Assembly: GCA_963833985.1 (NCBI GenBank)
Contig: CAWIAD010000002.1
Coordinates: 4,576,001 to 4,640,000 of the forward strand
Reading direction: 5' to 3'
DNA from: an uncultured Planctomycetaceae bacterium
GTDB taxonomy: Bacteria > Planctomycetota > Planctomycetia > Isosphaerales > Isosphaeraceae
DNA length: 64,000 nt
Shown here: positions 1-64,000 of the stretch, in pieces
How positions within the stretch are numbered: position 1 is the stretch's first letter
How the letters are laid out: every line of letters starts with the position of its first letter
Program-made: the position numbers and the translations under genes
Notes under the pieces: generated by a model
The model's database searches: none
What the model was told of the DNA's origin: nothing
Seen by the model: only the letters and a program-made list of their open reading frames with translations

Positions 1-135
1 CGCGGCCGGCTGCGCCCGCGTCTCCAAACACCAGGATCGACATCCCTGCACGTTCCAGGCTGCGGGCGGGGTCAGGCATCCGAGGTACCTCCAGGGCGTC
101 TGGACGCGGCATCGTGGGCGGACTGGCCGGGCGGG

Positions 136-1185
136 TCAAAGCCGCTTCGGCGGTACGGGTGCAGCACCCGCGGCCAGCAAGACCTCGGCCGGATCCGCCG
201 TCACGGGGCCGGTGCCGGCGTCGGCGGCCGGAACCGGCGCAGGGGAGATCTGGCCGCTCAGTAGACCCAGTGCAATCTGGATCGGGTCAGGAGGATGGTT
301 GCCGCAACGCTGCGGGTCGAAGGAATCGATCTGGAACAGCTCGACGCCGACGAACCTCTCATCCGTCCGGTGCGCGCGGCCCGAGAGGCTGTGACCCTCG
401 GCCCACTCGCGGGTGAGCGCGGCATAGGCCCGGCCAAGGTGCGAGCAGTACTGGGTGTAATCCGTGAGCAGCACTTGCGACGCGTGACAGTGGATGGCCC
501 ATTCCTTGGTGCGCTCGGCCTCGCCGTCGTAGCTGAAGTAGGCATTGGGCTGGGCAAGAGGCCCCCAGGGAGTCCAGCCGCTGAGCACCAGCGTGTCGGT
601 CAGGTTCGCGCCCAGCAGACCGATCGCGCCGAGCACCCGCGTCACCCGGTGGGCCGTGTGTGCATCATTGGCCGGAGGCAGAATAAGTCCGCCCGGCCGC
701 CGCTTGCCGAACCAGTCCACCACCTTCTCAACATCGGCCTCGGAGGGGAGATACCCCGGCATGCGGTACCCTTCAAGGTCCCAGCAGACCGCCTCGGCCC
801 CGAGGACGTTGCACTCCAGGCGGAACTCGGCCTCACGCACCGAGATCTTCTTCTGGTCGTTCAGCCAGGGTGCCGCCACGTTCCGTTCGCCGGCGAAGAC
901 CAGGACCTCGATCACCGGCAAGCCCCGCCGGACCGCGTATTCGTGAATGAGGCAGGCCGCGGTGATCGCCCCGTCGTCGGCGTGCGGGCAAAGCATCACC
1001 AGCGGCCGGTTCGGCCCCAGCACGTAGCGCAGGGACTCTCGAATATCGACAAGCTGCCCGTGGCTGCCGAAGCCGCGCATGGTGGCAATCAACCGATCGT
1101 ACTCGGCCCGCCAGGACGGCGAGCCCTTCGGCCGATCGGAAGAACCCAGCGCGGCCCCCAATCCCGACGCGCCCCTCTCGGACAT
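136..1185 (-). CDS. PIG-L/LmbE family deacetylase-like protein
   Basis: Motifs LCPHADDG, REAEFR, PPANDAHTAH and KEWAIHCHASQ correspond to the PIG-L HPDDE / R..E / HPDH / K..A..H.SQ pattern. Start placed at the ATG at 1185 within ORF 136..1416. Confidence 0.75.
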   Translation of the reverse strand: MSERGASGLGAALGSSDRPKGSPSWRAEYDRLIATMRGFGSHGQLVDIRESLRYVLGPNRPLVMLCPHADDGAITAACLIHEYAVRRGLPVIEVLVFAGERNVAAPWLNDQKKISVREAEFRLECNVLGAEAVCWDLEGYRMPGYLPSEADVEKVVDWFGKRRPGGLILPPANDAHTAHRVTRVLGAIGLLGANLTDTLVLSGWTPWGPLAQPNAYFSYDGEAERTKEWAIHCHASQVLLTDYTQYCSHLGRAYAALTREWAEGHSLSGRAHRTDERFVGVELFQIDSFDPQRCGNHPPDPIQIALGLLSGQISPAPVPAADAGTGPVTADPAEVLLAAGAAPVPPKRL

Positions 1186-1370
1186 TCGACCCCCAGTGGC
1201 GTGCGCACGACTTTCACGGATCGATCCGTGGAACACCACTTCATTCTGAGGGCCGCCCTCGCCGCCGTCAACCATTCCCGGCGATCCTCGGGCCGCAAGA
1301 TCCGTCAACCACCGCGCAGGCCGTCCATCCCCCGCCCCGGTTCCGCTCTCCCGTGCAGAGCTGGACCCGA

Positions 1371-1907
1371 TCAGATCGTGTGCTCCTCGAAGAGCCGGGC
1401 ACGGAACCGCGACCACTCGGAGACCGTGTGGTTCGGCTCGTCGCGGTGATGACCAATGTATTCCGTGAACAGCTTGTCCAGCAGGTCGAACCGTTCCGAG
1501 AGCGTGCGGACGACCGCGAGGGCCAGCGCCTCGGCCGCCCGCGGGTGCTCTTCACGCAGTCGATCATGGGCCGGATGATGCAATGTCAGCATCCAGACGG
1601 CCGTCTGGGCCCGGGCCGTGACGGTGGGCGGCTTGGGCTGGAAGAACGAGGTGGTGCCGAACACGGCCGGCGCCGCCAGCGTGGTCACGATCTCCTTGCG
1701 GCCATTGCTAAATGTCCTTTCCAGCTCGACAGATCCGTCGATCAGGAAGGTCAGGTGATCATTCGGCTGCCCCTGCGCCAGCAGGACGGCTCCGGCCGGG
1801 GCACGCTCCTCGGCCAGGGCGTTCAAAAGCGCCAGCTTGATGTCCCGATCCACGTCCACGAGCCAGGGTGCCGTCAGGAACCGTCTGGTCGCTTCCACGT
1901 CAAGCAT
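1371..1907 (-). CDS. Cyclic-nucleotide-binding domain protein (no HTH)
   Basis: AGAVLLAQGQPNDHLTFLIDGSVEL...PAVFG...TVTARA matches the cNMP-binding beta-barrel; 178 aa. Confidence 0.75.
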   Translation of the reverse strand: MLDVEATRRFLTAPWLVDVDRDIKLALLNALAEERAPAGAVLLAQGQPNDHLTFLIDGSVELERTFSNGRKEIVTTLAAPAVFGTTSFFQPKPPTVTARAQTAVWMLTLHHPAHDRLREEHPRAAEALALAVVRTLSERFDLLDKLFTEYIGHHRDEPNHTVSEWSRFRARLFEEHTI

Positions 1908-2281
1908 CTTCAGTCTCCTCGGGCTCAGTCCGGGGTCTAGAAGGGAGAGGTGATTCCAACCGCCGGTCGCTCCGCAAGCGCCCGCAAAGGCAGGATCTGC
2001 CTGCCGGCCCGCCGGCCGTGCATCCGGAATCTCTTCGCTCGCGGCTCGTCGTCTCTATCCTTTGCTACGAACCATGGTTCGCATTCCAGGAAGACCGGCA
2101 AATGAGGGAACTTTGCCGGGTGTAGGAATTGTCTACGTTCCGAGAGCAGCAGGCCAGCCGAAAACGGCGTTTGTTGCCGTCACTCCAGCCGATTGAGAAC
2201 AGCAAAGGAAGCCGCCCGAAGGTGAACGAACCAGTGCGAGTGGGCGGAGCGATCCAGTGGATGCCGGCGGAAGGAGTCGCC

Positions 2282-4288
2282 ATGAGACCGTCGCGAAGGC
2301 TTGGCGTGGTCACAATGCTGTTGCTCTGCGTCTCGGGGTGCGCAGGGGTACAGTCACGGCTGAGATGGCCCACAACCAATACGGACAGTGCGGCGCAGAA
2401 TCGTACCGCGCCCGCAGGCTGGTTCTCCTCGCGGTTTCAGCCCCGCACGGAGCAGACCCAGGCACAAACCCAGACGCAGATCCCGGCCGCGGACGCGGAC
2501 GCGGCACCGACGCCGACCTCGGCGAGCACACCGTCCGACCCGCCGGCCGCGCCCAGTGCCGGCAATACCCGGCCCAGCAACCCGGAGACGGAGATCTGGC
2601 CGGTGCCCCGATCCACGGGGCTCTCGCGATTCCTGCCCATCCTTGGATCGCGCGAGCAGGGGCCGAAAGGCCCATCGCAACCGGATCGCTACCCAAGCTA
2701 CGCGTCTCTCACGGCGCCCTACCACCCGCCGGACGACGCGATCGACCGCCTGATCCGCCGGGTCGGCGGTGAACCCGCCGATCCCCAGGAACCCGAGACG
2801 AAGCCAGCCGCCCTCCAGATGGCTGCAACGGCACCTGCCGATGCCCAAATGCCATCTGCCCGGCCCGGCCCGGCCGCGCAGCCCGCCAAGCTCTACAATT
2901 TGCCGGAGACGCGCGGCGATGTCGCCTTGCAGGTCGCTCCCGCCGAGCACGACGAACCGCAGCCGGTGAGCCCGAGGCCCACCACCCGCGACGAGACAGT
3001 CACGGACCTGCTGCGCGATCCGCTCATGGGAGAGGCCCCTCCAGCCGGTGCGGACCCAGCGCTGCCCCGGCGCGAACCCTACCTGATTCCGGCGGCCGCT
3101 GAATCCACTCAGCAGACCAAACCCGCGGCTCCTGCACCGCAACCGCCAGCACCAGGCCCGCCAGCGGCGGGCCCGCCTCCGCCCCCGCTGGGACCCACGA
3201 CGCCGGGCGCCAGTCCGCCTCCACCGCCTCTGGCTCCGGAGGCTTCCCCCGCACCCAGGCCGGCCCCGAACGCGGGACCGGTCCCGCCCACCCCTGGAAC
3301 GCCCTCTCAACCCGCCCCCGCAACGGCCCCCGCACCTGCACGCACAACCGCGCCGGCCCCGGCACAGGCACCCGCGCCGGTTCCGGTCCCGGCGCCCGAG
3401 CCGGTTCCGGCGCCCGCCACGCCCCCCAGCCCGGCCGCACCACCGGCCCAGCCTGTGGCCCCCGAGCCTGCACCAACCGCCGAACCTGGACCCAGACCCT
3501 CGCCGGCCGCGCCGGAACAAGGTCCTTCGGAGAACATCGCTCCCGCACCAGAGGTCGTGCCGGTCCCGACGAGCCAGAGCCAGCCGGCGGCCCTTGCGCC
3601 TGCCGGCGTGGCCTCAGCCCAGGCCCAGCCCCAGGGTCAAGCTCACGCCCGGATACCTGCCGCTCCATCGTCCCAGGCTGGTACCGCCCTCGCCTCTTCT
3701 CAGGCTGCTTCCGGAACGACCGCGCGTCACCGCTGGTCGTTGCGCGCCTGGTTGCACTCGCTGCACCAGCCTGCGCAGCCGCAGCCGCAATGCCAGCTCC
3801 CGGCCGTGATGTTCCCCCCCACCTACCAGGCCTGCATGGCCAGCGCCCAGACCAATTGCCCGCCGCAAGGTTCAGGCGTTCGTCCCGCACCCCAGTCCGT
3901 CCCGCAAGCCGGTGCGGCTCCCCCCTGCACCACCTGCGCCGCGGGCCGAGGCAAGGAAGGCCGGCTCTCCTGGTGCCATTACGGCATGCTCTCGGACTTC
4001 TTCGAGCAGATGCGGATCTGGCGGCACGGCTGTGCCTGCCCGTGCCACAACGAGGGGTACCGGTTCTGGCGCGGCAACTGCAAGAAATGCACCAGCAAGC
4101 AGGATGCGCCGGCCGGCTCAACGCCGCCGTCGGCCTCGCCACAGTCGAGTCCCGGCCCGAATGCCCCGACGGCAGCACCCCAGGCGCCCCTGGCCTCGGG
4201 CTCACGGGGCTCCGAAGCGGGCGAACTCGCGGAGGGGAGCCAGGTCCTCGAGCGCATCGCGGCCCAGGGCCTCGACAAAGCGCCTTAA
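2282..4288 (+). CDS. Pro/Ala-rich putative lipoprotein with Cys-rich C-terminal region
   Basis: N-terminus MRPSRRLGVVTMLLLCVSGC resembles a lipoprotein signal. Long low-complexity PA-rich region, then CTTC, CACPCH and CKKC near the C-terminus. Confidence 0.6.
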   Translation: MRPSRRLGVVTMLLLCVSGCAGVQSRLRWPTTNTDSAAQNRTAPAGWFSSRFQPRTEQTQAQTQTQIPAADADAAPTPTSASTPSDPPAAPSAGNTRPSNPETEIWPVPRSTGLSRFLPILGSREQGPKGPSQPDRYPSYASLTAPYHPPDDAIDRLIRRVGGEPADPQEPETKPAALQMAATAPADAQMPSARPGPAAQPAKLYNLPETRGDVALQVAPAEHDEPQPVSPRPTTRDETVTDLLRDPLMGEAPPAGADPALPRREPYLIPAAAESTQQTKPAAPAPQPPAPGPPAAGPPPPPLGPTTPGASPPPPPLAPEASPAPRPAPNAGPVPPTPGTPSQPAPATAPAPARTTAPAPAQAPAPVPVPAPEPVPAPATPPSPAAPPAQPVAPEPAPTAEPGPRPSPAAPEQGPSENIAPAPEVVPVPTSQSQPAALAPAGVASAQAQPQGQAHARIPAAPSSQAGTALASSQAASGTTARHRWSLRAWLHSLHQPAQPQPQCQLPAVMFPPTYQACMASAQTNCPPQGSGVRPAPQSVPQAGAAPPCTTCAAGRGKEGRLSWCHYGMLSDFFEQMRIWRHGCACPCHNEGYRFWRGNCKKCTSKQDAPAGSTPPSASPQSSPGPNAPTAAPQAPLASGSRGSEAGELAEGSQVLERIAAQGLDKAP

Positions 4289-5695
4289 TCCCAGCTCGAG
4301 CTGGTCCGCGATCTCGGTATGCTGCTCGATGACATTGTTCTGTTCCCAGCGATCTTCCGGCTTGCGGTAGAGCTCGCTGGACCTGGGCTCGTCCGGGTCG
4401 GACTCGAGCGGCATGATCAGGTGCCAGTGATGGGTCCGGATAGCGAACTCCTCGACGTCCATGCCCATGCAAGCGTAGTCGCGCAGCTTGGTCTTTTCAC
4501 CGCGGATCAAGGGGAGCAGGTCCTGTCCGTGGAGCGGAGGATCGCGGTCCTCGGTGGAGCGGATTCCGAGCGCTTCAAGAACCGTCGGCAGCAGATCAAC
4601 GGTCTGGACCAGGGCCTGGTGCCGGCCGCCGCCGAACTTGCCGCCGGGCATGCGCACGATGAGCGGCGTGTGCACGAGCTCCTCGTACAGCCAGGGCCGG
4701 AAGCGGCGCACGTAGCCGTGCTCACCGAGCGGCTCACCCTGGTCACTGGTGAAGATGACCAGGGTATCGTCGAGCCGGCCCATGCGCCGCAGGGCGTCGA
4801 ACAGTGTTCCCAGCCAGTGATCCACCAGGGTGACGGTGCCGGCGTAGGTGCGGCGGAGGCGAAACAGTTCGGCCTCGCTGAGGACGTCGCCCACCGCGCC
4901 GGCGGGCACGTCGATGAGCACCGGAACGTCCTCGATGGCGATCTCCTCGGCGTCCCCGGACAGATCCTCGACCAGGTCGCCCTCCTCGTCCGACTCGAAT
5001 TCGTCGGGCTCGACCGCGGCGTACTGGTCGCGATAGGGTTGTGGCGGGTCCCACGGCCCGTGGGGGCTGAACAGGTCCAGCCAGAGCAGGAACGGGTCCT
5101 TGCGGCTGCCGCGCCGATCCAGCCAGTCGATGGCCGAGTGGACGGTCCGGGCGACGCTCGTGTTCGGGTCGCTGCCGCTGTTCAGGACGGCCCGGTTCCG
5201 CAGGAACTGTTCCCAGCGTTTCTTCCAGAGGTCGAGGTCCGGGTCGTCGTCGGCAGGGAGGCGCAGCCCCAGCTCGTCCGCCAGGCGGACATTCCGCGTG
5301 CGCGGATCCGAGGGAGGAACCAGGGGGTCATAACCGGCTCCGCGCACCCAGATCACTTCGTCGAAGCCGCGGCCGTAGCCCAGCCCCGCCTCTCGGAGCA
5401 AGGGAACATCCGAGATCAGCGCCGTGGCCACGCCCTGGTCCCAGAGCCAATCCGGCAGGATCCGCTCGTCGCTCCGCAGGGCCGTCCAGCCGGCGTCCGG
5501 ATCGGCAAACCCATAGCGCCCGGTCCACCAGCTTCGCCGGGTTGGGAGCGTGGTCAGGTTCTCGGGGAAATGATGATCGAAAACGGTGCCCTCGGCCGCC
5601 AGGCGATCGAGGTGGGGCGTCTCGATCCAGGCATTGCCATAGGCTCCAAGGAACCCCAGATGCAGGCTGTTGCACACCACGACGATGACGTTCAT
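4202..5695 (-). CDS. Sulfatase-like hydrolase (alkaline phosphatase superfamily)
   Basis: MNVIVVVCNSLH, ETPHLDRLAAEG, TLPTRRSWWTGRY, SPHGPWDPP, FTSDQGEPLGEHG, LYEELVHTPLIVR, DLLPT. Confidence 0.85.
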   Translation of the reverse strand: MNVIVVVCNSLHLGFLGAYGNAWIETPHLDRLAAEGTVFDHHFPENLTTLPTRRSWWTGRYGFADPDAGWTALRSDERILPDWLWDQGVATALISDVPLLREAGLGYGRGFDEVIWVRGAGYDPLVPPSDPRTRNVRLADELGLRLPADDDPDLDLWKKRWEQFLRNRAVLNSGSDPNTSVARTVHSAIDWLDRRGSRKDPFLLWLDLFSPHGPWDPPQPYRDQYAAVEPDEFESDEEGDLVEDLSGDAEEIAIEDVPVLIDVPAGAVGDVLSEAELFRLRRTYAGTVTLVDHWLGTLFDALRRMGRLDDTLVIFTSDQGEPLGEHGYVRRFRPWLYEELVHTPLIVRMPGGKFGGGRHQALVQTVDLLPTVLEALGIRSTEDRDPPLHGQDLLPLIRGEKTKLRDYACMGMDVEEFAIRTHHWHLIMPLESDPDEPRSSELYRKPEDRWEQNNVIEQHTEIADQLELGLRRFVEALGRDALEDLAPLREFARFGAP

Positions 5696-6229
5696 GGGTG
5701 TGATTGTAATGGGCCGGAAGGAGGCAGGGAAGGTCGCTGGCAGTCCGTCGGGACGAACCTCTCGCCCACGGACTTGCCCTGGTACTGAGGCCTGGCCGTG
5801 CTCCGCGAGCTGAGGCGCTTGCGCGTGAGCTGATCCACCGGGCACGGTACCAGCTTACCGCCCTGGGTATGCGTCCAGGACAATGCGCGACGCAGTGCGT
5901 CACGAATTTGGCAACTCTGGAAAAGGCACGCATGTTTCGCAGGTATTCTATGCATGGCCGGGCGCGGGGCGAGCCGCGAACGCGCGTCGTGCGCACAAAG
6001 TTCTCGTGCGGCGGGCTTGCGGCTGCGTGCCGGCTCACGCGCGCCGGGGTGCCCGTCCTCGCGGGAGCCGTGTGATGCGTTCGGGGGTGCCGGCCCACGC
6101 GCGCCGGGACGCCCCTCAAACCGGCGCGAGAGCGGCCGATCGAGGCCCTTTTGGAGGCCCCGACGCTCTGATAGCATGAGCGCTGATCCACGGTCCGATG
6201 AAATGTCATGGACGCCAGGAGATGACGCG

Positions 6230-9200
6230 ATGAGTAGATCACCCGAGCACCGAGGCACCCCGAACGTCTGCACCAGCGCCTCCGCTGCTGGCGCTGCTGG
6301 CGTGGCTGGCGGCCGCTGGCGCGGCTGCACCGGCGGCGGCCGCTCAGGGTTTCGGCCCCACCACGATCCACGACCTGAAGGTCAGCTCGCCCGTGTCCGC
6401 GCAGGTTTTTCAACGCGACGCCAACGACCGCGCCGTGATTCCCGTCACCATCGATGCGTCGTCACTCAAGGACGCGACGCTGGTGAGCGCGACGGTCGTC
6501 ACCCAGAACCACGAGCCCAACGCTGACCGCCAGCTCGCGGATCGCGTGACGTTCTACGAGAACAAGCTGGTCGGCGTCCCGGTGGGAGGGCCCTACGAGG
6601 TCCAGCTCACCGTGAGGCGGAACAACCAGCAGGTGATGCAGCCGATCGGGCCGATCTACGTGGGCGACCTCTGGGTGCTGGCCGGGCAGTCCAACATGGA
6701 GGGCGTGGGTGACCTGGTTGATGTCACCCCGCCTCATCCTCTGGTCATGTCCCTGGGAATGAACGGCAAGTGGGCCCGGGCCGAGGAGCCGCTCCATTGG
6801 CTGGTGGATTCGCCCGATGCCGTGCACTCGGGCAATCCCGGCGATCGCGCGGCGCGCGCCGCCCAGGAGCACAGGAACCGCAAGAAGGGCGCCGGGCTGG
6901 GGCTCCCCTTCGCCGTGTCGCTCGTCGAACAGACGCACGTGCCGATCGGACTGGTCGCCTGCGCCCACGGCGGCACGAGCATGGATCAGTGGAACCCGGC
7001 CAGAAAGCACGAGGGGGGCAATAGCCTGTACGGCTCTTTGCTCCGCCAGATCCAGCTTGCCGGCGGCAAGGTCAAGGGCGTGCTCTGGTACCAGGGCGAG
7101 AGCGACGCCAACCCGGAGGCCTCAAAGGTCTACCCGCGCGTCTTCGCGGACTTCATCGCCGCGGTGCGGGCTGATCTGAACCAGCCCGAACTCCCCTTCT
7201 ATTACGTGCAGATCGGCCGGTTCGTCCATGACGGCGCCCCGGGGCCGTGGAACGATATCCAGGAAGCCCAGCGCAAACTGCCGGAACGCGTGTCCGGCAC
7301 GGCCGTGGTCTCGGTGATCGACCTCGAGCTCGACGACCTGATCCACGTGGGAACCCAGGGACAGAAGCGCGCCGGGGCACGTCTGTCGCGGATCGCCGCG
7401 CGCGAGCTCTTCGGCCAGCTGGGAGCCACCACACCGACGCTCGACCGCGTCTCCCGCGGACCGCACAACACCCTCGTGGTGAAGTTCAAGGATGTCAACA
7501 TGCAAGGCGTGCAGGGTGTCATGGGCATGACCATGCAGCGCACGGGGGGGATGGGCGGGGGCCGGATGGCGTCGGCAGGCATGCGCATGACGCCCAGCGC
7601 CGGCGAATTCGCCGGCCGGGGTCTTGCGCCGAGCGGCACATTGCCGGCTTCTCGATTCGCAAGGAGGACGGCACGCCCATTCCGGTCATCTTCGAGGCCG
7701 CCGTGGGACAGGCCCGAGACACCGTGGTCCTCAAGCTGGCCGGGCCTCTCCCCGAGAAAGCCAACCTCTGGTACGGCTACGGAGTCGACCCCTATTGCAA
7801 CCTGATCGATAGCGCCGATATGGCGGTTCCGGTCTTCGGGCCGATCGCGCTGGACGAGGCCTCGGAGCCGAAGGCCCCGGCGGCGGCGCTCGCAACCCCC
7901 GCGTCCCACTCTCAGGCTCCACGTCCGAACCCAGGCCCTGGCTCCGAGCCGGGCCACTCTCAGGGGCCAATCAAGGTCCTCATCATCACCGGCGACCACG
8001 GCCACGACTGGAAGGCAACCACTCCGAAGCTCAAGGAGATTCTTGCTCCCGGCGGCAAGATTGCAGTGGATGTCACCACCGAGCCGGCCAGGGACCTGAC
8101 GGACGCCAACCTGGCGAAGTACGACGTGCTGCTCTTGAACTACAAGGACACGCCCGGCGGCAAGCTGGAGACGAAGTGGTCCGACGCGAACAAGCAGGCG
8201 TTCCTGAAGGCCGTCCACGACGGCAAGGGGCTCGTGGTTTTCCACTTCGCCTCCAGTGCGTTCACCAGGCCGAACTGGGCCGAGTTTGAAAAGGCAATCT
8301 GCGGTGGCTGGCGAAACCAGGGCTTCCACGGCCCGAAGCACGTCTACACGGTGAAGAAGACCGCGATCGACCATCCGATCTCCCGCGGGCTCCCCGACCA
8401 CTTCCAGCACACCATCGACGAGCTTTACCAGAACTCCATGATGGTTCCCGGCAATACCGTGCTGGCGACGGCCTATTCCGACCCGGGCAAGCCCCGCGGC
8501 ACCGGCAAGGACGAGCCGGTCATCTGGGTGAACAGCTACGGCAGGGGTCGCGTTTATGTCAACGCCCTGGGCCATGACGTGGAGGCGATGTCGGACCCGA
8601 ACTTCCACGAGTGGATGCGCCGGGGGGTGATCTGGGCGGCGACAGGTGAGGTGGGTCCCCATGCCAGCACCGGGAACGGTCAGCGCCTGCTGCCGCGCTC
8701 CGAGTACCTTGACCGGATGAAGGCCGGCTGGATCGGCCAGATGGCCGGCGTCGGCTTCGGCGGGCCGACGGAGTTCCGCCACCAGGGCGAGCTGGTCCCC
8801 GAGAACAAGCTGCCGCAGTGGAAGCCGGCGATGATCAACCAGTTCAATCAGGACGATCTGTACGTCGAGATGACGTTTCTGCGTACGCTCGAAGAGCACG
8901 GACTGGGCGTCTCCGCGCCAGGCGGGCATCGACTTCGCCAACAGCCGCTACCCGCTCTGGCACGCCAACGACGCGGGACGCAAGCTGTTGCGCCAGGGCA
9001 TCGCGCCGCCGGACTGCGGACATCCCGCCCTGAACGACCACGCCGACGATATCGATTACCAGATCGAGGCCGACTTCTCGGGCCTGATCGCCCCGAGCTT
9101 GCCCAACACGGTCATCAGCCTGGGCGAGACCTTCGGCCGGCTCATGAACTACGGCGACGGCCTCTACGGCGGCCAGTTCATGGGCGCCATGTACGCCGAA

Positions 9201-9869
9201 GCCTTCTTCGAGACCGACATGGAGAAGATCATCCGGGCCGGCCTGGCCGCCATCCCGCGCGGCAGCCAGTACCACGAGGCCATCTCCGACGTGCTGGCCT
9301 GGCACCGCGAAAACCCCCAGGACTGGCAAGCCACCTGGCGGAAGATTGATGAGAAATACCAGAAGAACTTGCAGTACCGCCGGTTCTCGTGCAGCAAGAA
9401 CGAGACTCCGCCCTACCGGTTCAACATCGACGCCAAGCTCAACGGAGCGTACGTGGTGATGGGCCTGCTGTACGGCGAGCGCGACCTGGACCGCACCATC
9501 ACCATCGCCACGCGCTGCGGCCAGGATTCCGACTGCAACCCGGCCAATGCCGCGGGCGTCCTGTGCACGACGATCGGCTACGCGAATTTGCCCGCGAAGT
9601 ACACCTCTGGTCTGAAGACGACGAGGCAGTTCAACTCCACGCCCTACACGTTCCCCAGGCTGATCGAGGTCTGCGAGCGGCTGGCCGAGCAGGCGGTACT
9701 GCAATCGGGAGGAAGAATCGACCGCAGCGCCGATGGTCGGGAAGCGTTTCTCATCCCCGTTCAAACGCCCCGGCCCAGCGCCCTGGAATCGTGCTGGGAC
9801 GCCCGGCCAAAAACGGGAAGCCGGTTTACCCCCGACGAGCTGAAGCAGATTCACGATCCGGGAAAGTGA
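6230..9869 (+). CDS. Secreted multidomain protein: sialate O-acetylesterase (SASA/DUF303) + ThuA-like + ADP-ribosylglycohydrolase; apparent frameshifts near 6250, 7630 and 8915
   Basis: GGAGA RBS before ATG 6230; signal peptide LLALLAWLAAAG in the adjacent frame. SASA motifs AGQSNMEG, WYQGESDA and DLIH. ThuA motifs IKVLIITGDHGHDW, DELY and GRVYVNALGHD. ARH start EYLDRMKAGWIGQ, plus DDLYVE, DDIDYQIE and GQDSDCN. The pieces join across ORFs 6393..7805, 7247..9349 and 8988..9869. Confidence 0.7.
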
Positions 9870-9896
9870 GCGCAGGGTTGGACCAGAGCGGAGGAG

Positions 9897-10271
9897 TTGA
9901 TCGCCGCGATGCTTCCCGCAGGCCAGCGTGACTACAGTTCGATCCGCCTCTCGCGGCATGCGCTGGAGCGGTTCGTGGAGCGGTTCGGTGTCGAGCCCGA
10001 AGCGGCCGCCGATCAGCTCCGCGGCACGCTGGCGCGGACACGCCGCCTGGGCCGGAATCCCGAGACGGGCGCCATCGCCGTTCTTGCCGTCTGCGCCGGC
10101 CGCGCCCTGGTGGCCATCTTGCAGGACTCAAGCTGCCTGACCGTCCTGACCTGGAACCAGTTTGTCCCCCGCCTCCCCGAGTTCGGCCGCAGCAAGATGC
10201 CCCGCAAGTGGGGCCGGATGCTCGGCCGGCTCGTCGCCGGGCCGGAGGCCGATCTCCCGCGCGAGCCCTGA
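9897..10271 (+). CDS. Small hypothetical protein
   Basis: GGAGGAG RBS at about 9890; ORF with typical codon usage and motif RLSRHALERFVERF. Confidence 0.6.
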   Translation: MIAAMLPAGQRDYSSIRLSRHALERFVERFGVEPEAAADQLRGTLARTRRLGRNPETGAIAVLAVCAGRALVAILQDSSCLTVLTWNQFVPRLPEFGRSKMPRKWGRMLGRLVAGPEADLPREP

Positions 10272-10462
10272 ATCGCGCAACAAGTGGTCGGGCCGTGATC
10301 CCGCGCCAGGCCACGAACCAGGCCGTGCAGGACCGGGCGGACGGGAATCGGTCGATCGCCGGGTTGGATTTCGGGCCGAACACGGCCATAATGCCGCTAC
10401 TTCCACTCAAAGCACGTTCTCGCTTCCGCCCCGTCCCAGAGCCCCTTGCAGGAGAAAACCGG

Positions 10463-11575
10463 ATGCCGAGGAACTGGACCCTTCTGGCCGCCCTGGCGCT
10501 GGCCGCATCGATTGCGTACACCGTGCCCGCCCGGGCCGGAGATCCGAGCGCGAGCCTGAAACAAGGCCATCCCGAGATCAGGTCGGCCGGGCCGCTCGGC
10601 TTCGGCCCCGACGGAATTCTTTTCGTGGGTGACACCCGAGGGTCAGCTCTCTACGCCATCGACACCGGCGACCGAGCCGCGGCCGCCCGCAAGCAGGCGC
10701 TGCACGTCAAGGACCTGGCCGCGATGGTGGCCGGCATGCTCGGCACCAGGCCTGACCAGGTCATGATCAACGATCTGGCGATCAATCCCCTCTCCGGCAG
10801 CGCGTATCTCTCCGTGGCGCGCGGCCGGGGCCCTGACGCCGCACCCGTGCTGCTCCGCGTCGCCGGCGACGGCAAGCTGGAGGAAGTGGCCCTGGACAAC
10901 GTCCGCTACGCCCGCGCCGAGATCCCGAATACGCCGGATGCGAAGCAGAACGGTCCATCGCTGCGCAACGAGTCGATCACCGACATCGCCTATGTCGACG
11001 GCCGCGTCTTCATCGCGGGGCTCTCGAACGAGGAGTTCTCCTCGCGGCTGATCGCCATCCCCTTCCCGTTCAGCGAGGGGTTCGACGGCGCGGCCATCGA
11101 GATCTACCACGGCGCCCATGGCCGGTTCGAGACCAAGTCGCCCGTGCGCACCTTCGTACCCTACCGGATTGGCAACGACCCGTACCTGCTGGCCGCCTAC
11201 ACCTGCACGCCGCTGGTGAAGGTGCCGGTCGCCGAGCTGAAGGCTGGCGCCCACGTGAAGGGGACCACCATCGCGGAGCTGGGCAACCGCAATCGCCCGC
11301 TGGATATGATTCCCTACACCCGGGACGGGCGCAACTACCTGCTGCTGGCCAACAGCAGCCGGGGCGTGATGAAGATCCCCACCGAGAACGCGGGCAGCGC
11401 GGCTGGCATCACCCAGCCGGTTCAAGGCACCCGGGGCATCGCTTACGAGACGATCTCCGGCCTCAAGGGCGTGGTGCAGATGGACAAGCTTGACGACAGC
11501 CGCGCCGTGATCCTGACTCAGGACACCGGCGGAGCGCTCGAATCTCGAGACCATCGAGCTGCCGTGATCGATTGA
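10463..11575 (+). CDS. Secreted hypothetical protein (possible beta-propeller)
   Basis: GGAGA RBS; signal peptide MPRNWTLLAALALAAS; FGPDGILFVGD and SITDIAY blade-like motifs. A probable indel near 11540 hides the C-terminus NLETIELP*. Confidence 0.7.
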   Translation: MPRNWTLLAALALAASIAYTVPARAGDPSASLKQGHPEIRSAGPLGFGPDGILFVGDTRGSALYAIDTGDRAAAARKQALHVKDLAAMVAGMLGTRPDQVMINDLAINPLSGSAYLSVARGRGPDAAPVLLRVAGDGKLEEVALDNVRYARAEIPNTPDAKQNGPSLRNESITDIAYVDGRVFIAGLSNEEFSSRLIAIPFPFSEGFDGAAIEIYHGAHGRFETKSPVRTFVPYRIGNDPYLLAAYTCTPLVKVPVAELKAGAHVKGTTIAELGNRNRPLDMIPYTRDGRNYLLLANSSRGVMKIPTENAGSAAGITQPVQGTRGIAYETISGLKGVVQMDKLDDSRAVILTQDTGGALESRDHRAAVID

Positions 11576-11635
11576 TGGGTTGCGGGCGGGACGAACCTCC
11601 GGGAGTCTTCGATCTGGAGACGGGCGGATGCTGCC

Positions 11636-12825
11636 TTGCCGAACCTGCGCGCAGCGGGACTCCCGGTGCTCTTGCTCCTCGCGGCGTTGCCGGCGATCTC
11701 TGGAGCCGACGATCCGCGCCGGCAACCTGAAATCCGCGTGCAGATGGATTGTCCGGCCCGCCTGATCCAGGTCGACGGGCTGGCTTCCTCCGCCCTGGCC
11801 AGGGTGCAAGCGGCTGCCGATGCGGCTCGACTCTGGCCCACGCTCTGCCGCGTCCACGTCGTCTCCGACCCGGCCCGGTTTGATCCCGCGGGCCGGCCCC
11901 TCCAGGGATCGTACCGCGTTGAGGGATCGACGCTCCGTTTCGTCGCGCGGTTTCCGCTGGATCAGCAGCGGTACCGGGTGAGCATCGACGCATCACTCCT
12001 GGAGGGGCACACCTCGCGCCAGGGCGACCTTTCGATCGAGATCAACGTTCCTGAAACCGCCTCGAAAGCCGCTCCGGCGGCCGCCGTGTCCGCAGTCTTC
12101 CCGTCCGCGGAGATTCTCCCGGAGAACCTGCTCCGCTTTTACATCCACTTCTCCGCGCCGATGAGCCGGGGTGAGGCGTACCGCCATCTCCGCCTGGTCG
12201 ATGATTCAGGGCGGCCGGTCGCCGATCCCTTCCTCGAGCTTGACGAGGAGCTCTGGTCGGGCGACAGCCGGAGGTTCACCTTGCTGCTCGATCCGGGGCG
12301 CATCGAGCGCGGGCTGAAACCGAGGGAGGACGTCGGCCCCATCCTGGTTCAGGGCAAGTCGTACGCTCTGATCGTCGACCGCGGCTGGCCCGATGCCACG
12401 GGCCGGCCCCTCGACCAGGACTACCGTTGCGCGTTCCGCGCCGGGCCTGCTGACGAGACATCCCCGATGCCGCGTGCCTGGCAGGTTGTCATGCCGCCGG
12501 CTGGCAGCCGCACGGCGCTGGAAATTGACTTCCATGAGCCGCTCGATAGCGCCCTGGCGCGGCGATTGATCCGGGTCGAGGACAGCCGCGGCCGGGCAGT
12601 CTCCGGTCGTGTGGAGCTGGCCGGCAGTGAATCGCGGTGGCTGTTCCGGCCCGAGCTCCCCTGGCAGGAAGGTGCGCACTCGATCGTCGTCGACGCCGAC
12701 CTGGAAGACGTCGCCGGCAACTCGGTGGCCCGCCCGTTCGAGGTCGATCGCACCGAGCCGATCTCGGGGCGGATCGAGGAGCATGTCGTGCGCATCCCGT
12801 TTTGCCTCGCGGGACCGGTCCGTGA
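11636..12825 (+). CDS. Secreted hypothetical protein with Ig-like domains; 3' end uncertain
   Basis: Signal peptide GLPVLLLLAALPAISGA; LPENLLRFYIHFSAPMSRG, LLLDPGRI and LEDVAGN. The tracked ORF runs on antisense to der, probably because an indel near 12800 removed the stop. Confidence 0.6.
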
Positions 12826-12931
12826 GGCAAAAAGTCGCCGGGGCCGCCGTCACCCCTACGAGGCCAAACCCTCCATGACCCGCAGTCCGATGAGCGGCCC
12901 CTGCTGGCAGGCACGGTGGTCCGCGCGACCT

Positions 12932-14441
12932 TTAGCTGTCCATGTCCGAGAGCAGTTCGTTGACCTCGCGGTCCAGGAAACGCATGTTCTCCGTGCCGTT
13001 GCCGGCGGACGAGCCGGGATAGGCCGCGGTGGAATCCTCGAACTCCTCGACTCCATCGGCCTCGCGGGCGGATTTGTCGCCGCGGCTGCCAGGCTCGGTC
13101 TGCTTGCGGGCACGGAGGTAGAGCTTCACGGGGATATCGCGGAACGGCAGCTTTTCACGGAAGACGTTCAGCAGGTAGCGCTGATAGGTCGGGTCAAAGA
13201 GCCGCGTGCTGTTGACGAACAGAACGACGGTGGGCGGGTTGGTGCCCACCTGTGTGGCGTAATAGACGCGGGGGTTGCGGTTCTCGGCCATGGCCGGCGG
13301 GTGCGCCGTCACGGCCTCGCGGACCACGCGGTTCAGCGACCCGGTGCCCACGCGGCGGTTGGCCTGCTTGTAGAGCGACTGGGACAGGTTCAGCAGAGCC
13401 TTCACGTTCTTGCCGGTCTGCGCGGTGATGAAGGCCAGAGGCATGTAGCTCATGTTGCGGAAGGCATGCTGGACCACGTTGGCGAACCGCGCCATGTTCC
13501 CCTGCGAGGGGTCGTTCTGGTCGGTCAACATCAGGTCCCACTTGTTGATCGTGAAGATGCAGGGCTTGTATTCCTTGGCGATGTAGTCGGCCAGTTGCTT
13601 GTCAAGCCGGGTAATGCCCTGGGTGGGGTCAAGGAACAGGAGCACCACGTCCGCGCGGCGGATCGACCGTTCCGCCCGGTGGATGGAGTAGAAGTCGAGG
13701 CTGTCGCGGATCCTGGCCTTGCGCCGCACACCCGCGGTGTCGATGGCCAGGAACGGCAGGCCGTCAAGCTCGAAGTGCACGTCGACCGAGTCGCGCGTGG
13801 TGCCGGGACGCTCCGAGACGATCATCCGCTCGGCATTCGCCAGGGTGTTGATGAAGGTGGACTTCCCCGTGTTCGGCCGGCCCACCACGGCAATCTTCAT
13901 GACGGCCTCGGCGGGCCTGGGCTCTTCGCCGGCCGGCAGCATCTCGTCGATCAGCTTGAGCAGGGCCTTCCGGTTGCGGTTTTGCTGGCAGGAGACCGGA
14001 ATCGGTTTGCCCCGGCCGAGCTTGTAGAACTCGCCCCCGCGCTCGTCGATCCCCGGATAGTCGGCCTTGTTCATCACCAGAATGACGGGGGTCTTGAGAT
14101 AGCGCAGGCGCTGGGCGACCTCTTCATCCAGCGGCATCAGCTCGTCGCGAATGTCGACGACGAAGAGGATCAGGCTGGCCTCGTTCATGGCCGTATCGAT
14201 CTGCCGGTCGACGTCGTCGCTCAGATCATCGCGGTCGACCATGCCGATGCCGCCGGTATCGATGAGGCTCGAAGAAGCGCGGATTCTGGTCGTCACCCAC
14301 CTGCGCCAGTGCGCCCACCCGGTCGCGAGTGACGCCGGCCTGGTCATCAACGATGGAGATCCTGCGGCCGGCCAGCCAGTTCAGCAGCGACGACTTGCCG
14401 ACGTTGGGCCGGCCCACGATCACGACCTTGGGCAAAGCCAT
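12932..14441 (-). CDS. der: Ribosome biogenesis GTPase Der (EngA), apparent frameshift near 14270
   Basis: Two tandem G domains (GRPNVGKSS / GVTRD / DTGG / NKAD and GRPNTGKST / GTTRD / DTAG / NKWD) followed by a KH-like C-terminus (YYATQV...PPT). Confidence 0.95.
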
Positions 14442-14722
14442 GGCTCAGTCCTCAACATCAGGGGCCATCTTGGGTTGGCGGATCCGGCGGCGGGTGAAAA
14501 ACGGTGCAAGCTTGCAGTCCGGCCCCGGGAGGTGCCGCCGGCAGCGCCGACAGCAAGCCCCAGGAAACAGTCGGAAGCCGATTCAGCCTTACGTCTAGCA
14601 AACTTGTCATATTATACGTTCGGCGGCGAGTTTTGGGCAGACCGCCGGGGTGCATGCCCTCTCAGCAGGCTCAGCCCGGCTGGATGATGGCATCCTGGCC
14701 TGGTCCCCCACGGAATCACGCG

Positions 14723-15244
14723 ATGCAACGATCCGGACAGGGCCGCGACGTCAACGTGCTCGACGGCATTGCCCTGGTGATGGGCTCGGCCATCGCATCG
14801 GTTCACATGCTGCGGGTGATCCGCAGCGGGCTGTCGCCGGCTGGCTGGGTGATGGTGGCCCTGACCTTCTGCTGCGTGGCGCTGACGGCCGCCGGCCCAT
14901 TCATCTTCCTGGCCCGGCGGTACTCGAGCCGGCCGCCCGGGTATCCCAAGGTGGGAGATTCACTCTGGGCCATCCTTGGTCTTCCCTGGGTGATCACCGC
15001 CGTGATCGAGTCGGTGGTGCCAGGCGAAGATCCACGTCACAACCCGCTCTTCGCGACGACCCTCGTCGTCGGGCTGGGGATCTCTTGCCTGGTCGCGCTG
15101 ACCGTCGTCTGGGGTACCTGGGTGATGGTTTCCCCCGAGCAGGCCGCACGGGCGGATTCGGCCCCCTGGACCAACCGCGTGGGCTATCTCCTGTCGATTG
15201 CCTGGCCGGTCCAGTGTGGTCTGGGCCTGGTCGTTCTGAGTTGA
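14723..15244 (+). CDS. Hypothetical integral membrane protein
   Basis: About five hydrophobic segments; start placed at ATG 14723. Confidence 0.65.
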   Translation: MQRSGQGRDVNVLDGIALVMGSAIASVHMLRVIRSGLSPAGWVMVALTFCCVALTAAGPFIFLARRYSSRPPGYPKVGDSLWAILGLPWVITAVIESVVPGEDPRHNPLFATTLVVGLGISCLVALTVVWGTWVMVSPEQAARADSAPWTNRVGYLLSIAWPVQCGLGLVVLS

Positions 15245-15319
15245 GCCGGAGTTCCGGCTGCCCGTTGCGGCCGCGCTGATCGTACAATCTCATGGCCAGG
15301 GAAAGGATCGACCGGTCGG

Positions 15320-15963
15320 GTGGCCCAGCTCATGAACGCAGATTCGCCGCGAATGCCGCAGTTCCGGATCCAGCTTCTGGATGCGGCCGCGATGGTCGTC
15401 GGTTACGGCCTGGCGGCGGTCCTGTTTCGCGCATTCTGGCCGCAGAGCGGCGTGTCTCCGGGCCAGGGGCTCTTCGCCATGGGCTTTTACGCGTGGCTGG
15501 GCCTGGCGATGAGCGGACCGCTCTTGCTCCTGCGCCGCGGTCCTGGGGGACGCCCCGGCGATGCGGAATCGGTCGAGCCAGCGCCGGCCGCGGCCCGGCC
15601 GCGACATCGGCAGGGACGCTGGCACGGAGTGACTCCGCGCATCGGGCAAGCAGCCCCGGCGCGGCACGGGCGTTTCAGCGCGCCACCTGGGCCGAGATCG
15701 CCTGGCTGCTCATCGGGGTTTACTGGATCGTGATGGGCGTCTTCATCCTGCCGGTGCGGCTGCACAGCTTTCGCCTCAGCGACACGCTCCTCTTCGGCCT
15801 CGTGCCGCTCGGTGCGGGACTGGTCTTGCGGCTCTTCGGGCCGCCGGCCGGTTCCCGGGGCGAGGCTGGCGTGCCGTGGACCCACCACGTGGCTGTGGGA
15901 TTGCTCTGGAGCTGGCCACTGGCCTGGATTTGCCTGATCGCCATGGCTGAGGCCATGCTCTGA
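15320..15963 (+). CDS. Hypothetical integral membrane protein, paralogous to the upstream gene; apparent frameshift near 15600-15660
   Basis: N-terminal half lies in ORF 15320..15733 and C-terminal half in ORF 15292..15963. Shares motifs with 14723..15244. Confidence 0.6.
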
Positions 15964-16028
15964 TGTGCCTGCCGCGATGCGGCAGCGGCGCGGGGCGGTT
16001 GGTCCGGAGCCGGGGAACAGTGGGGCGC

Positions 16029-16250
16029 TCAGGCCGCGTTCGACGTGCCCGCGGGGACGACGAGCGTCATGCCGAGCAAGACGATCCGCAGGGCCTCGCG
16101 CTCCTCGGCGGTGATCCGTCCGCCGATGAGCAACTCGTCGATGTCTTCGAGACACTGCTCGATTGCCTCGTCAATACCCGGGTAGTAGGCGTGGCGGGCA
16201 ATTCGCTCGACGGACGTGACCAGGCGATCGAAGTAGCTGGAGCTGTTCAT
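16029..16250 (-). CDS. Small hypothetical helical protein
   Basis: 73-aa ORF with a GAGGAA RBS upstream and a non-shadow amino acid composition. Confidence 0.55.
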   Translation of the reverse strand: MNSSSYFDRLVTSVERIARHAYYPGIDEAIEQCLEDIDELLIGGRITAEEREALRIVLLGMTLVVPAGTSNAA

Positions 16251-16385
16251 CGCGGTTTCCTCGTCCCTGAGAAAAAAGCAGCTCTTCCCTCAATCGCGGA
16301 TGCTACGCGTTTCTGCGCGGATGTCAAGCCACCCCCGCAATTTTGGCCATGCCCGCATGGGCGGACCGGCTCCCTGAGGAGTCGG

Positions 16386-16447
16386 TCGGCCAGTCGCATG
16401 CCGCTTCCCTGAGAGTCTATCGGCCAGTCGCATGCCGCTTCCTTGAG
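16386..16447. repeat. Tandem direct repeat, 34-bp period, two 28-bp copies
   Basis: tcggccagtcgcatgccgcttccctgag (16386-16413) and tcggccagtcgcatgccgcttccttgag (16420-16447), one mismatch. Confidence 0.85.
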
Positions 16448-16618
16448 GACACGGCGCCATGAGAATCAACAATTTGACGGTCTGAGTGAACGGACGGTGC
16501 GTCCGCTGCCTGTACCCGGCAGCAGAAGCGCGGGACACGGCCTGCACGCCAGTCCTGGTGCACCGCGGCGGAGCAACCGCCCGGATTGGCTCCGCCCGGT
16601 CGTTCGGGCCCAGGGCGA

Positions 16619-18507
16619 TCAGCCCCGGGCGGCCTCGTCTTTCTTGGCCTCGTCGGGCGGAATCCAGTCCGGCTTGAGCCCGGCCTGCTGACGCAGCCAG
16701 GCCATCCACTCTTCGTCCTGGCGTTTCGCCGCCTCTTCACGGACCATGCTCTTGTAGCGGAACTCGTCGCTGTTGGCCGCTCCGTACAGGGCGCTGAAGG
16801 TCACCGGTTCGCGGCGATCCAGCGTCATGACGTAATAGGCGGTCTTCGGCTCGTTGGGTGCCACGCTCGGAGTACCGGCCTGGAGACCGAAGTAGGCATC
16901 GCGGAAGCGCTCACCGGCGTAAGGCACCCCGGGGATGGGCGTTTCCAGGGAGGAACCGGGTTCCATCATCGAATTCCCCATGAAGTTCGTTTGCGAGCGC
17001 GTGATGGCCGGGATGTGCAGCACGTGGTAGCGATCCACGGTCGCATCGTTGGCGGCCGCGGGCTTGGCCTTGAGCCGGGCCGCCAGCTCCTCGGCCGCTT
17101 TTTCGGCCAGGGGACGGGCCTTGGCCATCTTCCAGGCAACAATGACCTCGGACCGTACCTGGTCAAGCGGCGGGACGTGGGGCGGATCGTCCTTGACCTT
17201 GCGGACGAGGAAGCGCGTGCCCAGGACGTCGGTCAGCTCGACAGGCTCGTAGAGCCCGGTCTTGGGGTCGAGCATCTCGTCGATGAACTTGCGGCCTCCG
17301 GAGAGCGGGGTGAGGCCGACCTCGGCGGTGGAGATCTGCCCCAGCCGCTCGAGCTCGAGGCGCGAGAGAGCGCCGTCTTCTCGTAATTCATGCTCTCGCG
17401 GTCGGCGACAGCCTTGAGGTCCTGGGGTGTGGGAAGGGCCGTCTTGGCGGCGCTCCCCTGCTTCTTGGCCTCTTCCTGGTCGTCGAGGGCCGAGAGGTAC
17501 TTGTCGGCGAACGGAATCATTTCCGATTCCTTGACCTGCGTGAATTTGTCGACGATCAGGGCCTGGGCCTTCTCCTCGGCGAGCCGGGGCGCCAGCAGCT
17601 CGCGGACGTCGGCGAAGCCCTGCACCACCGGCGGCGTCAGCTCGGGCTGCCCGCCGAAGAGGTCGACGGGGAATTCCGAGGGGACCTCGAACTCGGTCTT
17701 GTGATTCTCGTAATAGGCCCGGAGCTCCGCCTCCGTGGCCTTGTCGCGCAGGCCTCGGACCATGGCGTTGCCATCGACCGAGAGGATCTCGAGCTGGATG
17801 CGCCGGGGCACCTTGAACCCGGGCGTCTCGCGCTGGGGGTCGGGCAGAACATCCTTGTACTGGTCGTACAGGCTTTGAACCTCGCTGGCGGTCGGCTCGG
17901 CGACCCCGGAGAGGAACGACTCCACCGGAAGCTCAACCGCCCTGGCGCTGACGCGTTCATTCTGGTCGCGGAACGTGCGATAAACGTCATAGGGGGTGAC
18001 GATGGGGTAACCGAGCAGCATGCGGACCTTGCGCAGCCGGACCTGGTTGGCGATGTCCGTGAGCAGGTGCTCCTCGCTGACATCGTTGCTGAAGCGGCTG
18101 AAGAGCAGGCTGAACATCTCGCCGTTCATCCGGCCGCCGGTGATCTGCTTCAGCCATTCCCGGCCGATCTCTGGCGTGGCCGGAATGTTCAGACGGTCGG
18201 CCTCGTGCTGGAGGATCGTGGCGTCGACCAGGTCGCGCTGCTTGAGGCCGCCGAAGAGCTCGCGCGGCAGGTACGGGCTGATGCTCGAGACGAATATGTT
18301 GGCGCGGTTGCGCTGCCGCGCCAGCTCGTCGAGCTGGCTGCGGTAGACGGCCTTGCCGTAGAGCTCGGCGACCTTCTGGTCCCGCGCGTTGACGTTCGCG
18401 TTGAGCAGCCGGGGCAAGCTGTCGGAGACGACAAATCCGAACATCGCCATGATGCCACAAACGGCCAGCAAGCTGCGCTGGTGGCGACGAAATATCTCAA
18501 ACGGCAT
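16619..18507 (-). CDS. SurA N-terminal/PpiD-like periplasmic chaperone-type protein; apparent frameshift near 17360
   Basis: MPFEIFRRHQ followed by a TM anchor; repeated E...Y...K..F segments (EVQSLYDQYKD, ELRAYYENHKTEF) and PPLDQVRSEV typical of SurA/PpiD-like proteins. Spans ORFs 17233..18528 and 16619..17275. Confidence 0.6.
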
Positions 18508-18757
18508 GAGCTTCCTCGATGCTAGCAAAACAGGCCGTGGGAGTAGTGGCTACATGCACCCCCCTCTTGACACGCGCCGATACCCTAGCTATGTCGCTAT
18601 TGAGGCAGGATGCGGATTCAAACCTTGGCCGGCCCAGAGTCATCGTACCAGGATTTCTTCCCAGGGCAATCTCATTGGCCGCCAGGCCCGCATTCTCACG
18701 GGTCGAGATGGATCGACCTAACCATTGGAAATGGAAGAGGATAGGCAGGAAGGCACC

Positions 18758-21409
18758 GTGGCAAGAAAGTCGCCAGCAGCATCCAGCGGAGGCAACGGAA
18801 CCCCGGCCAAGGGCGCCCCTCGGAAGCGCTCGACGAAGGGCTCGTCGGCACGCTCGTCCAGCAGCTCGGGATCCAAGACCGCATCGGCCGGGGCGTCCCC
18901 ACGTGGGAGCGGCGGCCATTCTTTGGTGATTGTCGAAAGTCCCAAGAAGGCTCGTTCGATCAACAAGTTCCTGGGCCCGAACTACGTGGTCAAGGCGAGC
19001 ATGGGGCACGTCCGCGACCTTCCCAAGCGGAAGCTGGGCCTGAACGTGAGCGACGGTTACGCCCCGTCGTACGAGATCGTTCCGGCCAAGAAGGAAACCG
19101 TGGGCGACCTGAAGCGGGAAGCCGCGCGGGCCGACCTGGTCTACCTCGCCACCGACCCGGACCGCGAGGGCGAGGCCATCGCCTGGCACCTTCAGCAGGC
19201 GCTCGAGCTAGACGACGAGCGGGTGCGCAGGGTCACCTTCCATGAGATCACCGAGCGGGCCGTCAAGGACGCCTTCGGACACGTCGGCCCGGTCAACATG
19301 GATATGGTCAACGCGCAGCAGGCCCGCCGGTTCCTGGACCGGTTCGTGGGCTACCAGCTCAGCCCCCTGCTCTGGAGCAAGGTGGCCCGGAACCTGAGCG
19401 CGGGACGGGTGCAGTCGGTCGCCGTCCGGCTCATCGTCGACCGCGAACGGGAGATCCGCGCATTCGTCACCGAGGAATTCTGGAAGATCACCGCGACCGT
19501 GAGCCCCGCCGGGGTCACTGCCGAGACCGACCGCTTCCAGGCGGCGCTGGCCGAGCTCGCCGGCGAGAAATTCGCGGCGAGCGCCGAGGAGAACGCCCGC
19601 GCCATCCGCGATGAGCTGGCTTCGGCCTCCTACACCGTGTCGCGAGTTGACGAGGCCGAGAAGCCGCAGAAGGCCGATGCTCCGTTCAAGACCAGCACGC
19701 TCCAGCAGCAGGCGGCCATCCGGCTGAGGTTCTCCAGCAAGAAAACCATGAAGATCGCCCAGGAGCTGTACGAGGGCATCGACGTCGACGGGTCCGGGCC
19801 GGTCGGGCTGATCACCTACATGCGAACCGACAGCCTGCGGGTTTCCGAAGAAGCCATGCAGGCGGTGCGCGACCTGATCGGCAGCCAGTTCGGCGAGAAA
19901 TACCTGCCTTCCAGGCCGATCCGCTACGCGGCCGGCAAGAACGCCCAGGAGGCGCACGAAGCGATCCGCCCCACCGAGCTGAAGTTCGCCCCCGAGACGA
20001 TCAAGGGCCGCCTCAGCCACGACCAGTTCCGGCTCTACCAGCTCATCTACGCGCGGTTCCTGGCCAGCCAGATGGCCCCCGCCGTCTTCACGGTGACCGA
20101 CGTCGCCATCACCGCCGGCCGGGGCCTGTTCAAGGCGCAGGGCAAGGTGATGAAGTTCGACGGCCATCGCAGGGTCTGGCCGCCGGGCGGCAAGATGGAG
20201 GACGAGCTGCTGCCCGCCCTGAGCGTTGGCCAGGTGCTCGACCTGCACGCGCTGGACGCCACCCAGCATTTCACCCAGCCGCCCCCGCGGTACAGCGAGG
20301 CCACGCTCATCAAGGCCCTGGAGAAGGAGAACATCGGCCGGCCCAGCACCTATGCCCCGATCATCCAGACCATCCAGGACAGGCTCTACGTGGAGCAGAA
20401 GGAGCGCCGGTTCCACGCCACCGACCTGGGCATGGTGGTGACCGACCTGCTGGTCAAGCATTTCCCCAAGATCCTTGACCTCAAATTCACGGCCCACATG
20501 GAGGACGAACTCGACGGCATCGCCACGGCCAAGGAAGACATGGTCAAGGTGCTGGACGAGTTCTATTACCCGTTCCAGGACGCCCTCAAGGCGGCCCAGG
20601 AGCAGATGGAGCGGGTGCTCATCCCCACCAGCGAGGTGTGCCACGTCTGCGCCGCGCCCATGGTGCTCAAGTTCGGCAAGACCGGCCAGTTCCTGGGCTG
20701 CTCGAAGTACCCCGACTGCAAGGCAACACGGCCGATCGGCGGCCAGCCCCGCGCCGAGGCCGTACCAAGCACGCACGCCTGCCCGAAGTGCAGCAAGCCG
20801 CTCCTGATCCGCGAAAACAAGCGGGGCGAGAAGTTCCTCTCCTGCTCGGGCTACCCCGAGTGCAAGGAGTCGTTCAATATCGACGAGCACGGCAACCCCG
20901 TGCCATCCCGGGTCGAGACCGAGCACGTATGCGAGAAGTGCGGCAAGCCCATGGCCTTACGGCAAGGAAAGCGCGGCCCGTTCCTGGGCTGCACCGGGTA
21001 TCCCAAGTGCCGCAGCGTGATGCCCGTCGATAGCGAGGGGAAGCCCCTGCCCACCGTGAAGATTGACGTCAAGTGCGAGAAGTGCGGCAAGCCCATGGCG
21101 GTGCGCCAGGGCAGGCGCGGCGCCTTCCTGGGCTGCACCGGGTATCCCAAGTGCCGCGGTACCGCACCGGTGCCCGACGAGCTCAAGGACCAGCTCGCCG
21201 AACTTGCCCCCGCGCCCGCGGCGACGAACGCGCCCGACATGAAAACCATCGAAGTCGCCGAGACCTGCGACGACTGCGGCAGCCCCATGGTCGTCCGCCG
21301 TGGCCGCCGTGGCTACTTCCTTGGCTGCTCCAAGTACCCCAAGTGCAAAGGAACCAAGGAGCCCAGCGAGGCGACGCAGGAGAAGATCAGCGCCGTCATG
21401 GGAGGCTGA
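18758..21409 (+). CDS. topA: DNA topoisomerase I (type IA) with five C-terminal zinc ribbons
   Basis: LVIVESPKKA, ATDPDREGEAI, SAGRVQS, catalytic ITYMRTD, AHEAIRPT and GRPSTYA; five C4 Zn-ribbon repeats. Confidence 0.97.
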   Translation: MARKSPAASSGGNGTPAKGAPRKRSTKGSSARSSSSSGSKTASAGASPRGSGGHSLVIVESPKKARSINKFLGPNYVVKASMGHVRDLPKRKLGLNVSDGYAPSYEIVPAKKETVGDLKREAARADLVYLATDPDREGEAIAWHLQQALELDDERVRRVTFHEITERAVKDAFGHVGPVNMDMVNAQQARRFLDRFVGYQLSPLLWSKVARNLSAGRVQSVAVRLIVDREREIRAFVTEEFWKITATVSPAGVTAETDRFQAALAELAGEKFAASAEENARAIRDELASASYTVSRVDEAEKPQKADAPFKTSTLQQQAAIRLRFSSKKTMKIAQELYEGIDVDGSGPVGLITYMRTDSLRVSEEAMQAVRDLIGSQFGEKYLPSRPIRYAAGKNAQEAHEAIRPTELKFAPETIKGRLSHDQFRLYQLIYARFLASQMAPAVFTVTDVAITAGRGLFKAQGKVMKFDGHRRVWPPGGKMEDELLPALSVGQVLDLHALDATQHFTQPPPRYSEATLIKALEKENIGRPSTYAPIIQTIQDRLYVEQKERRFHATDLGMVVTDLLVKHFPKILDLKFTAHMEDELDGIATAKEDMVKVLDEFYYPFQDALKAAQEQMERVLIPTSEVCHVCAAPMVLKFGKTGQFLGCSKYPDCKATRPIGGQPRAEAVPSTHACPKCSKPLLIRENKRGEKFLSCSGYPECKESFNIDEHGNPVPSRVETEHVCEKCGKPMALRQGKRGPFLGCTGYPKCRSVMPVDSEGKPLPTVKIDVKCEKCGKPMAVRQGRRGAFLGCTGYPKCRGTAPVPDELKDQLAELAPAPAATNAPDMKTIEVAETCDDCGSPMVVRRGRRGYFLGCSKYPKCKGTKEPSEATQEKISAVMGG

Positions 21410-21422
21410 TCCGCGCACCGTC

Positions 21423-21839
21423 TCAGGCCCCGGCGCCGGGCGGCCTGTCCGCCGGCCGGGCGGCCAGCGCGATCGCGTAGGCGGTGGCGTAGGTGCGGCA
21501 GTGGGCGATCGAAATCAGGATATCCGCGATTCCCCGGGTGCGCGCCACCTCCTTGGCTGCGCCTCCCACCAGCACCTGCGACTGTCCCGATTCATCCATA
21601 CGCACCTCGAGATCGGTCCACGAGATGCCCTGGCTGCCCACGGCACCCATCGCCTTGAGGATCGCTTCCTTCGCCGCCCAGCGTCCCGCGAAGTGCTCGA
21701 TCGCATGCTTGCGAGCCTGGCAATAGCGCACCTCGCGCGCCGTGTAAACCCGGCGCAGGAAGAGTTCGCCGTACTGCTCGATCATCTTGCCGATGCGCGG
21801 GCATTCGACGATGTCGGTGCCGATGCCGAGAATTTCCAA
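21423..21839 (-). CDS. acpS: Holo-[acyl-carrier-protein] synthase
   Basis: GIGTDIVE, AGRWAAKEAILKA, ISIAH. Confidence 0.93.
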   Translation of the reverse strand: MEILGIGTDIVECPRIGKMIEQYGELFLRRVYTAREVRYCQARKHAIEHFAGRWAAKEAILKAMGAVGSQGISWTDLEVRMDESGQSQVLVGGAAKEVARTRGIADILISIAHCRTYATAYAIALAARPADRPPGAGA

Positions 21840-21984
21840 AGTCCTCCAGCCCTCCCCCGCGCATCGTCCCAGAGCAGCGGTCGGAATGCAATCGTGCGCA
21901 TGGAACGAGCCGGCGAGCGTTGTGCCGCCGGCTCAGTGATCTTGCTCGGGCATGGTCCCGGGTCTGGTGCGGTCTTTCGCTGGC

Positions 21985-22737
21985 TCAGTAGGCGCCACGG
22001 CCGCGGAGCACGACGAAGAAGGTCTGCACAATGATGCGCAGGTCCCTCGCAAGCGACCAGTTCTCCACGTAGTCGCGATCAAGATCGACCATGCGAGCAT
22101 AGTCGACGTCGCTTCGGCCGCCGACCTGCCAGGGACCGGTCAGGCCCGGCATGACCTGGAGCCGGCAGGCAAACCCTTCCGGGTCCAGGGAACGCAGCTT
22201 GTCGCTGTCGCGGAGCTGGAGAGGACGCGGACCCACCAGGCTCATCTCACCGCGCAGGATGTTCAGCAACTGGGGCAGTTCATCCAGGCTCGATCGTCGC
22301 AGAAAACGGCCCAGAGGCGTCACCCGTGGATCATTGCGGAGCTTGAAGAGCACGCCATGCTCGGATTCGTTGTCGTCCTCGAGGTCCTTCAGACGCTGCT
22401 CGGCGTCGGCGACCATGGTGCGGAACTTTAGAACGTGGAAGAGCCGGCCGTGCCGACCGCGGCGAAGCTGGCGGAACAGGACAGGACCCGGTGAATCGAG
22501 CCGGATCAGAAGCATGATGCCAATCATCACCGGGGACAGGAGGAGCATGGCCATGAACGCGCCGACAAAGTCGATGCAGCGCTTGGTTGCTTGACGTAAA
22601 CCATCGATGGAAACAGGGGTTGTCTGGAGAGGTAAAGAGCGGTTCAGTTGCAGTTCGCCGTGCACCGATGTGGCCAGTTCTTGCGATTCTGAGCCGAAAT
22701 GCATGAGTTTGGGTCTCGATCTCGCCGTGAAGTTCAT
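21985..22737 (-). CDS. Bacterial sugar transferase (priming phosphoglycosyltransferase, WcaJ/WbaP C-terminal type)
   Basis: KRCIDF, KFRTM, DPRVTPLGRFLRRSSLDELPQL, GEMSLVGPRP, PGLTGPWQV. Start uncertain. Confidence 0.9.
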   Translation of the reverse strand: MNFTARSRPKLMHFGSESQELATSVHGELQLNRSLPLQTTPVSIDGLRQATKRCIDFVGAFMAMLLLSPVMIGIMLLIRLDSPGPVLFRQLRRGRHGRLFHVLKFRTMVADAEQRLKDLEDDNESEHGVLFKLRNDPRVTPLGRFLRRSSLDELPQLLNILRGEMSLVGPRPLQLRDSDKLRSLDPEGFACRLQVMPGLTGPWQVGGRSDVDYARMVDLDRDYVENWSLARDLRIIVQTFFVVLRGRGAY

Positions 22738-23375
22738 TGATGCCGTGTCTCCAGGAGCTCGTCACAGGCGGCGGGCAATGCCATGGAGCCGAAACGGAGT
22801 AGCCCAGGCTACGAAACTAAGACTTTGGGAGAGCGTCTCCGATTCCACGATTTCAATCGGTGACAGACAAGCTAGCACGGGGCATTTAGCCGGTCAATCG
22901 ACGTTGTGCCGGCTGTTGATTCCGCGCATCAAATCGAGATAAAGATCTAAAAAAGACACAATCTTTCTGGTTCTCTGCTGTTTGGAATGCTCAGTGCATT
23001 GACAAAACCAGACGATCTTCAGCCACGTCTGGCACCTCCCATTCATTGCCATTTGCCCCGAGCTCCAGACAGCACTGGCTGCGATCCGCCAGCCGGTGCA
23101 CGCCAGCAGCCGATGAACTCGCCAATCCAGATTCACCCATGCACCGTTGACTGGCATTCCTGCCGGTGCAAGCGGAGTGGCGGGATCGCCGACGCACGGA
23201 CACAGTACCTCGCCGCCCTCGGCTTTGTGACGTTCAGCCAGCGTGCACCTCGCGATCGGCCACGCCATTGTCTATACTGGGCAGACGTGCCCCAGATGCC
23301 GGCGGGGCGCGCCGCCGCTAAAGCTCTCTGGCCAAAGCGGATCTTCTTCTCCCAACGCAGGATGTGGCAATCACC

Positions 23376-25674
23376 ATGGATTTGCTCGAGGGTTTGACGG
23401 CCGCCCAGCGGCAAGCGGTGACGCACGTCGACGGGCCCCTGCTGGTCCTTGCCGGGGCGGGTTCGGGCAAGACCCGGGTGGTCACGCGCAGGGTGGCCCA
23501 CCTGCTCCATTCCGGTATCGCGGCCGAGAACATCCTTGCAATCACGTTCACCAACAAGGCAGCCGGTGAGATGCGCCAGCGCATCGACGCCCTGGTGCCC
23601 GGCTCGCGGGTCTGGGTGGGCACATTTCACGGTTTTTGCGCCCGCCTGCTGCGTATCCACGCCAGGCTGGTGGGCATCGACGCGGCGTTCACCATCTACG
23701 ACCAGGCGGACCGGCTCCGCGCCGTCAAGGACGTGATGGAGCGCCTGCTCGGAGACGAGGGCCATTTGACGCCGGAACGCGTCGAGGCGGTCATCAGCCG
23801 GGCCAAGAACGACCTGCTCAGCCCGCAGGCGCTGCGGGCTCGGGCCCATGACGAGCGCGACGGATTGATTGCACGCATTTTCGAGGCTTACGAGGAGAAG
23901 CTCCGGGTCAGCTCGGCCGTCGATTTCGACGACCTGCTCGGCCACACGGTGACCATCCTGAAGAACCACCCCGACGTCCGCGCAGGGCTCGACCGCCGCT
24001 ACCGCCATGTGCTCGTCGACGAATACCAGGACACCAACCTGGCCCAGTACGCAATTGTCCGGGCCCTGTCGGTCGACCACCCGAACCTGTGCGTCACCGG
24101 CGATCCCGACCAGTCGATCTACGGCTGGCGCGGGGCCAACCTGGCGAACATCCTCGAGTTCGAGCACGACTACCCCGGTTGCCGGGTCGTCAAGCTGGAA
24201 CGCAACTATCGCAGCACCAAGAATATCCTCAGCGTGGCCGACCACCTGATCCGGTTCAACCGCAAGCGTAAGCCCAAGTCGCTCTTGACCGAGAACCCGC
24301 GTGGCGCTCCGGTGCTGCTGTCGGTCTACGCCCGCGAAACCGATGAGGCCGAAGGGATCGCCCGCAGGATTGCAACCCTGGTTCAGGAAGGTGAGTATCA
24401 GTTTCGCGACATCGCCGTGTTCTGCCGCATGACCGCGCTGACACGCCCGATCGAGCAGGCGTTCCGGACCGCCAGGATTCCCTACCAGATCGTGGGCGGA
24501 GTGTCATTTTACGAGCGGCAGGAAGTGAAGGACGTGCTCTCGTATCTGAACCTGATGGCCAATCCGAAGGACGACCTGTCGTTCGCGCGGGTGGTGAACG
24601 TTCCGCCCCGGGGTCTCGGCAAGACATCGCTGGAACACCTGCTCACGGCGGCCCGGCAGCGGGGCATTCCGCTCCTGGAAATGGCGCGGCAAGCCAGGCG
24701 AGTGGACGGCCTGAAGGAGAAGGCGGCCCGCGGCCTGGAGGACTTTACGCGGTTGATCGACGAGCTGGCCGTCTTCTGCGATCATTCCGCCGAGGAGGTC
24801 ATTCGTCTGCTGCTGGGTCGTACCGGCTACCGCGATTATCTGGGGGAGGGCGCGCGCGACAAGGGCGAGGACCGGCTGGCGAATCTGGACGAGCTGATCT
24901 CGGCGGCCCGCGAGTTCGACCACGAGCATCCCGGCGCCCCGGTCCACGAGTTTCTGGCCGAGGTGACGCTGGCCTCGCCCATCGACCGCTGGGACCAGGA
25001 CCACGGCGCGGTGACGCTCATGACGCTGCACGCCGCCAAAGGCCTGGAATTCCCGGTGGTCTTTGTTTCCGCGCTGGAGGAGGGGCTGCTCCCCCATACG
25101 CGGGCCAACAATGACGACGACGAGCTGGAAGAAGAGCGGCGCTTGCTTTTCGTGGGCATCACGCGGGCGCGGCGCGAGCTTTACCTCAGCCTGTGCCGGA
25201 TCCGCACGTTTCGGGGCCAGATCCAGGCGACCACGCGATCCAGGTTCCTGGACGAGCTGCCGGACGAGCCGATGGAGTATCGCGACCTTTCCGGCGTGGA
25301 ATCGGCCCGCCGCGGCGCGGACCCCCGTGGTGGGGGATGGCCGCGCAGGCCGGCAGCCCCCTGGCCTTCGGGCCCCGATCCGCCGGGGTTTCGTCTCACC
25401 ACGGCGGCCGAGCTGGCGGCCCGCTCGACCGCGGGGCCGCAAGACCCCCAGGCGCCGGTGAACCCGGACGTCTTTCGAAACCGGGATCCTGGTGGCTCAC
25501 CCGCAATTCGGCGTCGGCCGGGTCACTGCGGTGGATGGCGCCGGTCCGCGCCGCAAGGTCACCGTCGCATTCACCGTGGGCGGCCCGCGGACATTCGTGC
25601 TCGGGCTGGCCCCCTTGCATCCCGTGGGAGGCAGCTCCGGCAACAGTCCCGGGGCGACCGGGAATCGCGGGTGA
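23376..25674 (+). CDS. pcrA: UvrD/PcrA family ATP-dependent DNA helicase; apparent frameshift near 25480
   Basis: AGAGSGKT, TFTNKAA, VDEYQDTN, GDPDQSIYGWRGA, NYRST, TLHAAKGLEF and EERRLLFVGITRAR. The C-terminal Tudor-like domain (HPQFGVGRV) is in the next frame, 25492..25674. Confidence 0.92.
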
Positions 25675-25748
25675 TGCCGCGCCGGGTGGTCTCTGCCTGG
25701 AGCTCTGATCGGACGGGTCTCTTGGCTGCGTAACGGAGGGATGCACCA

Positions 25749-26462
25749 ATGCTGCGGCTGGGCGTCAACATCGATCACGTCGCCACCCTGCGCCAGGCGC
25801 GGGGAGGAAGCGAGCCGGATCCTGTCTGGGCGGCGGTGAGCGCCGAGCTCGGCGGGGCAGACGGCATCACGGTTCATCTCCGCGAGGACCGCCGGCACAT
25901 CCAGGACCGCGATGTCCAGCGACTGCGGCAGACGGTGCAGGTGCGGCTCAATCTTGAGCTGGCGGCCGCGCCGGGCATCGTGGACCTGGCCTGCAAGGTC
26001 ATGCCCGACCAGGTCACCTTCGTGCCGGAACGCCGCGAGGAGCTGACCACCGAGGGTGGGCTGGACGTCGCCGGCAAGCGGCCGGGGCTGGCCGAGGCCG
26101 TGGAGCGCTGCCGCCAGGCCGGCCTCGAGGTGGCCCTGTTTCTGGACCCGGATCTGGCCCAGATCGAGGCGGGCCTGGCCATGAACGTCGCCGCGATCGA
26201 GCTGCACACGGGACGCTACGCCAGCAGCCCGGAAGGTCCCCGGCGGCAGCGCGAGCTGGAGGCACTGCGGTCCGCGGCAGCGGCGATCGTCGCCGCCGGC
26301 GTGGAGCTGCACGCCGGACATGGGCTCAACTACCGCAACGTCCAGCCCGTTGCCTTGCTTGGCGGCATGGCCGAGCTCAACATCGGTCACAGCATCGTCA
26401 GCCGCGCCCTGTTCGTGGGACTGGAGTGCGCCGTGCGCGAGATGAAGCGGTGCATCAACTGA
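25749..26462 (+). CDS. pdxJ: Pyridoxine 5'-phosphate synthase
   Basis: [46 protein letters not shown]. Confidence 0.97.
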
Positions 26463-26765
26463 GCTGGGCAATCGAAGCAGCAATAATGGGCCGCAACGAT
26501 GACGACCGGCACACGACCGGGCGGGAAGCGGGAGGCAGGCGGGAGGCGTTGAGGCAGAGAGCCCAGTTGCCTTGTTTTCTTCTTCCATTTCGGCTTTCAA
26601 AGACTTATGATCTTTCATCAAGCCGAATGTTTGTGAATTCGATGGTATCTGCCCACGGTCGCATCTGGGAATCTGACCTGAGGCTCGACCTCGCACCGGG
26701 TTGCTGGAGGCCTCTGCGCCCGGCTTCCCGGCCGGGCTGGCCATTCGTTTCTCGGAGATGTGCAA

Positions 26766-27656
26766 ATGGGTAGAAAAGGGGAGATGTTCAAGGGTTGCAC
26801 GGTGGCTCTTGTCACGCCGTTCCGGGACGGTGCCGTGGACGAAGGGGCGCTGCGCGAGCTGGTGCGCTGGCACGTCGAGCAGGGAACTCCCATCATCAGC
26901 CCCGTGGGCACGACGGGAGAAGCGCCCACGCTCTCGCACGACGAGCATGAGCGGGTCATCTCGGTGGTGCTGGAGGCGGCCGCGGGCAAGGCCCGCGTGA
27001 TACCCGGCACCGGGTCGAACGCGACGGCCGAGGCGATCCGGTTGACCCGGTTCGCCGCCCGGGCCGGCGCTGACGGCGCCCTGCTGGTGGCGCCGTATTA
27101 CAACCGGCCCAGCCAGGAAGGGATGTATCGGCACTTCGCGGCGATTGCCGAGAGCACGGATCTTCCTCTGGTACTCTACAACATTCCCGGCCGCACCGGG
27201 CGGAACATGGAGCCGGAGACGGTCGAACGGCTGGCCCGCATCGGCCCGATCGTGGCCATCAAGGAGGCGGCCGGCTCGCTGGACCAGGTGAGCGAGCTGC
27301 TGGTCCGGACCGACTTGACGGTCCTTTCCGGCGACGACAGCCTCACCTTGCCCATGCTGGCCGTGGGCGCCCAGGGAGTGGTCTCGGTGGTTGCCAACCT
27401 TGTCCCACGTGACGTCATGGCCCTCGTGGCCGCCTTCGAGGGAGGACGCCTGGAAGAGGCGAGGATGCGCCACGCGCGTCTCTTTCCGCTGTGCAGGGAT
27501 TTGCTGGGGCTGGCTCCGAATCCTGTTCCGGTCAAGGCGGCCCTGGCCAGGCTGGGGCGCGGCAACGCAGAGCTGCGCCTGCCGCTCTGCCCGCTCGACG
27601 AGAAGGCCCAGGCAACGCTCGAAAATGCACTATTTCGATATGACCTATTGACCTGA
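26766..27656 (+). CDS. dapA: 4-hydroxy-tetrahydrodipicolinate synthase
   Basis: ALVTPF, GTTGE, PYYNRP, YNIPGRT, catalytic IKEA, SGDD, NPVPVK. Confidence 0.95.
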   Translation: MGRKGEMFKGCTVALVTPFRDGAVDEGALRELVRWHVEQGTPIISPVGTTGEAPTLSHDEHERVISVVLEAAAGKARVIPGTGSNATAEAIRLTRFAARAGADGALLVAPYYNRPSQEGMYRHFAAIAESTDLPLVLYNIPGRTGRNMEPETVERLARIGPIVAIKEAAGSLDQVSELLVRTDLTVLSGDDSLTLPMLAVGAQGVVSVVANLVPRDVMALVAAFEGGRLEEARMRHARLFPLCRDLLGLAPNPVPVKAALARLGRGNAELRLPLCPLDEKAQATLENALFRYDLLT

Positions 27657-28074
27657 CCTCCTCAATGCAGTTATGACAGTAGTGTCGCGGCAAAGAGAAC
27701 GATGTGTCTGCACCACAGACATCAAAGCACCTTGAGTTCAACAACCGCCTGAGTCGGGTGCCAGAATCCGGAGTCCCCTGGCTGCGTCCGGTCGATTCCC
27801 CCAGCCGCCCTTGCTTGAGCTGGCCTTCCGGCGGCTCGGGGCAGCCTTGAGGGGGAGACGCACGCCAGCGCTCCAGCCGCGGCGGGCCGTGGTTCGTGGG
27901 GATTCGTTGCCAGGATTCCATAGATGAATTCGACTATTCCCTGCACACTGCGGCTCTCACAGAAGATTCTGCTCCGGCGGTTCTTCCTGGTGATCGAACG
28001 GGGTGACGTCAACCTCGTTTCCTGTACGATTCTCACAACTCTCCTGGGCTTCATCGCTTCAGAAAGAAGGTCTC

Positions 28075-28488
28075 ATGGCGCGTAAAGATGCCAAGCGTTC
28101 CGACGAGGGCAACGGTCAGGATGTCGAGTACCTCCCGGAGGTCTCCGAGCAGGCCATCCGCGAGCTTGCCCAGGTTTTCAAGCTGCTCAGCGACGAGACC
28201 AGGCTGCGCATCCTGTTCTATCTGGCCCTCTCGGAGAATCGCGAGTTGCACGTGACCGACCTCTGCCAGAGGCTTGGCCAGAGCCAGCCCGCGGTGAGCC
28301 ATCACCTGGCGCTCTTGCGCGTCTCCGGGCTCATCGAGTCTCGCCGGGAAGGCAAGCACAACTTTTACAGTGTGCGTACCGACCACTTTGGCGACCTGCT
28401 GCTCTCGCTCTTCTCGGCCGCCGGCGAGGTGCCTCGCAACAAGAAGTACAAGTTCCACGATTTCACCCTGGCCTACACGGGAGCCTGA
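28075..28488 (+). CDS. ArsR/SmtB family transcriptional regulator
   Basis: FKLLSDETRLRIL, SQPAVSHHLALLR, RREGKHNFYS. Confidence 0.9.
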   Translation: MARKDAKRSDEGNGQDVEYLPEVSEQAIRELAQVFKLLSDETRLRILFYLALSENRELHVTDLCQRLGQSQPAVSHHLALLRVSGLIESRREGKHNFYSVRTDHFGDLLLSLFSAAGEVPRNKKYKFHDFTLAYTGA

Positions 28489-29101
28489 AAACTCCAGGCC
28501 GAAACCAGAGGCCGCCTCGCAGCGCAGCCCGCGGATCATCCGCGGTCTGCAAGTTCGCGGTTCGTCGTCCGCGCCAGCCGCGGGCTTGCTCGCCAGGCCC
28601 GTGTTTCCTGGCGTCTACCTCACGCTGGCGGCCGTCCGCCTTCCCGCACGCATGCTTGTGTAATGTGTGATTTTATGGTCATCCGTCACCTCTTGAGCAT
28701 GGCCGGCACTCCGCCGGCCTTGCCATGACCATACCGCTTCCTCGCACATCCCGGATGGACCGCCCTCTGACGCGGCCGGTCCGGTCGATCCCGTACCACG
28801 CCTATGTGGGTCCGCGGCCCGGACGGGTGGTCCTGGACGGGGACCAGCGGTGACCATCCGGTTCATCTTGACCGGCGGGCGGCTTCCATGCAGAATGCCC
28901 GCGTCGACGTACCGGATGGCATCGCGCGGGGGCGATAGGCCCTCTCGCTTGGCTGCGTGGCAAACCTCTATGTACCTGCTCTGACGGCGGCGGGACCGCT
29001 GGAATCAGTCAACGCAGCAGGGCGGCTCGCCGGCAAGCGAGTGCTTCGACCGCAGTTCCCAGGAATCCACGACTACCAGCGGTAAAAAAGGAGTTGTACC
29101 G

Positions 29102-29845
29102 ATGGTCATTTCCTCTCGTGTGGTCGCCGCGACAGGTCTCTGTGCGGTCGGGGTCGGCCTCTTGCTGGCCGGTCCGAGCCTTGGCCAGCAGCAAGACGCA
29201 GGCGTGCGGCGTACCGCCAGCCCCTCAACCGCAACGCCGGCCGGTCCGGTCGCCCCGGTCATTGGCACCGTCGACATGGACGCCGTCTTCAAGAACTACG
29301 ACAAGGTGAAGGCCTCCAGCGAGGAGTTCAAGTCAGCCGCCTTGCAGCGCAAGGGTGAGCTTCAGAAGATTCAGTCCGAGGCGCAGCAGGAGGCCGAGAT
29401 CCTGGCCAAGCTGACGCCGGGCACGGAGGACTACAAGAAGCACGAGAACCGGGTCACCCAGCTCAAGGCCCAGTTCGAGGCCGGCCGCGAGCAGGCTGAG
29501 CGCGACTTCGCCTCACGCGAGGCCGAGGCCATGGCCACACTCTACAAGGAAGTCCAGGCCATGGTGGGGCGAATTGCCCAGTGGCGCAAGATGACCTACA
29601 TCGTCAAGGTGTCGAATCAGCCAATCTCGGGCAGCAACCCGAACTCGGTGATGGCGGCCATGGCCAACACGGTGGTCTATGCGGACCCCCGGAACGACAT
29701 CACCAATGACGTGGTCTACAACCTGAACCGGATCTACAAGGCCACCGGCGGCGCCGCCACGAAAGGCTCCGCGGCCACCCAGGCCCCCGCGGGGAGTGCC
29801 CCGGCCGGAGGCGCTGCGCGTCCCGAGGACGGCAGCGGCAACTGA
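29102..29845 (+). CDS. skp: OmpH/Skp family periplasmic chaperone
   Basis: Signal peptide, [10 protein letters not shown], coiled-coil body and VVYA...DITNDV; located upstream of the lpx genes. Confidence 0.8.
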
Positions 29846-30062
29846 GGTGGAACCGGCGGTGGGGGCGAAGACGCCCTGCCTGCCCCCCGCTTGCCCCCCG
29901 CGGTGCGGCCGCGGCGGGCGCGACCCCGCGATGTCCCGATTCTTCTTCTCGAGGTGCTGTCGAAGCAGCCACGGCTGGCTGCTTCCAGCGCCACCGGCGC
30001 ATCCCGCGGTCCCCGCGACCGCGCATGGCGAGTCCACCGTCAGCATGAGGAAAACCAGAGTA

Positions 30063-31406
30063 ATGCTCACCACCAGGCGATTGCAACGCACGCTTGCCCG
30101 CGCCACCGAAGTGCGCGGGATCGGCTTCTTTCAGGGCTCTGACGTCACGCTCCGGTTCAACCCGGCCGAGCCGGACAGCGGCATCGTCTTCGTGCGCCGC
30201 GACCTGGCGGATGAGCCGGAGGTACCTGCCCTCATCGGTTCGGTGGTTCCCTCACCCCGGCGGACGACGATCCAGCGTGGGACCGCCCAGGTGGAAATGA
30301 TCGAGCATGTGATGGCCGCCCTTGCCGGGGCGCGCATTGACAACTGCCGGATCGAGGTGGACGCTCCGGAATGCCCGGGTTGCGACGGGTCCAGCCAGGC
30401 GTTCGTCGACGCCCTGGAGCAAGCCGGGGTGATCGAGCAGGATCGTCCGCGACAGGCGCTCGTGGTGGAGCGGTCGTTCCTGGTACGCGAGGGCAACGCC
30501 ACATTGGCCGCGCATCCGGGAACCGGCGAAGGCCTGACGCTGTCGTACCACCTGGACTACGGCTCCGACTCGTTCATCACCCCGCAGAGTTACCTGATCG
30601 AGCTGACTCCGCCCGCATTCTGCCGCGAGCTGTCGGCCAGCCGGACCTTCCTGCTGGAATCCGAGGTGCAAGCGCTGCGAGCCGCTGGGATCGGCACGCG
30701 TGCCACCCATGCCGACGTGCTCATTTTCGGCCGCGAGGGCGTCGTGGGCAACAGCCTCCGCTTCGCCGACGAATGCGCCCGGCACAAGCTCCTGGACATG
30801 GTGGGCGACCTGTCGCTGCTGGGCATGGACCTGCACGGTTTCGTGGTGGCGCACAAGTCGGGCCATCACACCAACGCCGCGCTGGTGCGGAAGCTGCTTC
30901 AGGGCCTGGAGAAGGAAAAGGAGCAGAGCACGCGGCCTCCGACCATTCCGTTGCGCGAAGATGGAACAATCGATATCCGCGGAATTCTCGATATCTTACC
31001 GCATCGCTACCCCTTCTTGCTGGTCGATCGGGTGCTTGAGATTCAAGCCGGCAAGTCCATCGTGGCGATCAAGAATGTGAGCGCCAACGAGCCGTTCTTC
31101 CAGGGTCACTGGCCGGGGCGGCCGATCATGCCGGGCGTACTGATCATCGAGGCGATGGCCCAGGCCGGCGGCGTCCTGGTCGCGGCGACCATGGAGCGGT
31201 CCGGACGTGTGGCGATGCTGGCGTCGGTGGACTCGGTCAAGCTACGACGGCCGGTCATCCCCGGCGACCAGCTCCGCCTGGAGGTCCGTGCGGAGCGTAT
31301 CAAATCGAACTCGGCCTGCGTCATCGGCGTCGCCAAGGTCGGCGATGCGGTGGCCTCCGAGGCCAAGATCCGGTTTGTCATCGTTGACGCTCATCTCGCC
31401 GCATGA
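30063..31406 (+). CDS. lpxC/fabZ: Bifunctional LpxC (UDP-3-O-acyl-GlcNAc deacetylase) / FabZ (3-hydroxyacyl-ACP dehydratase)
   Basis: LpxC part: QRTL, IEH, DGSS, SRTF, HKLLD, KSGH. FabZ part: [31 protein letters not shown]. Confidence 0.93.
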
Positions 31407-31512
31407 GGCGTTCTTTCCAGCGCAGCCGGTCCCGGACTTGCGGCCACGCGAGCACGCGACCTGGCAGGGCGCTCTCCCGTTCACGTTTTCAGGCTCCCGA
31501 GGACAAAGTCCC

Positions 31513-32316
31513 ATGGCCACGATGATTGCGGACACCGCCTGCATCGACCCCCGCGCCGACATCGCCGACGATGTCGAGATCGGGCCTTACTGTGTCGTCG
31601 GGCCCGACGTCAAGATTGGCAGGGGCACCCGTCTCATCGCTCACGTCTGCCTGATGGGCCACACCTCGCTGGGAGAGAATAACGTCGTCCATCCGTTCTC
31701 GGTCCTGGGCGGCGAGCCCCAGGATTTCTCGTACAGCGGTAGTCCCACGCGCGTCGAGATTGGCGACAACAACGTCTTCCGCGAGGCGGTCACCATCCAC
31801 CGCGGCAGCGACAAGGAGCAAGGCTTCACGCGCGTCGGCTCGAACAACTTCCTCATGGCCAACGTTCATGTGGGCCATGACTGCGTGTTCGGCGACCGGA
31901 TCCTGGTGGCCAATAACTCCATGTTCGCCGGCCATATTCATGTGGAATCCTTCGCCAACATCTCCGGCGCGGTCGGATTGCACCAGTTCGTCCGGGTAGG
32001 CGCGTATAGCTACATCGGCGGTATGTCCCGCATCGTCCATGACGTGCCTCCCTACATGCTCATCGAGGGCAACCCCTCGAAGGTCCGCTGCATCAACATC
32101 GTCGGCCTGAAGCGGCATCACCTCACCCCCGAGGCGATCACCGCGCTGCACGAGGCGCACCGGCTGCTCTTCCGTGCCCGCATGACCAGCAAGCAAGCCA
32201 CTGAAATCCTCGAAGCGCATGGCCACCTCTGTGCCGAGGTCCGCCGCCTGCTCGATTTCATCGAGTACCAGCAGCAGGGCAAGCACGGCCGCGGCCGCGA
32301 GCGCGGGAGATCCTGA
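31513..32316 (+). CDS. lpxA: Acyl-ACP--UDP-N-acetylglucosamine O-acyltransferase
   Basis: Hexapeptide repeats, GGEPQD, HVGHDC, HQFVRVG, DVPPY, NIVGLKR. Confidence 0.95.
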   Translation: MATMIADTACIDPRADIADDVEIGPYCVVGPDVKIGRGTRLIAHVCLMGHTSLGENNVVHPFSVLGGEPQDFSYSGSPTRVEIGDNNVFREAVTIHRGSDKEQGFTRVGSNNFLMANVHVGHDCVFGDRILVANNSMFAGHIHVESFANISGAVGLHQFVRVGAYSYIGGMSRIVHDVPPYMLIEGNPSKVRCINIVGLKRHHLTPEAITALHEAHRLLFRARMTSKQATEILEAHGHLCAEVRRLLDFIEYQQQGKHGRGRERGRS

Positions 32317-32320
32317 CACG

Positions 32321-33448
32321 ATGAAACGGCTCCGCGTCGGCGTTGTGGGCGTTGGACACCTGGGCCAGCATCATGCGCGGATCCTCGCGAATCTGCCCGG
32401 CGTGGAACTCGTTGCCGTGGCCGATTCGCGGCTCGAACAGGCGCAGAACGTCGCCAACAAGCTGGGAACGCGCGCCGTGGCCGATTGCGGCCAGCTCCTG
32501 GACCGGATCGACGCCGTCTCCATCGCCGTGCCCACCTTCCTGCACCGCGAGGTGGCCGGGATGTTCCTCGAGCGCGGCATCCCCACGCTGGTGGAGAAGC
32601 CGCTGGCCAGCTCGCTGGCCGAGGCCGAAGAGCTTGTGGCCCTGGCACGGGTCAGCGGCGCACTGCTTCAGGTCGGCCACATCGAACGTTTCAACCCCGC
32701 CCTGTCGGCGCTCGGCGACCGGCCGATCCGCCCGCGCTACATCAGCGCCGAGCGACTCTCCACCTACACATTCCGCTCCACCGACATCGGCGTCGTGCTC
32801 GACCTCATGATCCACGACATCGACCTGGTGCTCGCGCTGGTGGGCCCAGCCGCGGTGCGTTCGGTCGCGGCCGTGGGCGTGAGCCTCTTCGGCGAGCACG
32901 AAGACGTGGCCAACGCGCGTGTCGAGTTCGACAACGGCACCGTGGCCAACCTCACCGCCAGCCGCGCCAGCTACGCTGCCCTGCGAAAGATGCGGATCTG
33001 GAGCACCGAGGGCTACGCTTCGCTCGACTTCGCGGCCAGAACGGCCACGCTGGTCCAGCCATCCGACCAGTTCCTGAGCGGCCAGCTTGCCCTGGAGGAC
33101 GTGGATCTGAGCCAGCCCGCGGCCATCAAGGAACACCTCTTCGGCAAGGTCCTCCGGGTCGACCAGGTGCAGACCCCGGGCCGTGAGCCTCTGGCGCTGG
33201 AGCTGGAAGACTTCGTCCAGGCCGTGCGTGGCGGCGTCCGTCCGCGCGTGAGCGGTGACGACGCCCTCCGCGCCATGCGCCTGGCCGACCAGGTTCTGCG
33301 CAGCATCTCCGCCCATCGCTGGGAAGCGGACGCGTCCACTCCGGTCCCCGCTCAACCCGTCGAAACTCCCTCCCTGCTCCGCGGTCCCCATGCCTGGCGG
33401 ATCAAGAACCGCCAGAAGAACGCCTCGAACACCGGCCAGGGCGGGTGA
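32321..33448 (+). CDS. Gfo/Idh/MocA family oxidoreductase (GnnA-like)
   Basis: GVGHLG, EKP, VGHIERFNP, DLMIHDID; starts 4 bp after the lpxA stop. Confidence 0.85.
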   Translation: MKRLRVGVVGVGHLGQHHARILANLPGVELVAVADSRLEQAQNVANKLGTRAVADCGQLLDRIDAVSIAVPTFLHREVAGMFLERGIPTLVEKPLASSLAEAEELVALARVSGALLQVGHIERFNPALSALGDRPIRPRYISAERLSTYTFRSTDIGVVLDLMIHDIDLVLALVGPAAVRSVAAVGVSLFGEHEDVANARVEFDNGTVANLTASRASYAALRKMRIWSTEGYASLDFAARTATLVQPSDQFLSGQLALEDVDLSQPAAIKEHLFGKVLRVDQVQTPGREPLALELEDFVQAVRGGVRPRVSGDDALRAMRLADQVLRSISAHRWEADASTPVPAQPVETPSLLRGPHAWRIKNRQKNASNTGQGG

Positions 33449-33725
33449 TCTCGCGGCTGCGTCCCGGCGCAGCCAGCGGGCCAGGAACTGGCACCCCTAC
33501 GTGGCTGGGGACACTGCCGGCAGCTCACTCGGGGATGGCCGCACTGGCCGGGGAACCCGCCGACGGTTCCCCCTGGATCCCGATCCGAGAAGGAAATCGG
33601 GCCGCTTCCGCTCGCCTGTCGCTACTGATACAACACCATTGTGTTCATCTTCCGCGGCAAGGCGATGGCCCCGGCCGGTTCCAGGCCGGGCCAATCTCGA
33701 CGCGCCGGACTCGAGGAGCCCTCCC

Positions 33726-35198
33726 ATGCGCAGATACCTCTGGCCCGTCCCCCTGTGTTGCTTCGTGGTTGCCCTGGCCATCGGCCAGGCCTCGTCCCAG
33801 GACGTGAAGGGGCCCGGCTCCAGACAGCCGAGTCCGCAGCAACTGGCCACGCAGCAAGATCACCAGAAAATGCTGGAGATGCTCCACATCAAGACGCTCC
33901 GGCGGGGTGCCGACGGCATGAACCGGCAGGCGCCCAACGCCGCCAACTACGACGAGTCGAAGGCCAACCCGTTCCCCGACCTGCCCGATCCCCTGGTCCT
34001 GAAGAACGGCCAGCGCGTCACCTCGCCGGAGATGTGGTGGAACCAGCGCAGGCCTGAGATCGTGGAGGAGTTCGACCGCGAGATCTACGGCCGCGTTCCC
34101 AGGGAAACGCCCAGGGTGAACTGGGAGGTCACCGAGACCGTCCGCGAGAAGAACGGCGATTTCCCGGTCATCACCCGAAGGCTGGTAGGGCATGTCGACA
34201 ATTCCAACGACCCGGACATCACCGTGGATATCCAGCTCACCCTCACGACGCCGGCGAACGCCAGCGGTCCGGTTCCCGTGATGCTGGAGTTCGGCTTCGG
34301 CATGTTCCGGCCGGGCGGGCCAGGCACCGGCAAGGCCGCCGTCAAATCCGCACCAAAGAACGCCACCAGGAAAGCTCCGGCCTTTGATCTCGCGGCTTTC
34401 ACCCAGTGGCAGCGACTCGTCCTTGCCAGGGGCTGGGGCTACGCCATCATCGTCCCCAACAGCATCCAGGCCGACAACGGCGCGGGGCTGACCAAGGGGA
34501 TCATCGGGCTCTGCAACAAGGGGCAGTGGCGCAAGCCCGATGACTGGGGTGCGCTGCGAGCCTGGGCATGGGGCGCCAGCCGGGCGCTCGACTACTTCGA
34601 GACCGACAGGACCGTGGACGCGAAGCAGGTGGGCATCGAGGGCCTCTCGCGCTACGGCAAGGCGGCGCTTGTCACCATGGCGTATGACCCGCGGTTCGCG
34701 ATCGGATTCATCGGCTCTTCCGGCGAGGGCGGCGCCAAGCTCCATCGCCGCCATTTCGGTGAGCTGGTCGAGAACCTGACCGGGGCGGGCGAGTACCACT
34801 GGATGGCGGGCAACTTCATCAAGTACGGCGGCCCGCTCACGCCGGGGGACCTTCCCGTGGACGCCCACGAACTGATCGCCCTGTGCGCTCCGCGGCCGGT
34901 GTTCATCAGCTATGGGGCCTCTGAAGGCCCGGGCGCCGAGGGCCAGTGGGTCGATCAGCGCGGCAGCTTCATGGCCGCGGTCGCCGCGGGCCCGGTCTAC
35001 GAGCTGCTGGGCAAGAAGGGGCTGAGCCGTTCCGAGTTCCCGGCCATCGAGACGCTCGTCGACGGCGACATCGCATTCCGCCAGCATCGCGGGGGCCACT
35101 CCACGGGGCCGAACTGGCCGGCCTTCCTCGAATTTGCCAGTCGATACATCAAGACGGCGGCCTCCCCGGCCGGCCCTTCCAGCGAAAACACCCATTGA
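33726..35198 (+). CDS. Secreted CE15 glucuronoyl-esterase-like protein
   Basis: Signal peptide; NYDESKANP, WGALRAWAWGASRALDY, nucleophile motif GLSRYGK, SGEGG, DAHELIALCAPRP, HRGGH. Confidence 0.85.
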   Translation: MRRYLWPVPLCCFVVALAIGQASSQDVKGPGSRQPSPQQLATQQDHQKMLEMLHIKTLRRGADGMNRQAPNAANYDESKANPFPDLPDPLVLKNGQRVTSPEMWWNQRRPEIVEEFDREIYGRVPRETPRVNWEVTETVREKNGDFPVITRRLVGHVDNSNDPDITVDIQLTLTTPANASGPVPVMLEFGFGMFRPGGPGTGKAAVKSAPKNATRKAPAFDLAAFTQWQRLVLARGWGYAIIVPNSIQADNGAGLTKGIIGLCNKGQWRKPDDWGALRAWAWGASRALDYFETDRTVDAKQVGIEGLSRYGKAALVTMAYDPRFAIGFIGSSGEGGAKLHRRHFGELVENLTGAGEYHWMAGNFIKYGGPLTPGDLPVDAHELIALCAPRPVFISYGASEGPGAEGQWVDQRGSFMAAVAAGPVYELLGKKGLSRSEFPAIETLVDGDIAFRQHRGGHSTGPNWPAFLEFASRYIKTAASPAGPSSENTH

Positions 35199-35358
35199 AC
35201 GGTTTTGATGCCTGGGTGAAACATCTGGCAGGCAACGAGAGGCAGCGCGGGCCCGAGGGGAACATATCTCCGGAACCTCGGGTCCGGTAAGATGCCGTTT
35301 GCGTCCCGGGCGCGGTCCGCGTGGCGACCGCCCGTGTGCGCATGGGGAGGATGCGGCA

Positions 35359-38300
35359 ATGGGGCGAGACTGCGGTTGTTCGGGGCAGTGCGGGCCGCAA
35401 AAAGGCGATGTTTCGCGGCGTGAGTTCATCGAGCTGACAGGTCTGGGCGCGGTGGGTGCCGTGCTGGGCGCCTCGTCCAGCGTTGCGGGTGAGAATCAGC
35501 GCCCGAGCACCAAACCGGAAGACCTTGATCGCTGGAAGCAAGCGCTGCTTGGCCCAGCATCACCGCGGGTTTATGATTCCGCGACGCATACCGATGCCCG
35601 GATGCATCTGGGCGGAGTCGGAACCGGCAATTTCGAGATCGGGGCCGACGGCCAGTTCACCACCTGGCAGCTCTTCAACACGCTGCGCGATGGCGAGCTG
35701 CCGTTTTCCTTCCTGGTTCGCGCCGGCGGGACCACGCGCTTGCTCCAGACCCATGGCGGACCCGGTTGGCCCCGCATCAAGCAGATTGCGATGACCGGAG
35801 AATATCCGGTCGCCACACTTCACTTCAGTGATCCCGAGCTCCCGGCGCAGGTCGAAATGCTCGCGTTCTCTCCATTCTCTCCGCTCGACACGAGACTTTC
35901 GTCGATTCCGGCCGCCGTCTTCCTGTTCAAGGTCCACAACCCCACACAGGCCCCGCTGAAGGTCTCGCTGGCGGCGTTGCTCTTGAACCCGGTCGGATAT
36001 GACGCGGCCGGGCCGATTGATGGTCACCAGCACCCTAACTTTGGGGGCAACCGCAACGAGGTCCTTCACGACGCGGGCGCGACGGGTCTGGTGTTGAAGG
36101 CCGAGGCAGGAACGGACCCCACGATCGACGGCAAGGTGTTGATCATCACGCCTTCAAATCTCAAGGGCCTGGCCGCACCCCCGCGTGACTGGCCGGAGGC
36201 GCTGCGTGTCGAGGTGCTCGAGCAGCCCCTGCAATCAGGCTTCAAACTCGACGACCCCGCTCGCACCGTGATCTGGATGGAGGAACCCGCGGTCGATCTC
36301 TCCCTGGCATGGCTCACGGCCGCGCGCACCGCCGTCCGCGCGGGAGCGACTCTCGTGCTCTCCGGCCGGTCCATGCCCTTGCTGAAGGCCTACGGAGCCG
36401 CCTCTGCGGGCAAGCCGCTCGCCTCCGGGACGGTCCGCCCGGACATCCTGTTCGAGGACTTCGAGCACGGCTACACGAACTGGCGGGTGGCTGGCAAGGC
36501 CTTCGGACATGGCCCTACCGGCGGCACGCTTGCCGGCCAGCAACGCGTGAGTGGATTTGAAGGAAAAGGGCTGGTGAACTCGTTTTTTGAAGGGGACGAC
36601 ACCACCGGCCGCCTGGTCAGCAAGACGTTTCCGATCGAGCGCAACTTCATCCGTTTCCTCGTCGGCGGAGGCGTCCGCGCCACGACTCAGCTTCGCCTGG
36701 TGATCGAGGGCAAGGCCGTCCGGGCGACCTCCGGCCGCGACAATGAGCGGCTGCAACCGGCATTCTGGGATGTTTCCGAGTATCTCGGCAAGACGGCCCA
36801 CCTCGAGATCGTGGACGAGCAAACCGGACCCTGGGGCCACATCAACGTCGATCAGATCGCCTTCAGCGACCGGGTTAGCGACCACGCCACGCTCGAATTG
36901 CTCGAGGAACTGCTTCCCGTGCACTTTCGGGATGTGGTCTCGAGGCGAACCGCCGGAGACGACCGGCACGAGCGGATCGAGCTCGTGGGCAGCAGCGACC
37001 GCGAGGGAACCGCATGGGGCAACGTCGGTCCCCTGCGAGTCGTCCGCCGGCCGGTGGGCAAGGGACAGGCCGTACTGGCACTCGGGCCAGTTCTCGAGCC
37101 GGATCAGGCGGCTCTCATCGCCCCGCGGCATCGCGCGTTTGCCGCGCTTTGCAGCCTGGTCGGCGTGAATTACAAGGCTCCGGTCGGGGTCACCCGCAAG
37201 GCGCCTGGCTTCGGCAGCCTGGCGCTGGCCACCACGGCCGCGGAGGCCAGCGTGCTGCCGTCGTTCGATGACTGGAACACCGCATGGCGCCAGTTCGCGG
37301 ACACCGGCCATTTCACCCGGCCCGACGAGGCGCGGACCAGCGCCCCCACTCCCCCTGGCCGGACGACCAGCGGCGCCGTGGCGGCAGGCCGGACGATCCC
37401 CGCGGGCGCCTCGCTCGAGATTCCCTTTCTGCTCACCTGGAACTACCCCAACAAGTACAACGAGGCCGGAGTCTGGATGGGCTGCCACCACGCGACGGTC
37501 TGGACCGACGCGACCGCGGTGGCGCGCGACGTGAGCGGCAACCTTGCCGCGTACCGCGACAAGACCGAGCGGTTTCGGAAGACCTTCTACGATAGCTCGC
37601 TGCCTCACTGGTTGCTCGACTGCCTGACCTCGCAGGCCGCCATCATCCGGCACATCGGAGTCGTCTTCCGGATCGCCAGTGGCGACATCTTCGGTTGGGA
37701 AGGTTCCAACGGCTGCTGTCAGCCCACCTGCACACACGTTTGGGGCTATGAGCAGACCCTTGCCAGGCTCTTTCCCGATCTTGAGAAAGAGATGCGGCGG
37801 ATCGATTTCCGCCATCAGCAGCGCGCCGACGGCGGCATCAACAACCGCACGGACGTTCCATCGCCGCCACATCCCACCGGCGAGCAGCCCTTTACCGACG
37901 GTCATGCGAGCTGCATCTTGAAGGCCTACCGCGAGGCCCTCAATCACCCCGACGACTCGTGGCTGCGGGCCTACTGGCCCGGCGTCAAGCGGGCCCTGGA
38001 ATATCTCATCGCGCGCGACGCCGCCGGTTCAAACGGCGATCCCGACGGCATCCTCCAGGACGACCAGTGGAACACCTATGACGAGGCCTTGCACGGAGTG
38101 ACGAGCTTCCTGAGCGGTTACTACCTGGCCGCGCTGAGGGCCGGCGAAGCGTGGGCTCATCGCGTGGGCGACGACGCGGCCGCCCAGCGCTTCCGCGTGA
38201 TCTTCGAGAAGGGGCAGCAGAACCTTCAGAAGCTGTGCTGGAACGGCGAGTATTTCGAGCAAAAACTTGACGATTACCGCCAGCGAAAAGGTGAGGTCGG

Positions 38301-39093
38301 CCCCGGGTGCATGAGCGATCAGCACATCGGCCAGTGGTGGGCGCATCAGCTCGGGCTGGGCTACCTCCTGCCCCGCGAACGCATCGTCGCATCGCTCCAG
38401 GCGATCTTTCGGCACAACTGGAAGCCCGACCTCACCGGCTGGAAGCACGCACCGCGTGCATTCGCCGGCAACGGTGACAAGGGTCTCATCATCTGCACCT
38501 GGCCGCGCGGAGGTCGTCCAGACCATGTCATGCTCTACTCCGACGAGGTCTGGACGGGCATCGAGTACCAGGTTGCCGCGCACATGATCTACGAAGGAAT
38601 GATCGAGGAGGGGCTTGCCATCATCAAGGGCGCTCGCGACCGCTACGATGGCATCCCCCGGCCGCCGATCGCACGAAATCCCTGGAACGAGATCGAGTGT
38701 GGAGGCCATTACGCGCGGGCCATGTCATCGTGGTCCATCCTGCTGGCTCTCTCCGGCTTCCACTACGATGGCCCGGCCCGCTCGCTGCGGTTTGCCCCGC
38801 AACTGAGGCCGGAGAGCTTCAAAGCGTTCTTCACCGGCCCCGAAGGATGGGGAACACTTCAGCAGTCCCGTGATCAGAGCGGCCAGCGCAGCACGATCTC
38901 GGTGGTCGATGGCCAGCTTCCCATTGCTGAGCTTGTCCTGGCGGTGCAGAACCCCGTCCGTAAGGTCGAGGTCAAGCTGGGAGAAGTCGCCCTGCAAGCC
39001 CGGTTCCAGCGTGCTGGCGACGACGTCCAGATTGCTCTGGAGTCGCCGCAGGTCGTACAGGCCGGAGAGATTCTGGCCGTCCATCTGACCTGA
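35359..39093 (+). CDS. Tat-exported GH116 family glycoside hydrolase with an inserted carbohydrate-binding-like domain
   Basis: SRREFI Tat motif; LGGVGTG, GEYPVA, GWEG..GCC..TCTHVW, NTYDE, EVWTG, NPWNEIECGGHYARAM. Confidence 0.85.
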   Translation: MGRDCGCSGQCGPQKGDVSRREFIELTGLGAVGAVLGASSSVAGENQRPSTKPEDLDRWKQALLGPASPRVYDSATHTDARMHLGGVGTGNFEIGADGQFTTWQLFNTLRDGELPFSFLVRAGGTTRLLQTHGGPGWPRIKQIAMTGEYPVATLHFSDPELPAQVEMLAFSPFSPLDTRLSSIPAAVFLFKVHNPTQAPLKVSLAALLLNPVGYDAAGPIDGHQHPNFGGNRNEVLHDAGATGLVLKAEAGTDPTIDGKVLIITPSNLKGLAAPPRDWPEALRVEVLEQPLQSGFKLDDPARTVIWMEEPAVDLSLAWLTAARTAVRAGATLVLSGRSMPLLKAYGAASAGKPLASGTVRPDILFEDFEHGYTNWRVAGKAFGHGPTGGTLAGQQRVSGFEGKGLVNSFFEGDDTTGRLVSKTFPIERNFIRFLVGGGVRATTQLRLVIEGKAVRATSGRDNERLQPAFWDVSEYLGKTAHLEIVDEQTGPWGHINVDQIAFSDRVSDHATLELLEELLPVHFRDVVSRRTAGDDRHERIELVGSSDREGTAWGNVGPLRVVRRPVGKGQAVLALGPVLEPDQAALIAPRHRAFAALCSLVGVNYKAPVGVTRKAPGFGSLALATTAAEASVLPSFDDWNTAWRQFADTGHFTRPDEARTSAPTPPGRTTSGAVAAGRTIPAGASLEIPFLLTWNYPNKYNEAGVWMGCHHATVWTDATAVARDVSGNLAAYRDKTERFRKTFYDSSLPHWLLDCLTSQAAIIRHIGVVFRIASGDIFGWEGSNGCCQPTCTHVWGYEQTLARLFPDLEKEMRRIDFRHQQRADGGINNRTDVPSPPHPTGEQPFTDGHASCILKAYREALNHPDDSWLRAYWPGVKRALEYLIARDAAGSNGDPDGILQDDQWNTYDEALHGVTSFLSGYYLAALRAGEAWAHRVGDDAAAQRFRVIFEKGQQNLQKLCWNGEYFEQKLDDYRQRKGEVGPGCMSDQHIGQWWAHQLGLGYLLPRERIVASLQAIFRHNWKPDLTGWKHAPRAFAGNGDKGLIICTWPRGGRPDHVMLYSDEVWTGIEYQVAAHMIYEGMIEEGLAIIKGARDRYDGIPRPPIARNPWNEIECGGHYARAMSSWSILLALSGFHYDGPARSLRFAPQLRPESFKAFFTGPEGWGTLQQSRDQSGQRSTISVVDGQLPIAELVLAVQNPVRKVEVKLGEVALQARFQRAGDDVQIALESPQVVQAGEILAVHLT

Positions 39094-39125
39094 GCATCCT
39101 GACCGGATCAGGCCGCGCGGCAAAT

Positions 39126-39725
39126 TCATTTCACACTGCCGGCCGCCTGGATGAGCGCGTCGGTGGTATGACGCTTCACATATCCTTCCAGGAAAAGCTT
39201 GGCCCGGATGATACCGTGTGAGTCGACGATGAACGTCCCCGGATACGGCACGCCCACGGCCTTGCCCTTCGCCGCCGGGTTGCGAATGTGGTAGTCCTCG
39301 ATGGTTCGGCTCTCCGGATCGGAAAGGAGCGGGAAGGTGATCTTCATCCGATCGGAAAACCTCTTGAGGACGGCTGGACTGTCATAGCTGATGCCGACCA
39401 CCTGGACGCCCGCTTCCTCGATCGACTTCAGGTCTTTTTGCAACTGGACCAGTTGCGTGCGGCAGAAGGGTCACCAGTCGGCCGAGCGGTAGAAGACGAG
39501 CGCCACCTTGCCCTGCTTGAGGAACTCGTCGAGCGTGCGCGGCTTCCCTGCCTGATCCGGGAGCGTGAAGGCGGGTGCTTTCGTGCCCGTTTCCAGGCCG
39601 GACTTCTCCGGGGGTGCGGGCCGCGGCGTCTGCTGCGGCCAGGCGGCCGCGCAGGAAACCAGGGCCAGGGCTGTGGCGAGCGTCAGCGTGGCGGCCAGGG
39701 CCGGCCGGGATCGCAATTCAGTCAT
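39126..39725 (-). CDS. Secreted AhpC/TSA (peroxiredoxin-like) selenoprotein with UxxC motif (UGA at 39471-39473 read as Sec)
   Basis: ORFs 39471..39725 and 39126..39443 are in the same frame. Read-through gives APAFTLPDQ...LVFYRSADW-U-PFCRTQL...VVGISYD...FPLLSD...PGTFIVD. GGAGA RBS upstream; SECIS-like hairpin downstream of the UGA. Confidence 0.85.
39440..39456 (-). promoter_or_regulatory. Putative bacterial SECIS hairpin
   Basis: mRNA GCAACUG-GUC-CAGUUGC is a perfect stem starting 14 nt after the UGA, with GGUC at the apex. Confidence 0.75.
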
Positions 39726-39757
39726 GATGTGTCGGTCTCCAGGTTCGAGGAATCTGT

Positions 39758-40666
39758 TCAGAGGCCCGCGTACCAGTCGTATCCCTGCTCGGCCCAGTAA
39801 TCCCGCGGGCGGTTGTCCGTGAAGCGGATGGTACCGACCCGCTTGATATTCTTGATGCCATACTTCACGGGGATGATCAGTCTCAGCGGCGCACCATGCT
39901 CGGCACCCAGCGGGCGGCCGTTCATCTCATAGCAAAGCAGGGTCTGGGGATGCAAGGCGCTGGCTGAGTCCAGGCCCACGTAGTACGCCCCGTCAGGAGT
40001 TTCGACGCCCACGTATTCCAGGAGGTCCGCCGGCGGCCGAGACGGTTCGTAAGGCTGCCCGGAACGAGCCGACAGCCCGCACTGCGCGGCCAGATCTGCC
40101 AGGCGGGCGCCTGCCCATGAGACCACGGTGCTCCAGCCCTCGATGCATTTCAGCTCGGTCGTTTGCTCAACCCGGGGGAGCGATCGAACGTCGTCCAGCG
40201 TGCAGAGCAGCCCCGTGTCCGGTGCCCGGGCGCCGGCCAACTTGAGTCGCCAGGACCCCGGATCGAGCCCCTGAAGGCCAGCATCGTCCCCGGCCATGCC
40301 GAGCACTCCGTTGACTCGCGGGTTCCGGCTCCGGCTCCTGGGGAACTCGGGTGCCAGGCGGGACGAACTGAACAGCGCACGCGCCAGTCGCTCGTTGCCT
40401 TCCAGAACCCTGCGCAGGGGCCAGATCAGCTCGTCGTCCGCGCCTCGGGTGACAAGCCAGCGCCAGGCGCCGAAGCCTCCCAGAGCGGTCAGCCCGGCTG
40501 CCGCGAACCCGCGGCGCGTCATCCGGCGCAGCCGGACGTCCGTCGTTTCAAGATCGACGGATGCTGCCACGCTTGCGCATGCGGCCTCAGTTTGCGGCCG
40601 AGCAGCCGAGCCGCCATTCTCGGCTTCGCCGACCCGCGTGGCAGTCTCTTCTTCAGCCCCGGACAT
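39758..40666 (-). CDS. Tat-exported molybdopterin-dependent oxidoreductase (sulfite oxidase family, MsrP/YedY-like)
   Basis: TRRGF Tat motif, LKCIEGWS (Mo-ligating Cys), HPQTLLCYEMNG, HGAPLRL, KYGIKNIK, DYWAEQGYDWY. Confidence 0.9.
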   Translation of the reverse strand: MSGAEEETATRVGEAENGGSAARPQTEAACASVAASVDLETTDVRLRRMTRRGFAAAGLTALGGFGAWRWLVTRGADDELIWPLRRVLEGNERLARALFSSSRLAPEFPRSRSRNPRVNGVLGMAGDDAGLQGLDPGSWRLKLAGARAPDTGLLCTLDDVRSLPRVEQTTELKCIEGWSTVVSWAGARLADLAAQCGLSARSGQPYEPSRPPADLLEYVGVETPDGAYYVGLDSASALHPQTLLCYEMNGRPLGAEHGAPLRLIIPVKYGIKNIKRVGTIRFTDNRPRDYWAEQGYDWYAGL

Positions 40667-41336
40667 GCCCATAAGGTGCATCCTGATCTTGTGCAAGCTC
40701 GACACCGATGACCATCGCACGCAGGTTGTTCCACCCCGCCCGGATCACCTGGGCAATGTGAATCACGAAGAAGGCCACGTACCCCATGGTCAGCAGGAAG
40801 TGCCAGTAGCGCGCTTGCGGGTAGCCGCCCAGCAAGGCGGTGAGCCAGGCCAGTTGCACGGGCTTGTAGATGGCAAGCCCCGTCAGCAGCGATCCCAGCC
40901 CCATGGCGATGACGCCCGTATAAGCGAGGCGCTGCGCTCCGTTGAACTTGCGGCGCGGCAATGGCTCCTTGCGGAGGCCGAGATCGTGCAGAACGACGTT
41001 CCAGGCCTCGCGCGGGGTATCCCGATTGGGAACCAGAAAGCGCCACTCCCCACTCACTACGGTGTAGGCCACGTACAGGACGCCGTTGACGGCAAACAGC
41101 CACATGAACGCGAAATGCCAGGCCATTCCCTCCGCCAGCCGGTGCGGCACATTCAGCCCTTGGTACAGCCAGCCGGGAAAGAACCTGAACAGGGTCAGCC
41201 GGCCGAGCCGGATTGCGTACACGTCGTTGGCCCAGTAGATGAGCAACCCACTGTAGATCATCACCGCCAGGACGGGCGCGTTCAGCCAGTGAAAGAGCCT
41301 GGTCGCCAGCGCGTGTTTCTTTTCAAGCCGTGCCAT
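40653..41336 (-). CDS. Cytochrome b/b6 domain membrane protein, likely partner of the molybdoenzyme
   Basis: RLFHWLN, WHFAFMW, KFNGAQRLAY, ARYWHF, HIAQV; four TM helices carrying His heme ligands. Confidence 0.9.
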   Translation of the reverse strand: MARLEKKHALATRLFHWLNAPVLAVMIYSGLLIYWANDVYAIRLGRLTLFRFFPGWLYQGLNVPHRLAEGMAWHFAFMWLFAVNGVLYVAYTVVSGEWRFLVPNRDTPREAWNVVLHDLGLRKEPLPRRKFNGAQRLAYTGVIAMGLGSLLTGLAIYKPVQLAWLTALLGGYPQARYWHFLLTMGYVAFFVIHIAQVIRAGWNNLRAMVIGVELAQDQDAPYGHVRG

Positions 41337-41412
41337 CGGATGGCTACTCCGGTTGCCGGAATCCAGGGGATGGGTCCGCCAGTCGCCCGGCCCCTGTCCG
41401 GGCCGATGCCAA

Positions 41413-41664
41413 TTACTTTGATGCGCCTTCCATCTTGCCTTTGTCCATGCCGCCCATCTTGTCCTTGTCCATGCCGCCCATCTTGTCCTTGTCCATGCCG
41501 CCCATCTTGTCCTTGTCCATGCCGCCCATCTTGTCCTTGTCCATGCCGCCGTCCGTTTTGACCGCGGCGCCGGGTTCGGGTGCCTCGTTGTTGCAGCCCG
41601 TGGGCGGGAGGACCAGGCAAGCGGCCAGTGCCGTGCCCATGATCATGCGCAGTGGGTTCCGCAT
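41413..41664 (-). CDS. Met-rich MXKDX-repeat lipoprotein
   Basis: Signal peptide ending LPPTGC, followed by five GGMDK(D/G)KM repeats. Confidence 0.85.
   Translation of the reverse strand: MRNPLRMIMGTALAACLVLPPTGCNNEAPEPGAAVKTDGGMDKDKMGGMDKDKMGGMDKDKMGGMDKDKMGGMDKGKMEGASK
41431..41550. repeat. 24-bp tandem repeat x5 (coding)
   Basis: Unit catcttgtccttgtccatgccgcc starts at 41431, 41455, 41479, 41503 and 41527; the first copy has two mismatches. Confidence 0.95.
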
Positions 41665-41792
41665 CGTCGTAGACCTCGTGAGTGAACGGACCGAACTCTG
41701 GTAGGGCGAAGTGCGGCCCGATCGAGCCGCAAGACCTTCGCGTCAGGTGCTTCGGGCGACCACTCCCAGTGCTCCCCGCACCAGGAGTCTCT

Positions 41793-42365
41793 TCATTCAT
41801 AGAATTTCGCGAGCAAGCAGTGGGCGACGGCCGCGAATCGCAACGGGTCGTGATAAGTTCTCGCCACGAGCATGGCACCCTCGAGCGTGGAGAGGACGAG
41901 CCGCGCTTCCTTGCGAGCGCTTTCGGTGAAGCGCAGGACTCCGGCCTTCCTGCCCTCGAGCAGTACCCGGCTCAACCAGTTTTCGAGGTCGTCAAACGAC
42001 GCCCTCAGCTCCTCGCAGTTGACGGGCTCCAGGGTGTCCGCGTCGGAGGCGAGCATGCCGAAGGGGCACATGCGATTCCCGGCCTCGATGGTGCTCTGGA
42101 AGAGAGCGATGAACTGCCCGAGCTTCTTCCTGGCATCGGTCGCCTGGCGATCGACCTCCTGGAGTGCGAGCGACACGCGCTGGCGGTGCCGCGCGATGAG
42201 CGCGCGGCACAGATCGGCCTTCGTGGGAAAGTGATAGTGCAGGCTCGAGGTCCGGATCTGTAGCCGGCTGGCCACGTCCTTGATGCTGAACCCGTTGTAG
42301 CCGCGCGTCTGGAGGAGCTGCTGTGCAACATCGAGTATCATGGACGCCGTGTCGTTTCTCTCCAT
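41793..42365 (-). CDS. TetR/AcrR family regulator (NemR-like)
   Basis: ILDVAQQLLQTRGYNGFSIKDVA...SLHYHFPTKADL HTH, then RMCPFGML and TLEGAMLVAR. Confidence 0.9.
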   Translation of the reverse strand: MERNDTASMILDVAQQLLQTRGYNGFSIKDVASRLQIRTSSLHYHFPTKADLCRALIARHRQRVSLALQEVDRQATDARKKLGQFIALFQSTIEAGNRMCPFGMLASDADTLEPVNCEELRASFDDLENWLSRVLLEGRKAGVLRFTESARKEARLVLSTLEGAMLVARTYHDPLRFAAVAHCLLAKFYE

Positions 42366-42374
42366 GGCGAAAGT

Positions 42375-42396
42375 CTACCGATCGATCGATCGGTAG
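42375..42396. promoter_or_regulatory. Perfect 22-bp palindrome, putative TetR operator
   Basis: ctaccgatcgatcgatcggtag equals its own reverse complement and lies 9 bp upstream of the TetR start codon. Confidence 0.75.
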
Positions 42397-42548
42397 TCAA
42401 GCAGCGATGCGATGATCCCCTGGCTCGAGGGTACCGATCGAATACCGCGCGGTCCGCGAGCGTCATGCTGGAACGCAGCGACGTCGACCATACGCCTTTT
42501 GCGACGGCTGCGCGGGACGAACCACCTGAAGCTGGGAGCACACCCGAC

Positions 42549-43397
42549 ATGAAACCCATGATCTCCGTTCTCGCCGGTTGCCTCGCGGTCGCAATGCTTG
42601 CCGGCCAGGCCCGCGCCGGCGATGAGCCCCGCTCGAAGCCGGCACGCATGGTCCTGGTGGAGCTCTTCACGTCGCAGGGCTGTGACATGTGCCCGGAGGC
42701 GGAGCGGCTTCTGGGCGCGCTCGCGTTACAGAACCGTAACGTGGTCCCCCTCGCGCTGCATGTCGATTACTTCAACGATCCCTGGAAGGACCCCTTTTCC
42801 GACAAGCTGCACAGCCAGCGCCAGGCGTCGTACAATGAGATTTACCGCGGGCCCAAGAACGCCCAGTATGGCCTGTACTACACGCCCATGGTCATGGTGG
42901 ACGGGACCCTGCCGGTGAACGGCCGCGATGCCAGGGGCATCCAGAATGCCGTCAAGCAGGCCGCCAGGCGCTCGCCCCAGGTGAGCTTGGCGGCAACGCT
43001 GGGCCCCGGCGCGGAAGACCGCAAGCGTGATCTGCGGCTGCGGGTCTCCGCGTTGACGCCCGAGCTGAGCGGACGTGAGGTCCTGGTCTGCGCGGTGCTG
43101 CGCGACGACCTGGTCGTGACCCAGGTTCCCTCCGGCGAGAATGCGGGCAAGGCCTTGACGGCACGATTCCCCGCGCGTTCCACTCAGTTTGAACTGGTCC
43201 GGCTGGACGGGAAGAAAGAAAGCCGCTTGCACTTCCCGTTTCAGCTCCAGCCCGCGTGGAACGCCAAGAATCTCGGTATCGTGGTATTCGTGCAGGATCG
43301 CGAGGCGGGGACCGTCTACCAATCGGCCCTTGTTTCCTGGGTGGAACCAGAGGGCGTCCGTGCCGGTGGTCGCGAGACAGGCGCTCACCGGCAATGA
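42549..43397 (+). CDS. DUF1223 family secreted thioredoxin-fold protein
   Basis: Signal peptide; VELFTSQGCDMCPEA, LALHVDYF, WKDPFS, YTPMVMVDG, GENAG. Confidence 0.85.
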   Translation: MKPMISVLAGCLAVAMLAGQARAGDEPRSKPARMVLVELFTSQGCDMCPEAERLLGALALQNRNVVPLALHVDYFNDPWKDPFSDKLHSQRQASYNEIYRGPKNAQYGLYYTPMVMVDGTLPVNGRDARGIQNAVKQAARRSPQVSLAATLGPGAEDRKRDLRLRVSALTPELSGREVLVCAVLRDDLVVTQVPSGENAGKALTARFPARSTQFELVRLDGKKESRLHFPFQLQPAWNAKNLGIVVFVQDREAGTVYQSALVSWVEPEGVRAGGRETGAHRQ

Positions 43398-43450
43398 GGA
43401 ATTTCCAGCCCCGCCGGGACGGCTGGCCGCGGTGACCGAGGGCATCAGCG

Positions 43451-45818
43451 ATGGGTTCAGAGTCCACCTCCAGGAACGACCCCGAACCGGTGGACGACCT
43501 TCCGCGCTCCGGCTCGCCGCAGCCGGCCAGGGCGCCCGAGCAAACCTACTGCGATGCCACGATCGAGTTCCGGCCCGGAGAGGTGGGCAACGCCGAGGGG
43601 CCGCTCTCAGGCAGGACGCTCTCGCTTGCCGAGTATCCGTTTCTGGAACCTCCCCGCGGTGGCGACGAGCTGGGCTGGCTGGCGCACTACCGCGTGCTCA
43701 GACCGCTCGGCTCAGGGGGCATGGGGCTCGTGTTCCTGGCCGAGGACACGCACCTGCTTCGACCCGTGGCCCTCAAGGTGATTCGCCCCGAGCTGGCGGG
43801 CAACCCCGAGGCAGCGCCCCGCTTCCTCCGCGAGGCGCGCACCGCGGCCGCCATCAAGCACGACAACGTCGTGACCATCTACCACGTGGGCGAGGCGCGC
43901 GGCGTGTCCTACCTGGCCATGGAGTATCTCCAGGGCATTTCCCTGGCAGCCTGGCTCGATCGCGGCCGGCAGCCGTCCATCGAGCTCCGCCTGCGCATGG
44001 GCCGGGAAGTGGCCTCGGGGCTGGCGGCCGCGCACCGGCTCGGCCTGGTGCACCGCGACATCAAGCCCGCGAACATCTGGCTGGAGGCCCCCAGCGGGCG
44101 GGCCAAGATCCTCGACTTCGGCCAGGCCAGGGCCGAGAGCGAGGACACGCAGATCACCCGCTCCGGCGCGATCATGGGTACGCCGGCGTTCATGTCCCCC
44201 GAGCAAGCCGAGGGCAATCCGGTCACGTTCGCGACCGACCTGTTCAGCCTGGGAGGCGTCCTCTACCGGCTCTGCTGCGGCCGCCTCCCCTTCGAGGGGA
44301 AGACCATCCTTTCGGTGCTGAACGCCCTGGCCACCCAGACGCCCACCCCTCCGCTGGCGTTCCGGCCCGAGACGCCCGAGCGCTTCAGCGCACTGGTGAT
44401 GCGGCTCCTGGCGAAGAGCCCGCAGGCCCGTCCACCCTCGGCCCAGGCCATCGTCGATGAGATCCGCGCCATCGAACGACAGCTTGCCGCCTCGAGGCAG
44501 CGGACGAGCATCACAACCGATACCGAAACGGGCAGCAAACCCGTGGAGACCATGCAGGTCAAGCCGGTGGATGCCGCGAGCCTCAGAGCCCTGGTACACG
44601 CGCGGCTTGCCGACCGCCGGCCCAGCCGCTGGCTCATGCTCTCTGCCGTGGTGCTCATTGTGGGAGTGCTGACTTCGGCGGCCTGGCTCAGCCACGGCGG
44701 ACCGGGGCTGCATCGCGGGCCGGAGCGCGGCTCCCCACTGGCGGGACGCGGATTCCGCAGGCCTCCCGCTCCCGAAGACTTCGTCAAGGACCCGCCGCCC
44801 GACGAGCCGCCGCCACCTCCCCGGCCACCCGGTGAGTTCGGACCGCGGTGGTCCGGCGCGCCCCGCCGAGCCCTCGACCCCGAACCGCCAGATGCGAAAG
44901 CTCACGACCTGGATCAGGACATGAAGCGCCTGGAGGCGGCTGGCGTGGTGCTGAGGCCGCCGGACGCGAAGCAGGAAGCGCAACGCTCGGAGGCGGCCGC
45001 AGCGAAGATACCCGCCTCCGACCCGGGCGCCATGGCTGCGCCCAACGCACCAGGGCTGGCTCTCGCACCGGCCGGTCCCGCGGGGCCGGGCGCGTCAGGT
45101 CCGACAGCCGCATCAGGTCCGCCAGCCACATCAGGTCCGCGAGCCGCGTCAGGCGGGTCCGCAAGGCCGGCCACTGCCGGCCCGGCGGCAGAGACGAGGG
45201 CGGCATCCTGGGGCAAATTCATCGATCTCGACGGCGATTGCTCGTTCACGCTCGATGAGGCCGATCAGACCGCGACGATGCAGGTGCCGGGAAGGCCGCA
45301 CGCCCTCAGCGCAGAGCTCGGCCGCCTCAACGCCCCGCGCATCTTGCAGCCGGTGAGCGGCGATTTCGAGGCCTTTGTTCGCGTGCTGGGTACCGAGCAA
45401 GTCGCGGGTCGAGCGACCATGACCGAGTATCCGCCCTACCACGGGGCGGGGATCCTCCTCTGGCAGGATGCCGGCAACTACGTCCGGCTGGAGATCGCCA
45501 CCGACCTCCAGCGCGGCAAACCTCGCCACTACGTCAACTTCGAGTATCGCCAGGGATATCGGCTTGCATCCTCCCAGGGTCAGGTGGCGCCGACCGGCTC
45601 GGCCTACCTTCGGTTCGCGCAAGAAGAACGCGGTCGCGGCCTCGTTCAGCCCCGACGGCGCCCGGTGGATATCCTTTCCCGCATTGACCGTGAATCTTGA
45701 CCCCGACAGCCAGGTTGGAGTGGTCGCAATCAACACGTCCAGCAAGCCTCTGACCGCGCGCATCGAGGGTTTTCGCGTCGCGGCGGCCAGGCCAGAGCGC
45801 AAGGAGGATCACCCCTGA
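43451..45818 (+). CDS. Membrane Ser/Thr protein kinase with C-terminal beta-sandwich (DUF1349/ConA-like) domain; apparent frameshift near 45620
   Basis: LGSGGMG, VALK, HRDIKPANI, DFG, GTPAFMSPEQ and TDLFSLG; TM WLMLSAVVLIVGVL. The C-terminus continues in ORF 45468..45818 (SFSPDGARW...VGVVAIN). Confidence 0.85.
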
Positions 45819-45854
45819 AAGACGGCGCGCCGGCGTCCCTGCCCGGCCGTCGGC

Positions 45855-46927
45855 TTACCGGCTGATCCCGGCCCACTCGTGGACGTGATCCACAAGACTT
45901 GTCACGGCGTTGGTGGCCATGGTGATGGGACACCAGGGCGGAGGGCCGTCCGCGAAGCAGTCCTGAGAACTGCCGGGACTGTCCGACTGGGTCGTGTCAA
46001 CGGGCGTGGGAGTTGACACCGAGGCCAGCGCCGTGGGGCGCTCCTGGTGGCTCGCCGGCGCGGCCGGCCGGTGCGCCGCCACGATAGCGCCGCCGGATAC
46101 CGCGCCGACGAGTAGCACCGCGGCCGCTGTTCTGAGCCTGCGCAAAAGCATGGTTTTCAAAACTCCTTGGGTCAGGGTGAGTATTGAACGGGAAACGATC
46201 TGGGACGCGGAAAACCGCAGCGCTGTCTGGAGCGTGCTGTCGATCAGCCCGCGGTCCGCGGGCAAGAGCGGGCCGCCGAGCATGGTACCCGCAAGCAGGG
46301 CCGGCACTCCGAGCACTCCGCGGCGCTCCAGCCGGGTCCGGAGTAACTGCCGGGCGCGGGAGAGCCGCCCGCTGAGCGTACCGACCGGCCAGTCCAGCAG
46401 CCGAGCGGCCTGCTCGTGGGTCTTGCCTTGCAGGTGGCAGAGCACGATGGGCGCCCGGTAGCGGTGCGGTAGCTGATCGAGCTCCTCGTGCACCAGCGGC
46501 CAGACCTCGTGCGGCTCCTCGCCGGTTTTCTCCTGCGGCTGCACGGCCAATGCAAGTTGCAGGTCCATACCCGTGTGATGCCGCGCGGCGACACTTCGGC
46601 GCGCTGGGCCGTGCGGTAGGCCACGCTGCAAAGCCACGGACCGAGCGATTCCTCGCAGTGCAGTGCGTGTGCTCTCCGCAGCAGCACCAGGAACGTCGCC
46701 TGGAACGCATCGTCCACGTCGTGCGAGTGGCGCAGGACCTGGCGGCAGACGGCCAGCACCATCGGACCATGTCTCACGATGAGCTCGCGGAAGGCGAGTT
46801 CCCCGGTGACATCGCGAGCCCGGACAAACCGGTCCAGTAGCTGAGCGTCGCTCAGCCCGGCCATCGTGCCGGACGTCCAGAGCGTCTCGATCTCCCCGAT
46901 TCTCCGCGCTGGATGACGCCCCATCAT
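45855..46927 (-). CDS. ECF sigma-70 factor, planctomycete type with C-terminal TM extension; apparent frameshift near 46590
   Basis: SDAQLLDRF, AFRELIVRHGPMVLAVC and DDAFQATFLVL (region 2); LPHRYRAPIVLC...VGTLSGRLSRAR (region 4); TM AAAVLLVGAVSGG. Confidence 0.85.
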
Positions 46928-47164
46928 GATTGTCCTGCCCCGCCCTCTGCACCGTCTGCTTCCACCATGTAATGCAGCGAGCCGCCCGATTCATACAAAA
47001 TTCTGGAAAAACGGCGGTCCCTGTGGTCATCTATCAGGACTTTTCGCGGGTCGTCACCTGGTCCGGATGATGCCGACTACCCGCAGAGAGCATGTGGCTT
47101 GTAGAATCCAGCGCGGCTCGACCGGAAAGCGCCAGCTCAGAGGGTTAAGGACGGAACTTTCGGA

Positions 47165-47595
47165 ATGCCCATGATTTACCGCCCGATGAAACGGGCAGAA
47201 GACGGCCTACCCATCGTTGGGTCGAACTCGAAGGAACTGGGGGTCCGCGTGCCGCCCAACCCCAACGCCGACGTCGATCTCGACGGCAATGACCACGTCA
47301 TCACCAACGGAAAGGGCATGTCAGTGGCCGAGCACTGGAGATATTTGCTCGGCCACCTGGTCCCCAAACGGCTCGTGCCGATCTTCCCGGGTGCGACCGG
47401 CTCCAACGGCCTCACAGCTACAAGCTCGGTTCAGGACCCTTCGCCGCGGCCCCTTTGAACGACGATCTGGTAGTGGTATTGAAGATTCATGATCATCACG
47501 CCGGGATCGTCGCTCCATCCCAATCGGGTCCCATCCAGCAATTCCAGACCGCCCTGGCCGCAACGAGAACGCAGTGGCAGCCAGACGAGACGTGA
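47165..47595 (+). CDS. Small hypothetical protein, possibly Tse2-like ADP-ribosyltransferase fold; apparent frameshift near 47418
   Basis: IYRPMK...LGVR...D...GMSV. A shifted frame continues YKLGSGPF...HHAGIVAP...FQTALAATRTQWQPDET* and ends immediately before the next ORF. Confidence 0.55.
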
Positions 47596-47598
47596 GTG

Positions 47599-48852
47599 AT
47601 GAACCAGAGGACCTTTTTCGACAACCCCGATTTCCTTCAGTATGTGCGGCTCTTGTCCGAGCTTCACCAGCTCATCCGAGAAGGGACGGATGAGACGCCC
47701 GCGGGAGAGGCTCTGCGCGATCGCATGGACGACCCGGGGAGCCGACTCTCGGCGGATGAGATCGTGACCGTGAATGCGATCTCAGCCGACCTCTACTCGC
47801 TCACTGCCTCGCTAGCCGGGTCAGACTTGTCCCGAACCGATGAAGCCGAAGCGGATCTCAGGTCCGCCCTGGACGCCAGAGACCGAAGGGATTTCAAACG
47901 AGCGTTGGAGCTGCTGCGCAAGCGCGCCGCGTCCATCAATCCAGAGGTGCTCTCCTATGTGAGGGGTTCGATCTGGGGAGAGGCAGGAGAGGATCAAATC
48001 GCGGTCACGTTCTTCAGACGTGCCGCTCAGTTAGACCCACGTAATGCAAATTACTCGTACATGGTATTGCATTACCTCTCCCAGGCCGACGCCGAGGGTG
48101 CAAGGGACGAGGCGCGACCGATACTGGCCGACCCCGAGTCTCACTCCACTCGACTCGTGCTCAAGGCCGCTGAGATCATCCTCCAATCAACCCGGGAGCA
48201 GCCGGATCACGAGTCTCGTCCGGTCCTCGAGATGCTGATTCCGATTTTCGAACAGATCATCGTCCGGCTGGAGACGTCGGGTGAGGGTAGCAGCCAGCCC
48301 TCGCTGCTCGCGATGGCTTTCACGCTCACAGGATCCTGTCAGGAGCACCTGGGTCGCACTGACCTGGCGCGTCGCGACTACGACCGCGGCTTATCGTTGT
48401 TCCCGACCAACGATGCTCTCCTCGTGGCCCGCGGGATCCTGCTCTACGGGCGCGAAACGGACAGGTCAGTTCGGGACTTCGAAAACGCGGTTCAGCGTAG
48501 CTCTCCGCTCGTGTGGCCCTATTTCTACCTGGCCCATCATGCTCTGTTGAACGACCGGTTCGGCGTTTGCCTCGATCTCTGTAATCGAGGTCTCCCATTG
48601 CCTGCTTCAAACGAGGTACAAGCAGACCTTTTGGAATGGATGGCGATCAGTCAGGCATCTCTGGGCTACCCGGCCCAGGCGGTCGAGTCCGTATTCCTGG
48701 CTGCTTGCGGATTGGCCCCGGACAACAAGCGGATTGCGAGCAATTACCTGGCATTCCGTGAGAGTCTCAGGCCGATGGACATCGTATGGGAGAAAGGCTC
48801 CGAGCAAGAAGTCCGGACCCTCGGGGAGCGGCGGCTGCGCCCGGCAGCCTGA
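47599..48852 (+). CDS. Tetratricopeptide repeat protein
   Basis: TPR-like helices (YVRGSIW...AVTFFRRAAQLDP; TGSCQEHLGRTDLARRDYDRGLSLFP; WPYFYLA). Confidence 0.8.
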   Translation: MNQRTFFDNPDFLQYVRLLSELHQLIREGTDETPAGEALRDRMDDPGSRLSADEIVTVNAISADLYSLTASLAGSDLSRTDEAEADLRSALDARDRRDFKRALELLRKRAASINPEVLSYVRGSIWGEAGEDQIAVTFFRRAAQLDPRNANYSYMVLHYLSQADAEGARDEARPILADPESHSTRLVLKAAEIILQSTREQPDHESRPVLEMLIPIFEQIIVRLETSGEGSSQPSLLAMAFTLTGSCQEHLGRTDLARRDYDRGLSLFPTNDALLVARGILLYGRETDRSVRDFENAVQRSSPLVWPYFYLAHHALLNDRFGVCLDLCNRGLPLPASNEVQADLLEWMAISQASLGYPAQAVESVFLAACGLAPDNKRIASNYLAFRESLRPMDIVWEKGSEQEVRTLGERRLRPAA

Positions 48853-49039
48853 AGGCGGTCTCCGGCATAGGCTGAGGTTGGCACCCCATTCTTGCGAGCA
48901 CTCGATAACGGCGCTGGATGACGCCCCATCAGTATCGTCCTGCCCCGCTCCCCTGCACCGTCTGCCTTTTCGTGGAGCGACTCGCCCTGGCGTGCCGTCC
49001 AGGGGGGCCAGCCAGCTTGCCTGCCAGCCAGATCCGCGC

Positions 49040-50418
49040 TCAATTCGTCCATCCCTTGCGGTACTGGCGGCGGACGTAGGTGTTGGCTTCCGGGTCGTTG
49101 GTCACCTGCATCTTCGCCCCGTCCCAGAGCAGGAGACGGTTCGGGTAGCGGACGGCCAGGTTGCCCATGAGCACGGTCTCGGAGAGTGGCCCGGAATAAT
49201 CAAAGTTCGAGCTGGCCGGCTCGCCCCCCTTGCAGGCGCGGACCCAGTCGCGCTCATGCCCGCCGTCGCCGCCGGCGATGCGGGGGATCGTCCGCGCTGG
49301 CTTCTGAAATTCCTGCATGCGCGTGGCGGGCAGCAGTTGCGGGTTCCGGCCGTAGCAGCCGCACATGGCCACGCCCCGGGTGCCCAGGAAGAGCACGCCA
49401 CCGTCGCTGTCGCCCATCTGCCGGCCGGGCTCCAGCTCGTCGGGCCGGGGCGGCATCATGCCGCCGTCCCACCAGGTCAGGCGAACCTCGGGCATGCCTT
49501 CGTCGCCGGGAACCTGTAACGCACGATCGTCGAGCGCGGGTAGGTCTCGTTGCGCGGTTTGGTCTCCTTCCAGAGGTCGTGCCAGTAGGTGGAGATGCAG
49601 CCCTCAACGCTCACCGGGTACTTCAGCTTGAGTGCCCAGAAGGGGGCGTCCAGGATGTGGCAGCCCAGGTCGCCAAGCGAGCCGGTGCCGAAGTCCCACC
49701 AGGCGCGCCAGTTCCCCGGATGGTACGCGGGATGGTAGGGCCGGTAGGTCGCGGGGCCGATCCAGCGGTCCCAGTCCAGGCTGGCGGGCACGGCGGGCGT
49801 TTCGCGTGGCCGTTCCACTTCGATCCCCTGCGGCCAGACCGGGCGGTTGGTCCAGGCGTGGACCTCGCGGACATCGCCGATGGCGCCGGCCCAGATCCAC
49901 TCGCAGAGGTCGCGGACGCCATCGCCGGAGTGGCCCTGGTTGCCCATCTGGGTGACCACGCGGTGCTTGCGGGCGGCCTCGGTCATGGCCCGCGCCTCGG
50001 CCACCGAGTGGGCCAGCGGCTTCTGCACGTACACGTGCTTGCCGCGCTCCATCGCTGCCAGTGCGATCACCGCGTGGGAATGGTCGGGCGTGGCCACGAT
50101 CACCGCGTCGATGTCCTTCTGCTGGTCGAGCATGACCCGGAAATCAGTGTACCGCCTGGCCGATGAATGCTTGTTGAAGGTGTTCGCGGCGTAGTTCGAA
50201 TCGACGTCGCAGAGGGCGACGATGTTCTCGCCGGCGGCCGCGCAGGCGGAAAGGTTGCTGGCGCCCATACCGCCCACGCCGACGCCCGCGATGTTCAGCC
50301 GATCGCCGGGCGCCTTGCGTCCCTCACGCCCCAGCACACTCGCGGGAACGACCGTGAACGCGGCCGCGGCCGCACCGGCCGCTTGCCGGGCGAAGCCCCT
50401 GCGGGTGGAACCGGACAT
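49040..50418 (-). CDS. Tat-exported Gfo/Idh/MocA family oxidoreductase; apparent frameshift near 49505
   Basis: TRRGF, GVGGMG, ATPDHSH, YVQKPL, QMGNQG, GSLGDLGCH. C-terminal half in 49040..49495 (WWDGG...YRKGW). Confidence 0.9.
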
Positions 50419-50719
50419 CGGGTCGTCTCGAGTCTCTCCTGGCGGCCTCATGAACGTGCTCCTGCTGCGCGATCGCGGTGGAGGCAAGGTCTCAATACCA
50501 CGGCAAGACCGCACCCATCACCGACGTGCGGACCCTTCGGTCCATCGTGAACCCCCAGGCGGAGAGAAGCAAGGTGCAACCCAGCCGCTGACCATTCGGC
50601 TCGCACGTCGGGCCTCCCCTGGCGGAAACCGCGTGCTGGCCGTTCGTTCCCGCGTTCGGTTGCTTTTCACTTCGCCAGATTGGTCGGAGACGGCATGTTG
50701 TCCGTCAGCCTCCTCCAGG

Positions 50720-51004
50720 CTAGCTCGTCAAGGACTCTCGAAAACAATCAGCTCCGCCCGGCCGAGAATGAAATTGAAGGCGTTGAGGGCCATACAGGAC
50801 GATCGAATCGTGCCGCTCGGCCGTGAAAATCCTGACGAAGACGTCATGGACGATATCCTCAGCGTCCTGAATGCTCCCCAGCCGGCGAAACGCGAAACGG
50901 ACGAGCCGATCCGTATAGCCATCGACCATCTCGGCGAACCCGGACGGAGCGTGCGGACCGAAACATGGCGGGTTCTCAGCGGCCGGGAGATGATCACTCC
51001 TCAT
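50720..51004 (-). pseudogene. Truncated ECF sigma factor (region 2 fragment only)
   Basis: FAEMVDGYTDRLVRFAFRRLGSIQDAEDIVHDVFVRIF is sigma region 2; no recognisable region 4 follows. Confidence 0.6.
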
Positions 51005-51180
51005 GAGCCGTCACTCCTCGCTGCGCGTGCCGTCGAGGTGGAATCGATTTGGGCCATTGACGTCTCCCTCTCTGCCTTGACGTCAACGACCGTCGTTTTC
51101 GTCTAAGCAGTTCCGCAAAAGTCTCAGGACAGGATTGCAGTTCGCTTGCCCGAGGCTGAGGGCCAGGTCTGGTCGCTCTC

Positions 51181-51277
51181 CTCGTGGGGTACGATTCCAA
51201 TCGTGCCCTCCCATTCTCGTGGGGTACGATTCCAATCGTGCCCTCCCATTCTCGTGGGGTACGATTCCAATCGTGCC
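51181..51277. repeat. 35-bp tandem repeat (about 2.8 copies) with internal hairpin, REP-like
   Basis: ctcgtggggtacgattccaatcgtgccctcccatt at 51181 and 51216, partial copy at 51251; internal inverted repeat ggtacgatt/aatcgtgcc. Confidence 0.9.
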
Positions 51278-51459
51278 ATTTCTGGTCCATCAGATCGAAG
51301 AAGTGACACGATGTAGAGTCGAGGTGTGGCGCGGTGGGCTCGAGTCGATGGCTCGGCTGGGCCTCGTTTCCACACCCCGCTCATCAAACTGGACGGGCGT
51401 TTTTCCCGCATCCAGCTTTCGGACAAGGCTCGTCTCATCGGTTGAATTCAGACGTTCGC

Positions 51460-51771
51460 TCACGAAACCGACGCGGCTCGGTTCGTTGCTGGGTCGTAGT
51501 TCCGGCCGAGGGTATAACCCAGAAAGTCGAACGTCTCCTCAGGCAGGTGGCACAGCCGCGTCCTGGTCTCGTTCACCGTTCATTTCAGCCTGGACATCAT
51601 CTTCCGCATCACCGTCATGGCCTCTTCGGCCGTGCCGCGACAGCAGATGACGAAGTCGTCCGCATAGTTGACGATTCGCGCGACCAGACGCCGCTCATTT
51701 CCACCAGTCTTCCATCCCTTCACAAATCGCCGCATGTAGATATTGGACAACAATGGTGAGATCGCGCCCCC
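51460..51771 (-). pseudogene. Group II intron reverse transcriptase fragment (RT4-RT7)
   Basis: GGAISPLLSNIYM...NYADDFVI...RLK*TVNETRT...FDFLGY, with an in-frame stop at 51580; N-terminal part and maturase domain are missing. Confidence 0.9.
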
Positions 51772-52115
51772 AACAATGTTGCGAATGACCTTGTTGGGGG
51801 CCCCCTTCAAAAGGGGAGGGGCTGACCCGGTACACGATACGGACCTCCTGCTCGTCGACCTCGACTTTCCTCACCAGGGCCCGGACGACCTCCCGTCGCG
51901 TGTTCCAGTCCAGCTCTTGCAATCCCTCCGAAACGCGGTTCGCGAACTCCTCCAACTGGCCGATCACCAGCCGGAGTTCCGTCTCCTGCGCGGCTTCGTC
52001 GATCCGCTGCCGACGCTCGTCCTCCAATTTGGCCAGGCGCACTCTCGCCGCCGAAATCCGCGGCTCGAATTCCGACTTGTCGAGCGACCGCTCCTTGTAC
52101 GCATCAGTCCATCTC
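51771..52115 (-). pseudogene. C-terminal fragment of a large serine recombinase
   Basis: DAYKERSLDKSEFEPRI, a coiled coil, then TRREVVRALVRKVEVDEQEVRIVYRV. This is the typical LSR coiled-coil/C-terminal pattern. Confidence 0.7.
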
Positions 52116-52519
52116 AGAATCATCTTTTTCGCATTGATTACCAATTTTCCGAGATGCCGTCGTCAATACCCCGGTGGCCCGCGGGGTTCTGATCGCTTGT
52201 GGACGGCCTATTCCAACCATTTCCCTTTCATCCCCAACGACGGCGGCTTCCCCCTATTCCAGCAAGGTCGGCGACCACACTGGACTTTTCGAGGCCTGCT
52301 CAGCGTCCACTCGCGTTACGGCCTGTCGGTTCGCTGCATCGTCAAGCGACACATCTGTCTCGAAGGCTCCGACGGTTTCGTCTCCTCCACCGCCGCTCCG
52401 ATAGCGACTGGCTGGAGCGACCCAGTTGCCGGGTGGGAGTTACACCCACTGAAGACCAACACCCTTCCACGGCGCACTCGGGCCTTGTCCCACGCGGCCG
52501 GACCCTGTGATGCAGACTT

Positions 52520-52921
52520 TCAGTAACTGTGCCGGTCCACATAGGCTTCGCGCATGGCGATCGCCGCGAGGCTGGACCCGGTCTCGGGGCGCTCGTCCAG
52601 ATAGTGATAACCCAGAGCGAACGTCGCGGGAGCAGCGCCGGGCGGTACAGTCCGTTCGGGAACAGTCACTGCCCTGTCGTGAACAAACTTCAGCTGGGCC
52701 AGGTCCCAGATGCCCGGAAAACCGCTCGGATCGGCCATCTCCGCCGCGTCGATAACTAGTTTGCCCACGGCCCTCTGGCCGGCGTTCAGCCGGATCGAGA
52801 TCCGCGGAATGCCCTGGTGGATCGCCTCGATCTGGCTGACCTCGAAACCGGCCTCGAGAAGCCAGCGGCGGGCGCGATCCAGAGTGCGGTCGCTGGCGAA
52901 GTAGTGTGTCAGATAGCCCAT
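52520..52921 (-). CDS. Hypothetical protein
   Basis: 133-aa ORF with GAGGGG RBS upstream. Confidence 0.6.
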   Translation of the reverse strand: MGYLTHYFASDRTLDRARRWLLEAGFEVSQIEAIHQGIPRISIRLNAGQRAVGKLVIDAAEMADPSGFPGIWDLAQLKFVHDRAVTVPERTVPPGAAPATFALGYHYLDERPETGSSLAAIAMREAYVDRHSY

Positions 52922-53204
52922 GATATGAGTGTCCCCTCAAATGAATGGCGGATGAGCGCAAGGCGCAACGACGGGAGATCCCTCCCGGGGAGCGCTGCGC
53001 AGGGCCGGCATGCCGGACCGTCGGCCGGAGCGATGAAGATCAGGACGCCGACAGCCACTTGAGAGGGATACCGGGCCGCGGGCCCCAGGTCAGCCATGGC
53101 TTTGCGGGGCTTGCCACGCAACCGTGATGGGCGTGGTCAGGGTCGGCCCGAAATCGCATCCCTCCGAAGTTTCTACGTGTTTCGCGCGAGTTTGGCGTCG
53201 CAGA

Positions 53205-53687
53205 TTAAGGGGTCTTCATCGTTTCTGTGGTAGCCGGCGGCGCGGAGGCTGGCGCGGAGGAGGGAGGTGGAGTGAGCGACTGGCGGACCGGCTTGCTGGT
53301 CGCCAGGGCACCCGGACGAGTGGCGACGACAGGCGTGGGGCTGAGGATGCTGTTGACGCCCATGGTGGCCAGGCCGGAGACGAGCAGCATGGTGGCCAGG
53401 CCAATCCCCAGTGCATGCCAGGGGTGGAAGCGAAAGACCAGCATGAACACACCCACCCACACGAGGGCTTGGAGGACGGTCCACCCGACGCTCGTTGTGA
53501 ACATGGAGTCATACGAGGGCCTGATCCAGGTGAGCAAAAGTGCCAGCAGCAGCGTGCCGCCGGTCACCTTGAGCGCCACATACGGCGTGACCTCGTCATA
53601 GAGCTGGTCCTGCCCGATCTCGATGACGACGTAGCAGCCGACGAACAGGACCAGCCAGTAAATGAGAAACGCCCACATGACCGCCAT
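53205..53687 (-). CDS. Hypothetical membrane protein
   Basis: Four hydrophobic segments and a Pro/Thr-rich tail; start placed at ATG 53687. Confidence 0.65.
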   Translation of the reverse strand: MAVMWAFLIYWLVLFVGCYVVIEIGQDQLYDEVTPYVALKVTGGTLLLALLLTWIRPSYDSMFTTSVGWTVLQALVWVGVFMLVFRFHPWHALGIGLATMLLVSGLATMGVNSILSPTPVVATRPGALATSKPVRQSLTPPPSSAPASAPPATTETMKTP

Positions 53688-53852
53688 TGGGAATTGCCTC
53701 GACGCAGGTCCAGACTGGTTGCACCATTGATCTTCCGTATCGTACCGGGAACCCGCGGCGGGCTCCACCGGGCGCTGTTGGTTTTTCGGCGATCTGCTAT
53801 GATTGAGAAGGGGTTGCTCACCCGGGGTTGTACGGCACCTGGACCACACGCG

Positions 53853-54677
53853 ATGATTCGCATCAGTGCTTTCGCGGACGAGATCTCCCAGGATCCGCTG
53901 GTGCAGGTGGACGTGCTGGCACGCCACCAGATCCGGCACATCGAGTTCCGGGCGATCCACGGCACCAACGTGCTGGACCTTGGTGACGACCAGCACGCCG
54001 CTTTTCGTGAACTGCTGCGGTCGCGCGGCTTCGGGCTCAGCGCGATCGGCTCGCCGATCGGCAAGATCCGCATCACCGAGCCGTTCGACGAGCATCTCGT
54101 CCGGTTCGATCGGGCGCTCGACCTCGCCCGGTTCTACGACACACCCCGGATCCGCGTCTTCAGCTTTTACATTCCTCCCGGCGACAACCCGGCCGACCAT
54201 CGCGCCGAGGTGATCTCCCGCATGAGCGAGCTGGCACGCCGCGCCGCGGGCCGCGGGGTGGACCTGATGCTCGAGAACGAGAAGGGAATCTACGGCGACA
54301 TGGCGGAGCGGGTGAGCGATCTGCTGGAGAGCGTGAACTCGCTGGCGCTCAGCCATGCCTTCGATCCCGCCAATTATGTAGAAGTGGGTCAGGACATCGA
54401 CCAGGCCTGGAGTCTGCTGCACCACCGCGTGCGCCACTTCCACGTGAAGGATTATGATTCCCGGTTGCATCACAACGTTCCGGCCGGAGCGGGAGACGGG
54501 CAGATCCCCGGCCTCATCGAACGGGCGGTGGCGGCCGGGTATGATGGATTCCTGGTTCTCGAGCCGCACCTGGTCGTCGCCGAGATCTCCTCCGGCTTCA
54601 CGGGGCCCGAGCGCTTTGCCGACGCCGCGAGCGCGCTCAAAACCATCCTCGAGAGCCAGGCCATCCCCTACGCGTAA
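53853..54677 (+). CDS. Sugar phosphate isomerase/epimerase (xylose-isomerase-like TIM barrel)
   Basis: ISAFADEI, IGSPIGK, IRVFSFY, LENEKGIYG, FDPANY, HVKD, LEPHL. Confidence 0.88.
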   Translation: MIRISAFADEISQDPLVQVDVLARHQIRHIEFRAIHGTNVLDLGDDQHAAFRELLRSRGFGLSAIGSPIGKIRITEPFDEHLVRFDRALDLARFYDTPRIRVFSFYIPPGDNPADHRAEVISRMSELARRAAGRGVDLMLENEKGIYGDMAERVSDLLESVNSLALSHAFDPANYVEVGQDIDQAWSLLHHRVRHFHVKDYDSRLHHNVPAGAGDGQIPGLIERAVAAGYDGFLVLEPHLVVAEISSGFTGPERFADAASALKTILESQAIPYA

Positions 54678-54723
54678 CCTCCAGGGCCAATCTCACCGAC
54701 ATCCGCACAAGGAGTGTTCTTAG

Positions 54724-55652
54724 ATGACCGAAGCTCGTCGCAGCCGCCGGGACTTTCTTGCAGGCAGCCTGGCCGCCGGGGCCCTGCTGGGATCCCGATT
54801 CACACCGGCAGGCGCCGCGAGTGGCGGGGCCGCAGCCACCGTTGCCGGCGACTTCAAGCTCTCACTGGCGGAATGGTCGCTGCATCGGGCGCTGTTCGCC
54901 GGAACCATCTCGAACCTGGACTTTCCCGTGATCGCCCGCGAGCAATACGGGATCGCCGGCGCCGAGTTCGTGAACCAGTTTTTCAAGGACAAGGCACACG
55001 ACTCCCAGTACCTCAAACAGCTCAAATCGCGGGCCGACGACCACGGCGTGACCTGCGTGCTGATCATGATTGACGGCGAGGGAGACCTGAGCGCCCCGGA
55101 GAAGAGCGAGCGGTTCCAGGCGGTCGAGAACCACAAGAAATGGGTCGATGCGGCCGCGGCCCTGGGATGCCACTCAATCCGCATCAACACCGGAGAGCAC
55201 TACAGCCCCGGCGACGTGGGGGCAGTGGCCGAAGCCTGCGGGCGCTCAACGAATACGGGCTGGCGCACAAGATCGGGGTGATCTGCGAGAACCACGGCGG
55301 CCCGTCGAGCAATCCGGACGCACTGATTGCTCTGATGAAAGCCGTGGGCAGCCCCAATTTTGGGACCCTGCCGGACTTTGGCAACTTCCCGAAGCAAGGC
55401 GACCGGTACGCCATCGACATCTATGCCGCCATCGCACGCATGATGCCCTACGCCAAGGGTGTCTCCGCCAAGAGCTATGACTTCGATGGCCAGGGCAACG
55501 AGACGACGCTCGACTTCCCCCGGATCATGAAGATCGTGGCCGAGGCTGGCTACCATGGCTTCGTCGGCATCGAGTACGAGGGCGGGCGGTTAAGCGAGCC
55601 GGAGGGCATCAAGGCCACCAAGAAGCTGCTCGAGTCGATTCGCGATCGTTGA
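54724..55652 (+). CDS. Tat-exported sugar phosphate isomerase/epimerase; apparent frameshift near 55240
   Basis: [24 protein letters not shown]; next frame [25 protein letters not shown]. Confidence 0.88.
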
Positions 55653-55699
55653 GCCGCGTGGGCACGATCCGCTGGATCTCCCGGAACCAGCAACAGAAC

Positions 55700-55734
55700 G
55701 AGCCGGCGGCACTGCCCGCTGGCTCTTTTGCTTT
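55700..55734 (+). terminator. Rho-independent terminator
   Basis: Stem gagccggcgg / ccgctggctc (one G-U pair) followed by ttttgcttt, about 48 bp after the stop at 55652. Confidence 0.65.
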
Positions 55735-55956
55735 GGCCCTGTGCGAAACATGAGCGGTCAGGCGAACCTGGGTATCTGGGAAGCTCCCGGAACCTGGTAG
55801 GGACATGATGAGGGAAAGGAGTCTGGTGGAACGCTTTGAGAAAAAGTTCAAGACATGAGCCCAAGAGGCGTCCGATGAACAAGAGCGGCGACCCTGATAC
55901 AGATCGCCGCCTTGCGCAGGGATGCGTCTATGATGATTGGTTTGACGGAACAAGCC

Positions 55957-56829
55957 TCAGCTACGAGCACGGATACGCCCGCGGAATCGGTAAGCGGCTG
56001 CGCTTGCCATGAGCGTCCAGGCGAGCCAGGTGGTGGGCTCGGGGATATGCTGGGCGGCGTTTTCCGGGATCTTGGTCCAGCTCAGGTAGGCCTCCCCCAC
56101 CCCATCGACAGCCGAGCCGGCATAGGCTTCGATCCAGAAGCCGTTCGCCGCGTTCAGGCCCGGGATCTTGCTGAAGTGGGTGACGGTGAACTCCAGCTGC
56201 GGGTGCGCGGGGGTCGGGTCGTAGGCCAGGTTGCCCGTGAACTGCGGAAGCTGCGAACCGAAGGCGTAGCCAAGTCCGGCCCCGCTCGCCTTGGCCGCGT
56301 TGAAGCTCGACACCGTGTAGCCGTCGGTGGTTCCCGAGCCGGCCATGGTCTTGTCGGCCGGAACGCCTGCGACCACAAGCGGAGTGCCGGGCTGGCTGAG
56401 ATTCGTGGAGTTGAGCGGGGCGAATGCCACGGCAATCGACTTGTCGCCGCCGAGGTGTGCGGGGTCGTAGCCGGTCGGCGTACCCGTGGGATCGCCGTTG
56501 GCCTGGCCAAAGGGCGCATTCACGCCCTGGGCGTTCTTGAAGGTGTTCACACCAACGTACAGGGTGTCCGTGGTGCTGTTGTAGTACGTCCGGATGTCCT
56601 GGATGCTCCAGCCCGAAACCCATCCATTAGCGGTGATCCAGGACGGCTGGCCGATGTTCTGCGGGTTGCTGCTGACCGGGGTCACCACCACACCGGGATT
56701 GGTCGCGGCGTTGAAATCCGCGTTGACATTTCCCGTGAACTGGATCGGGGCAGCGCTTGCTGCGGGCGCGTGCAGCCCGAGCAGAACCAGCAGCGCAAGA
56801 TTCCATGTGCACAAGCGGCGGGGCACCAT
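55957..56829 (-). CDS. PEP-CTERM surface protein
   Basis: Signal peptide; C-terminal IPEPTTWLAWTLMASAAAYRFRGRIR. Confidence 0.85.
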   Translation of the reverse strand: MVPRRLCTWNLALLVLLGLHAPAASAAPIQFTGNVNADFNAATNPGVVVTPVSSNPQNIGQPSWITANGWVSGWSIQDIRTYYNSTTDTLYVGVNTFKNAQGVNAPFGQANGDPTGTPTGYDPAHLGGDKSIAVAFAPLNSTNLSQPGTPLVVAGVPADKTMAGSGTTDGYTVSSFNAAKASGAGLGYAFGSQLPQFTGNLAYDPTPAHPQLEFTVTHFSKIPGLNAANGFWIEAYAGSAVDGVGEAYLSWTKIPENAAQHIPEPTTWLAWTLMASAAAYRFRGRIRARS

Positions 56830-57094
56830 GACGAGTCTCCTTCCACGTATGGTTAGTCCGTCCCTCGAATGCCCACCGAGGCATGACGTCTACGTCTGCG
56901 GGACGATTGCCAGAAGTTCAGGCGACCAACGCGTGGCGAGCGACAGACACGCCGCGACATGGTCAAGATGACGGTTCGGTTCGCACCTCCAGACCGGCTC
57001 GAAAGATCGTGGCTCCGCCAGGTTCCTTCGAAGCCGCCCTCCCAGTGTCTCGCTCCTGTTGGAGAGTGAGAATTCCAGAAAGGACGATGGCGCG

Positions 57095-58588
57095 ATGTCG
57101 CTATTCGCTAGACTGCTGCAAGCTGTTCGCTCGTGGCGCCGCCGTCGGGGTGGCCACAAGACCGTCCGATACGCCGGCATCGCCATGGAACAGCTTGATC
57201 ATCGGCAACTACTGAGCGTTAACTTCACGGGAAACGTCCCAATCGATTTTCCCGCTACTCAAAGTCCAGGCGTTGTGGTCCTACCGGACAATCCGCTGGT
57301 GCAGCATCCGGCAATCGCCCCAGTCCTTCAGCCCGTGGTGAAGGTTTCGGGCTTTGATATCTCGGGAATTCGGGTGAGCTACTCGCCCGCCACGGACACT
57401 CTCAGCATCGGGCTGGACCAGCCGCAAAGCGGCAACCATCCCGGAGAGGTCATCGCGGGCGATTCAGACAATAATGGAAATTCCAGTACCGTCAACCCCA
57501 TCATTTCATCCGGCAACCCACCTACGGGTCTGGAGCCGGGTTTCCAGGATCCGCCCAACTTCAGCGGCACGAAGTTCATGGGCGCGTTTCTCGACTTCAC
57601 GGGGAGCGGCAACGCGCAGGTCGTCGCCGGCTTTTCACAGGCAGTCATTCCGCCTTCCGCGACCGACCCGTCCCCACTCAAGCCCTATGAGGTCGCTCAG
57701 GCAATTCCCACCGGGCCGAACTCGACCCCCGTCTTCGGCACTGTGCTTCCCCAGTTCATCGGCAACGTCTACGACAACAACTCCATCCAGCACCCGAACC
57801 TCGAATTCGAGATCACGCACTTCTCCCAGCTTTACCAGATGGAGACGGGCACCGCTCTCACGCCGTCGTCGACAATCTACGTCGGCGGCTTTGGCGGCTC
57901 GGCGCAGGATCTGGGCATCGGTGAGGCGTTCTTCCCCGAGCAGCCGGTGAGCATCGCCGCGGCCACGCAGCCGAGCACGATCCCACCCGTGTCACCGCCA
58001 ATCCTCATCAATCCTCACGAGCATCGCGTCATCGATACCGCGCATCGCGACCTGGTCCGGGTGACCGTGCAGGGCACCTCCGGCTTCAGCGTCACATCCA
58101 TCAACCCGGCCACCGTCTCGCTGGACGGTGCCTCGCCAATCGCCGAGTTCACCCGCCATTTCCCGCACAGCGAGTTCCTCAACGAGACGTTCGTGTTCGT
58201 CGGCAAGGATATCAACCTGCCGGCAGGATACACCACGGCCACCTTCACCGCGCAGACGTACAGCGGCCAGCAGATCACCTCGTCCAAGCAGGTACTGAAC
58301 ATCCCGTTCTCGGCGAAGGTCCCGGGCCGGCTGCACTTCCTGATGGACAAGGGCACAGCCTATCCCGGCCTGAAGCGGCTCGAGAGGGTGACGCCAGGTT
58401 CCGTGAACCTGAACAATGCAACCACTGCGCTGCCGGCCTCGGTCAAGGTTGACCTGGCGTCGAAGGCCGCGGTCAGGGATATGCGGGTGAACTACCGGGC
58501 GCAGGTCACAAACACGGGAACCACAACGCCGGTGGCCATGCCACGCAGCGTGGTCCGTCTTGCCAGCCGGGGCACTGGCGCAAGGTGA
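57095..58588 (+). CDS. Planctomycete extracellular protein sharing a domain with the divergent PEP-CTERM gene
   Basis: Basic N-terminus followed by MEQLDHRQLLS (planctomycete extracellular-type motif); Ser/Thr/Pro/Gly-rich beta-type sequence. Confidence 0.8.
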   Translation: MSLFARLLQAVRSWRRRRGGHKTVRYAGIAMEQLDHRQLLSVNFTGNVPIDFPATQSPGVVVLPDNPLVQHPAIAPVLQPVVKVSGFDISGIRVSYSPATDTLSIGLDQPQSGNHPGEVIAGDSDNNGNSSTVNPIISSGNPPTGLEPGFQDPPNFSGTKFMGAFLDFTGSGNAQVVAGFSQAVIPPSATDPSPLKPYEVAQAIPTGPNSTPVFGTVLPQFIGNVYDNNSIQHPNLEFEITHFSQLYQMETGTALTPSSTIYVGGFGGSAQDLGIGEAFFPEQPVSIAAATQPSTIPPVSPPILINPHEHRVIDTAHRDLVRVTVQGTSGFSVTSINPATVSLDGASPIAEFTRHFPHSEFLNETFVFVGKDINLPAGYTTATFTAQTYSGQQITSSKQVLNIPFSAKVPGRLHFLMDKGTAYPGLKRLERVTPGSVNLNNATTALPASVKVDLASKAAVRDMRVNYRAQVTNTGTTTPVAMPRSVVRLASRGTGAR

Positions 58589-58612
58589 AGCCCCGGTCCA
58601 AATGACGAACCT

Positions 58613-58646
58613 GGCCCGGGTCGGCTCACAGAGCCCGGCCCGGGCC
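58613..58646. terminator. GC-rich hairpin between convergent genes
   Basis: Imperfect inverted repeat ggcccgggtcggctc-aca-gagcccggcccgggcc; no clear U tract. Confidence 0.4.
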
Positions 58647-58693
58647 TTGCCATCTGGCCTGGGTCTCTTCTGGGGCCTGGCGAGCCTGCCCGC

Positions 58694-59101
58694 TCAACGC
58701 TTGGAGAACTGGAAGCTCTTGCGGGCCTTCTTGTGGCCGAACTTCTTGCGTTCGACCATGCGGGCGTCTCGGGTCAGGAACCCGCCGTCGCGGAGCGCGG
58801 AGTCGAGGTCCGGGCGGAACTCCTTGAGCGCCCGCGCCAGTCCATGCATGACGGCGCCGCTCTGGCTGGGCTTGCTGCTGCCGGCCACGTTCACGATCAC
58901 GTCGACCCGCTCTCGCATCTCGGTGGCCTTCAGCGGCGCCCGGATGTCGGTCTGCTGCACCTCGAGCGGAAAGTACGTGTTGGCGTCCAGGCCGTTCACC
59001 TGGAACTGCCCGGTCCCTTCGCAGATGCGGACCCGCGCCACGGCCGTCTTGCGCCGGCCCGTGCCCCAGGTGTAGGTCTTTTTTTCGGTCGCTACTGGCA
59101 T
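58694..59101 (-). CDS. rpsI: 30S ribosomal protein S9
   Basis: GTGRRKTAVARV, LTRDARMVERKKFG, KARKSFQFSKR. Confidence 0.98.
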   Translation of the reverse strand: MPVATEKKTYTWGTGRRKTAVARVRICEGTGQFQVNGLDANTYFPLEVQQTDIRAPLKATEMRERVDVIVNVAGSSKPSQSGAVMHGLARALKEFRPDLDSALRDGGFLTRDARMVERKKFGHKKARKSFQFSKR

Positions 59102-59164
59102 GGTCGATCTTTCAACGGCTTCGAGGGTACTTGGTTCGCGGTTTCTTCAGTGCGTGTGCGGGAC

Positions 59165-59934
59165 TCACTCGGCTTCCGGCGAGGGCGCATGTTCCGGGGT
59201 CGCGGGTTCACCATGAGCGGCTTCACCGTGCGCAGGTGCCTCATGCCCGGCCTCGTGGCTCACTTCTGAGCTCATCTCGGCGCGGCCGCAACGGCCTCGG
59301 GTGTGGCTGCCACTTCGGCGTGAGCCGCGTGCTCCGGGGCCAATTCGTGGCTGACGGCGGGTGCCGCAGCCGCTTCCGGATGCCCGGCGATGCCGGTCGG
59401 AACCTGTGACTCCGGCTCGGCGGCCGTCTTGCCGGCCTTCTTGCGGACTCCCCGCGGGGCAGGCGGCGGAGCCAGCACGGCTCCCGAGGAAGCCGGCCGG
59501 CCCGACAGCGGCTCGAGCGGGATCGGCTGCTGTGCCTGGTGGGGATGCTCGGCGCCCACCTGAAGCTTGAGCTTGTCCATCATCTGCCGGCCCAGCTTGC
59601 TCTTGGGAAGCATGCGCTGGATCGCCAGCTCGAGGATGCGCTCGGGTTTGCGCTCGAAGAGCTTCCAGGCCGCCTCGTCACGCTGACCGCCGGGATAGCC
59701 GGAGTAACGCTGGTACGACTTCTGCCGCCACTTGTTGCCCGTGAAGACGACCTTGTCCACGTTGGTGACGATGACGTAATCGCCCGTATCAATGTGCGGG
59801 GTGTACGTGGGCCGGTGCTTGCCCATGAGGATGGGAGCGATCTGGGCGGCGAGACGGCCGACGACCTGGTTCGAGGCGTCGATCACGTACCAGTGCCGCG
59901 CCAGCTCACCGGTCTTGGCTTGGTAACAGTTCAT
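59165..59934 (-). CDS. rplM: 50S ribosomal protein L13 with long C-terminal extension (tracked stop at 59272; probable indel near 59283)
   Basis: WYVIDA, GRLAAQIA, GKHRPTYTPHIDTGD, MLPKSKLGR, HPHQAQQP. The Ala/Glu/His-rich tail continues in the adjacent frame to a stop at 59165. Confidence 0.9.
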
Positions 59935-60138
59935 GGAACGCTATGCCTGACTCGTGAAAAGGCCTGAATCGATGGCCTGGTCGCAAGGAAAAATACCATC
60001 GTAGCGTGCCCCGCACTGCCGTCAAGACGGCTCCCTGTCGCCGGATCAAGAGCCGACTCAGGAAATTGTCTCTAATCACAAGAGAGAACGGGCTTTGCGA
60101 CGTGTCCTCACGCACCCGGAGAGTGCCCGGAACCGCTC

Positions 60139-62756
60139 TCAAAGCCGGGCCTGGATGCTCTTCAGGGCTTGCTCGATGGCCTCGGAAACCCGCTCGGGGT
60201 TCTTGCCGCCGGCCTGGGCGAGATCGGGACGGCCGCCGCCGCCGCCGCCCACGATCGGGGCCACTTCCTTGAGCCAGTTTCCTGCATGCAGCCCACGTTC
60301 CACCAGGTCCCTGGAGAGGCCCGCCACGAGCTGGACCTTCCCTTCCGAGGTGCTCAGAAGCAGCACGGCCAGCCCGCGTTCCACCTTGCGGCGCAGGCCG
60401 TCGATGAGCACGCGCAGCTCGTCGGGCGAGTGATTCTCAAGTGCCCGCACGACGACCGTCGCATTCCCGGTAACGCTCGCTCCGGCCACGAGATCGTCGA
60501 TCGACACCTTCCCGCCCCCGTCATCGCGGCGTTGCGAGACCTGCTTCTTGAGCGTCTTGACCTCCTCCAGCAATGCGGCGATCCGGCTGGCAAGCTGCGT
60601 CTGCGGAACGCGCAGCGCGCCGCCGCCTGCGCCAGGATCTCTTCCTCCTGCCGGACGTGATCGAGCGCCGCCTGGCCCGTCAGCGCGGTGATCCGCCGGG
60701 TCCCCGACGCCACCGACTCCTCGCCGATGACCTTGAACAGGCCCACCTGGCCGACATTCTCGAGATGCGTGCCCCCGCAAAGCTCCCTGGAGAAATCGCC
60801 CATCTGCACGACCCGGACGATTTCCGGGTACTTCTCGCCGAAGAGCGCCATGGCGCCCAGCGCCTTGGCCTCGGCGATGGGCATCTGGCTCCAGCGCACC
60901 GACGCGCCGGACATCGCCAGGGCGTTGACGGTCTTCTCGATCTCGTCGAGCCGCTCCTTGCCGACCGCCTCGGGATTGGCGAAGTCGAACCGCAGCCGGT
61001 CGGGCTCGACCTTGCTGCCGGCCTGCTGCGCGTGCTTGCCCAGGTGCCGGTGCAACGCGTGGTGCAAGAGGTGCGTCGCCGAGTGGGCGCGGCGGATCGC
61101 CTGCCGGCGCGGGGCCTCCACCGAGGCGGTGACACGGGCATTGAGGCAGACGGTCCCCTCCACCACCCGGCCGATGTGCAGGATGAAATCGTGGTCCTTG
61201 CGGGTGTCCTCGACCGTGAAGCGGAAACCAGGGCCGGTGAGGGTGCCGATGTCGCCGACCTGGCCGCCCGACTCGGCATAGAATGGCGTGCGGTCGAGCA
61301 CCAGCGAGATGGGCGGTCCGCTCACCGGCGCGGCCGTGGCCGACTCGGCAAGCTGGCCCTGCTCGAGGATGCCGATCACGGTCCCCTCCGCCTCGGTGGT
61401 CTGGTAGCCGAGGAACTCGGACCCGTGATGATAGGCCTGCCGCAGCGCGTCGAGCGGGCCGGTGGCGAAGACGTCGGCCGCCTCCGTGGTTCCGCGGGCG
61501 ATCTTGCGGGCCTCCTCCTGGGCTTCCTTGAACGAGAGCATGTCGACCCGCAGGTTCTGATCGGCGGCCAAGCTCTCGGTGATCTCGATCGGGATGCCGT
61601 AAGTGTCGTGCAGCTTGAACGCCTCGCGGCCGTCGATCGTGTCCGAGCCGCCGGCCTTGGTGCGCCGGAAGGTGTCGCTGATCATCCGCATCCCGTTCTC
61701 CAGGTTGCGGAGAAACCGCTCCTCCTCCTCACGGATCACGTTGCCGATCCGCGGCACGCTGTCGCGCAGCTCAGGATAGCCGCCCTGCATGGCCTCGGCC
61801 ACGACCGGCGGCAGCCGATACAGGAAGGGCTCACGCTGGCCCATCTGGTAGGCGTCGAGCACGGCCCGCCGCAGCAGCCGGCGAATCACGTAACCTTGCT
61901 TTTCCGGGCCCGGCCGGACGTTCTCGTGAATGCAGAATGTGAGCGCCCGAGCATGATCGCTGGCACGGCGGATGCGTACGCCGTCCAGCGTATCCTTCAC
62001 ATTGTCATAAGTGATCCCCAGCGCATCGGCCGTGGCGGCGACGATCGGCTGGAAGATGTCGATCTCGAAGTTGGACCTCACGCCCTGCAACGCAGCCGCG
62101 GCGCGTTCCAGCCCCATGCCGGTGTCGATGTTCTTGCTGGGCAGCGGTTCAAGCTGGCCCGGGCCAATCCGGTTGAACTGGGTGAAGACCAGATTCCAGA
62201 TCTCCACCTCCTCGACCCCGTCGCCGTGATAGAAGATCTCCGAGCACGGCCCGCAGACGCCGTTAGGCCCGTGCGTGGGCGCTCCGGCCGGCCAGAAGTT
62301 GTCGTCCTCGCCCATGCGCGTGATGCGATCGGCGGCGATGCCGACCTCTTTGTGCCAGATGTCGTGGGCCTCGTCGTCATCGAGGTAAACGGTGATCGTC
62401 AGCCGGTCGGCCGGGATCTCGAGCGTGCGGGTGAGGAACTCCCAGGCCCAGTGGATGGCCTCGCGCTTGAAGTAATCTCCGAAGCTGAAGTTGCCCAGCA
62501 TCTCGAAGAAGGTCATGTGCCGGGGCGTCTTGCCCACGTTCTCGATATCGCCGGTGCGAATGCACTTCTGGCAGGTGGTGGCGCGCTTGAAGCCCGGGTT
62601 GCCCAGGCCCATGAACTCGCGCTTGAACTGGTTCATGCCGGCGGGCGTGAAGAGCACCGTGGGGTCGTTCGGTACGAGCACATCGCTGGGCCGGCGAACA
62701 CAGCCCTTGGAGGCGAAGAAGTCCAGGAACGCTGCGCGGAGATCGTCGGTTTTCAT
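60139..62756 (-). CDS. alaS: Alanine--tRNA ligase; apparent frameshift near 60615
   Basis: LFTPAGMNQFK, FFEMLGNFSFGDYFK, IDTGMGLER, TPFYAESGGQVGD, HSATHLLH, ELCGGTH; C-Ala motif GGGGRPDLAQAGG in ORF 60139..60780. Confidence 0.96.
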
Positions 62757-62955
62757 GGAGGTTGCGGCACCAGGGCGGGGTCGTTCGGACCCGCCCGGAA
62801 CTCTTGCGGCGCGAACGGGCTCTGCCGGGGCACGGCGAGCACTCACGACGGGGTGAATACCGTGAGCCCCATTGTCCCGGAGGAACGTTCCGGCGGCAAC
62901 CCGGGAGCGCGGGAGTCGCCGGGATCGAGGTCAGGAGACGACGCCCGCATCCATT

Positions 62956-63561
62956 TCAGCGGATGAACCGTCCCGGTGCAGTTCGCATCGTCGCGGAGAC
63001 GCGCCTGCGCCGCCAGAGCGCGCACCCGGCCACACCTCCCAGCCCGAGCGAAAGCAGAAGCAGCGAGGCGGGCTCGGGAACGACCATGATCTGCCCCCGG
63101 ATCTCTCCCATGGGAAAAGCGACGGTGTGGATGTTGAAGTAGGTGTCGCCCGCCTCGATGGCGCTGACGGCCTGAGCGAAGGTTGTGATGCCGTTGCCGG
63201 CGTCAGGCAGCAGGTCGGCCGCGGTGAGCGTGGTCGAGAACGCGCCCGATATGACCCCGGTCGGGAAGTTCAGGAACGGGAAGAGGATGGGGCCCGAGGT
63301 GCCGGCAGGCCCGAAGTGAATGTGGGCCGGTCCGGGCACGCCAGTGGGAGTTGCCACGGGGGATGTCAGACCGGAGAAACTCAGCGTGATGCTGAGCGTG
63401 TCGAGTGTCGAGTTGAACTCGACCGTACCGAATCCGGTTCCCGTCGACGGCGATTCCCCATCGCCGCTGAGCGTGGCCGTGGCGATGAAATCGCTTCGGG
63501 CTGACGAGTTCAAGGCCAGCAGGAACGCCAGAGAGACTGCACCGAGCCATGCGCGAGACAT
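62956..63561 (-). CDS. CHRD-domain PEP-CTERM protein
   Basis: ATLSGDGE, AHIH, YFNIHTVAFPMGEIRGQI (CHRD); C-terminal VPEPASLLLLSLGLGG...WRRRR. Confidence 0.9.
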   Translation of the reverse strand: MSRAWLGAVSLAFLLALNSSARSDFIATATLSGDGESPSTGTGFGTVEFNSTLDTLSITLSFSGLTSPVATPTGVPGPAHIHFGPAGTSGPILFPFLNFPTGVISGAFSTTLTAADLLPDAGNGITTFAQAVSAIEAGDTYFNIHTVAFPMGEIRGQIMVVPEPASLLLLSLGLGGVAGCALWRRRRVSATMRTAPGRFIR

Positions 63562-63808
63562 GAGAAGTTCTCCATGTTCCAGTCGTGACGGTCGAATGAC
63601 CGTGGTACGGGCCGATGGCGCGGGCGGTCGCAATGGCCTTGGTGATGCGAAGACTTACATTCGGGTCATGATCGATTGTCAAGGGCAACAGAAGCACGCG
63701 GTGGCTGAATTGCTCTTCACTCTTCTCCGCGCCTTCCGGGCCGCAGTTACCATAGCAAAACGCCGGCCGCTGTTTCAATCGACTGTATTTATATCTTGAG
63801 AATTTTTC

Positions 63809-64000
63809 ATGATGTACCCGGGTGGCACGCACCACGTTCGCGGGGGCACCCCTGGGACCATCGGGGTTGTGTTGCGGCCCGTGCTTCGTCGCATCGCTCG
63901 CCAGCCGGGATCATTGGCTTGCATGCTCACGCTGGCGGGGTTCCTGACCATCGCTTGCTGGGTTGGCGTAACTCTGGCTTTTGGTCGGGCAGACGCCCCG
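63809..64000 (+). CDS. Partial ORF running off the window end, possibly secreted or membrane-anchored
   Basis: Open frame to the end of the window with hydrophobic stretch LACMLTLAGFLTIACWVGVTLAFG. Confidence 0.3.
   Translation, partial: MMYPGGTHHVRGGTPGTIGVVLRPVLRRIARQPGSLACMLTLAGFLTIACWVGVTLAFGRADAP

Follow-up and report, generated by a model that had tools for sequence, protein, structure and literature searches.

Does the in-frame TGA that divides two minus-strand open reading frames in the window, the whole 64,000-nt stretch of planctomycete DNA that was analysed, terminate translation or specify selenocysteine (Sec), and what would the full-length product do? Standard ORF calling of positions 39126–39725 yields pieces of 84 and 105 aa, the split that a sequence-only reading of this DNA had predicted. 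That reading was also right that the two ORFs share one frame and are parted only by the TGA. With TGA translated as U, the frame runs on the minus strand from an ATG at 39725 to a TGA stop at 39128–39126 and encodes 199 aa. Its sole internal TGA is codon 85 (39473–39471), in the context FYRSADW-U-PFC. The interpretation that we favor, to which we give a probability of about 0.7, is that UGA specifies Sec in a probably exported thioredoxin-fold protein of the Prx-like 1 type, likely a selenol/thiol:disulfide oxidoreductase of the cell envelope. The features discussed below are collected in Table 1.

Table 1. Coordinates of the Prx-like gene, its elements and its neighbors in the window
Feature	Position	Strand	Basis
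Predicted Prx-like selenoprotein gene (AhpC/TSA, PF00578)	39126..39725	-	Translation with TGA=U, Pfam, family homologues
Bacterial SECIS upper stem-loop, inside codons for QLVQL	39440..39456	-	Folding, covariation, locus comparison
In-frame TGA, predicted Sec85, first position of U-P-F-C	39471..39473	-	Translation and homologue column
Likely signal peptide with a basic N-region and an Ala/Leu core; probable cleavage ahead of Gln of AWPQ	39636..39725	-	By eye
GGAG ribosome-binding-like site, in the 32-nt gap behind the upstream gene	39734..39737	-	Sequence read directly
Molybdopterin oxidoreductase (PF00174), YedY/MsrP-like, twin-arginine-like MTRRGF stretch	39758..40720	-	Pfam and NCBIfam
Cytochrome b561 (PF01292), YedZ/MsrQ-like position	40653..41336	-	Pfam and NCBIfam
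Met-rich lipoprotein, MDKDK repeats, MrpX/BcrX-like	41413..41664	-	Composition; no Pfam/NCBIfam match
TetR-family regulator, head of same-strand gene string	41793..42365	-	Pfam and NCBIfam
Sigma70-like promoter match overlapping a 22-nt palindrome	42372..42400	-	Motif scan
DUF1223 (PF06764) thioredoxin-like protein, CDMC motif	42465..43397	+	Pfam

The read-through product has a peroxiredoxin-type thioredoxin fold, with the AhpC/TSA domain spanning residues 47–175 (123.3 bits, cut-off 26; E 7e-36). The closest solved folds and sequences are those of BCP/PrxQ/AhpE peroxiredoxins. None of 20 listed NCBIfam families reaches its cut-off on this protein (best 71.2 of 140 and 56.3 of 120 bits); the redoxin families compared were Bcp, SelL-related, ResA, PrxU and WAxxUGC. 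The description 'peroxiredoxin-like' holds for the fold but fails for catalysis, as the peroxiredoxin catalytic residues are absent. The PxxxT/SxxC motif is missing: in RSADW-U-PF-C, the place of the Pro is taken by Arg80 and that of the Thr by Sec85. The conserved catalytic Arg is also gone, the BCP-Arg column being Pro162 here (of the 89 aligned rows, 75 have Pro and 14 have His). U/C85 and C88 are invariant in this alignment, whose 89 rows were chosen without the Trp-called entries described below, and the mature chain has no Cys other than Cys88. Judged by these residues, the protein is not a true peroxiredoxin.

Thioredoxin-type selenol/thiol:disulfide oxidoreductase chemistry is the activity that we consider probable. 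The exported protein would use Sec85, located where the active-site helix begins, to attack an oxidised partner, either a disulfide or a sulfenic acid; Cys88 would resolve the attacked Sec85 to give a Se–S bond, and a DsbD-type membrane carrier would re-reduce that bond. The same recoded selenoprotein could instead be a selenium-dependent peroxidase or hypochlorite scavenger in which Sec85 is oxidised by ROOH or HOCl, Cys88 resolves, and Arg80 or Arg185 replaces the peroxiredoxin Arg. The structural kinship to BCP/PrxQ/AhpE, the conservation of Arg80 (89/89 rows) and Arg185 (88/89), and the position of the gene beside a string resembling mrpX-yedZY, a kind of locus linked with defence against hypochlorite (PMC4436054, PMC8315932), all speak for such an activity. 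However, the Pro and Thr of PxxxTxxC and the conserved Arg are replaced, the Sec lies at the Thr position rather than at that of the peroxidatic Cys, and a different exported Prx-like protein, Caulobacter PrxL, is reported to be without detectable peroxidase activity (PMC3322552). We consider this alternative unlikely and favor the oxidoreductase.

Export of the Prx-like protein is likely, judging from an N-terminus that resembles a typical signal peptide by eye and is conserved in kind among 30 family loci. The 199-aa length in the earlier description of an exported selenoenzyme stands as given, and its export carries this same grade. An LVSC lipobox-like stretch in the N-terminus is not conserved; a Cys falls within the first 40 residues at 6 of the 30 loci, two of which are not true starts. 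With regard to electron supply, DsbD_N occurs as a fusion partner in a relative, L074 (28.3 bits, cut-off 25), and a full-length DsbD is present in the host genome (G000; 10.2 Mb, 96% complete).

We then turn to the decoding of codon 85. A search of 121 family genomes matched the gene in 41 (E ≤ 1e-25), at 43 places; 42 of these places contain exactly one TGA, and the other begins past the codon. The presence of this TGA in 40 further genomes shows that it did not arise as a read error. The expectation that the TGA replaces the first Cys of a CxxC was borne out by the homologues, which show Cys or TGA in that column. Among 80 distant genome loci, a set biased to Cys because one search pattern was Cys-coded, 75 have TGC/TGT and five have TGA. 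The metagenome loci (n = 80) comprise 48 with TGA, 31 with Cys and one that is misaligned; none has TGG. At the protein level, 120 database entries have Cys (101) or Trp (14) in this column or start past the codon (5).

The Trp entries (P0011, P0012, P0017, P0020 and ten others) raise the alternative that TGA is read as Trp or Cys, by an alternative code or leaky read-through, instead of as Sec. Against this, TGA is also the normal stop of the Prx-like gene itself, the DNA relatives closest to the Trp-called proteins (54–82% identity) have TGA, and one Trp-called cluster also holds a 73-aa fragment ending at the codon. As these relatives, this fragment and the lack of any TGG locus agree, the Trp calls are probably an artefact of code-4 translation of TGA by gene callers. 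We regard Trp or Cys decoding as highly improbable.

In bacterial Sec insertion, SelB bound to a hairpin delivers Sec-tRNA to the UGA. The sequence-only reading had described a perfect GCAACUG/CAGUUGC stem 14 nt downstream of the TGA with GGUC at its apex. The stem is as described, GCAACTG (39456–39450) pairing with CAGTTGC (39446–39440) through seven Watson-Crick pairs, but the apex is not: the loop is the trinucleotide GTC, 21 nt past the TGA, and the first G of the proposed apex is the last base of the stem. Folding energy is unexceptional (−8.9 kcal/mol, z −0.61), 47 of 200 shuffles being equally good. The hairpin exceeds chance by its position and conservation, not by folding energy alone. 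At this distance, a GT-apex stem of seven perfect pairs was found at 33 of 35 TGA-form loci, a count that takes in this gene and two loci duplicating others, and at none of 75 Cys-form loci; the genome background is 159 of 267,068 TGA trinucleotides (0.06%). The metagenome loci gave a similar picture, with a stem of at least 5 bp at 44 of 48 TGA loci vs 1 of 31 Cys loci, and a 7-bp stem at 28 of 48 vs 0 of 31.

The stem was then followed through 30 of the 43 matching places, own locus included. All 30 have the perfect 7-bp stem. It comes in three versions, found at 16, 10 and 4 loci, which differ by synonymous changes and each encode QLVQL. Shuffling of the arms gave a mean of 12.4 perfect stems and reached 30 in 0 of 20,000 trials, although relatedness among the loci inflates this test. 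Across 23 sequences, 99.4% of cells pair and both sides have changed in four of the seven pairs, whereas sliding the partners left 0.6–46% of cells paired. Its codons include CAA and TTG, which are rare in the genome (13% of Gln and 7% of Leu codons, respectively). The element is a clear-cut case of a SECIS kept within coding sequence by compensatory synonymous changes. The bSECIS model as quoted in PMC13188914 calls for a loop of 3–9 nt, a stem of 4–16 bp, G in the first two loop positions, a distance of 16–37 nt from the UGA and an MFE of at most −7.5; the hairpin, with a loop of 3 nt that begins with G, a stem of 7 bp, a distance of 21 nt and −8.9 kcal/mol, falls within each range.

The Sec genes that the recoding calls for were looked for and all are present in the host genome: selA (511.8 bits), selB (370.9) and selD (345.6) each score over the curated cut-off, and a tRNA-Sec (selC) with anticodon UCA was found. 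The selD gene contains an in-frame TGA of its own. Among the 41 genomes having the Prx-like gene, 37 have selA, and the four without it are 54–76% complete. Sec machinery in planctomycetes has already been published (PMC4807772). Other likely Sec codons in G000 lie on contig C2, in genes for a formate dehydrogenase alpha subunit (4474173, −), SelD (4295487, −) and, with labels assigned by eye, an AhpD-like CxxU protein (5649228, +), a SelW-like CxxU protein just upstream of selD (4295799, −) and a CYR-U protein with a signal peptide and no clear hairpin (2610171, −). In-frame TGAs with coding-like flanks also occur in a thioredoxin-like gene (C2 6459766, +) and an ECF-sigma-like gene (C1 1759399, +), as either Sec codons or nonsense changes.

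Given the conserved TGA, the Sec machinery and a hairpin that tracks TGA rather than Cys loci, we consider it nearly certain that the two ORFs are one gene whose UGA is decoded as Sec, and thus a predicted selenoprotein that had gone unannotated. The least probable reading, already largely refuted, is that the TGA is a real stop and that the locus is a pseudogene, is misassembled or holds two small, independent genes. In its favor, the assembly contains one or more frameshifts in the vicinity and public databases store both halves as separate proteins. Against it, 40 further genomes of the family and 48 metagenome loci have TGA in this very column, the sequence on either side of it is conserved, and the covarying hairpin follows TGA, not Cys. 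Recognition of the gene would correct annotation, as databases split it or give an active-site residue as Trp, and the protein is missed by the NCBIfam models.

The Prx-like gene is the last of a same-strand string that also comprises genes for a TetR regulator, a Met-rich lipoprotein, a cytochrome b561 and a molybdopterin oxidoreductase, and lies 32 nt behind the latter. The molybdoenzyme scored 85.8 bits against an MsrP cut-off of 207, which places it below the canonical MsrP family; its nearest plasmid matches are 35% identical and named 'molybdopterin-binding protein'. The Met-rich lipoprotein, with 16.7% Met and 41.7% charged residues in a mature chain of 60 aa, matched nothing in Pfam or NCBIfam; similar peptides occur in eight related loci. 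Just upstream of the TetR start is a perfect 22-nt palindrome (42376–42397), possibly a TetR operator. The sigma70-like match that overlaps it is weak, with one found vs 0.5 expected in shuffles. DUF1223 and Ser/Thr kinase genes diverge from the string. In the kinase gene (43451–45818, +), the reading frame shifts near 45616–45618 relative to an intact relative, possibly through an assembly indel; the sequence-only reading had attributed the other breaks in the window to indels, and this gene, the one checked, agrees. On the other side lies a convergent gene (35299–39093, +) for a GH116 glycoside hydrolase of 1,264 aa, which has a twin-arginine-like leader and is unrelated to the Prx-like selenoprotein.

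Gene order was compared over 41 loci (this one and 40 others, about 7 kb on each side), including two distant paralogues and several loci ended by contig ends. DUF1223, a single-copy gene in G000, was the most constant redox neighbor (21 of 41 loci) and also flanks the more distant homologues L064, L204 and L205. The molybdoenzyme was present at 12 loci, cytochrome b and the Met-rich lipoprotein at nine each, and TetR at three. Where G000 has TetR, a GAF/PAS/sigma54-type regulator gene (identified by eye) recurs in a 12-locus cluster, standing upstream of the Met-rich gene in L133, L135, L136, L140, L141, L143, L148 and others. An extra Cys-type Prx-like paralogue lies in the same island in L133, L136, L154 and L155; in L133 and L154 it is of the FYRGGWCPYC type, with about 30% identity.

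This setting suggests, more tentatively, that the Prx-like protein may be expressed jointly with the Met-rich lipoprotein, the cytochrome b and the molybdoenzyme in an envelope oxidant-stress response, in which it would cover thiols while the other three would cover methionines. We put such a stress-module role at slightly under even odds and treat it as a lead only, because a gene order shared by related genomes does not count as independent evidence of function. Our search of the open-access literature found no description of the neighborhood of this gene. As reviews list the family only as predicted, the neighborhood offers a concrete, testable lead to function.

Directly downstream of the Prx-like gene at 12 of the 41 loci is a second predicted selenoprotein. 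The example at L134:7577–8980 (+) is 468 aa long, with a signal peptide, an AhpC/TSA redoxin domain containing FASW-U-xGC, a hairpin of its own, a TPR region and a C-terminal domain that has two Cys and no Pfam match. It scored 62.9 of 300 bits against its nearest NCBIfam model, WAxxUGC_long, and its motifs are absent from the GOS Dataset S1 discussed below; it is possibly more novel than the Prx-like gene itself. Of the 121 family genomes, 21 carry this second gene; the Prx-like gene accompanies it in 19 of these, and the two stand in direct tandem in 13. The query used did not find the second gene in G000. At L162 (G113:C89, near 125592–126300), the Prx-like selenoprotein and the C-terminal domain of the second one are apparently fused. 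A broader and rather doubtful proposal is that soil planctomycetes have a selenium-dependent envelope redox island, in which the Prx-like protein, DUF1223 and often the second selenoprotein would form a relay beside a Met-rich scavenger and an MsrQP-like reductase against reactive chlorine or oxygen. If true, this would give a physiological role to DUF1223 and to the long-catalogued, never-assayed Prx-like 1 family.

The type of protein has precedents. Prx-like thiol:disulfide oxidoreductases (PF00578, UxxC/UxxU) are listed as a predicted selenoprotein family (PMC9312934, PMC13188914), 32 such selenoproteins have been reported from 28 organisms (PMC5029168), and the GOS study counted 225 'Prx-like 1' sequences (PMC2398784). 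Dataset S1 of that study contains 13 occurrences of RSADW-U and 11 of QLVQLQ, and signal-peptide-bearing forms follow its '#Prx-like 1' header. One entry, JCVI_READ_1092963671785, has VALVFYRSA, WUPFC, QLVQLQ, ISYDS, ITFPLLSD and PGTF in common with our protein, which amounts to almost its full set of conserved motifs; kinship to these members was judged from motifs by eye. The subfamily is already in this published dataset, catalogued since 2008, and the biology of the protein type is not new; what our gene adds is its setting beside probable oxidant-defence genes. It shares PF00578, UxxC, Cys homologues and a coding-region SECIS with the Prx-like 1 selenoproteins, but its host is a soil planctomycete (Isosphaeraceae) whereas theirs are marine reads, and it is single-domain whereas the relatives are often longer or fused to DsbD_N. 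Compared with BCP/PrxQ and AhpE (PDB 2cx3, 4gqf, 5epf, 4x0x), it has Arg80 for Pro, Sec85 for Thr and Pro162 for the catalytic Arg, no separate resolving Cys, and a likely signal peptide.

The upstream genes resemble yedYZ-mrpX of Azospira suillum (PMC4436054) and bcrXQP of Brucella (PMC8315932), which defend against hypochlorite. All have a Met-rich, MXKDX-type exported peptide, a cytochrome b and a molybdoenzyme in that order; Met and charged residues make up 16.7% and 41.7% here, compared with 20% and 44% in those systems. The accessible portions of the two reports contain no mention of a Prx-like selenoprotein in the operons. The locus differs from them in having TetR rather than SigF/anti-sigma as the upstream regulator, a lipobox-type Cys in the peptide and a molybdoenzyme below the MsrP cut-off. 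For the Prx-like protein itself, a parallel lies in Caulobacter PprX and PrxL, substrates of ScsB (PMC3322552). PprX is a true PrxQ, and PrxL (cd02969) has two distant cysteines instead of a CxxC; neither is described as Sec-containing. Both are exported Prx-fold proteins whose reduced state is maintained by a DsbD-family carrier, and PprX/PrxL/ScsB provides a model for the electron supply of our protein.

Follow-up and report, generated by a model that had tools for sequence, protein, structure and literature searches.

A candidate methionine sink-and-repair cluster with a NemR-like TetR regulator and a predicted selenoprotein in an Isosphaeraceae planctomycete

Results

Judged by its predicted products, a set of genes from an uncultured Planctomycetaceae bacterium (Isosphaeraceae), encoding a Met-rich peptide, a cytochrome b561 and a Mo enzyme, constitutes a variant MrpX-YedZY / BcrXQP methionine sink-and-repair system. 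With the adjoining genes, we read it as an oxidant-inducible envelope repair operon, with a TetR repressor, a Met sink, cytochrome/Mo repair of Met sulfoxide and a parallel thiol repair by a selenocysteine (Sec) protein; we consider this reading moderately probable. The window is a stretch of 64,000 nt (contig CAWIAD010000002.1 of GCA_963833985.1, positions 4,576,001-4,640,000, forward strand).

The first-pass annotation had described five co-oriented minus-strand genes with a divergent DUF1223 gene. All six ORFs are present where it placed them, five on the minus strand and one on the plus strand, and the minus-strand intergenic distances (in order 128 bp, 76 bp, an overlap and 32 bp) agree with it. 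The Pfam assignments are TetR_N/TetR_C_13, Ni_hydr_CYTB, Oxidored_molyb, AhpC-TSA and DUF1223; no Pfam family was found for the Met-rich peptide of the window. Motifs and hydropathy also agree with the claim that the genes after the regulator encode exported or membrane products and that the divergent CxxC protein is secreted, export signals being judged by sequence and hydropathy alone. A search of sequencing runs listed no RNA run and one DNA run, with a share of 0.09.

Regulator and candidate operator

The TetR-family regulator (41793..42365, minus strand; 190 aa) has a NemR-like C-terminal domain, and its closest structures are 2g7s and 3on4. In the alignment, Cys100 corresponds to NemR Cys106, and Cys is invariant in 12/12 rows; Arg169 occupies the position of NemR Lys175 and is Arg in all 11 non-NemR rows, so that at 19% identity to NemR the Lys175 sulfenamide partner is absent. 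This is consistent with the earlier proposal of a Cys-containing TetR as a candidate sensor, by analogy with NemR.

A predicted sigma-70 promoter, TTGACT-17-TAGACT (42372..42400, minus strand; 2 sites versus 0.5 expected), ends 6 nt 5' of the tetR ATG, and a leaderless tetR transcript is therefore likely. The same -35/-10 layout is repeated 5' of tetR in eight loci, among them L272. Over the promoter lies a perfect 22-bp palindrome (42375..42396), confirmed in a palindrome check, which is likely to be a diverged form of the TetR operator predicted for the family, with the conserved 20-bp consensus TCTACCTACTAGTAGGTAGA. The operator matrix gave 22.6-32.4 bits in 8/8 TetR loci scored by leave-one-out, 25.9 bits in an Agrobacterium TetR-cytochrome-Mo locus kept out of training and 17.3-33.8 bits in 15/16 additional TetR loci, versus at most 15.3 bits in loci without TetR. 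It should be noted that the window's own operator scores only 6.6 bits, with 13 other genomic sites scoring higher. Across its own genome, the matrix found no convincing second site (best 16.4 bits), and thus no wider regulon is claimed. Unrelated genes are headed by 8 of the 25 TetR hits. In one genome (G254), TetR heads TlpA-like and Sec genes without the Mo trio, in keeping with the proposed operon.

Met-rich peptide, cytochrome and Mo enzyme

The Met-rich repeat protein (41413..41664, minus strand; 83 aa) is a predicted lipoprotein (Cys24) and, from its composition, a predicted oxidant sink: the mature part of 60 aa has 10 Met (17%) and is 42% charged, so that a small, charged, Met-rich and presumably exported protein adjoins the cytochrome-Mo pair. 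Its lipobox, LPPTGC, is non-canonical, with Pro at -3. The lipid-anchored Met sink of the first-pass annotation is consistent with the lipobox-like G-C end, conserved by sequence in 33/34 planctomycete Met-rich peptides, and lgt is present in the genome. The peptide of the window gives no hit to TIGR02953 (pentapeptide MXKDX, cut-off 41), and its positional counterpart at locus L050 scores 46.9. A Met-rich peptide lies 5' of the cytochrome gene in 34 of the 42 loci, and none was found upstream in the other 8.

The cytochrome b561-type membrane protein (40653..41336, minus strand; 227 aa, PF01292) has four hydrophobic segments and is the predicted quinol-to-Mo electron conduit. It is followed by a sulfite-oxidase-fold Mo enzyme (39758..40720, minus strand; true start probably 40672 or 40666) with the twin-arginine motif TRRGF, in the order and with the annotation seen in a SigF/NrsF/MXKDX locus (L252). 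The earlier reading as an MrpX/YedZY variant agrees with this cytochrome gene 5' of the Mo gene and with the Met-rich, charged, predicted exported peptide.

The best structural and profile match of the Mo enzyme is E. coli YedY/MsrP, with a TM score of only 0.6 and sulfite oxidases close behind; the score to the MsrP profile NF003767 is 85.8 bits (cut-off 207), with 34-38% identity to MsrP and likewise to the SigF-linked clade. The first tree was distorted by the long N-terminal read-through and by long branches, and was therefore rebuilt on the catalytic domain, leaving out two own-genome paralogues without a motif match; its bootstrap is not fully settled. In this tree, the Mo enzyme is placed in a clade of its own, apart from MsrP and from the SigF-linked clade, which forms a separate 100/99 branch 35-38% identical to it and is represented by four sequences, those of Azospira and Brucella not included. 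Cys and Glu residues aligned to MsrP Cys102/Glu104 are invariant in 79/79 rows; we take Cys102 to be the Mo ligand, with Glu104 next to it. MsrP Asn45 presumably stands in place of the sulfite-oxidase Arg, and 76/79 rows have Asn within one column of MsrP Asn44-45, although outside the HMM-aligned stretch. In the literature, we found no paper confirming the roles of Asn45 and Glu104, and no measured activity for any member of the window's Mo clade. The genome has moaA, no MsrP above the cut-off, and two further cytochrome-Mo pairs, which could share the job. In several loci, msrA or msrB lies close to a Mo gene of the same clade. The clade is widespread, being also present in Acidobacteriota, Armatimonadota and Hymenobacter.

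Exchange with msrPQ

In six family genomes, canonical msrP stands behind a TetR orthologue that has the same operator, and all proteins scanned there exceed their cut-offs (6/6 for MsrP, NCBIfam; 5/5 for MsrQ). In three of these six loci, the same Met-rich lipoprotein lies between TetR and msrP/msrQ. Because the same TetR, operator and, in three cases, lipoprotein precede msrPQ, the window's cytochrome-Mo pair and msrPQ appear to be interchangeable.

The predicted selenocysteine protein

The last gene (39126..39725, minus strand) encodes a protein of 199 aa with read-through of an in-frame TGA (39471..39473, minus strand), which is very likely a selenocysteine codon. The genome has selA, selB, selD and tRNA-Sec (selC), the TGA is kept in 24/25 class hits and 41/42 family hits of the gene, and its position is Cys in 67 homologues; selA was found in 22/23 genomes with the TGA form versus 137/251 genomes overall. 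In the bacterial SECIS model, a hairpin lies just 3' of the UGA and has a G in the loop. The predicted SECIS of the window (39440..39456, minus strand), a 7-bp hairpin with a GUC loop starting 14 nt 3' of the UGA, agrees with this model. Across relatives, the hairpin is 100% paired with 12 two-sided changes, and in metagenomes its outer six pairs are complete in 13/13 TGA forms versus 0/67 Cys forms. The selenocysteine of the first-pass annotation is thus well supported as a prediction, by sel machinery, conserved TGA and covarying hairpin.

Its selenocysteine peroxidase arm is not supported. The model (pLDDT 95) has the Prx/BCP fold (TM 0.86 to Bcp4 and AhpE); however, the motif region is RSADWUPFC, with no PxxxT/SxxC or TxxU loop, and Pro stands at the catalytic Arg position in 101/103 aligned rows. 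We rejected a seleno-peroxiredoxin identity because the protein lacks the Pro, Thr/Ser and Arg that mark peroxiredoxins. By motif (W-U-P-F-C) and Pfam, the product, with its hydrophobic N-terminus, is instead a predicted Prx-like UxxC thiol:disulfide oxidoreductase, a known class. A DsbD domain is present in the genome.

Linkage across genomes

The neighborhood survey supports a non-random linkage to the trio for both TetR and the Sec gene. Of the genomes holding both a Sec and a Mo gene, 11/19, from 7 genera and including many close kin, have the two no more than 10 kb apart, and two of these 11 have intervals of 32 and 163 bp; in the other 8/19, the Sec gene is unlinked or on another contig. 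No terminator-like site was found between the Mo and Sec genes of the window. Gene order is variable, and strand differs once. No Mo orthologue was found, with the query used, in 22/41 genomes with the Sec gene, which is often paired with a second Sec TlpA-like gene instead; none of 80 metagenome Prx-like loci, many of them short, has the Mo pair. In 24/32 family loci, some thioredoxin-fold gene occurs no farther than 8 kb from the Mo gene. As far as gene neighborhoods indicate, the Sec gene is one of several swappable thioredoxin-fold genes of the island.

The first-pass annotation had also proposed a Mo, heme and Se unit under TetR. Its linkage holds, but the genes for TetR, Mo enzyme and Sec protein are found together in just 2/121 family genomes, and a fixed five-gene unit was rejected. 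Likewise, TetR does replace an ECF sigma in the window, but not as a rule: near the Mo gene of 32 family loci, a sigma-54 activator is commoner (15/32) than TetR (7/32). DUF1223 is a frequent member of the island, found up to 8 kb from the Mo gene in 19/32 family loci, and the Atlas search gave DUF1223 clusters only. The divergent DUF1223 CxxC protein of the window (42465..43397, plus strand; likely start 42549) has a hydrophobic N-terminus, and a Ser/Thr kinase assigned by Pfam (43451..45700, plus strand) lies 3' of it. The kinase also travels with the island, judging from the close homologue that 8/32 family loci have at a distance of at most 8 kb from the Mo gene, and from the same divergent DUF1223-kinase arrangement at L272.

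Discussion

In the mechanism that we propose, TetR would bind the palindrome over its own promoter, as site and layout suggest, and an oxidant or electrophile would modify the conserved Cys100 and release it, as in NemR. The tethered, probably unfolded Met repeats would be converted to Met sulfoxide, given their composition and the chemistry of MrpX. The cytochrome would then relay quinol electrons to the Tat-exported Mo enzyme for reduction of the sink and other envelope proteins, an activity to which the msrPQ exchange points. From its motif, the Sec protein would be a thioredoxin-type reductant for oxidized cysteines, probably fed by DsbD and not by the cytochrome; the Sec gene and DUF1223 would be optional modules.

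It is unlikely that the cluster is an HOCl-specific unit whose selenoprotein is a peroxidase destroying the oxidant directly, even though the fold is nearest to PrxQ/BCP/AhpE (TM 0.86), MrpX and BcrXQP respond to HOCl, and TetR retains the bleach-sensing Cys of NemR. A chlorite-dismutase-family gene of the genome may be a heme-synthesis paralogue and is for that reason not taken as evidence of an HOCl source. The missing PxxxT/S motif and the Pro at the catalytic Arg argue against a peroxidase, as does the fact that true Sec peroxiredoxins are TxxU, UxxC proteins of PF00578 being listed apart as thiol:disulfide oxidoreductases; the UPEC relative is peroxide-induced (PMC8550376). An ordinary stop at the TGA, with a broken last gene, is very improbable: when folded alone, the UGA region does not exceed its shuffles in stability (z 0.4 to -1.4), which would fit a stop, but single-sequence folding was uninformative, and the covariation decided the hairpin question, in line with the full sel machinery and the conserved TGA at the Cys position of 67 homologues.

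Met-rich motifs bind Cu(I), and the lipoprotein could accordingly be a Cu/Ag buffer beside a Mo enzyme that reduces a small S-/N-oxide or another oxyanion, for detoxification and not protein repair. The separate Mo clade, the related rhizobial cytochrome-Mo pairs adjoining genes annotated as heavy-metal two-component systems, and the many Hymenobacter loci without a Met-rich peptide under the filter used would suit such a role, which we nevertheless hold to be improbable, given that canonical msrPQ takes the place of the cytochrome-Mo pair after this regulator and peptide in sister loci, that msrA/msrB are among the neighbors, and that no metal efflux family recurred among planctomycete neighbors. 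Alternatively, the trio may act as proposed, with the Sec gene and DUF1223 as passengers on a shuffling redox island, functionally and transcriptionally untied; the Sec-gene genomes lacking a detected Mo orthologue, the varying order and strand, the TlpA-like pairing and the close kinship of many linked genomes are as expected from passengers. The linkage in 7 genera, the two short gaps, the frequent thioredoxin-fold neighbor and the lack of a terminator-like site in the Mo-Sec interval make this a rather poor prospect. We give little credence also to a bolder extension, namely an undescribed planctomycete envelope redox station in which a tethered Met sponge, a third MsrP-like Mo clade and one or two exported selenoproteins would be wired together under a new NemR-like regulon, the selenoenzyme being fed by the same cytochrome or clearing the chlorinated and oxidized thiols that this same oxidant leaves behind.

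The repair operon that we favor leaves the understanding of what a methionine sink-and-repair system does unchanged. It would extend this strategy from proteobacteria to planctomycetes, supplies a defined candidate TetR operator, and offers, through the genomic swap, an argument that a widespread Mo-enzyme clade may do the job of MsrP. It would also give a functional context to one of the numerous orphan selenoproteins of the Prx-like UxxC class, whose frames gene callers break at the TGA.

Comparison with known systems

Azospira suillum MrpX-YedZ1Y1 is controlled by SigF/NrsF, its MrpX having 20% Met and 44% charged residues, and thioredoxin-like neighbors and swapped regulators are already known for the MrpX-YedZY system (Melnyk 2015, PMC4436054). 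The window shares with it the exported Met-rich charged peptide (17% Met, 42% charged), the position of the cytochrome gene ahead of the Mo gene, neighbors of the thioredoxin-like and msrA/B kinds and swappable regulators, and differs in the predicted lipoprotein peptide, the TetR and the Sec in the thioredoxin-fold neighbor; its Mo enzyme is 35% identical to the SigF/NrsF/MXKDX-linked example tested, which belongs to another clade, Azospira's own sequence not being compared. The same three-gene set is found in Brucella BcrXQP, in identical X-Q-P order, co-transcribed and HOCl-induced under BcrS/AbcS (ECF16 sigma; PMC8315932), and in UPEC C3566-C3568, co-transcribed under the two-component OrhKR (PMC8550376); the available parts of these two sources note no TetR, lipid anchor or selenoprotein.

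E. coli MsrPQ (YedYZ) has in common the sulfite-oxidase fold, twin-arginine export, the aligned Cys and Glu and the same slot in sister loci; however, the Mo enzyme of the window is 34% identical, below the family cut-off and shorter at the C-terminus, its partner is a PF01292 cytochrome b561 and not the ferric-reductase-type MsrQ, and gene order is reversed. E. coli NemR shares the TetR_C_13 domain, the aligned sensing Cys and an operator overlapping its own promoter region, whereas the window TetR differs in its low identity (19%), Arg for Lys175, operator and regulon. Prx-like UxxC selenoproteins (PF00578) share the domain, UxxC motif, SECIS-like hairpin and Cys homologues, but the window protein is predicted to be exported and often lies in a methionine-repair island, a context for which we found no literature report of this class. 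Relative to these known systems, the new elements are the predicted lipid anchor and the NemR-like TetR with its conserved 20-bp candidate operator.

Gene content and exchange with canonical msrPQ

The six open reading frames of the first-pass annotation, with their strands and gaps (128 bp, 76 bp, an overlap and 32 bp), were confirmed in the window. The minus strand carries a TetR regulator (42365-41793), a Met-rich protein (41664-41413), a cytochrome b (41336-40653), a sulfite-oxidase-fold Mo enzyme (ending at 39758) and a Prx-like UxxC gene with an in-frame TGA (Sec gene, 39725-39126), and DUF1223 (42465..43397) is divergent on the plus strand; the respective Pfam assignments are TetR, none, cytochrome b561 (PF01292), Oxidored_molyb, AhpC-TSA and DUF1223. 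A Ser/Thr kinase (43451-45700, plus strand) accompanies the redox island and DUF1223 here and in the compared loci L035, L047, L058, L272, L274, L275, L279, L282 and L283.

The strongest functional evidence is the swap of the cytochrome-Mo pair with canonical msrPQ (yedYZ of E. coli) behind TetR. Among 25 TetR matches in 24 genomes of the family, 8 lie beside this Mo clade, 6 head canonical msrP, 3 are in partial islands (L272, L293, L307), and the other 8, more distant, head UDG-like, aldo-keto reductase, MOSC, RND or no identifiable genes. All six TetR-headed msrP genes score above the cut-off, as does msrQ in 5/5 loci scanned, the sixth being cut by a contig end; in three of the six, the same predicted Met-rich lipoprotein is encoded between the regulator and msrP. 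MsrA or MsrB adjoins the same Mo clade in several loci. Adjoining canonical msrP, we also observed proteins of 570-580 aa in which MsrQ is joined to both an FAD/NAD-binding reductase and a ferredoxin domain of 2Fe-2S type (L291:3940-5667, L295:2493-4205, L296:7931-9661, L297:3380-5113, L298:8102-9817); such a single chain may supply MsrP with electrons in a NOX-like manner. The papers listed in a literature search on this fusion were general NOX papers.

Predicted operator and regulators

Within the class sample (251 genomes), each of the eight non-self TetR-Mo loci has the palindrome TCTACCTACTAGTAGGTAGA, placed either between -35 and -10 ahead of tetR or immediately ahead of the Met-rich gene; leave-one-out scores for the eight were 22.6-32.4 bits, with the next best site at no more than 12.9. 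An Agrobacterium TetR-cytochrome-Mo locus outside the training set scored 25.9 bits, and 15 of 16 further TetR loci scored 17.3-33.8 bits, while loci without TetR, among 112 scanned, reached at most 15.3 bits. The window site, by contrast, scored only 6.6 bits against the family matrix, yet it is a perfect 22-bp palindrome in the same place, over the predicted promoter, and two same-genus genomes with similar operator divergence scored 15.4 and 4.1 bits. On an Agrobacterium plasmid (L249), a TetR of this subfamily (34%) and the operator stand ahead of a hypothetical exported protein, a cytochrome b and an other-clade Mo enzyme.

The proposed Cys-containing sensor was borne out in part at the sequence level: Cys100, invariant in 12 rows, aligns with NemR Cys106, but identity to NemR is 19% and NemR Lys175 (for both residue roles, see the accessible text of PMC7464077) is replaced by Arg. 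TetR is not the usual regulator of the island, being found in 7 of 32 non-self family loci, compared to 15 with a sigma-54 activator and none with both; an ECF sigma with a zf-HC2 anti-sigma occurs in other loci. The sigma-54 activator is of GAF-PAS type and takes the place of TetR before the Met-rich gene (L035, L047, L052, L058, L273-L279, L281, L283, L284, L289, L290); a small STAS-domain gene often comes after it. In the window, a long planctomycete-type ECF sigma factor (45855-47030) appears frameshifted: region 4 lies in one ORF, and the N-terminal part in a second that overlaps it (46244-46927).

Mo enzyme and Met-rich protein

The Mo enzyme scored 85.8 bits against the MsrP profile, whose cut-off of 207 is passed by no protein of the genome. 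Over the catalytic domain, it shares 34-38% identity with E. coli MsrP and with four enzymes from proteobacteria, one of which sits in a SigF-NrsF-cytochrome-Mo-MXKDX locus; the MsrP and proteobacterial groups form separate, strongly supported branches of a 28-row tree. Kin at 45-62% identity, among the best 80 of 333 matches, belong to Acidobacteriota, Armatimonadota, Abditibacteriota and Hymenobacter. Across 79 rows, there is no variation in the Cys and Glu that correspond to MsrP Cys102 and Glu104 in the alignment, and the top structural match is YedY/MsrP (TM about 0.6), with sulfite oxidases close after. The genome has two further, more distant cytochrome-Mo pairs, of other clades (G000:C2:6566732-6567984, G000:C1:1194909-1196066), and no Met-rich exported peptide was found beside either.

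Of 42 non-self planctomycete loci, 34 encode a repeat peptide at most 800 nt upstream of the cytochrome gene, and 33 of the 34 peptides have a lipobox-like Cys ahead of the repeats; two loci are frameshifted, and one, at a contig end, is without a cytochrome gene. In Acidobacteriota and Armatimonadota/Abditibacteriota, the peptide gene follows the Mo gene, and its product has a signal of A-x-A type but no such Cys; in Hymenobacter loci, no Met-rich peptide was detected under the filter used. Since the lipobox-like Cys is found in planctomycetes and not in these other groups, the predicted lipid anchor appears to be planctomycete-specific. For the lipid anchor claimed for the window protein, the Cys of these 33 peptides counts in favour, but the window lipobox itself is atypical. 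The window peptide has no TIGR02953 match; one counterpart passes. At L165:2864-3316, with a Mo gene and msrA nearby, a thioredoxin-like CxxC domain carries Met-rich repeats fused to its N-terminus.

Predicted selenocysteine codon and class of the Sec protein

The TGA is very likely a selenocysteine codon, as the first-pass annotation had read it. In the genome, selA, selB and selD score above cut-off, selD containing one TGA of its own, and tRNA-Sec is encoded as well; selA is present in 22/23 genomes with the TGA form versus 137/251 overall, although its base rate is high in the two main families. Orthologue matches carry one TGA in 24 of 25 cases in the class sample (the other has TGC), and in 41 of 42 in the family (121 genomes), where the exception is a partial match beginning after the codon. 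A 7-bp hairpin starts 14 nt 3' of the UGA. The search pattern located this motif in 24 of 25 loci, where 168/168 cells are paired; 12 two-sided changes fall at synonymous positions. This pairing was equalled by 0/500 shuffles, a figure that is not a probability because the genomes are related, and slid controls gave 0-45%. Among 80 metagenome homologues, which the choice of query skews to Cys, 13/13 TGA forms (four distinct hairpins) have all of the outer six pairs, versus 0/67 Cys forms. The sole planctomycete Cys form retains the hairpin: L075 (genome G194, which has selA) combines Cys with a full SECIS-like hairpin, which suggests a recent Sec-to-Cys change.

The peroxiredoxin label is ruled out by the RSADWUPFC loop and by Pro at the catalytic Arg site in 101 of 103 aligned rows; the model (pLDDT 95) predicts a BCP/AhpE fold. 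In the accessible parts of PMC13188914 and PMC2398784, TxxU peroxiredoxins and UxxC Prx-like thiol:disulfide oxidoreductases are listed as separate classes within one Pfam family; therefore, the window protein belongs to a known selenoprotein class. A further Prx-like homologue in the genome (G000:C2:4069811-4070196) aligns as two adjacent pieces and may contain a stop or second Sec codon. A second predicted selenoprotein is TlpA-like, contains FASW-U-xGC and has a hairpin of its own downstream; its gene is often directly beside the Prx-like gene (L066, L040, L065, L068, L071, L076-L079, L081; L275-L279, L289); a search at E 1e-15 did not find it in the window's own genome.

Linkage and comparison with known systems

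The expected neighbourhood held in part for the Sec and Mo genes, and not for the full set. Within the family, where many genomes are incomplete and related ones are not independent, the Mo gene was found in 32 genomes, the Sec gene in 41 and both in 19; they lie within 10 kb in 11 of the 19 (7 genera, window included), 20 kb apart in one, 433 kb apart in one and on different contigs in 6, whereas TetR, Mo and Sec genes are together in 2 of 121. A thioredoxin-fold gene of some kind occurs within 8 kb in 24 of 32 family loci (DUF1223 in 19, the Sec gene in 10, the second, TlpA-like Sec gene in 8, others in 7-8 each). Outside the family, 0/11 loci of the class sample have the Sec gene within 8 kb of the Mo gene, and the Mo pair is in 0/80 metagenome Prx-like loci, many of which are short.

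The accessible parts of PMC9600549, PMC9751292, PMC13488963 and bioRxiv 243626 do not mention this architecture, and among the papers listed in literature searches, with subscription journals mostly outside their scope, none describes the system with a selenoprotein, with a TetR or in a planctomycete. As far as the accessible text of Melnyk 2015 (PMC4436054) covers it, the cytochrome-first clade is near mrpX 14 times, sigF/nrsF 6, thioredoxins 5, histidine kinases 3 and msrA/B 3. BcrXQP of Brucella is described as HOCl-induced (PMC8315932) and C3566-8 of UPEC as peroxide-induced (PMC8550376) in the portions available. Met makes up 17% of the mature window peptide and charged residues 42%, compared to 20% and 44% in MrpX of Azospira. 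What the sequences establish is the set of genes, the conservation of the TGA with its hairpin and of the lipobox-like Cys, the operator of the family, the exchange with msrPQ and some linkage; we infer all activities of the island, the paths of its electrons and the oxidant that induces it. The island is a variant of this known methionine sink-and-repair system, in a new form in a planctomycete.
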